Position numbers and translations under genes: made by a program. Below, piece by piece: positions 1 through 64,000 of a stretch of DNA of 64,000 nucleotides. The notes under the pieces were generated by a model. The model was not told the origin of the DNA, did no database searches, and saw nothing but the letters and a program-made list of their open reading frames with translations. How positions within the stretch are numbered: position 1 is the stretch's first letter; every line of letters starts with the position of its first letter. This stretch comes from Diadema antillarum (lineage: Eukaryota): assembly GCF_040938485.1 (NCBI RefSeq), contig NW_027271028.1, positions 434,001-498,000 of the forward strand. The letters are read 5' to 3'.

Positions 1-179
1 AAATATGCCGAGGTGCATAGTGCAAAGGTATTGGGAGTTTGTGATACAATGAGTTGTGTGTGTCTGATAGAGAATGTATGTTTTATGGTCATGTTTGTTC
101 AATACGCAAAGTACCGGGTCCTTTCTTGCATAATAAGAGTGAATTGAGAAAGCGAAATGATCGAATAATTAGCAACATG

Positions 180-485
180 CAGAGACTCCAACTCTCCCGT
201 TTTCGACGGGAGATCTCCCGCCGAAAGCCCAATTTTGCAAAATCTCCCGTTCTCCCGTTTGAGATTTGATTTCTCCAGCCCTGGCTCTGTGTCTCCCGGT
301 GGAAAGGATTTCTTACTTATTGCTATCGTATGTTGAAAAAAAAAAAAAAAAAAGATAGCACCAGAGAACATCTAGAACCCTAGGAACTTCGCGCTTCGCA
401 CACATCAACTTGGAGTCTCCCGTTTGCCAGGGGTTTCGGGCGGGAGAATCTCCAGATCAGAAGGTGCTTGGGGTTGGAGTCTCTG
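180..485. mobile_element. Non-autonomous DNA transposon (MITE) with 13-bp TIR CAGAGACTCCAAC
   Basis: Perfect inverted repeats at 180-192 and 473-485; AACATG on both flanks (174-179, 486-491); repeated TCTCCCG subterminal motifs. Confidence 0.75.
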
Positions 486-790
486 AACATGTTCTAATCG
501 TCAGATGTGTATTGATTTAACATTATTAATCGTTAATCTTGTCAGTCTCTTGCAGGTTATTTTGATTGCGTATTTTGCAGCCTCTTGATTTCATTTCTAA
601 ACATTTTGTATTCATCAATCATTTCCCTTTGTCTTGTTGTGTCTGTTTGTTCGTACCCGTGTATGTTTGTATGTGTACGTTCTAGTGTCTCATTTTCTCT
701 ATTTCATGTCTGTGTAATGCAAATGGATAGTACCCGTCATGATGTCTTACAAACGGTTTGCTTTCTTGACTTTTTGTGGCTCTCGTGTAG

Positions 791-922
791 CTGTTCCTGA
801 TGCTCCATCTCGGCCCAAAATCCCACTTGTCTCGGCCCATGAAGCTTTCGTCACCTGGAAGATGAGCAACCCGCCCAAGAAGGATGATCTTGAGGGATAT
901 TTGTTGCAGTGTAGGAAAGCAG
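791..922 (+). CDS. OBSCN: Obscurin-like exon: FN3 N-half (VPDAPSRPKIPLVSAHEAFVTW...GYLLQCRKA)
   Basis: tgtag| acceptor at 789-790; cag|gtcaga donor at 923; FN3 P..P, W and Y pattern; phase 1-1. Confidence 0.85.
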
Positions 923-3900
923 GTCAGAGTTTAGTTGCCTTCTTCTCATCACATCAAGTTTCCATGATACACAATTACATGTATGTATGATTTACAAGCG
1001 GTGAACGTGATCGTGTCTGTACCATACTACGATATATCATTGGTTATGATACCCGATTGTTCAGTCTTCAATTGTCAAAACTTGGATATCAACGACATTC
1101 CACTTATCTTTCAGTTTTGATGTCTTACTTCAATGATTGAAAATTAGATAATAGCTTTCATCACTTTCTTTTTTTCTTCGGCATTGTCAGAGAACAATAC
1201 AATAGTCACAAAAACACAAGCGTGGTACAAGAGTGTAAGAAGCTAGGCTTTCCCTGGTGATGCCTGATTTCTTAGGATGTAAACACCCCAACAATTAGAA
1301 CTCTGTATCAAAGGAATCATTTAACATTCGGACGAGTAAACAACTTCAGCCTTACACGCCTAGCAGTACTTGGTGTTCATGCATCCATTATCCTTTCATG
1401 AAGCTAAAGACCATTCGTAACTAAATATACGTATATATTAATTATCTGTTTAAAAGAAAAAAAATGAATGTACATGTAGAGAATGTGCTTTCTTTTCACA
1501 ATAAAGTGCATTCCGGGAAAGCAGTGGTCTGTTTCACGACAGCCGTATAAGAGACCTTTCCCTCATAAGACACACTTATGAGAGACTTCATAAAATGGAT
1601 TTTACTTCTCTTTGAAAGTCTCTCATAGCTACAAATGAGCGACTTTGGCCATACTGACATTTATGTATAGACTTTTATGTGATGACTTCATGAAACGGAC
1701 CCTAGGACAGGGGTCAGGGAATGCGGCAACATTAAAAGCTATGATGAAGCGCATTATAACGAATTATAGTAAGATTTTGAATATTGAGCATGTGCATATC
1801 AATTTGATTTGATTTGTGTTCGCTACGGAAGTATAACTGACTTACACAGCCAAAGGGACCTATGACTTTATGTCCCTTCCGAAAGACTATAGTTGTTCAT
1901 CTTTTTCAATACAAGTACTGATTCTTGACTAGTTTTTGAAGGTTTGACTAATTATCGTAACAATCATAACGATCCTTACTACACACAGGTGACAAGCAGT
2001 GGCTTGTGGTATCGGACGTGATCAAGGAGTGCAACTTCCATGTTAAGTCATTGAGCCCCGAGAACGAGTACCGCTTTCGTGTGGCATGTCGCAGCCCGCA
2101 CGGCCCCGGGCCGTTCAGCAAATCTTCCGTGCAATTCAAAACACTCCCCGAGGGTAAGTACAGTCTCACACAATGTTTTCAAGAGTTGATTGTACTAGCG
2201 TTTATAAATGCTATATAAGCAATGAACTTTAGAGAGTACTGCAGTATTACTTTACAGGGGTCGCGTCATTTTGGGCGTGTGTGTGTCTTTGTATTTTTGT
2301 GCTTGTGTGTGTGTATGTGGGGGTGTCAAGGGTCAATCCCCCCCCCCCCCCCGTTCGGCGGCCCTTGTTCGAGAGTTAAAGCACAGCTTAACAACTTAAC
2401 GATAAGCCATTTATTTCATTCGAAACAATATATCAAGTTAATTTTTGTTACTATTCATTCAATGTTGTTAATTGCCTGAAACGAAATGGTACATTAATGA
2501 CCCATACTGGACAACCCGTCCTTTTTTTTCTGTCAAAAGATCGATTTCACCTGTATCAAAACTGGTGGAGGGGCGAAGATGACGAGAAAATGCTCACTTT
2601 TTGCACTGCCATCACGATTTCTACTTTTGTTCACCTGCAGGAGCCGAACCTCTCAACATGGAATCGATCACAAAGCTCCAGCATTCAAGAACCAGGTCCT
2701 TGTCGCGAGAGAGGCACAATTCGCGGGACCTGGTCCTCTCGGATCTCATCGACGACGAGGACCTGGGACCACTGGACCTATCTCTCAAGACATCCGTCAT
2801 GCCTCAGAAGATTTACGAGATGCAGGAGGAAATTGGCAGGTGGGATTATTGATAGACTGGTGAATCAATGGATCGATTGATNNNNNNNNNNNNNNNNNNN
2901 NNNNNNNNNNNNNNNNNNNNNNNNNNNNNNNNNNNNNNNNNNNNNNNNNNNNNNNNNNNNNNNNNNNNNNNNNNNNNNNNNNNNNNNNNNNNNNNNNNNN
3001 NNNNNNNNNNNNNNTTTATTGGTTGATTAAATAACTGATTGACTGGCGAATTGAATGAATTGGTCATTCACTTCTTTCCCTATTCCTATTCATACTGATA
3101 TATTCATTGATTGATTGCTTGACTGATCGATGTATCGATTAAATTATTCTTGCAAAAGATATATGTGTTAGTAATCTTGAAAGACTGCTGTCGATCTCTA
3201 CTCGTAGTAATAAGTCAGAACGTTCCCCTTTTTATCCTAATGACAGAGGGCGCTACTCGGTGATAATGCGATGCCGGCGGGCGGCCACATGTAAGGAGTA
3301 CGCTGTGAAGATCTTGGCTTACACGAAGAAGACACAGGACAAGTGCCTAGCCGAGTACGAGCTCCTCAAGGAACTCTCCCACCCACACATCCTCCAGCTT
3401 CGCGATGCCTTCCTCACCAACCGACACGTCATGCTCATCACAGAGCGCTACTACGGCGGCTCCGTGCTCAAGTATCTCACCAAAGACGAATCTTACTCTG
3501 AACCAACCGTCGTCAGGATAGTCGCACAGGTAAACCTCCCTAAAAGCACCTTAAACATGACGTGATGAGGTTCGAGGTACTAACTATTGAGATGATGATA
3601 ACGCCAATGCACCTTTTTGATCTAGACAAGGAACCTAGGTGACCTTATACCAGGTGTCCTTCTCACAGCACATTTTTAGCTTCCTCCAATCTTCTGTACC
3701 TACTATCGATGGAAAAAGTATCGCCAGCGACATGCTGCCTGGCTGCTGCAAACTATATAAAAAGAAATGGCATGAATAGAAGATTTTTGCTCACATTTAG
3801 AAAGATGTAAAATCACAGATGGAAAACCTGTTATGCAGACAATAATATCGCAACTCATAACTAAAAACATGCAAGAAATAAGAAAGAAATTCTATTCTCT

Positions 3901-6900
3901 GCTTAACACCACAGGTGCTATGAAACCGACGTACATACTGCGCTACTTTCGTTTTTTAAAATTCTCATCCTAAATTTGACTTCAAATCAAAAAGGATGTA
4001 AAAGCTTAAGAATCTGCTTCTCAAGCTTTTTAGTATTTGCGTATTTCTACCATGTCTCTTTCAATTTTACTGTTGTCTTAGAGGTTGATGATGTATGGGT
4101 TTACTGTCATCTTTATGTTAATAGCAGGTCGCTGCTACTACTACAAACTGTGACGGAGTTCTGAATAACTCGTCCATTGTTAATTCGGTACCAGTTTTTA
4201 CCACTTACCCTCCTCACCGAATGACGATGATTTCAGATCTTAGACGCCTTGGAGCATTTACACGTGATGAACGTGGTCTACCTCGACCTCCGACACGACA
4301 ACGTCATGATGGAAAGTCGACGGAAAGACGTCGTGCGCCTCATCGACTTCGGGTCGTGTCGCGTGATCAAGAAAGACGGAGGACAAAAGATGAAGAATAT
4401 TGACGTGCTGCCGGAATTCCTGGGTGAGTTAAAAAAAAAAAACAGTCCCGGCCAGTTCATGTTTAGTCTCCTTTTGATGTTAGTTTTCTTGCAAATTCGG
4501 TAGTAATGAATTGTGGTACTGGCGTGGACGCACAGTCGCACAATATAATCGTGTTTAAGTACGTTGATTTCCAACCAGTTGTTCGTAAAATAGAGACTAA
4601 TATACTTTACCCTCTATTTGACATGAAAGAGTTTCACTGAAAATATCTCACCGAGTGTAATCCTTTTGAAATACTTACTTACACCACAGGAATAGATGTA
4701 TTCGAATATACTGCAATTATATAGTTTCAGCCCATAACAGTCATAGCAGTTATTTGAGGAGAAATGACTAATTTTCTAATCTGTACTTGCGCTCATGTCA
4801 AATTTCTATTCCATCCGTCCATTTTTTTTATATTGATAGATATAGGGATAAATAATTAATGAATAAATGGATGGACAATTAGATAGACAGAAAGAAAGAT
4901 ATAAAATTGAATTGATAGATAGGTAGCTTGAAAGAAAAATAGATAAAATGCATATCCTATACATTCATAGTTATGCAGCAAGAACAGAATACATAGATGG
5001 ATAGAGAGATAGATACATGAATATTTTTTCCTGCTTGTCTGTAGCTCCTGAACTGGTGGTAAAAGGAGGGTTAATTGACTACGAGACCGACCTCTGGCCG
5101 TTGGGAGTTATGGTCTTCACGTGGTAAGTTCTTGGAGAGGAAAGACAGAATTACCGTTTAATATGTTTCCACACCGTGTTTCCTCATGGTGCAGCAGACG
5201 ATCAAACGTGATCTTTTAGAGTATTGGCCTAAGAGCATGCCATACTATTACACGTTGTTGTTGTTCTTGTTGTTGTTGTTGTTATTATTATTATTGTTGT
5301 TGTTGTTGTTGTTATTTTGGATTTATTTGGCGTTTATAATTCCCCTAAGCATATTTACGCCAAATCTGTATTTGTAATGTTACTTTCAATTCCCAATGTT
5401 ACCCTACATTATTTTTATTTTATTATGAATAATTCAAAATATGATCTGTAATGTAATTATCAAATAACAGTCTTCCTCACTAGCCTCTCAGTTCGAGTTG
5501 CCCGATCGACCATCGTATTTTTGGGGTGCCAGCCCGGCTCGGTACCTTGAGCAGGCTTCTCAGCAAGGACGGGTCGAGGGGGTACCTCCCTCGAGGTAGT
5601 CATAGTCTTTACTCAAGTCGTTGCCATGCTGTGCTCCTGAATATTTACTCACAAGGTATCATGATTGTACTAAATAAAATGACATGCATTCTCACTCAGT
5701 GGACATGTATTCGAGCTCTATTGGTTACACTGAGCGAGTATATTCTGCCAGACAGTGAATGCTAGATAGTATCTTGTTATTGAAGAAGATTTTTTTTTTC
5801 TGTCCTTAGGTTGAGTGGCATCACTCCCTTCCTGGGTAGAAATCATGAGAAGACGGTGTATAACGTGACCAGAGTGAAGTACAACCTAGCCAGTCTCTTT
5901 CCTAATGTCAGCGAGGAAGCCAAACAATTCGTCCAAGCCATCCTCAAGGAGAAACCCATGTGAGTTNNNNNNNNNNNNNNNNNNNNNNNNNNNNNNNNNN
6001 NNNNNNNNNNNNNNNNNNNNNNNNNNNNNNNNNNNNNNNNNNNNNNNNNNNNNNNNNNNNNNNNNNNNNNNNNNNNNNNNNNNNNNNNNNNNNNNNNNNN
6101 NNNNNNNNNNNNNNNNNNNNNNNNNNNNNNNNNNNNNNNNNNNNNNNNNNNNNNNNNNNTCCTTTCAATATCCTCATCCTCCTTCTCCCCTTGCTTCTCC
6201 TTCGTCATCTTCTTTAATCTCTCATCCTCCATCTCCTTCCCCTATATGTGGGGGCGCTGTGGCATAGTGGATAAGACTAACGACTCCCGATCGAGGACCA
6301 GCCCAGTGCTAACGTCCTTGGGCAAGATGTTTTTACACACCTGACACGTCCTTCTCAACCCAGGTGTATAAATGGGTACTTGCAATGCTAGGGTAATGAC
6401 AATGGTAGGGCCTTCTGGTAGAGCAGTGGTAACACTGTGAAGAGTGAAGAGGCTAACNNNNNNNNNNNNNNNNNNNNNNNNNNNNNNNNNNNNNNNNNNN
6501 NNNNNNNNNNNNNNNNNNNNNNNNNNNNNNNNNNNNNNNNNNNNNNNNNNNNNNNNNNNNNNNNNNNNNNNNNNNNNNNNNNNNNNNNNNNNNNNNTTAT
6601 GATTATTATCATTATCATCTCCTTTGTCTACTTCTTGCTTATCTTCTCATTTTCCTCATCTTTTCATCTTCTTCCTATCTTATTCATCTATCATTCTTGT
6701 CTTCTTGTCTTCCCCACTATTTCTCCTCTTCAATTTCTCCACCTCCCCATGTTTCATCCTCTTTTTTTATCCTATTAATAATAATAATGATAATAATTGA
6801 TATGATTTATATAGCGCCAAATCCAATCTGCAGAGTGCTCTAGGCGCGGAAGGAAGAGAGAGTGAAGGAGATAAAAGACATACAAATATCAAGTACATGT

Positions 6901-7420
6901 AATGAGTAGTCAAATTGAGGCTTTAAACAAGTGAGTTTTTAGACTGCTTTTAAAGGAGTCTGATGAAGAACAATTTTTTTTACGGCTGAAGGTAAGTTAT
7001 TCCATAAGGTGGGAGCAGCATGGTCAAAGGCACGTGTACCCCATAGTGTAGTGAATTTTGGAATTATCAGAGAACCGGAGTTGGATGAGCGTAGAGATCT
7101 AGCAGGGATGTAATTATTACATATATTAACTATTCCTCTTTCCTCCTTGACATGTTCCTGTAGTGTGAGAGGACTGATGTTTTTTTTTTCCTCCATTTCT
7201 CCTTCTTGTTATAAGGGATCGCCCGACGGTAGCGCAGTGTCTTGAGCACGACTGGGTGAAGAGCATCAACCGGCCTGGTGCCGCCCAGTCCCGGTCCTTC
7301 CCGAGTGAGCGACTGGCCACCTACCGCAACAACTACATCCTAAGACAGCAACAAACGTGTACAGCGGACAACGTGACGCTGAGAACGTACGGCAGCGGTG
7401 ATGACGCCGATGAGTCGTAA
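791..7420 (+). CDS. OBSCN: 3' part (8 exons) of an obscurin/SPEG/UNC-89-like giant muscle protein kinase: FN3, linker, kinase 2, tail; 5' part outside the window
   Basis: Exons 791-922, 1989-2153, 2641-2839, 3247-3529, 4237-4423, 5045-5123, 5810-5959 and 7216-7420 all have AG/GT boundaries. Phases chain (1,1,1,2,0,1,2,2) over 1400 nt to TAA at 7418-7420. The motifs EEIGRGRYSVI, YAVK, YLDLRHDN, DFG, EFLAPE and SFPSERL...TLRTY resemble the second kinase of obscurin/SPEG as recalled. OBSCN versus SPEG orthology is not resolved. Confidence 0.85.
1526..1701. mobile_element. Short MITE-like element
   Basis: GGTCTGTTTCACGA (1526-1539) versus the reverse complement of TCATGAAACGGACC (1688-1701): 12/14 match; no clear TSD. 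Confidence 0.45.
1800..1890 (-). mobile_element. SINE 3' fragment
   Basis: gtctttcggaagggacataaagtcataggtccc on the - strand resembles the element at 62455-62700; short (ATCAA)n-like tail. Confidence 0.4.
1989..2153 (+). CDS. OBSCN: Obscurin-like exon: FN3 C-half (DKQWLVV...LSPENEYRFRVACRSPHGPGPFS)
   Basis: cacag| acceptor; gag g|gtaagt donor at 2154; FN3 L.P..EY.FRV.A....G motif. Confidence 0.92.
2641..2839 (+). CDS. OBSCN: Obscurin-like exon: linker and start of kinase (…IYEMQEEIGR)
   Basis: ctgcag| acceptor at 2639-2640; ag|gtggga donor at 2840; phase 1-2 in frame with both neighbours. Confidence 0.9.
3247..3529 (+). CDS. OBSCN: Obscurin-like exon: kinase N-lobe (GRYSVI...YAVK...HPHILQL)
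   Basis: gacag| acceptor; cag|gtaaac donor at 3530; kinase subdomains I-V. Confidence 0.95.
4237..4423 (+). CDS. OBSCN: Obscurin-like exon: catalytic loop and activation segment (YLDLRHDN...DFG...LPEFL)
   Basis: tttcag| acceptor; g|gtgagt donor at 4424. Confidence 0.95.
5045..5123 (+). CDS. OBSCN: Obscurin-like exon: APE...TDLWPLGV
   Basis: ctgtag| acceptor at 5043-5044; tg|gtaagt donor at 5124; kinase subdomains VIII-IX; absent from the ORF track. Confidence 0.93.
5255..5315. repeat. (GTT/ATT)n microsatellite
   Basis: Seen directly. Confidence 0.9.
5810..5959 (+). CDS. OBSCN: Obscurin-like exon: LSGITPFLG...SEEAKQFVQAILKEKP
   Basis: ccttag| acceptor; at|gtgagt donor at 5960; kinase subdomains X-XI. 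Confidence 0.93.
6250..6457 (+). mobile_element. tRNA-derived SINE running into an N gap
   Basis: A-box TGGCATAGTGG at 6260-6270; core tccttgggcaagatgttttta...acccaggtgtataaatgggtac shared with the copy at 60599. Confidence 0.8.
6775..7125 (-). mobile_element. 5'-truncated L2/CR1-group LINE 3' end
   Basis: - strand translation YIPARSLRSSNSGSLIIPKFTTLWGTRAFDHAAPTLWNNLPSAVK is a typical ORF2 C-terminus; (TAT)n tail near 6775-6800. Confidence 0.8.
7216..7420 (+). CDS. OBSCN: Obscurin-like terminal coding exon: DRPTVAQCLEHDWV...SFPSERL...TLRTYGSGDDADES*
   Basis: ttataag| acceptor at 7214-7215; in frame after the phase-2 junction (ATG); kinase end R.T..CL.H.W followed by TAA. Confidence 0.9.
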
Positions 7421-10400
7421 TGGTTGTGGACACCGGCTGTATCATAGTTGATTTCTCCATATTTTGGTGTATCATAAATATATTATCTATCACCTGCAAA
7501 CAGACATTATTTTTCCTCCTTGTGTGAATGCGAGAGTGAATGAGTGGAATGGATAACTTGTATAACACATAACTCAGATTCATGGAGAAGACTGGAAACG
7601 TGTCTTTTCACGAATGTAAAATGACTGAATTTCAGTCATCGACACTATAGGCAATACACAGGCAAACGGAATTGATGCTTTAAAAATTAAAATTTCCCAG
7701 GTTTCGGATCTATACAACATACTTCAGGTTGATGCTATGAAATTTTAGGATACCAGGATATTTAGAAACAAAAGTAGTTTGGTTACTCTCTGACTGATAA
7801 TCTTGGTGTATCTGTAACCGTCATCTACTTTTACTATAGCTCAAATCCACTTCGTTCATCTGATATCTAAGTCTTGTTAGTTGTTGTTGGAACTTCATTT
7901 GCCGATAATCATACGGCACAAACAATGTGAAAATTACTGAGTTATGTATATTTCACTTGTTTTCAAGAAATTTAAAGAGGTATGCCAATGCTTTTGAAAC
8001 ACAATACAGCTATGGCATATTCAATTTAGGTATATTGTTAATTCATAAATGTATCAGTCAACAAAAAAAAAACATGGCGGATTGTGGTGCCAAGTTTGAG
8101 GGTAATGTACCTTCCTCATAGAGGTCTCATGCTATTTAAGTCTTTTTCATAATTTTGTACATGTATGTCAAGTTTCTGATGTAGAGAATATTAGCAGAAA
8201 TTGATTTCTGGACAAAGACATGAAAAAATGAAAATTTGATAAATAAAAGTATTATATCGTTAAGTCCTTTGTAGTTCTGTGTTAACAATTATAATGTTAA
8301 AACGAAATTCTCCTCTCTCTCTCATTTTGTTATTATTATCATTTACTTTGAGAAAATTGATACCAAACTTAATATATAGGAAACTTGTGCAATGGTGATA
8401 TTGATTCGATGGAGACTGTTTTTGTGAAAAATTTTTCATCAAGTATTTTATGGAAGGTACATGTACTTATTTGCTGTGACATAATTATTTTCACCAGATT
8501 GTCTCTAGAAATGACATGCTCTTGTCAGAAGGAGATAATTGTATATTTTTCACTTACAGTGTACATCAGGTGTTTGCAGTCGATAAGTTATTTCCTTCGT
8601 AGTTTTGATAGCAGGCACTGGCAGGCATGGCAGGTGAGACTGTACTTGCTGAAATCAGCTACGGTTACCATGGTTACATAAAAAAGAAAGAAAGCTGCTT
8701 GTGTATAAAGAATGAAGGCATTTAGTCTTATTACTTGATCTTAAATAGTGGGTCATATGGTACTGCTTCGGCTCTTGGCATTGACATAAACATAGGTTAT
8801 TACCATTTACAAGCATATGAATAAGCTGGGGGGGGAGAAGAAATGAGCAACAAAGCAATCGTTATGTTAAATCTCATGTTTACATTTTTATGAGGTTATT
8901 AGTAACTATTGGCAGTTCCTTTGATATATGTGCATATATATATATAACTAGAATGATAAACTTTCAAAACGGCTAGATCGCTCAGCTGTGTTGATAAATT
9001 CTTTATAATATCATCTCAAACAACAGGGATCGAGTTGTAAAAAAATTACGTTGTTAGCGTCCGTAACCAACATCCCTATTTGAATACATACTCAATAATA
9101 AGTTTATTTTAAGGGAATTATTTTTTGATCGATATTCGCTTGGAAATTCTCAACACCAAAATTCCGATTACAGCTTTAACAAATGTGTTTTCAAAGCGTG
9201 TGTGTGTGTAAGGGAGAAGCACTTTGTTACTATCCATGCAAAACCTAGCATAGTTCTGTATCACCTCTGGAATAGTTTACCATTCATTGGACCTGGTTCA
9301 TGTTAGCACTTTGTTGGAAAAGGAACGGGTTAAGAACGATACTGTATTCCCTTCTTTCAGTGGTATCGAAATGACGGTTTACCATGCATGTTGCATTGAG
9401 TGATAAAGGTGTGATTTGTGGAGAAATTATACCCTGTGTTATTGATTATGATTGTTTCGCTTTGAGGGTTTGATTGATGTGATTTACTGGAACTATTCTT
9501 ACCAAAGTCTAAAAAAAAAAGATATAAGGAGGAGAGAAAATTCATCTGTATATATATTTTGCGTGTTCTCTTTCTTTTTTCTTTTTCTTTTCATATTCAA
9601 GTGTAACAAGGTATCACGAAGAATTTATTGCGTGTACATTCCCCTTGTCGGGATAAGAATAAGGAAAAGTAACACCAATACCGAATAAACAAAAATTCTT
9701 GGAATTCAAAATGAAATGAAAGTACTGATGTGTTAGATGAGCTTACTATAAAGTGGCAGATGGGTTAGATCCGTTGAAAATGTCATGAATATTTGCTTTC
9801 ATTCATTATGTACAGCTCATGTAATTTTAAGAGAGTAATTTGTGTAAATATTTTTTCATCGTAACGCAAACAATTTTCGTTATCCAAAGCTTGACTCGGT
9901 GTGAATGCAGATAATTTAATGAAAGTTGCAAATATCTTGGCTTTGCAATTATGCTGCAGCAGAGTTTTATCTCTTCGGCTTGCGTATCTTTCAACACCTC
10001 TCCTATCTAACTCTCTAACAGACAATAATATGTTGAAGTCTGAAATTCATGAAACTTCGTAAAAATAGCATGAAATTGCTTTCTCTCGTAACAGTAAATG
10101 ATACTCACTAGAGCAGACATACGTTGATGTTTCACAACAAGTTATTGTGGCATTTTGAGGGCTTTTTTCTTAATCTGTAAGGGGGAGTACATTAAGAAAA
10201 GAGCGAATCCGTAGGATTTTCACCATTAAATTCTTTTTTTTTAACGTAATCATGGTTATCAGATGATAGCCTGATTTTATTCCACTGATTTCTTAAAGAA
10301 ACGAAATATAAACATTTGGTAAGTGCGTGTTCTGATTATGTAAGGATGTGAAAGAAAACTGTCATGTGTTTTGCTTTGTATTTGAAAAGATTGGAGAGAC

Positions 10401-13400
10401 ATATTGCTTCATGGTAGAGAATAAACCCTAAATCAGAGTCCAGCAATTGTACTCAATGTTTACGACAGACTTTGCAGGTTTTAATAGAAGAACCTTCAGT
10501 TAGTAGTTGGCACTGACGTTCGAAGTGATCATTTTCTTTTCACGAAACGAAGAAAACAAACATTCTTTTACGCAGATTCTCCTGTTCTTTTTATGGTGAA
10601 TTATTGATTAGATAATCATTGTACATGTAAGGCCTACTCGTTTTCTTGAAAAACGCAAATTAGAGTGAAGTCCCTAAGCCTTGATTTGATTCGATTGGGT
10701 AACACAAATTTTGACGAGAATTCTCCGTATACGGTACTCTGTTTTCTTCTCGGTCTTTAATGTACATGCTTTCGTTTTTGAAAAATAAAGAAATATTCGA
10801 ATTCGGGGGTTGCAATTAAACTGGTTCATTTTACCGTGAGAGGTACTCAAGAATTTTCGTCTTGCACTTAAAAGAACTATTTCTTTTATTTTTACCCTTA
10901 CTTCTGCAACACAGGTATTTTAGACATGAATATAGTAATTACAGCGTCGATACAAGTTAGTCATGGTACTAGTAATCAAAGCAATTTGTTTTACTGTATA
11001 ATACATCGCCACAGAGTTTTCGTTCTCATTTAATCGGACATTGTGGCTGGCTGTGACAACGATGTCATAATAATCATCCCAGGTACAAAAGTTTGTAATT
11101 GCTCTTGTCAGAAAGGAGTGCACCTTTTGGTTGCATATTAATAAACAGAGAGCTGGTCAAGTCGCCGTCACACCAATAGTGCCCCCACCGGCCATTGCCG
11201 TACAGCTTATTTCGAACCCCTAAATTCTGTGATTCACTTCAATGTGTATAATTATGTTCTGACTGATTTATTCCGTGTCTACATTTCATTTTCTGCTCCA
11301 TATTTACTCATAGATCATTGACAAACTTCGTGTGTTTTGCTGCGTAAGCTCTTTTTGAATGCCAACAAATTCTTACCAAGCAATGATCATGTAATATTAT
11401 CATGTCAAAAAAAAAAAACATGATTGATTTCGAATCTTTGAAACATAGTACAGTATTTGTCATGTCTGGGCACCCTTTTGCAATCAATGTTAGCACTATA
11501 CACACACATTTGATTGGAATTGGGTGGATTGGAGAATTGAGGTGTTAATGGTAGAGCTATCAGATCGGATTCACCTCCAAATCTGAGTCTGACTTTAATC
11601 AGTGACGGCGTTGATTATTGGAAGTGATTTCAAATGTTCGGGGTAATAATCGATGCACTGATTTAGTCAGACACTTCACGACACGAGTATTCACTGAGAC
11701 GATAACCCTCGTATTTTCTGCACACAACCTATTCTCATTTGTTAATGGCTGCCATGCGTTAACCCATCTTTTTTTCTATATTTTGCTTTGTTTTTGTCAT
11801 TCTAAAGGCTTAATATACATGTTGAATATAGAGAAAGCAATGTCATTTCAACGGGGGAAGAATTAGGCCAATGAATATGATTTTCCTTCTCTTTGTATAT
11901 GTAGCCAATACACCATAGTCACTTTTTGTTTAATAGACAGTCTAAGCTTCTGCCAAGACACGACTTGAATTTTCTGCCTCTTGTTACAGTTAATTAAATG
12001 AGATTCGTAAGAGATTGTTGAGGTCTAATAAATTTGACTCTTCAAGAAACGCAGAAACTGTAAGTTGTCTATTCTTCGTCTAGTGCCAGTTATGTTTAAG
12101 CACTGTGAACAGTAGCCTTTTGTCAAGGCGCTTTTTGGATCTCGTCTTCTCAAGCCGTGATATTCCCACCATCCACTTTCCACATGCAAGGAGCTCTTGA
12201 AATGAGCAAATGGTGGATCGTCAAAGAGAATGCCGACAGGATGAGACACCAATGTTCGGAGAGATCATAGCTACGAGCGCCTTGATCGAAGGTTATATAT
12301 CAATATACCATATCGAGGCAGATACAATACAGCATACCAGTGACATGATCGTGTTATGCCATAAGCACAACATAATTATGNNNNNNNNNNNNNNNNNNNN
12401 NNNNNNNNNNNNNNNNNNNNNNNNNNNNNNNNNNNNNNNNNNNNNNNNNNNNNNNNNNNNNNNNNNNNNNNNNNNNNNNNNNNNNNNNNNNNNNNNNNNN
12501 NNNNNNNNNNNNNNNNNNNNNNNNNNNNNNCCTGAAGCTGCAACAACTTACGCAGAACTGACTTCCCAGATTACTCACAAAGACCTGAAGTACTACTGGC
12601 TTGACAAAATGTAAAGCCATGATGCAGATTTTTGTCGTTCCTTTTGTTCCTTTGGTTTCAAACAAAACTTGAAATTTGGCTTGAGTAATTTTCACGGAAT
12701 TTAAGTTTACATCAAAAATGTAAATGAATTTAAGAGAATCGTTATTTTTTTGTATAAGACAATTGTGTTTTCCTTCCACATTTTTTTTTCAGGCATGAAT
12801 AAAGACGCATGTCACCAATTGTTTCGTTCCTCCACGTATATCTGTATATTATTCTATCACATGTTAAAATCTATAATCAAAACATCCAGTGTTTGAATTG
12901 AAATTTACATGTGTGTCATAAGAATGATTCGAGAAAAGTAGATTCCTACAATTAAAACATGCTTAATTTCCCTTTAAACTTCCATTACGGTCTGAGATTT
13001 TGATAATATTAATCTTGACTAGGTGAGGGTAATTTAACTTGCCGTACATATCAACCATTATAAAGACTGTATGTTTTTTGAGGTTTTTTTTTTTCTCGAA
13101 ATGATGCTGTTAAACAGAACGGACAATAATCAATGTCCATTCCCCCCCCCCCCTTCCTATCATTATCTACTTTCAGTCGGATGTAGATATGATATCACGT
13201 GAAAAGAAATAGGTACGACGTTACAAAATGTCTAAATAGACATTTATTCCAAACTGGATATAATATACACAGTATTTTCAAAATTACATTTCTATCTAAT
13301 AAATAGGCACATATTGAATGTATACAAGTATAAAGATGACTATACAACCGCGACAGGTAGATATGTCATAGCCGAGGGCTTGGGGGTCAAGGCGAGAGCT

Positions 13401-26600: not shown

Positions 26601-28680
26601 CGCGGAATACCTCGCTCCAGTGAAGGCGCTGGTGGCGATGCGTGAGCAGCTGAACAACTGACATGTAGAAGTCGTCAAGAGAACCTGCTTGACATTTAGC
26701 GGGGTCTAAATTTAGAGCAATCCCCGCCCCTTCTTCTGACGTCAGAAACTTCAATAATCGGAAAGAATGATCAGTTAAACAGCAAGGAAACTTTCATGAC
26801 ACAAACATGAGAGAGGAAATGTGTAATTTGGCATGAAAGATGCCTTAAACCTCGAAGCTTGAATCATTGATAGTTCCACAACGGTTCAATTACTTTGATT
26901 CAAGAAAAGTGTTCTTTGTAAAGTGTAAACATTTACCAAAACAAAGGTCAAGATAATACGAATGTTGACAATAAAAAAGATTGCGGAATGGATATGAGAA
27001 AACACTGCGATGGACTAAAAAGTTCAACGACTAAGGGAAAGGACATATTTAAAAGATAAAGAAACAAAGAAAACAATAATTAATAAAAGATAGGAAGGAA
27101 AGACTGCGGGAAAGAAACAGAGGTCAGGTGAACTTTGAGGGAATCAGATATCCGACAGAAGATGGTCGAAAGGACGAGAACTCTAAAAACCGGGTTAGGA
27201 GTTATCAGCCAGAGATACATGTAGGTTAAACAGCCTCTTGTGGCCTTCAGCTCGTCCTCAGACCAGTTCTTTAAGACAGATCGAACAAAGAAAGGATGGA
27301 TGAACTGGGAGAGGCGGCCAGTTGTTTACACCCTCCTTCGAGTGTGCACCAAGTCATCTGTTCCTGCTCTTCAGACACTTAATACGTCTCCCTCGATCTC
27401 CCGGTCCATCTCAGGCCTCCGCTGTGCCCTCCCGTTAAGACATAGGTCATCGGTTGACTGTGTCTGTCTTCCCTTGTTTGTCTGTCTGTTTGTACCTCCC
27501 CCCCCCCTCTCTCTCTCTCTCTCTCTATCTTTCTCTCTCTCACACACACACATACACAACACTATTGTCTCTCTGACAGTTATTTCATTGGATCAAGTCT
27601 TCAATAGAATTCAGCAAATTTGTCAATCAATATACATTAAAAAAAATACGTCGGCTGCGATATTCAATTTCAAAACCGAAGACCTTTGAATATTTGTTGT
27701 TTTTATAATTAATTTTGTAACTAAGGAATTATAAACATATTACTCTACTTCCATTTTTTTCCTGATATCGAAAGTCATAGGGATTTCGAGAGAAAACAGT
27801 AAAAATCGAAAAGCTACTGATTCCACACAGCATAGGGAAATATTTGTATACACAGCCAAACATTTTCCCTGTGGTATACTAAGGAAAGACATTCGTCTTA
27901 CCCGCATCCGCGCTGGGCTGGATTGGTTCTGAGACGGCGCTTGGCTTAGACTTGCCGACGGCGTTGATGCAGCTAACCCTGAACTGGTACTTATTATCGG
28001 AATTCAGGCCTGTGCAGGCATAGCTCGTGCTAAATACGTTGCCGGCGACCACCTTCCACTTTTTGCCGCCGTCTTCGCTGATCTCGACTTCGTAACCGGT
28101 GACGATGCTGCCGCCATCGTACGTAGTTCCAGCCCAGACCAGGTTGATCGTGTCCGACGAGCACTTGGCGGCAAAAGGCTTGTCTGCTGGAGGCTCGGGT
28201 GGCTCTGGGAGAGGTAGGCACCAAAAGAAAGATTACGTAATGACAAGTACAATGACCTTTTGCCCATGATATGATGGTGGCAGACAAATTAAGGACAACA
28301 GTAGAATTAAGGAAATATATCAAAGCCAAATTGAGTTATTTTTTTAAGCTACAGTGCCCGGGATATATATTGATATAGGAGTAAGGAGTGATATGTTCCA
28401 ATTCATATAGCCGGCTAGTTTCACCAAAGGTTACCGAAATAAGCGTTGTAAGACAATGTAGTTGTTCGAGGAGGAGACACACCCATGTTATTAAAAAACA
28501 AACAAACAAACAAACTAAACAAACTAACGCATGTTTGCTCTCATGAAACTTTTTGACTGCAGAAATTTTCGAGTTCACATCCTCGAGTTCACATTTACAT
28601 ACAAGGTTAATTCGGGATTATAACTGTTTTATCAAAAACATTCATAGAGGAAGGAGTTAAAATCACTCACCGGCAGGCAT
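15874..28680 (-). CDS. MYLK: Myosin light chain kinase (MYLK-type), short isoform, 430 aa: FN3, acidic linker, kinase, autoinhibitory/CaM-binding tail
   Basis: Coding segments 28680-28671, 28204-27902, 23735-23706, 22556-22472, 21498-21399, 20882-20779, 20279-20138, 19524-19331, 18537-18385, 17855-17735 and 15924-15874 total 1293 nt with consistent phases. Motifs: GRGKFGTV, AAKFIK, HLDMKPEN, DFG, GTPEFLAPE, KKYIIKRRWQKAFNAVRA. Confidence 0.95.
16507..16887. mobile_element. MITE with 12-bp TIR AGGGTGGTCCAC and 6-bp flanking duplication AATATA
   Basis: Perfect inverted repeats at 16508-16519 and 16875-16886; AATATA at 16501-16506 and 16888-16893; internal GCAACAT repeats. Confidence 0.75.
17391..17710. 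mobile_element. Foldback-like MITE with ~31-bp TIR and inverted arrays of ~15-bp subrepeats
   Basis: AGACCGACACCCACGAGT is perfectly inverted at both ends; CACGAGTCATACAGCC-like units in the left arm are mirrored in the right arm. Confidence 0.75.
17735..17855 (-). CDS. MYLK: MLCK exon DRLTAQNCLDHDWL...SKARLKKYIIKRRWQ (autoinhibitory segment)
   Basis: cgtgcag| acceptor; cag|gtcagt donor; resembles smMLCK SKDRMKKYMARRKWQ. Confidence 0.95.
18385..18537 (-). CDS. MYLK: MLCK exon LSGFSPFMGDNEGET...ISDNAKEFIEKLL
   Basis: attcag| acceptor; ga|gtaagt donor. Confidence 0.96.
19331..19524 (-). CDS. MYLK: MLCK exon PENIL...DFG...GTPEFLAPE...DMWSVGVICYI
   Basis: ttccccag| acceptor; tt|gtaagt donor. 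Confidence 0.97.
20138..20279 (-). CDS. MYLK: MLCK exon VSGGELFDRV...HLDMK
   Basis: ttcttcag| acceptor; aag|gtttgt donor. Confidence 0.95.
20779..20882 (-). CDS. MYLK: MLCK exon VEHEIEIM...HPKLLQLYDAF...MILE
   Basis: ctctcag| acceptor; ta|gtaagt donor. Confidence 0.95.
21399..21498 (-). CDS. MYLK: MLCK exon GKFGTV...AAKFIK
   Basis: ttcaag| acceptor; gag|gtatgt donor; Gly loop and catalytic Lys. Confidence 0.95.
22472..22556 (-). CDS. MYLK: MLCK exon DEAAFEPRDV...YYEIREELGR
   Basis: gtctcag| acceptor; ag|gtaagt donor; phase 1-2. Confidence 0.93.
23003..23385. mobile_element. TTAA-flanked Kolobok-like MITE, copy 1
   Basis: TTAA at 22999-23002 and 23386-23389; termini AGGGACTGTACAGT...ACTGTACACACCCT; similar to copies at 38189 and 51594. 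Confidence 0.8.
23540..23605. repeat. (GTT)n microsatellite
   Basis: Seen directly. Confidence 0.9.
23706..23735 (-). CDS. MYLK: 30-nt acidic linker micro-exon (GDDIDEEEVP)
   Basis: ttcaccacag| acceptor with polypyrimidine tract; cag|gtgagt donor; symmetric phase 1-1. Confidence 0.8.
26640..26750 (-). promoter_or_regulatory. Intronic muscle-type cis-regulatory module (E-boxes, MEF2, GC box, CRE)
   Basis: CAGCTG 26647-26652; CAACTG 26655-26660; MEF2 CTAAATTTAG 26706-26715; GC box 26722-26730; TGACGTCA 26737-26744 inside the 14-bp palindrome TTCTGACGTCAGAA. Confidence 0.55.
27902..28204 (-). CDS. MYLK: MLCK FN3 exon (PPEPPADKP...LVWAGTTYDGGSIVTGY...YQFRVSCINAVGKS)
   Basis: cccag| acceptor; g|gtaaga donor; 303 nt, phase 1-1; YDGGS FN3 like the FN3 preceding the vertebrate MYLK kinase. 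Confidence 0.95.
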
Positions 28681-28701
28681 CTTCAGCTGATGTTAAAAGT
28701 T
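28671..28701 (-). CDS. MYLK: 31-nt start-codon exon (21 nt 5'UTR + ATG CCT GCC G)
   Basis: ttcttctag| acceptor (28702-28703); ccg|gtgagt donor (28669-28670); in-frame TAA upstream of the ATG; phase 1 matches the FN3 exon (MPAEPPEPP). Confidence 0.75.
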
Positions 28702-29979
28702 CTAGAAGAAATAGAAAAACAGCGTATCATAAATAGGCCCTCCTATGATTTCGGAAAAAAGTTATCAAGGAATTACCCATCGCATACTTGGATTAATGCA
28801 GTATAATATATTCCCTACAAACATATAATTCAGATCATTTAATCAGTTGACTCTGTTCATCAAACTGTCGACGGTATGAAAAAAAAAAAAGAAGATATCT
28901 TTTTTTCTTTTAAGACTTTGGGTTGGGATAAAGACAGAGTAAAAGAGAAAGAAAAATGTTTGTCTAATGCTAGAGGTACATATCTATTTGATAGCACACT
29001 CACACATCTACAAACAACGCAAGCACGCACACACGCACACATGCACACACACATACGCACACGCACATACACTTGCATATACAATCAAATTTGCGTGACA
29101 CCAGGTAATTTTAGTAATACATGTAATATAAAAACATATTGCAGTAAAGAAGAGGCAAAACGGCATAGAAACAAAGTATGTTTTAAGAGCTTCATATTTG
29201 TAATTATGCAAGATCATTGAAATCATTTTAGAGTTTTTCTGATGTAGAAAAACACGACGGAAAGTTTATTTGATTGTAATAAAGGCATAAAGACGCTTCA
29301 GGGTGCTTTGAAGCAAGTACCGTGGGTGTCACGTTGTCCACAGTTTGTTATTTCTCCACGTCAAGCTCTATGCACCTGACAAAACAGAGCGCAGATTAAG
29401 GGCTCTTTATCGGGTCATCTCCGTAACGTAATATGACACAAACAGAAGATATGGAAGCATATTGTGTGCTTGACCTTTTGCCAGGCTAATTTCTGTACCT
29501 CCACAACATGCACGGCCGCTTCTTCTTTATATCATATAACACAACTCCTCAAGGTTCGATGCGCGTGGTCTGAAACACACACATGTTATGAAATGGAAGT
29601 TAGTGAATGAATGATGATTATTCCCAATCTATATCATATAGTAGAAATTGAAACAATTAAAAAAGCCAATGTCAAGCATAATGTGCCAGATATCACATTA
29701 AAGTTTCAACAACAAGTTTGGCGATCAATCTGGTAGCGCCTTTCAAATCAACATGTTGTGGAGCAATATAGTGTGATTTAACCCAAAGTTGATAGTTAGA
29801 ATTTTTTTAACAGCACATCATAGCTTTGTATCATATATCGATAATCTCAAGATATGAAGAAATAAGAGGAATAAACATATGAAATGTGTCAAAATAACGC
29901 ATGTGTCTTTGCCAGCGTTCAAACACTTTACTAAAACAATGCCAACGGATGTATTATTGTTGTTTAGAGAACGCATTAC

Positions 29980-30330
29980 CTGTTTGCTGGTCCGAGAATG
30001 TCTCCAGTTGCTATTGGCGAATTAAGTTCCAAATTTCAAAACCCTCAACACCAAAAAAAAAACAACAACACTGAAATATGACCAGATGAGTTAAACCAGT
30101 GAATTAACATGAACAGCAAACCCCGGTTTTCAATAAGAAATGCATAAGACTTTCCAAACTGGCGCGCGCGAGAAAACTTCGTTAATGGACGGTGTGCTCA
30201 AGAAGTGAGTACCAAGTGTTCTCCATCACATCATCCAGATGTGTCTCTTACACTCAGTCAGTCTGTCTCTCTCTCTCTCCCTCTCTCGCTATCTCTTCTA
30301 TGACGTGACATTCCTCCTCTAACATATTGG
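29980..30330 (-). other. Candidate alternative promoter or 5'UTR exon of MLCK
   Basis: cag|gtaatg donor (exon end 29980); CCAAT at 30326-30330; TGACGT at 30301-30306; GA-rich tract. Confidence 0.35.
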
Positions 30331-31134
30331 TATACAAGGCTTTAGATATGGGAAGGTCAAATGAAACGACTCCAACAGGGCTGTGACGTCACGTTGTCTA
30401 ATGGTAATGGAAGATTATCATGAACACGTAAACACAACATCTCTTCCAATGTCTTACCCCGACCTCTTTCCCGGGAAATGAAGTCGTATTGCACTCGATT
30501 AGAATCTTCACGCACATAAAAAAAGACACACACACACACACACACGCACACACACACACACGAAGACGCTACTAACAGCAAAACACACAAATACAAAAAA
30601 AGAGAACAAAACACGCACACATACAAAGGCATATAAGCCGAATCTTTAATTTCAAACACTATCTAATGAGGACATATCAAGATATCAGCATACATGCACC
30701 CATTTCCAGTGTATGCTTTAATTACAAGAAATATTAGCGCAAAGAAGAATCAATGTGGAAAAATGAGTACGGCTTTAAAAGCTTTTTTTTTTTCTTCTTC
30801 TTCTCTTTGCATCACAGAAATTATATAAAATACTGAATCATTTCTGTAATTTTTACTGTGTATTCGGACTTAGAAGTTTCACTATTTGCTCTTTTCATTT
30901 TCATACATTACACCATTGTCCCTACCAAAATAGCAACAACAACAACAACAACAACATTAAAACATACAAATATGATCACCCAGTCAAAATGGGTATGATC
31001 AGCATAATTGATACTGCCCGCTGACTGAGTGGAAACCGGTCACCTTTAAGATAACAAAAAAATGATAATCTTCTTTGCTTAAAGTGGACTAACATAGCTG
31101 GTCCACGCTTAATAGGCTGCCTAACCCCATCCCC

Positions 31135-31179
<45 letters not shown>

Positions 31180-31192
31180 ACACTCACACACA
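31135..31192. repeat. (CA)n microsatellite
   Basis: Seen directly. Confidence 0.9.
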
Positions 31193-31194
31193 TG

Positions 31195-31230
31195 TATATA
31201 AACGCATACACGCAACGTACATATTCAGTC
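31195..31230 (+). promoter_or_regulatory. Candidate TATA + Inr core promoter, antisense to MLCK
   Basis: TATAAA at 31197-31202 and TTCAGTC with A at 31227 (30-nt spacing); gcc|gtaaga donor at 31624. Confidence 0.4.
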
Positions 31231-34200
31231 CTTCACTCTCTCCTCCTCCTCTCTCTCTTTCTCTGTCAGTCTGTCTCTCTCGCTCTCTTTCTGCCTATCT
31301 ATCCATCCTTTCTCTCTATCGTTCCATCTCTGTCTCTTTGTATTGTATTTGTCTCTAACTTTTTCAAAGCTTCTTAAGGTGCAAGTGACCGCATTGCAGA
31401 AATTCCTGTGGTTTTAGCAAGCATTCTAAAACGTCACATCCGTAGCTATGCATCTGAAGGATAAAATATCGTGTCGGAGTCTCGATGAAATCCACGTCCA
31501 ACCTTGCCCATCCAATCATTGATGGGGCCATGAAAGTGTCGTGCAAAATTAAATGACTTCGGACAATGACGACGATCAGTTAAAGTTAAATAGAGGGATG
31601 TGATATTTTAACAGATCCCGGCCGTAAGAATTTCTTTATTTTTTTTCTTTTGGGCATGAATATTCATGAGTCGTTTTATATATAATTTGTTAATTTTGTC
31701 TTATGATCACTATTGTGAAACAGTTGATTAAAAAAAAACGATCTCTTTCGGAATGAAATTTTCAGATGTTACTTTTTACATGGTTAGGGGAACGGTAATT
31801 GAAAGCATCTTCAATAGATGATGATAATGATAATGATGGACAATAATAGATAACATAATAGTTGAGACAAGATCAAACACGCTTGGTTCAGTCAGATGCG
31901 GACAGATTCAACAGCTGAACTTTGTTGAGAAATTCATTTTATAAAATGCCCCTATCATGCCCATGACAATTTACTCCGTAGTGCTTCAAGCCAATCAATA
32001 TTTGGTACCGATAGAGGTGTTGCAGAATTATATTTTGTTTCAACATGATGCTATAGTTACATGCAAAATTTTATACTAGATGAAAAGTAAGCAGCAACAG
32101 TGTAAATATAATACTAATTCAAATGATACCCAATGGAGGAACTAGAGTGATGTTATTGTGTTCTCCAGTTGGCGTAAGAATGGGATAAGAATGCTGTGCT
32201 TTTGTAATTTTTGGAACTGTGAGAAGTGAGGGAGCGTCGACAATTAGCCAGAGGAGATTGATACCAAAATCTGAGTTAAGAGAAATAAGCCAATGTTCTG
32301 ATTTTCTTCATTAACAACTTGTATCGTCGATCTAGCCCAGGGTTTGCTACTGATACCATAATTGACTCGCATCATTTTAGATACCTGGGCTAATATAAGC
32401 ACAGTTGCGTCAGAGGTGTCTTCAAAGGTAGGGGGCCTATTGTTTACCATTAGGAGCAGTGAATTAAAAAATGTTCGAGTTATCACATTTGATGGATGTG
32501 TAGGTCAGTTGTACTACACAAAATACCCTACCATATAGATATTTCACAATAACGCCTTGAATATAAGGAGATATCATTATTTTTCTCAATAAACAATAAA
32601 CCTAGATTGTTTATTCCAGAATCAACTATTGCTCACAATTTGTATATCAAAAAAAAAAAATATTTTAACATTGATTCTACTGATTCACATTTTTACATTG
32701 GTTATTCTTATCCCTAACTAACATTTTAGAACTATTTTGAATCACTAAAGCTGGGTTTTTGTTCACCTGCAAATGGTAAAAAATGTCCTTAAAATTTCTA
32801 CAAGAAATGGAAACGGAGATCATTTTGCGTCGTTTCTTAAAGCTGTAAAAGTGATTTCATTCAGCAGTTATACTAGATAGGGTCTTATCGATATAGACTC
32901 AGATGTAGTGTAACTTTGATTCAAAGAATTCGAACAGAGAGAGAGATGCGATTGCCGCCTCCGACGACTTGGCAATCTTATTTGGAATGTTTAACAGTCA
33001 TGTGCAACCCCCCCAACACACACACACCAAAATTATAAGAAAGAAATTTTGAAGGTACAATTTGAAGGTCTGTGTAACGTCAGAGGTGTACCTGAAGTTG
33101 TTAACGTTTACAAGTATCACCCCAACAAAGAAACAACATAGAAAGGGATAAAGGAAATATTCAAAACAAACTCGTGTATTTCTAGTGCTAATTCAAAGGG
33201 AAGCTTATAGAGTTTGATACCTACTTCATTCCATGCCATTTCTAAAAATTATTTCAAACCAACACTAAAGATGTTGATGTTGGAATTGGATATTGTTTGA
33301 CTTTGAATGAAAACAAAGAAATAAAGTAGGTTCTTTTTTTAATGTATAACACACACGTTTCGTCTTTCATGTATGAGAAGATATCTGGACAAGAAGTCTA
33401 AAACAGCCGACAGGTGTGATGAACTACTCCCCTTTAATCCCGGAGTTAAACAATGATTGATAGGTCATATAAGATTACAGTGTGGCGCAGTGCTAAAACA
33501 AACAACATCAAGGTATGAAAGTATAAAAGTGTCACTTGCTACAACAAACAACAACAAAACACAACATACATAATTGTTCGATACACCGAAAAAAAGAAAG
33601 TAGCAGAGTAGAAAGTTAATGGAGGCTCCAACAGAATTGCCATGGTCACTGCCATTGGTCAACAAGTGACATTTGGGAAAGCAAAGACGATGACGGTATC
33701 GGATTACACTTGCATATCAAATAACCAATTCAAAGAAAGAAACAACACTGTGAAAACAAAGACTGCATCAAACCAAACCAAAAAAAAAGAATAAAAAAGA
33801 AATGTCATCAGCAGACAAACCCAGACATCAATATGATAAGATAATAAGTATCGAAAAGAGAGTTTTTACCAACGGCTTAAACAATGCAATGTGGAAAAGT
33901 TGCGCGAACTCACTGTAGATATCAAATCTATGTTTCAATAATTCAAAATAAAACGTTAATTTTGCTACAGACAACAACTGTCGGAGGGGTTAATATCTTG
34001 TTTACAAACGTAAAAAAAAAGAAACACAAGAACGAAAGACTTTCTCTGAAATAGCAATATTGTTTCCGACGGCATGAAGAAATTCTACCATTATAACAAT
34101 TAATATAAGGACAGGTAAATTGATGTATAAAGTAAAGCTTGCTTCTGAACTGGGCCATACACTTGCCCCACATTGCTGACGTTCTGTCCGAGTAGATATA

Positions 34201-34432
34201 TGGTTTCTCGCGCAGACATTCCTAAAATTCCAAATAGGGATGCGGACATGGCGAAGCGAGGTATCCGTCGTAGAGTTATCGAGTAGTCATGGCTGCGAGT
34301 CACTTTTTGAATCGCAAGTTTTGTCTCGCGTTAAAGAATTTCACTCTCACATTCACACAAATTTGTCATTCTTGAATATACAAATTTAAGCAAAAAGACG
34401 AATAAAATTGTAAATAAATTGAATTTTCTTAC

Positions 34433-34660
34433 CAGTTGAGGGGAAAAGGAGCCAGTTGATAACGTCGGGCCTTAGCCGAAGTTAGATCCCTTACCTTCGA
34501 CTGAAGCTGACTTCGCGGAGCTCGCTTCGGCTGGTCAGAGATACGGGCAATCCCACAATGCTTTGCGAGCCAGGGATGATGGGAGGAGCTAAAATGGCAG
34601 TCGACGATGTAGTCAAGACGTTACAATAGAGTTTGGAGAGTCTCTCTCCCTGGCTGCGTA
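34433..34660 (-). other. Candidate non-coding (5'UTR) exon of the MLCK locus with two alternative donors
   Basis: GC-richer, ATG-free segment; donors gaag|gtaagg (exon end 34495) and ctg|gtaaga (34433); (CA)n upstream. Confidence 0.45.
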
Positions 34661-36437
34661 AGTGTGTGTGAGTGTATATGTGTGTGTGTGTTTGTGTGTG
34701 TGCATGCTAAGAACGATGTTAGGATGTATTTGTAGATTATGTATTGGTGTGTGTGCGTGAAACTTTGTTATGTGTGTTGAATGGGCTGATAGTAGTCCCT
34801 CAGTCTAGCGAGTTCATCCTACCAACCTCTTCAGCTATACACCAGCACTATACCGTTACTTCAGTCCTCTAAACATGTCCAAGTTTCCTTCACGAGACGG
34901 ACGACGAGTTAGCTGCATCGTTAACAATGAAACTAGTTAATGCCATCCCAAAACGTCAATTTTTTTACATGATCACACGACTAGCTTTCACCTCAATATT
35001 CTGACACACCAACATCACTAACCTTACCCTTTTCTGAAAAACGTATTACCTTTTTAAGTAATTTTTTTTTTATCATCATCTGTCATTGCTTTCTCGACAA
35101 TAAATTGTAGTCCTCCTGCATGGTGCAACTCTGTAGTTTTGAATTTAATATTATTCACGATGTGTTATTCATAAGCACGATCTAATGTTTGATTTTCATT
35201 TATCATGGTGATGTAGCATAGACTTCAGTAAAACCAGTGATCTTTCACTCACTCCGAACCTGTCATTATCATTAAGAATGATAACAGCATTGTATGTGCA
35301 TGGACCTAGCTACACCGTGGGCTTCTGAGTGCACGGAGGGAAACTGTTGGCGATGATCCCTAAATGCTGGTATGCAAGATATGCATGTCCATGTATGGTA
35401 ATGAGCGGGCGCACTTCCAACCAATCGCACGGACCCACTGCAGTCCGTAGCGCGGATGGCAGGGTAACTAACCGGGGGTTCAACCCTTATTGTGTGACCA
35501 GGTCACTCTCTCCCCTTGCCCTTGTCATTATTCCCAAGATTATCGTCCATGGCTGAGAATATTAATGGCAACATTTGCATGACCCCTGGCTCTAGTGGGT
35601 CCGTGTGGATGGCCAAGGAGTGCATTGACATGTTCATAACATCTATCTCCTATGATTATTGCCTAAGAAACATCAATTAAACCACACTCAGCTTACCACA
35701 ATAGGTTCCATCAAACAACGGTTAGAGTGCCATAGGCTTGTACTTTTTTATTTTGTTGATATGATTTCTCACATTTCCCCCGTCATTGCCTGGTATGGAA
35801 TATTGATATTATTCTACATAACGTCTAATCTTCATAACCACCATAATAGTATTAGTACGGTTGCAATACTGTACTACTTGTATATGAAATATACTTTGCC
35901 TTGAGAGAATCTGGATAAAACTATGGACAGAGGTGACTCCAAAATGTACTGTTTAACATAGTACTGAAATAGTACTTCTGGAGGCACCGACGCCCATCGT
36001 TTGAACCAGAAGCTCGGAATTAGGCAGGTATATTTGTTTTGTATCTGGTACCAAAAATTTCAAAAAAAAGAAGGGGATAACATGAGGTGAGAACTTTTTG
36101 TGGAGGGTTCCTGCAGTGATAATACGAAGCAGGGAGCGATGCCAAATTTGCCTCGTGCCATTTCACAAAGTGACCGTACGAAGAAGCGCGCGCTGTCAGA
36201 ATTACTTTGTGATGTCACAATTGCTTTGCTACATTTCACGAAGTGGCTATACTAAACAGCGCGCGATGTCAGAATTTCTTAGTGACATCATTTTACAAAT
36301 GGTGCACTGTTTGGTAAATGTCATCAAACATAGTGACGCCATTTTCCAAATAGTGTACCATGGAGTGTCAAACAGGCCAACATTCTGAAATATTTGAAAA
36401 TACATATTTCAACCAATCATTAGGGGATTAATTTCTG

Positions 36438-36536
36438 TAGTAGTAGTAGTAGTAGCAGGAGTAGTAGTAGTAGTGGTAGCAGTATAAGTAGTAGTAGTAG
36501 CAGTAGTGGTAGTAGAAGTAGTTGTAGTAGACGAAA

Positions 36537-36568
<32 letters not shown>

Positions 36569-36645
36569 TGGGGGTGGTATAGTGGTAGTATTTGTATCAG
36601 TAGCAGAATTATAATTAGAGTAGTAGTAGTAGTACTAGTAGAACT
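36438..36645. repeat. Degenerate (GTA)n microsatellite
   Basis: Seen directly. Confidence 0.9.
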
Positions 36646-36734
36646 AGTACCAGTATCAGTTTTGTTATTATTATCATCATTATTATCATTCTAATCGTTA
36701 TCAATTTACCTCTCTCTCTCTCTCTTTCTCTACA

Positions 36735-37240
36735 AAGAAATTGTCACAAGACCGAACCGTAGAATAACGTTCATGTACAGGGGAACTGTTAGGTTCAATG
36801 GTTTACCGCAAGAATGCAATCTTGTTCCAAATTAGCCTTTTTTAACAAAGTGATAAATTATCTTATCCTATCTGTTTTTGTGATTATTCAACAACATTTT
36901 CATCAATGATTGACCAATCCACAGCACCTTTTGTTCAACTTTAGCTTTGTTAGGTGGGTGTGGGCGAGGGGAATGGATGTAGTATTTCTATTTATTTTTA
37001 TTGCATGTACTTTCTGCTTTTAATTATTATGGTTGAATATTGTTATCTGAAATGTAGGTTTTTTTATAATGTTGCTAATTACATCGTTTTCCTGGACTCC
37101 TCGGTGAACAGCCTTGTCTTGTAGGCGTGGGTGAGCAGGGCAATCAAACCGTATCTCAGTCAAAACTGTTTGATTATCGCTTGTGTATTCTTGTTATGTT
37201 TGTTTTATGTGGAAATAAACACGATACAGTACAATACAAA
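36735..37240 (+). mobile_element. CR1/L2-group LINE 3' remnant
   Basis: Translation RITFMYRGTVRFNGLPQE resembles the ORF2 end (TF.YRG..LWN.LP); AATAAA at 37214-37219 followed by a (TACAA)n tail. Confidence 0.55.
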
Positions 37241-37319
37241 TAAAGAGGCAGCTTGCCCTATTTCCACTGCATTTACTTACAGTATATAATGGAAGGAGTC
37301 TCAAACTTGGGGACATTAA

Positions 37320-37772
37320 AGGGGCATTCCAGACAGTTTTTGATTTTTCACATCATGTAGTACATAAATCGACAGCTCCATGTATAAATTTGTGGAATTT
37401 ATTGTGGTCCTTGAGCAGAGAAATCAATACTCGAAAAGCCTAAAACAAATTAGACTAACAAAGATGATGACGTAGGAGCCTCACATAAATGTAGCAATGT
37501 AATTCCACCACAATACCACGCGCTTAACAAGTTCATCTGTGTAGAATTTATGCATGCTTTCTTCTTTTGTTCTGCTTCCTTGAGCGTGTACTCATGCATT
37601 CTTGTTGTGAAGCTGCCACGTCATCATCCCTGTTCCTTATGATTTGTTATAGATTTTGAAAACACTCCTATTCCCCCATCCCAATCACTGCAAATCCTGA
37701 AACTCACTACCCAGCATAACCACTTTATAGTTGTTCATATGTAAAATTCTGGAAATCATTAGGAGGTCTCCT
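37320..37772. mobile_element. Probable second TTAA-flanked (Kolobok-like) family element
   Basis: TTAA|AGG start and CCT|TTAA end; TIR is only partial. Confidence 0.4.
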
Positions 37773-38188
37773 TTAAATTTTCGAGGATAGGTAGCTGATG
37801 ACGTTAGGCGGACGATGACTGTAGTAATTATTGTTGGATAGTGGTTTGTCCTGAGTGAGACGAAGCTGATTAAAATGAGAAACCTTACTTGCAGAAATCA
37901 TTTGTGACTCAACATCGCATAGATTTAAAGATAATGACAAAGTAAATGACTCCCACAACAATTTCGAACATTTCCCGGAGTCATGGCCTTTTCAGGTCTG
38001 TTTGCTTCTTTGCTTCTAGGAATGGGTCAGACTGTAGAAGACATTATATGAATTATGACTTACGTGGATCAAAATTGTAGACCAGCTAAATCATAGTCGA
38101 GATGTTTCAGTTTTGGTTTGGGTCAGTACCACCCTAAATGTCTTGCTCCCGAAGAATACTGGAGGTGAGAAAAACCAGCGTGCTTTAA

Positions 38189-38580
38189 AGGGATTGTGCA
38201 GTATTGGTGGAGATGAGGATTGGGCTTTTAGTTGGTGGTTTTTTTTTTGTGCAAGATACCAAGAAACCACTTATGGAATATTACAGAGCACACCGTTCTT
38301 CAGAGGAATTCAAGGTTAATTTGATGAAAATCAGTTGTGGAGACATCCAAAAACAAAGTAAAACAAAGCGATCCTAATAAAAGGTGGGTCCCACCTTTTA
38401 TTAGGATTACTCTGTTTGTATATCTCGGCCATTTCACAACCAACTTTAATCCAATAAACGTTGAATTCCTCTTACAGTTACAAGCATTTTCACATTTCAC
38501 AAGAGACTAGGTTTCTCATTATCTCACCATAAAATGTTAGAAATCTGAAGTTAGGTCTCAACCAAAACTATGCAATCCCT
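38189..38580. mobile_element. TTAA-flanked Kolobok-like MITE, copy 2
   Basis: TTAA at 38185-38188 and 38581-38584; central 37-bp palindrome at 38371-38407. Confidence 0.8.
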
Positions 38581-39024
38581 TTAAGTCTCACTTTTTCTTC
38601 CATGTACCAATGATTTTGTTTTCTTTCGTAAAGTTTAGAAATGTTAGTTTCTTCAAGGAGCGTAGCATCTTACATCCATAAGGTATAAATTACGCAGACT
38701 TGTGTGGCTTCATGCGTTTTGTAGATTTACATATAAAATTTTGAGCTTTACTCATATCTAACATCCATCGAAATCCAATCACATTTAGCACAAATACATG
38801 CCGCTGTTTGGTAATATACTTATGAAACACATTATCACTAAAATCATCAAAGTAACTTTGCGTCAATACTGACAGTTTAATGTTAACGTTTATAACATTC
38901 GTATTTTCTATCCTGAAATATACACAAAAATACACTGGCACACACACATACACTCAAAACCCACTAATGCACACAAAACACACACACATGCACCCTCACG
39001 CACATACACACGCACACGCACACG

Positions 39025-39056
<32 letters not shown>

Positions 39057-39089
39057 TGCTTTATAACTTGCCCAAGTTACCTTTACCTG

Positions 39090-39450
39090 TGACAGTAGAC
39101 TTCAGCCTGTATGCATTCTGACAAGTTTCGCTAGTATCAATGAACCCTCTGGTCCTTAATTTTTCCTCAAACAAACACCATCGAATAAAATTTGAGGGCC
39201 CCATATCGTACAAGCTTTGCCTTTTTATAGTGGGACGTTCCATTTCCATTCCCATCCTTATTCAATTTATACCATGCATATGTTAATATAAAAAGATACA
39301 ATTATGTTTTCTTCATTTTTACTCATTATCACATGTATTTTGTTAATTTATGTTTTTGCAATCGTTACAAATGTTCTGCTTATACATTGTATACAATTTT
39401 CTCTGTTTATATGATGGAAATGACATGAAATTTGAATTGAATTGAAAAAA
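39090..39450 (+). mobile_element. Possible degenerate LINE 3' remnant
   Basis: IKFEGP motif resembles I.F.GP.LWN; (TTGAA)n-like tail near 39430-39445. Confidence 0.3.
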
Positions 39451-40625
39451 AAAATCAGATGAACTTATTAGATATCTTGCATCCGACATCGGGCATATTT
39501 TAACAATTTAAAACAAATGTTTCACCAGCACCCTGTCAACGGTGTTTACATAAAAATGAAGAAAATGGTTAATTTGACGACATTTTGTTATCATAGTGAT
39601 TTATCATTAATTCACGCAATTTCACGTGTCTGTCTTATCTGAACTTTTATCAGCAGAAGAAAGTATGTACAGAAAAGCAAGTCTGGTCGAATGTGAATAT
39701 GGATGAAGGTTTGAATTATTGTGGTTCAAAGTGATCAGATAACTGATAGTTTTGTAGGTTTGGATATGTGACTTTACTTTTACACGAAAATAAAATCTGC
39801 ATTTTTACAATACATATGAAGAGTTTTATTGCAAAATGAGCTAAGCGCCATATTTTAACATTTCACAGTAAGTCTATCATCTGATAGAATAAAATGAAAT
39901 CTTTCCAGTAATACCTCACTCGTGATATAAAAAGGAATATTCTAGAAGTTATGATTAAAAATATCTTGTATTTTATTGTTTTCTTTGTTTCGTTAGCAGC
40001 TTTAATCACAAATATCTCAATTTAACAAGAATGGAGTTAGCTGTTTTGCGATAANNNNNNNNNNNNNNNNNNNNNNNNNNNNNNNNNNNNNNNNNNNNNN
40101 NNNNNNNNNNNNNNNNNNNNNNNNNNNNNNNNNNNNNNNNNNNNNNNNNNNNNNNNNNNNNNNNNNNNNNNNNNNNNNNNNNNNNNNNNNNNNNNNNNNN
40201 NNNNNNNNNNNNNNNNNNNNNNNNNNNNNNNNNNNNNNNNNNNNNNNGGGTAGTAATGCATTTTAGTCCGACAGTGCTATTTAATCAAACCAAATTTTCG
40301 ACGCATACACACGTCTTCTTCAGGGTCGGCATGAATAAACAGCACAGTTGGACTAAAATGCATTACTACCCTACAACGTCATCTTTTCTGTACTGGTACC
40401 AACACGCAGACTACAAACATCATATATATATATCATCAAAATAATGCATTGAACCAAGTTCATGCTGTAATCAGCAACAGTTTATCAAGAACACTTGAGA
40501 AAGAGCGAATCGCTCGAAAATGTGTGTGCCGAAATAAACTGTCGGTGATTAGGCCTACAGCATGAACTTGGTTTCAGTTTTATTTTTGATATTATCACAT
40601 CAACACGAGGACAGCTGTATATATG

Positions 40626-40666
<41 letters not shown>

Positions 40667-43238
40667 GTTTGTGTAAGTGTGTATGCGGTTTTGGATATGT
40701 GACTTTACTTTCACATGCATACGAATGCATGTTATAGTATATATATATATATATATATATAAAACATGCGTGTAGGTAAGTGAGTGTACTTTTGTTTTGA
40801 TGGAGAAAACATCTAAATAACTCTCTTTCGTTATAAATCATTTGTTATCACTGGGTTCATTGTAACCATGGTAACAATGAATCATTAAATTCACATCGAC
40901 AGCACACTTTCAACATAAGCACACGCGCGCGCACACAGATACAGGTCCACTAGCACTACAGTAAACGGAGATTGATATCGGAACTCTAACCTTGCTCACA
41001 GTCAACTACAGTATTTGATTGATAATCACAATCTCAGTCAATTTAGATTATGTAACCACATTTCATAGCCAATTTAAATTCTCACTTATCATGATTTTCT
41101 TCCTTTTGTCTTCAAATGGAGTAGATATTACGAGACGCAGTGTGAAATCAATACAAAGCTTTCTTTCATCACAAAATGAAAGGACATAATTGAATACACT
41201 GTATTTGCACGCTTAAATTGATAAAACATGATTTGATCTTATTTTATGTAGGTATAGCCATATGTTTTAAACCAAATTTACCTTTTGACTGTTAAGGTTA
41301 GAAGGTATGAAATAGAATATGCATGAAGGAAGCGGAATATCATATTTACACAGTGACTCAAGGCCTGTTTATTGAATATCACGTCTATCTAAACTTTATT
41401 TTACTATGTGGGGCTCATACAATGGAATATATCTTACAACAACACGAGTGCACGGCCTTGTGTTGTTCAATTCTTTATCCGACATAATATCATAACCATT
41501 ATCAATGATTGTACATCAGTAAATGATTAGAAATACCAAATGTATTAAAAGAATAACTACGATTATGATTGTGGAGTTAATTTCTGAATCTTTAATATCT
41601 GCGTCGCATGACTGCAAGCTATTCTGAAATTAAAAGGTGCTTTAAGATTTAAAGGTTAAAACTGTTTTCATGATATGGGCACACACAATAAAAATTCTTA
41701 ACCAGGAACACAAGATAGATTAGAAAAGAAACAATTGTACTTGTATCGACTATGAATAAAACAAAATCAGCATTAGCTCTTTTCTACCTTCAAAAAATGA
41801 CAACATTAAACGAATGTGGAGATGCAAACCGATTCAACTTTACTCAGGTATTCTACCAGAAATTAATGTACTTTCTCATGCCAATCACCTATTGAGTTGT
41901 AACCATACAAAGAAGGTAACCTATGGTATCAGCTTTGTAATTGCACAATCTCCGTACTCATGCCACAGTATGGGTTAATGTTTGCTTAGACTTGAAATAG
42001 TCGTGATGGATTATTTCATTGCTAATTCATTTTATGTTCAGAAAAACTATCATTGGAACGCAAAGCATTTAATATGTGAAACCAAATAGATTCTCATTTC
42101 TCAATCTAGTCGTCTCCGTCTAGGTTTGAAAACCTGAAAGTATGATTTGTATAGATTCGTACAAACCGACATCTCCTGAAATAAAAAAGTGTAGAAATAA
42201 GAAAAAATCAAATTCTGAACAGACATATAGCTTGCACAAGAACTTTGCAATTTTTACACACATGAACATACTTAAAACATTTGATAGATATTTTCAAACT
42301 TTTGTATCTGACATGGTGAAAATCACATCACGAGTGCTAGCTTCGTGAAATACTGGAAGACATTCGTTTTGTCTTTGTACAAAATACACGTGTCTCCCCA
42401 TTCAATAACCCAGCAAGGCCCTTTAAGACTAACCACGTGGAAATTGGGCGTGGTTCTTCTGGTGTTATTAACGTTGGTATGAATTTCACCTGCCTTACGA
42501 AAGGTAATACCTGTAGTAAATCCATGTGAAGCACCGGTCCCTTCGTAAGCTGAGTAACACACTCGTCAGCCTACTGGACACAAAAATGAAGACACCTCTT
42601 ATCTCTCGTCTGTACAATAGGCACTGAGAATGTATGACATTGTCTTTTTTTTTTCTTTTTGTTTAGAAAGAAAAGTCTAGATATGTGAGACCTTCTCAAA
42701 AATTTTTGTCTGACCATATTTATACTAAACTACCAAGAAGCAGCAAATGTACACGTTTTATCGAGCTCTGAGTGAAATATTATACAAAAGAAAGAAAGTG
42801 AATTGCCATTCTGCGGTCTGGTTGTAAAGTGGTTAGTGTAAATGTGACGCTCAGAGGCTGCTCCCTGAATACAAGATTTTAAAGATACCTGCAGAACTTT
42901 CCAGCACGTGTACATACGAGCATTATCTTAGGATAACATGTAAACAAGTACACACAACCCAGTATTATAGTTCTGTGGTTTGGCTTCATCTCGATCCACG
43001 CTTTGCAAATCTGTAGTTTCTTTCTGAGCGTCACATACATTTGTTAAAGATTTCGTAAGTGGGTGGAATTTGAGAGGGAGGTATGTTCTCCCTAGTGATG
43101 GAATATTACACCATTGCGTGACTCTCAAAATCAATTTGCCAAGCGTGAATACCTATGTCTTTGCGGCTTCCCTTAAAACGAATAACCAACTTGCATTTGT
43201 GTTCCTGTTATGATTAAACCTACTTGGGGGAGGAGAAA

Positions 43239-43612
43239 TTAAGCTTTGTGCTCTGTCTTCTTGATTAGATTGCGTGCGGTGTCTGGGAGTGGCTCGATGA
43301 CTAGATCACCCTCTACTCTCGTTTCCCCGCCTTTTTTGTCTGTGGCAATGCAAATGTACTTCCCGTCGTCTGACATGTTGAGCTCTTGAAAGACGATGGC
43401 GTAGATGCCTGTTTCGGCTGAATCTTCTTGTGTCACTCGAACGCCGTCGAATTTGACTGGGGTTTCTTCGCCGTAGTCGCCTTCTTCGTCGATGACGGCA
43501 TGCTTCCAGACTACGCTCCCGACCTCGGCAGGATTCTCGACCTCTACCTCAAGTCGCTCACCGCTCTCCTCGATGACCTGCGTGGAGTCAGGAAGTGCAC
43601 GAGCGAAGATCA
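43239..43612 (-). CDS. Stop-terminated I-set immunoglobulin-domain exon (telokin-like single Ig)
   Basis: Long pyrimidine tract ending ttccccag| (43613-43614). The reading IFARALPD..V....LEVEV..P...VVW...Y.I......DDGKYICIATDKKGG.......LVI fits the I-set pattern. In-frame TAA at 43241-43239 and no strong internal donor. Confidence 0.85.
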
Positions 43613-44760
43613 CTGGGGAAAAAAGGAGAAGAGAAAATGTGCCATTTGCAAGCTGGTATCACAAGCATAAGTTATATTATATACATAGACATATTCTATT
43701 TCTCTCTCTCTCTCTCTCTCTGCATCATTCCATCTATACACAAACATCCTCACACACACACACACACACACTCGCTTATATATGTATATTGATTATATAT
43801 ATATATATATATATTGAAAGATAAAGAAATTAAAAATAGTGTGTGCATGCAGAAACAGACAGATACGGCCATTTTCATGTACATAAACACAAACAATATA
43901 CATTAACATATGAACACATAATAGGAGAAGAAAATTTCATTATAGCTACTTACAGCTATAATTAAAGCCATGAATATTTTCACTCTTGTCGTTTTTCTTT
44001 CCCCTCATAGTGGGCAAGAGAAAGTTTACACACACTGATTTATTAATGACTTCATATAATTTCTCTGTAACTATTGCAAGATTATAGGCCCTATTGTAAT
44101 TTGCAGTTGTTTTTTATTTAGCAACAAATGAGTTACATGGACACCTGTAAACCCATCTTACACAGTAAATATGCCTGGTTGGGCATCAAATAAAAGAGGG
44201 CACGAGCGACTAATCAGATTTCAGTATCAAAACCATTTTTACCCACGCAAAGAGAATCCAAAACTTTGGAAAATCNNNNNNNNNNNNNNNNNNNNNNNNN
44301 NNNNNNNNNNNNNNNNNNNNNNNNNNNNNNNNNNNNNNNNNNNNNNNNNNNNNNNNNNNNNNNNNNNNNNNNNNNNNNNNNNNNNNNNNNNNNNNNNNNN
44401 NNNNNNNNNNNNNNNNNNNNNNNNNNNNNNNNNNNNNNNNNNNNNNNNNNNNNNNNNNNNTAATAATAATAATAATCAATCATTTCTTCACCGCAGAAAC
44501 TATGTACATCTACAAGTTTTCTACTGCATTGTCCACAAGGGGTGCACTTTATCAACTAAGGTTGGGACAGGCACGGGTAACTCGCTGCATGCGTTTGTAT
44601 GATATTCCAATAGGGTAATTTGAATAGAATCTTGAGCATGGGGTCCAACCCGCAAACGCGTTTGTGCTTTGATTATCACATCGTGAACGAAATATCCACA
44701 AAATCAACCATGAGCTACAGGATGCAAGGCTTTGAGTCTTGGTGATAATATTACAAGATC

Positions 44761-45019
44761 CAGGTGTGAGTTTCTTCAATTTGTCTCCCTATACAAATAA
44801 ATTTGTAGTCGCAATGTGCATCTGTGAATTACCAAACATTTCAAAAAAAGGAACCAGTGGGAAGCGAACCTGTCATGTTATATATATATATATATATATA
44901 TATACTGCTTTCCGGGCAGCGACACTACCACCACGCTGTCCCTGGTTGCCAGCAAGGACACGATGAACATGGAACAAATTTCTTTGTATAGGGAGACAAA
45001 TTGAAGAAACTCACACCTG
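44761..45019. mobile_element. MITE-like element with 46-bp inverted repeats around a (TA)n core
   Basis: 44761-44806 versus 44974-45019, one mismatch. Confidence 0.7.
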
Positions 45020-46804
45020 AACCTTCACCCCGCTGAATGATATCTTTCCTGTATTTAACATTACAAGATATATAAAAGAATCGACATGTCATCGAAACTT
45101 TGACAGCTTTCGACAAGAATCAAAAACATTGAGCGGAAAATAACACGTCATAGATTAAAAAAAAAAAAAACACCACTAGGACAAAGCTATCATTAGTTTT
45201 GTAAACAGCATAGAGCGTAGATAATTCGACAATTGATAATCTGATAATTGACAACCATGGTGATGTAAGGACAGGATCCAGTCGACGCAGAAGGTCGTAT
45301 GTGTGGCTAAGAATACAAGTTCTTTTCACGAGAAAGTAGAGAGAAGCAAAGCAGACCAGAAACATACAAGTCAAATGTTGAGGTGCAAAAGGTTCTTGAC
45401 AATGTGCGCGCTATCGCAACTTCACATTTTGGAAAGATAATGTGACCAAGAGTTGAAATATCATAAATGTGCGAATCAGAATGTTAATCCCAAACCAAAA
45501 ATTAACCTGCAAGGACTGGTATACAAACTTCTTCTTGCTCTCCTCCAAAAAGACACCTGTTCCGCTTTTATAATATTATGACACATGGACACAAATTGGC
45601 ATTCGACACCAAAAGATAGCTATCCTTTGCATAGGGAGTTCGCTTGACAGAATCATACTGATTTATGTATTTCTTTTCATACGACGCCAGAATCAAGTGA
45701 AATAATCACTCGTTGTGACATCTTCGAAGAAACACTGATCAAAACATCCATTAAAGATTATAACAATAAGCAGTAAGCATTACTGCAGCGCGAAAAGACC
45801 GGACCGTGATATTCACTCCTAGATTCAGTGTTGATGGAAAACGCGCGGATCATCATGTCATACGTAATTATGTCAGCTTTCCAACAAAAATCAGTTGATC
45901 AGTCGAAGTGAAATACAAAGCGACATGAGAAAACGAAATACAAAGAAGTTCTTGCAAAGATGTGACATCTGTTTACCAACGTTCAATGACTCAAGAGTTA
46001 TGGGTATATGAAATAATTCAATTTGAATTGATAAGTTCAGTGACCTTTGACCTTTGACCTACGATGACATGAAGACTCAGAGGAATAAAAGCTATTAATC
46101 TTCCATTTCAACTATGAACAAGACACAAGAGTGTTGATGCCTGGAATGGTAGGTGGTGACAAATGGGGAAAATTGAAGGTATTTTGACTAAGAATTCCAA
46201 TATGACAACAGTTGTTCTAAGTACTGGAGCTCGTCCACACAAGTCAGGCGATGGAAACCATAGGCGTGGCAAAGTAAGTACAACTGGTATATTACTCGAA
46301 GAAAATAAATTTCTATATATAAAAAAGTAGGTGACCCTAGTGTTTGCATCTATGTTAAACTTTTTTAAAGAGTAGAATAAATGACGAAGGTATGTAAAAT
46401 CTGAACATTCCAGCTGCGAGCTGAAAGCAACGTGATAGGGAGTGGAAGAGGAAGGCGAATGCCGAAGATCCATAAAAGGAATTCCAGTGAGGGGTCGCGC
46501 ACCCCTCTCGCTCTCCGCCTGCTTTGACCAGATTAATAATCATCCATTCAAATAATCCAAACTGTTCCTTTTAAATACTTTGAAATCGACTCATTGAATC
46601 ATATGCAATATAAGTTTCCACATTTTCTGCGAACAACGTACGATAATGATTTGTTTGGCATAATACGTAGCTAGTCACGGTCAAACCGGAGGGATTATAG
46701 TGAAGATTAAGTTAAGCTCCTAGCGCAAGACGGCACCATGCAGGATCGGCACGCGTGACGAACATGAGAAAATGGTGAGAGGAAAAAATATATAAGCATC
46801 TTAC

Positions 46805-46811
46805 CACTCAT
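46805..46811 (-). CDS. Start-codon segment ATG AGT G of an upstream exon, phase 1, in frame with the Ig exon (MSVIFAR...)
   Basis: Context caaccaaaaATGAGTG|gtaaga with in-frame TAG 16-18 nt upstream of the ATG; strong donor at 46803-46804. Confidence 0.7.
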
Positions 46812-47074
46812 TTTTGGTTGATGTATCTACGGTAATGATCTGCAAAATGAAGAATGTTGAGAGTGAAAATGGGTTTCTCTGCGATCTCCACACGGATTTG
46901 AAGCAAAATCCCGACCGATGGAACTACACTAACCCTTGGTAGAGAGACCGAGACGAGCGGACGGAGTGGCGAACTCAAGTTTGGGCAGACACTCAGTGAT
47001 GGAAATAGGTATGTTGGAGGGCATCAGTCGATCCGACAGCCAGAGAGAGAAGGGAGGAGGGGAGGGAGGCGAGA

Positions 47075-47116
47075 GAAGACTGAAATCTTAACGAAGGTTA
47101 AAGGTCACCTTTATAC
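47075..47116 (-). promoter_or_regulatory. Candidate core promoter: Inr TCAGTC (A at 47081) with TATAAAG about 34 nt upstream; two CCAAT boxes further upstream (47447-47451, 47496-47500)
   Basis: Motifs read directly; followed by a pyrimidine-rich leader that ends in the ATG-AGT-G donor. TATA spacing is slightly longer than canonical. Confidence 0.55.
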
Positions 47117-50100
47117 ACAGACATATACACACACACACACTCTCGCATACTCCATAGAGGCATGCACAGACGCGCACAGGTATGGCGCTTATCGAAGTTT
47201 CGAGACACACTCGGCTCTCAAACGCACACTTAGTCAACACACACGCACACACCAACGAGCACTTTATCTCACACACGCACAATACACACATCAGCTTTCT
47301 TCCACACACACACACACACATACACACACACACTTGTCGGATACAAAGACAAGCACACGTACACGATACCCGGGTAGGCTTAGGAATCCCAAACACGCGG
47401 GGACAGACAGGGAGTGAAAGAAAACAGAAAAAGTCGTTAGCCAAACCAATCAGAGAGTCGGAAGCTTGCTCCAAGCATTACTTTCGAGTAAGCCGATTGG
47501 TCAAAGAGGCGAGTTCGTTCATCTGTTCATCTGCTTTCAAGCTGTGCGTGCGATGGGCATTACCTGCTAGTTTACAAAATGGATTTAATAAATAGCTCTC
47601 TTGTGTTGATAATTCTTATCGACTACCTTTCCATATTTGTGCATTCTTCGCGTGGACCAAAACAAAGTACACAAACATGAAGGTCACCATACAACGTCTT
47701 GATAAAGAGTTTAGATCAGGCTTTAGATTAGGTTTAAATTTATTCAAAACTTACAGTTCGTCATCCAGATGGACTGCATGTATTTATCGAAAACTGCTTT
47801 GGAATTTTGTGATGCTGGGTCAAGTCACACTATCGGTGTATCTGTACATGGAATCCTGAATAGTCGAACCGAATTGTGTATGACGTTGTTTGAGGGGTCA
47901 ACATGGCCTACCAAATAACTAACTTGGAAGTAAATACTAGTTTATGAAGCACGTATACTAATCATTTAACCAGAGAAGGCACGCACTTATTCTTAGTATT
48001 TGAAACAATCAGATGTTATTTATGAAAAACGATATAAAATTCGCACTCTGGGCAATCTGTTACACATTGCGAAACAAAAAGGATAGGAAGTTGAATAATG
48101 GCATCTGCACAAGTTAACAGATTCATAGATAGGAGGTTCGTGTTTTTCTTCTTTTTATCGGATATCGATTAGGAATAAGAAATTGAGATATTATTGGGAT
48201 TTCTGGTAAACAAGGAAAGACAAAGCAAAAAAAAAATCATAATTCATTTACTGAGTTTATGGCCGATATCATTGATAAATGTTTGGTATCACTACATTCC
48301 AACCAAGCACCGAAAGTCAACGCAGATTAAAAACGGGAAAAAAGTGTTATCTTGGTATATCTGCCTCCTCATTTTGTTACCTGTGTTGACATTGTATCCG
48401 GAAGATTTGGTGGCACATGTTTTCATTTCTGTGTCTTAACTCTTCAAGCTGGCACGTTGCATATACTGATATAGGGTGTTTAAATGAAATGTACGCCATT
48501 AAAATAATGAAGTAGAAGAAAATAAACTGATATGCCAGGTAACTCAAAGAACATGGATGTTCCCATTTCGGGGCTCAGCGAATTGATATTATCTCTGAAA
48601 CAAAGAGAACAATCAATTATGATTAATGGAGCTCCTGAATGCTTTCCGACAAACGGCCGTATAACACTATAGTTAGTGGTATGGACATTAATCCCTGTCA
48701 GTTTGACCAGTAACATGTGCGCAGTAGGACTTGCTTTAATTGGCCGTAATTGTTAACCTACGACCTAGGAGTAATGACTGTTTGTGCCTCCTATATCACC
48801 GGGAATGGATATTTAAGCTTCAAAGTCAATGAGAGATTGTGTAAACTTTGTCTACTTCCCCACCCCCATATATTTTTTCAATGATTAATAAACATGCAGA
48901 GTTACGGCTCCAGCAACAGCAACAGCATAGGATTTCTTCAAGTCCGTGCATGACGATAGTTTATGATAATACAGATTAAAATTCAGATTTATGTTTTTGA
49001 TGATAACGTCAGAACTTTTATGAAATTACATAAGGAAACTAAAATATAAGCAATATTGATAGGAATAAGGCACATAAATTAATATGTAACAGTGATGACA
49101 CTGAGAGTATAGTGTAACTTGGCCACTGACCATATGAAACATTACATCATGATTAGTAACAGAGACGTTTTTGTTTCATTTGTAATCTAACATCTGTTAT
49201 CTAGTATCTCCAAAGATTCTGTACGATTGGAGAAGATGGTGGTTAGTAAGAAATGCGAGGCCGCTAGAATCGCAAACATACTAAAACAATCAAGCAAACT
49301 ATGAAATGAAAGTGGATAGTACGTCTATTCTTAGTGGAGACAAAGGACAAAGGAAATATTTCCTTTATAGATGAGGCCGTTTCAAAATTTTTGATGGCTG
49401 GCCGATGGCAGATTTACTAAATTGAAATACTCGATTATTTTCATTGTCACGTGACAATCAACATTCTATCATGCTCTCGGTAAGAAAAAAATATATAATA
49501 ATTATCATGTTTCCAATTAGTAGGCCCTAGTGTATGAGCTATGGTCTCAAGGGGTATTTTCATTTTACAGTACATGAGATGCCTTTTCAGAGACCTTTGT
49601 GAAAAAGGCATACATCTTCAGAAAACAGAATCGCAGTTCGCTATATTTATAATGCAACGATTAGGTCGTTGCATACCTGTTTGTAATAAGATTTTGCTAA
49701 ATTCTGCAAAAACCATGCAAACTATTTCAAAGACATGTCTGTTAAAGTGATATCACATCAAACGGACTTGACTGAAAGAAATCAACTGAATCAATTCCTT
49801 TTTCCTGCTATTCGTCTTTCTTAGCATGAAATAGGTACATTTGGTGTACATTTGTAATGTTGCCCGTTGTTGTTGTTGTTGTTGTTTTATAACGTTCTTT
49901 CAGCTAAATTTCGTCAAGCAGGCTATGGCGTGCCGAGGTAGGCATAATTCATTTATGAGGGATTTCGCGTCATAATCTCACTTATGGTCTATAGCCAAAT
50001 CTTTTTATTCCCCTGACCAGGTTGAAAACATCAATAATACAAATGCCTTGATCAGATTTACAGCTATTATAGGTGCAGGCTAGATGATGCAAACAGGCTA

Positions 50101-62738: not shown

Positions 62739-64000
62739 CATAGGCGCCGGAAGTGGGGGGGCAGGGGGGGCGGCCGCCCCCCCAATCCAAAAAGTGGGGG
62801 GGCAAAACGCATTTTTGCCCCCCCAAAAAGCCCCCCCCCCCAAAAAAAAAAAAAAAAATAATAACAATAATAGTAATAATGAATGAATAAACAAAGAAAA
62901 TAAAATAAATATGGATATATATGAATAAAAGGGAAAAAATATGGCTACAAACGGCAGCTTTTGGACTGTACAATGCCAAAATTTTTAGCTCGCTCGCTTC
63001 GCTCGCTCGCATCCAGCAGTTGAGCCCGGTGCGCCTGCCCCTTATTTGTGAAGCGAAAAACATAGTTACGACGGCAGTTGTTGGACTCTAGAATGTCAAA
63101 ATTGTCAAGCTCGCTCGCTTCGCTCGCTCGCATTGAATCGTTATGCCATTCTCCTAATGTTGATGACAGTAATTGCCAGTAGTTGCGCCCGATGCCCCCA
63201 CCCCTTAATTTCCAAAGCGAAAGATATCTACAGACGGGAGTTTTTGGACTGTAAAATGTCACAATTTTCAAGCTCGCTCGCATTGAATCGTTATGCCACT
63301 CTCCTAATGTTGCTGCCAGTACTTGCCATCAGTTGCGCCCGATGCCCCCCCCCCCCCCCTTAACTTCCAAAGCGAAAGATATAGCCTCAAACGGGAGTTT
63401 TGGGACTGTAACATGTCAAAATTTTCAAGCTCGCTCGCTCGCATTGAATCATTATGCCACTCTCCTAACGTTGCTGCCAGTAATTGCCAGCAGTTGAGCC
63501 CGATGCCCCCCCCCCCCCTTAATTTCCAAAGCGAAAGATATAGCTACAAGCGGGAGTTTTGGGACTGTAAAATGTCAAAATTCTCAAGCTCGCTCGCTTT
63601 GCTCGCTCGCATTGAATCGTTATGCCATTCTCCTAATGTTGCTGCCAGTAATTGCCAGCAGTTGCGCCCGATGCGCCGCCCCATTAATTTCAAAAGTGAA
63701 AGATAGAGCTACAAACCCCAGTTTTGGGACTGTAGAATGTCAAAATTTTCAAGCTTGCTCGCTTCGCTCGCTCGCATTGAATCGTTATACCATTCTCCTA
63801 ATGTTGCTGCCAATAATTGCCAGCAGTTGCGCCCGATGCGCCCCCATTTATTTCCAAAGCGAAAGATATAGCTACAATTTAAAACTCCAGTTTTGGGACT
63901 GTAGAATATCAAAATTTTCAAGCTCGCTCGCATTTTATTGTTATGCAATTCACCTTATGTTGCTGACAGTATATAATTTTCGATCGTTTCACACCGTCAT
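62739..64000. mobile_element. Left end of a DNA-transposon-like element (CATAGGCGCC...G/C tracts) carrying an internal ~150-168-bp tandem array
   Basis: Terminus at 62739; GCTCGCTCGCATT unit marker near 63010, 63131, 63281, 63442, 63610, 63775 and 63931; continues past the window end. Confidence 0.7.

Follow-up and report, generated by a model that had tools for sequence, protein, structure and literature searches.

The locus examined here raises the question of whether an immunoglobulin (Ig) domain encoded upstream of an MLCK-type kinase gene is a protein in its own right, whether it belongs to the kinase gene and what it might do beside it. The window, the whole stretch of 64,000 nucleotides of Diadema antillarum DNA that was analysed, had been read in an initial annotation as encoding a telokin-like cytoplasmic Ig protein made from the 5′ side of the kinase locus. 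The reading that accounts best for the whole, and that we regard as reasonably probable, is an independent leaderless single-Ig gene in a conserved head-to-tail arrangement with an Ig-less MLCK-type gene; its function and origin are the parts that we infer. The features of both genes are collected in Table 1.

Table 1. Features of the Ig gene and of the neighbouring kinase gene in the window (a slash marks an exon-intron junction)
Feature	Position	Strand	Content or basis
Ig gene, TATAAA box of the candidate core promoter	47110..47115	-	sequence and four-species alignment
Ig gene, exon 1	46805..47081	-	~270 nt of 5′UTR, then ATG AGT G; 5′ end approximate; orthologue mRNA alignments
Ig gene, sole intron (phase 1, 3192 nt)	43613..46804	-	sequence; conserved position and phase
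Ig gene, exon 2, coding part	43239..43612	-	Ig domain (residues ~3-110), conserved basic tail, TAA stop
Ig gene, predicted 3′UTR (~1.85 kb)	41350..43238	-	hexamers and orthologue mRNAs; end approximate, inferred
Kinase gene, conserved non-coding block ending CTG/GTAAG	34433..34600	-	four-species alignment, collinear blastn blocks
Kinase gene, initiator mini-exon ATGCCTGCCG/gtgagt (Met-Pro-Ala, phase 1)	28671..28680	-	follows acceptor ttcttctag
Kinase gene, FN3 exon (phase 1 to phase 1)	27902..28204	-	Pfam fn3, E = 6.5e-13, over cut-off
Kinase gene, remaining exons	15874..23735	-	hand-built model; uninterrupted ORF, GT/AG at all junctions
Kinase gene, individual exons	23735-23706, 22556-22472, 21498-21399, 20882-20779, 20279-20138	-	hand-built model
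Kinase gene, individual exons (continued)	19524-19331, 18537-18385, 17855-17735, 15924-15874	-	hand-built model

The coding sequence of the Ig gene starts with an ATG at 46811-46809 in an exon that ends ATG AGT G/gtaaga, and an in-frame TAG lies 15 nt 5′ of this ATG in the ORF table of D. antillarum. The donor after base 46805 joins the acceptor ttttttccccag/ directly before 43612, where exon 2 opens ag/TG, giving a joined coding sequence of 381 nt, or 126 aa, with its TAA at 43241-43239. Both the phase-1 join and its product had been predicted from the letters alone and proved exact. In orthologue mRNA contigs the exons are joined precisely at the point matching 46805, where the blastn alignments end, and the position and phase of the intron are kept in S. 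purpuratus, L. pictus and L. variegatus (introns of 2575-3051 nt). The 126-aa product is identical to a RefSeq "uncharacterized protein" of D. antillarum. A run of N (44276-44460) is confined to the intron and affects no codon. Because the gene spans 3573 nt both in the public record of the same contig and in the window (46811-43239), and the sequence beyond the intron matches that record with 100% identity and zero offset on both flanks, continuity across this run holds. The two-exon model is thus confirmed as more than chance by an annotated twin, spliced orthologue mRNAs and a conserved intron, and the predicted structure needs no correction.

Upstream of exon 1, a candidate TATA/initiator promoter had been pointed out, and the region turns out to be conserved in four species: the A/T-rich box and invariant flanking blocks align among D. 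antillarum, S. purpuratus, L. variegatus and L. pictus. An initiator-like TCAGTC follows the TATAAA, its A lying 34 nt downstream at 47081, and the 5′ ends of orthologue mRNA contigs map to about 47060. At the other end of the gene, AATAAA hexamers occur at 41400-41395 and 41373-41368; orthologue mRNAs carry ~1.9 kb of 3′UTR, an AATAAA and a poly(A) tail, and in the S. purpuratus genome this 3′UTR is continuous with the Ig exon. Transcription from the putative promoter would therefore give an mRNA of ~2.4 kb, with ~270 nt of 5′UTR, the 381-nt ORF and ~1.85 kb of 3′UTR. The orthologue mRNAs are intronless, contain the Ig ORF as their sole ORF and reach poly(A) after the Ig exon, so neither of two objections raised beforehand applies, that expression might be lacking or that transcripts might always splice out of this exon into further ones. 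ORFs of 160-168 aa in the 3′UTR of two orthologue mRNAs are considered spurious because they are mutually dissimilar and interrupted by stops. The Ig-gene mRNA recurs in marine metatranscriptome and run assemblies, with the kinase sequence absent from the same contigs.

Orthologues of 126 aa are annotated in five further species, including D. setosum, S. purpuratus, L. pictus and L. variegatus. The Ig gene is not new as an annotation, having already been called in six species, yet it is unstudied: a literature search with the records LOC754388, XP_001178994 and A0A7M7FZS8 returned nothing, and no publication on a sea-urchin telokin-like protein was found. Pairwise dN/dS between orthologues is 0.07-0.27, and in the C-terminal tail dN is 0-0.11 against a dS of 0.17-1.0 in every pair except the near-identical Lytechinus pair. 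These sequence comparisons indicate that the family is under purifying selection and that its length of 126 aa has been kept in the sampled sea urchins. With stop and tail both conserved, the stop is not a recent disabling mutation, a possibility that had been raised. Beyond sea urchins, when 1.84 billion representatives were searched with a profile and the matches re-scored domain by domain, no relative exceeded 23 bits per domain; the best single-domain score outside the family, 23 bits, spans half the domain. No orthologue was detected outside sea urchins in this set, the similarity found there being of the generic Ig kind. The Ig gene is accordingly an independent two-exon protein-coding gene of sea urchins.

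Its product has a mass of 13.9 kDa, an acidic pI of 4.4 and a single Cys (C90). Trp38, Asp84, Gly86, Tyr88 and Cys90 are invariant in seven orthologues, the D-D-G-K-Y-x-C motif is present, and the protein closes with an invariant basic tail of 17 residues (Lys/Arg/His-rich, KKKEHK-type). The AF2 model is an Ig sandwich, as had been anticipated, with seven strands within residues 21-106 and a core pLDDT of about 76-87 (~80), although its overall quality is middling, with a mean pLDDT of 68 and no confident placement of residues 1-19 or 113-126. Foldseek matches it to Ig domains with a probability of 1.0, VIA gives a Z of ~11 to Ig domains over ~100 residues, and the language-model neighbours are all I-set clusters. 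Pfam I-set (PF07679) is matched by all seven orthologues at E ≤ 0.01 (best 8.3e-6), while the D. antillarum protein itself reaches 19.8 bits, under the cut-off of 23.7 bits. Three of the seven also match Pfam V-set. Of the claim of one I-set domain, the Ig fold therefore stands; by these profiles the protein belongs to the Ig clan and, given the V-set matches, may be of either the I or the V subtype. The product is thus predicted to be a single immunoglobulin-type β-sandwich followed by an invariant basic tail.

The V-like matches invite the reading of a secreted or membrane-associated Ig, exported through an unannotated upstream signal-peptide exon or by an unconventional route. The top structural neighbours are indeed V-type (shark VNAR, TCR V, embigin), and extracellular V-type Ig domains are represented among the neighbours as much as muscle I-set domains. 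The mRNAs of all orthologues, however, open their ORF at Met-Ser-Val, with a 5′UTR collinear with genomic exon 1, and the in-frame TAG closes the frame upstream of the ATG in Diadema. The A strand begins at residue 3 with no hydrophobic leader before it, in agreement with the earlier prediction of no signal peptide, and no hydrophobic segment occurs along the 126 aa (maximum Kyte-Doolittle value of 1.7 over 9 residues). A B-F disulfide is typical of extracellular Ig domains, and intracellular ones can do without it. Here an invariant Val25 stands in place of the B-strand Cys, whose loss had been correctly noted, and C90, the only Cys of the protein, is the retained F-strand one, so the canonical disulfide is missing. 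Export is therefore highly improbable. The lack of a leader, together with the pattern of Val25 and a retained F-strand Cys as in APEG-1, suggests instead an intracellular protein, cytoplasmic or nuclear, that would serve as a free Ig module for binding other proteins.

The neighbouring gene lies on the same strand, with its ATG 14.6 kb downstream of the Ig gene, as the description of the latter as free-standing and upstream of MLCK had stated. Its initiator mini-exon, 476 nt upstream of the FN3 exon in Diadema, recurs as a conserved exon in S. purpuratus and L. variegatus; there its orthologue opens the coding sequence of the annotated FN3-kinase genes (429/430 aa). A conserved block with an invariant donor, 5.8 kb upstream of the mini-exon, probably represents, judging by its alignment, the gene's promoter together with a first exon that is non-coding. 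The kinase domain is encoded by the exons downstream of FN3, together with an acidic linker and a calmodulin-binding-type segment. The resulting model has 430 aa and no Ig, in agreement with the length of its orthologues, whose annotated products contain fn3 and Pkinase only; Pkinase matches in the model are likewise over cut-off. Against solved structures, a kinase exon matches MYLK4 best (81 bits, E = 2.4e-22), followed by twitchin (62.6 bits) and DAPK1 (60 bits). An FN3 domain upstream of the kinase domain is a feature of smooth-muscle and non-muscle MLCK. The segment ...KKYIIKRRWQ-KAFNAVRAMIRV... may resemble the regulatory segment of vertebrate MLCK; the exon with the first part of this calmodulin-binding-type segment (17860-17672) had no match among PDB sequences. 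The kinase-domain match and fn3 together place the neighbour in the MLCK family, as far as sequence can assign it.

The initial annotation had treated Ig and kinase as outputs of one locus, and this part of it does not stand: the kinase has its own conserved ATG mini-exon with an acceptor, a donor block upstream of it and a separate RefSeq locus. RefSeq lists the Ig and kinase genes as separate loci, the kinase being entered separately in S. purpuratus and L. variegatus. The gene collection, which keeps only the longest product per gene, records a 126-aa product for the Ig gene at each of the five loci read; the gene that follows is given 429/430 aa. Among annotated products and orthologue mRNAs, no longer kinase isoform shares the Ig exon, and the 64 kb window holds no other ORF with an Ig motif. 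Where the Ig domain ends, no conserved phase-1 donor was found: only in Diadema is the Gly104 codon GGT. An internal donor at this codon (G/GTGAT), by which Ig would be fused to FN3 in Diadema, was rejected because the codon is GGC in the six other species.

A subtler form of a single unit would have Ig-only and FN3-kinase mRNAs as alternative products sharing the start exon (46811-46805), with the Ig exon serving as an alternative terminal exon. All the junctions concerned are phase 1, exon 1 ends and the FN3 exon begins in this phase, and a join of 46805 to 28204 would read Met-Ser-Glu-Pro-Pro in frame; both genes also lie on one strand with no gene called between them. Phase-1 compatibility is nevertheless the rule for Ig and FN3 exons. 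The kinase mini-exon is preceded by an acceptor, the conserved block with its donor is what would be expected of a first exon of the kinase's own, and a join of exon 1 to the mini-exon runs into a stop in S. purpuratus and shifts the frame in Diadema. The lengths of the longest recorded products speak against sharing as well. A degenerate 42-nt pattern for the 3′ end of exon 1, run over public metagenome and metatranscriptome contigs, matched only the known Ig mRNA contig and no join to FN3, so that contigs with exon 1 yielded Ig mRNA only, a weak indication from one scan. A search with the FN3 exon for kinase transcripts, and for what precedes FN3 in them, returned only ORF calls on genomic contigs. 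A start exon common to Ig and kinase products is thus quite unlikely. From the kinase's own ATG mini-exon, the conserved block with its invariant donor and the separate RefSeq loci, it follows that the Ig gene and the kinase gene, as read from sequence, are two genes.

The order of an Ig gene followed by an FN3-kinase gene on the same strand is found in D. antillarum, S. purpuratus and L. variegatus, and is therefore common to Diadematoida and Camarodonta. Conserved adjacency by itself is weak evidence for a common function or origin. It is possible that the Ig gene is unrelated to the kinase in both respects, that the linkage reflects slow rearrangement or a shared regulatory landscape, and that the protein has another partner inside the cell, perhaps in the nucleus, as has reportedly been suggested for APEG-1. 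We consider this somewhat less likely than not, and several observations agree with it: the Ig domain shows no specific similarity to those of the MLCK family, its fold neighbours are generic, the basic tail could contact the nucleus or nucleic acid, and the Ig mRNA is met repeatedly in marine assemblies without kinase sequence on its contigs. On the other hand, the gene order mirrors the canonical Ig-FN3-kinase domain order on one strand, and it has been kept from Diadematoida to Camarodonta while the kinase lost every Ig. Ig domains without a signal peptide are, moreover, concentrated in cytoskeletal and muscle proteins of the titin/MLCK group.

If the two conserved neighbours are tied functionally, the Ig protein would work on the actomyosin/MLCK system after the model of telokin, APEG-1 or stretchin; by this analogy it is the likeliest role, if rather short of an even chance. 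As to origin, the Ig gene may have arisen by fission of an ancestral Ig-FN3-kinase gene, the Ig exon of which would have gained a promoter, a start mini-exon, a read-through tail and a poly(A) site. We hold this tentatively, at a likelihood from modest to about even, and the fission is without outgroup support because no orthologue was detected outside sea urchins. The most far-reaching version is improbable: the sea-urchin MLCK would have been split, the Ig domain that other animals carry within the kinase polypeptide becoming a gene with a promoter of its own, in tandem with the kinase gene since before the divergence of Diadematoida and Camarodonta, and the free 14-kDa Ig would target myosin II or the Ig-less kinase in trans.

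If the link to the kinase is true, sea urchins would offer a natural separation of the MLCK Ig module from the catalytic part, and hence a simple system, a 126-aa protein and a 430-aa Ig-less kinase, for what MLCK-family Ig domains do alone, in animals that bring classic cytokinesis and smooth-muscle assays. Should the link prove false, the gene would simply join the lineage-restricted Ig-domain genes that RefSeq lists already and that are uncharacterised.

Telokin corresponds to the C-terminal Ig of MLCK itself, is transcribed from a promoter in the 3′ part of the gene, has an acidic C-terminal tail and binds unphosphorylated smooth-muscle myosin. Like cytoplasmic telokin, the sea-urchin protein is a small, acidic, free single Ig encoded at an MLCK locus, and Foldseek aligns its model to telokin at 25% identity with a TM of 0.67-0.69 by target. 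In contrast to telokin, it is encoded upstream of the kinase start exon and not from a promoter inside the MLCK gene, it never occurs in the annotated kinase product, the kinase has no C-terminal Ig to which it could be identical, and its tail is basic. In a PDB profile search, many unrelated Ig domains outscored telokin (E = 0.095, 16 bits), among them pIgR with 37 bits and Dscam with 34.5 bits. No special affinity to the Ig domains of MLCK, telokin or titin was found by this search, by Foldseek on the PDB and Swiss-Prot models or by VIA-align, all of which returned generic Ig matches, the best structural ones V-type. "Telokin-like" is thus an analogy only.

The arrangement had also been thought undescribed, and for this there are precedents in APEG-1/SPEG (PMC1352370, PMC8199188) and in Drosophila stretchin-klp (PMC7391215). 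Stretchin-klp is likewise a kinase-free Ig product from the 5′ part of an MLCK-family locus, Strn-Mlck, and decorates myosin thick filaments (PMC7391215). It differs in its size of ~215 kDa and its five Ig-Ig repeats, and in coming from a single complex gene for which several transcripts are predicted, as opposed to a 14-kDa single domain from a separate gene.

APEG-1 comes closer. It is a kinase-free single Ig of 12.7 kDa, expressed from its own promoter within SPEG, a gene of the MLCK family (PMC1352370, PMC8199188). The sea-urchin gene shares with it an own promoter and a single Ig without signal peptide, placed 5′ of kinase domains (PMC1352370, PMC8199188). The B/F-strand pair of APEG-1, I41/C93, repeats the combination of a hydrophobic B-strand residue and a retained F-strand Cys seen in Val25/C90 (PMC1352370). 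However, the Ig exons of APEG-1 also occur in the long SPEG kinase isoforms and its promoter lies between exons of the larger SPEG reading frame, whereas the sea-urchin Ig exon stays outside the annotated kinase product and the genes are two. APEG-1 is 33% identical to telokin (PMC1352370), in contrast to the generic Ig similarity found here. The neighbouring kinase is MLCK-type (calmodulin-binding-type segment, closest to MYLK4) and not SPEG-type. If the fission is true, kinase-free Ig regulators would have been reached by a third, independent path, alongside the internal promoters of telokin (3′) and APEG-1 (5′), and these regulators would be a case of convergent evolution.

The two-exon minus-strand gene for a 126-aa single-Ig protein (the Ig gene) has exactly the splice, product and TAA stop of the initial annotation. 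The spliced ORF is 381 nt long, and an in-frame TAG lies 15 nt 5′ of the ATG. The 3192-nt intron wholly contains an N run (44276-44460). Because the gene spans 3573 nt in this contig's public record, equal to window 46811-43239, and the DNA flanking the intron on both sides matches that record at 100% with zero offset, the window is continuous across this run. Both sides of the N runs 40055-40247 and 50588-50728 are also 100% identical to the public record with no coordinate offset, so these are true-length stretches rather than gaps of unknown size. In assembly GCA_040938485.1 the locus occurs on two contigs, JBFRCO010000140.1 (that of the window) and JBFRCO010000014.1, most of whose flanks, coding and non-coding, are 96-99.8% identical (one 0.8-kb piece, 92%). 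The two copies look like separately assembled haplotypes rather than a gene duplication, which would account for the two RefSeq accessions of one Ig protein.

Features of the Ig gene and of two FN3-kinase genes in the window
Feature	Position	Strand	Remark
Ig gene, TATAAA of core promoter	47115-47110	minus	conserved
Ig gene, start codon ATG	46811-46809	minus	
Ig gene, exon 1 end	46805	minus	followed by gtaaga donor
Ig gene, exon 2 acceptor	just before 43612	minus	strong, pyrimidine-rich
Ig gene, stop TAA	43241-43239	minus	
Kinase gene, orthologous start mini-exon	28680-28671	minus	476 nt 5′ of FN3 exon
Kinase gene, FN3 exon	28204-27902	minus	fn3 E = 6.5e-13
Second kinase gene, FN3-like exons	~718-987, ~1970-2215	plus	
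Second kinase gene, kinase exons	~3242-3562, 4231-4500, 5784-5960, 7178-7417	plus	

An "uncharacterized protein" listed in RefSeq for Diadema antillarum matches the product at 100% identity, and 126-aa orthologues are annotated in D. setosum, Strongylocentrotus purpuratus (LOC754388), Lytechinus pictus and L. variegatus; further versions of 126-127 aa occur in run and metatranscriptome assemblies. Several orthologue contigs are mRNAs with an intronless CDS, a 5′UTR of ~190 nt and a 3′UTR of ~1.9 kb, and one ends in AATAAA and a poly(A) tail, with no content beyond the Ig transcript. Alignment of orthologue mRNA to the window is interrupted precisely at 46805, matching, with the intronless CDS, the 46805/43612 junction first proposed. 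One of these mRNAs is collinear with the S. purpuratus genome from the Ig exon through into the 3′UTR, so the Ig exon is terminal. Four genomes share the position and phase of the intron as well as its GTAAG donor. Pairwise dN/dS is 0.07-0.27, below 1 as the initial annotation anticipated; in the 19 C-terminal codons dN is far lower than dS, and the stop, kept in position, and the tail are invariant or almost so. Splicing out of the Ig exon before the TAA, lack of expression and a recent disabling stop were looked for among these orthologues and not found. The Ig gene is a real, conserved sea-urchin gene. Synonymous sites of its last ten codons (window 43268-43239; AAT CTA ATC ... GAG CAC AAA GCY TAA) are nearly invariant in seven species, in contrast to a dS of ~1 over the whole gene; additional RNA-level constraint may act around the stop codon.

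The TATA/Inr promoter put forward as a candidate is conserved across species: an initiator-like TCAGTC lies 34 nt downstream of the TATAAA, invariant blocks flank this core promoter, and orthologue mRNA 5′ ends align just 3′ of it. At the other end of the gene, AATAAA hexamers at window 41400 and 41373 are consistent with the orthologue 3′UTR length. In the 5′UTR, an upstream ATG (~47023, minus strand) sits in an invariant TGATG conserved in four species. Its uORF is not conserved (31 codons in Diadema, 7 in the camarodonts S. purpuratus, L. variegatus and L. pictus), and the ATG may belong to a conserved DNA element or else serve to damp translation.

The Ig protein (13.9 kDa, pI 4.4, 28 acidic and 13 basic residues, one Cys) lacks a hydrophobic leader. 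Pfam I-set matches all seven orthologues (best E = 8e-6; V-set also matches 3/7), the Diadema protein scoring slightly below the curated cut-off. Trp38 and a D-D-G-K-Y-x-C motif do not vary, and an invariant Val takes the place of the B-strand Cys; the absence of this Cys and of a signal peptide had both been read correctly. The AlphaFold model (mean pLDDT 68) is a seven-strand sandwich of residues 21-106, its N-terminal strand and C-terminal helix being of low confidence, and the "acidic insert" described after the Trp is present as a long C-C′ hairpin. Fold searches with this model match all kinds of Ig domain, V-type first, including telokin (25% identity), MLCK1 Ig3 and titin M10. A family profile searched against 1.84 billion representatives recovers the family's own cluster at 251 bits; on re-scoring per domain the other members reach at least 223 bits, and the only matches beyond the family are multi-Ig giants, whose best domain gives at most 23 bits over half a domain. 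The family thus looks restricted to sea urchins, or diverged beyond recognition elsewhere. Nothing ties it specifically to telokin or to an Ig of any MLCK, and the epithet "telokin-like" holds only as an analogy.

The statement that the Ig gene is free-standing and upstream of MLCK holds. FN3 and MLCK-type kinase exons follow downstream on the same strand; the latter match Pkinase above the cut-off, with MYLK4 as best solved match. The gene that comes next in S. purpuratus and L. variegatus, 9.7-9.9 kb past the Ig stop and likewise on that strand, has a product of 429/430 aa in which fn3 and Pkinase are present and Ig is absent. Its first coding exon, ATGCCTGCTG|GTAAGT preceded by an acceptor, has an orthologue in the window. 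Chaining of GT/AG-bounded exons yields an uninterrupted 430-aa model, of orthologue length, in the order Met-Pro-Ala, FN3, acidic linker, kinase and a basic segment ending ...RRWQ-KAFNAVRAMIRV..., again with no Ig; within the 64-kb window no other ORF has the Ig core motif. Four species share a conserved block about 5.8 kb 5′ of the mini-exon; it terminates in an invariant CTG|GTAAG (34433) and fits a non-coding first exon of the kinase gene's own.

The phases of Ig exon 1 and the FN3 exon would allow the two to be joined, but such splicing is unlikely: phase 1 is the norm for Ig and FN3 exons, and the kinase plainly has its own start. Diadema has one donor-like site where the Ig domain ends, and the other species do not share it. 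The Ig and kinase genes are therefore separate genes in a conserved tandem common to Diadematoida and Camarodonta; the position of the Ig upstream of the kinase stands, and the single locus originally envisaged does not.

Several other elements occur in this region. A donor-like GCG|GTGAG in phase 1 (window 43557-43549, minus strand, Ig codons 19-21) is identical in seven species and may merely reflect invariant Gly20-Glu21; if spliced, it would put the FN3 exon in frame behind the first 19 Ig codons. Non-coding blocks at 35431-35343 and 34600-34136 (minus strand) are conserved and collinear in Diadema, S. purpuratus and both Lytechinus, and 3′ of the donor at 34433 there is a second element, TATTTGGAAT ... 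GAGAAACCATATATCTACT, which is almost invariant and could act on the kinase gene as an intronic enhancer. Window 26394-26760 (minus strand) holds no exon of the 430-aa model and contains the CRE/MEF2-like motifs TGACGTCA and CTAAATTTAG. A second FN3-plus-kinase gene (window 700-7400, plus strand) is convergent to the MLCK-type gene. In place of HRDLKPEN it has LDLRHDN in the catalytic loop; its glycine loop is GRYSV, DFG is retained, and its best solved matches (CDPK, CaMK4, DAPK) reach only 1e-10 to 1e-12; it may be an atypical kinase or pseudokinase.

The Ig gene has its own promoter and encodes a free, acidic protein of Ig fold that lacks a signal peptide and carries an invariant basic tail; this protein would act as an intracellular binding module. 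Ig domains flank the FN3-kinase unit in vertebrate smooth-muscle MLCK and Drosophila Strn-Mlck. Given the position of the gene and a neighbouring MLCK-type kinase that lacks these flanking domains, we tentatively favour the view that the protein is a partner in the actomyosin/MLCK system, with a role unconnected to the kinase almost as probable. The gene might have arisen by fission of an Ig-FN3-kinase ancestor, a scenario to which we give at best an even chance, and the tail would then derive from read-through into a former intron. An evolutionary link to the Ig-less MLCK neighbour is suggestive, if unproven.

The Ig gene is already annotated in six species; searches of the literature by identifier (LOC754388 etc.) and by topic returned no paper, and it appears unstudied. 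As a precedent, APEG-1 comes closer than telokin: this single Ig of 12.7 kDa is expressed from a promoter of its own inside SPEG, 5′ of the kinase domains, and has the same core of hydrophobic B-strand residue and F-strand Cys (PMC1352370, PMC8199188). In Drosophila, Strn-Mlck gives rise to stretchin-klp, an Ig product without a kinase that is found on thick filaments (PMC7391215). Unlike both, the sea-urchin Ig is a separate gene and part of no annotated kinase isoform. Since it departs from telokin and from APEG-1-type shared-exon products in the features that define them, we class it simply as an Ig-fold protein with a possibly similar mode of action, joining the already known group of small free intracellular Ig proteins.
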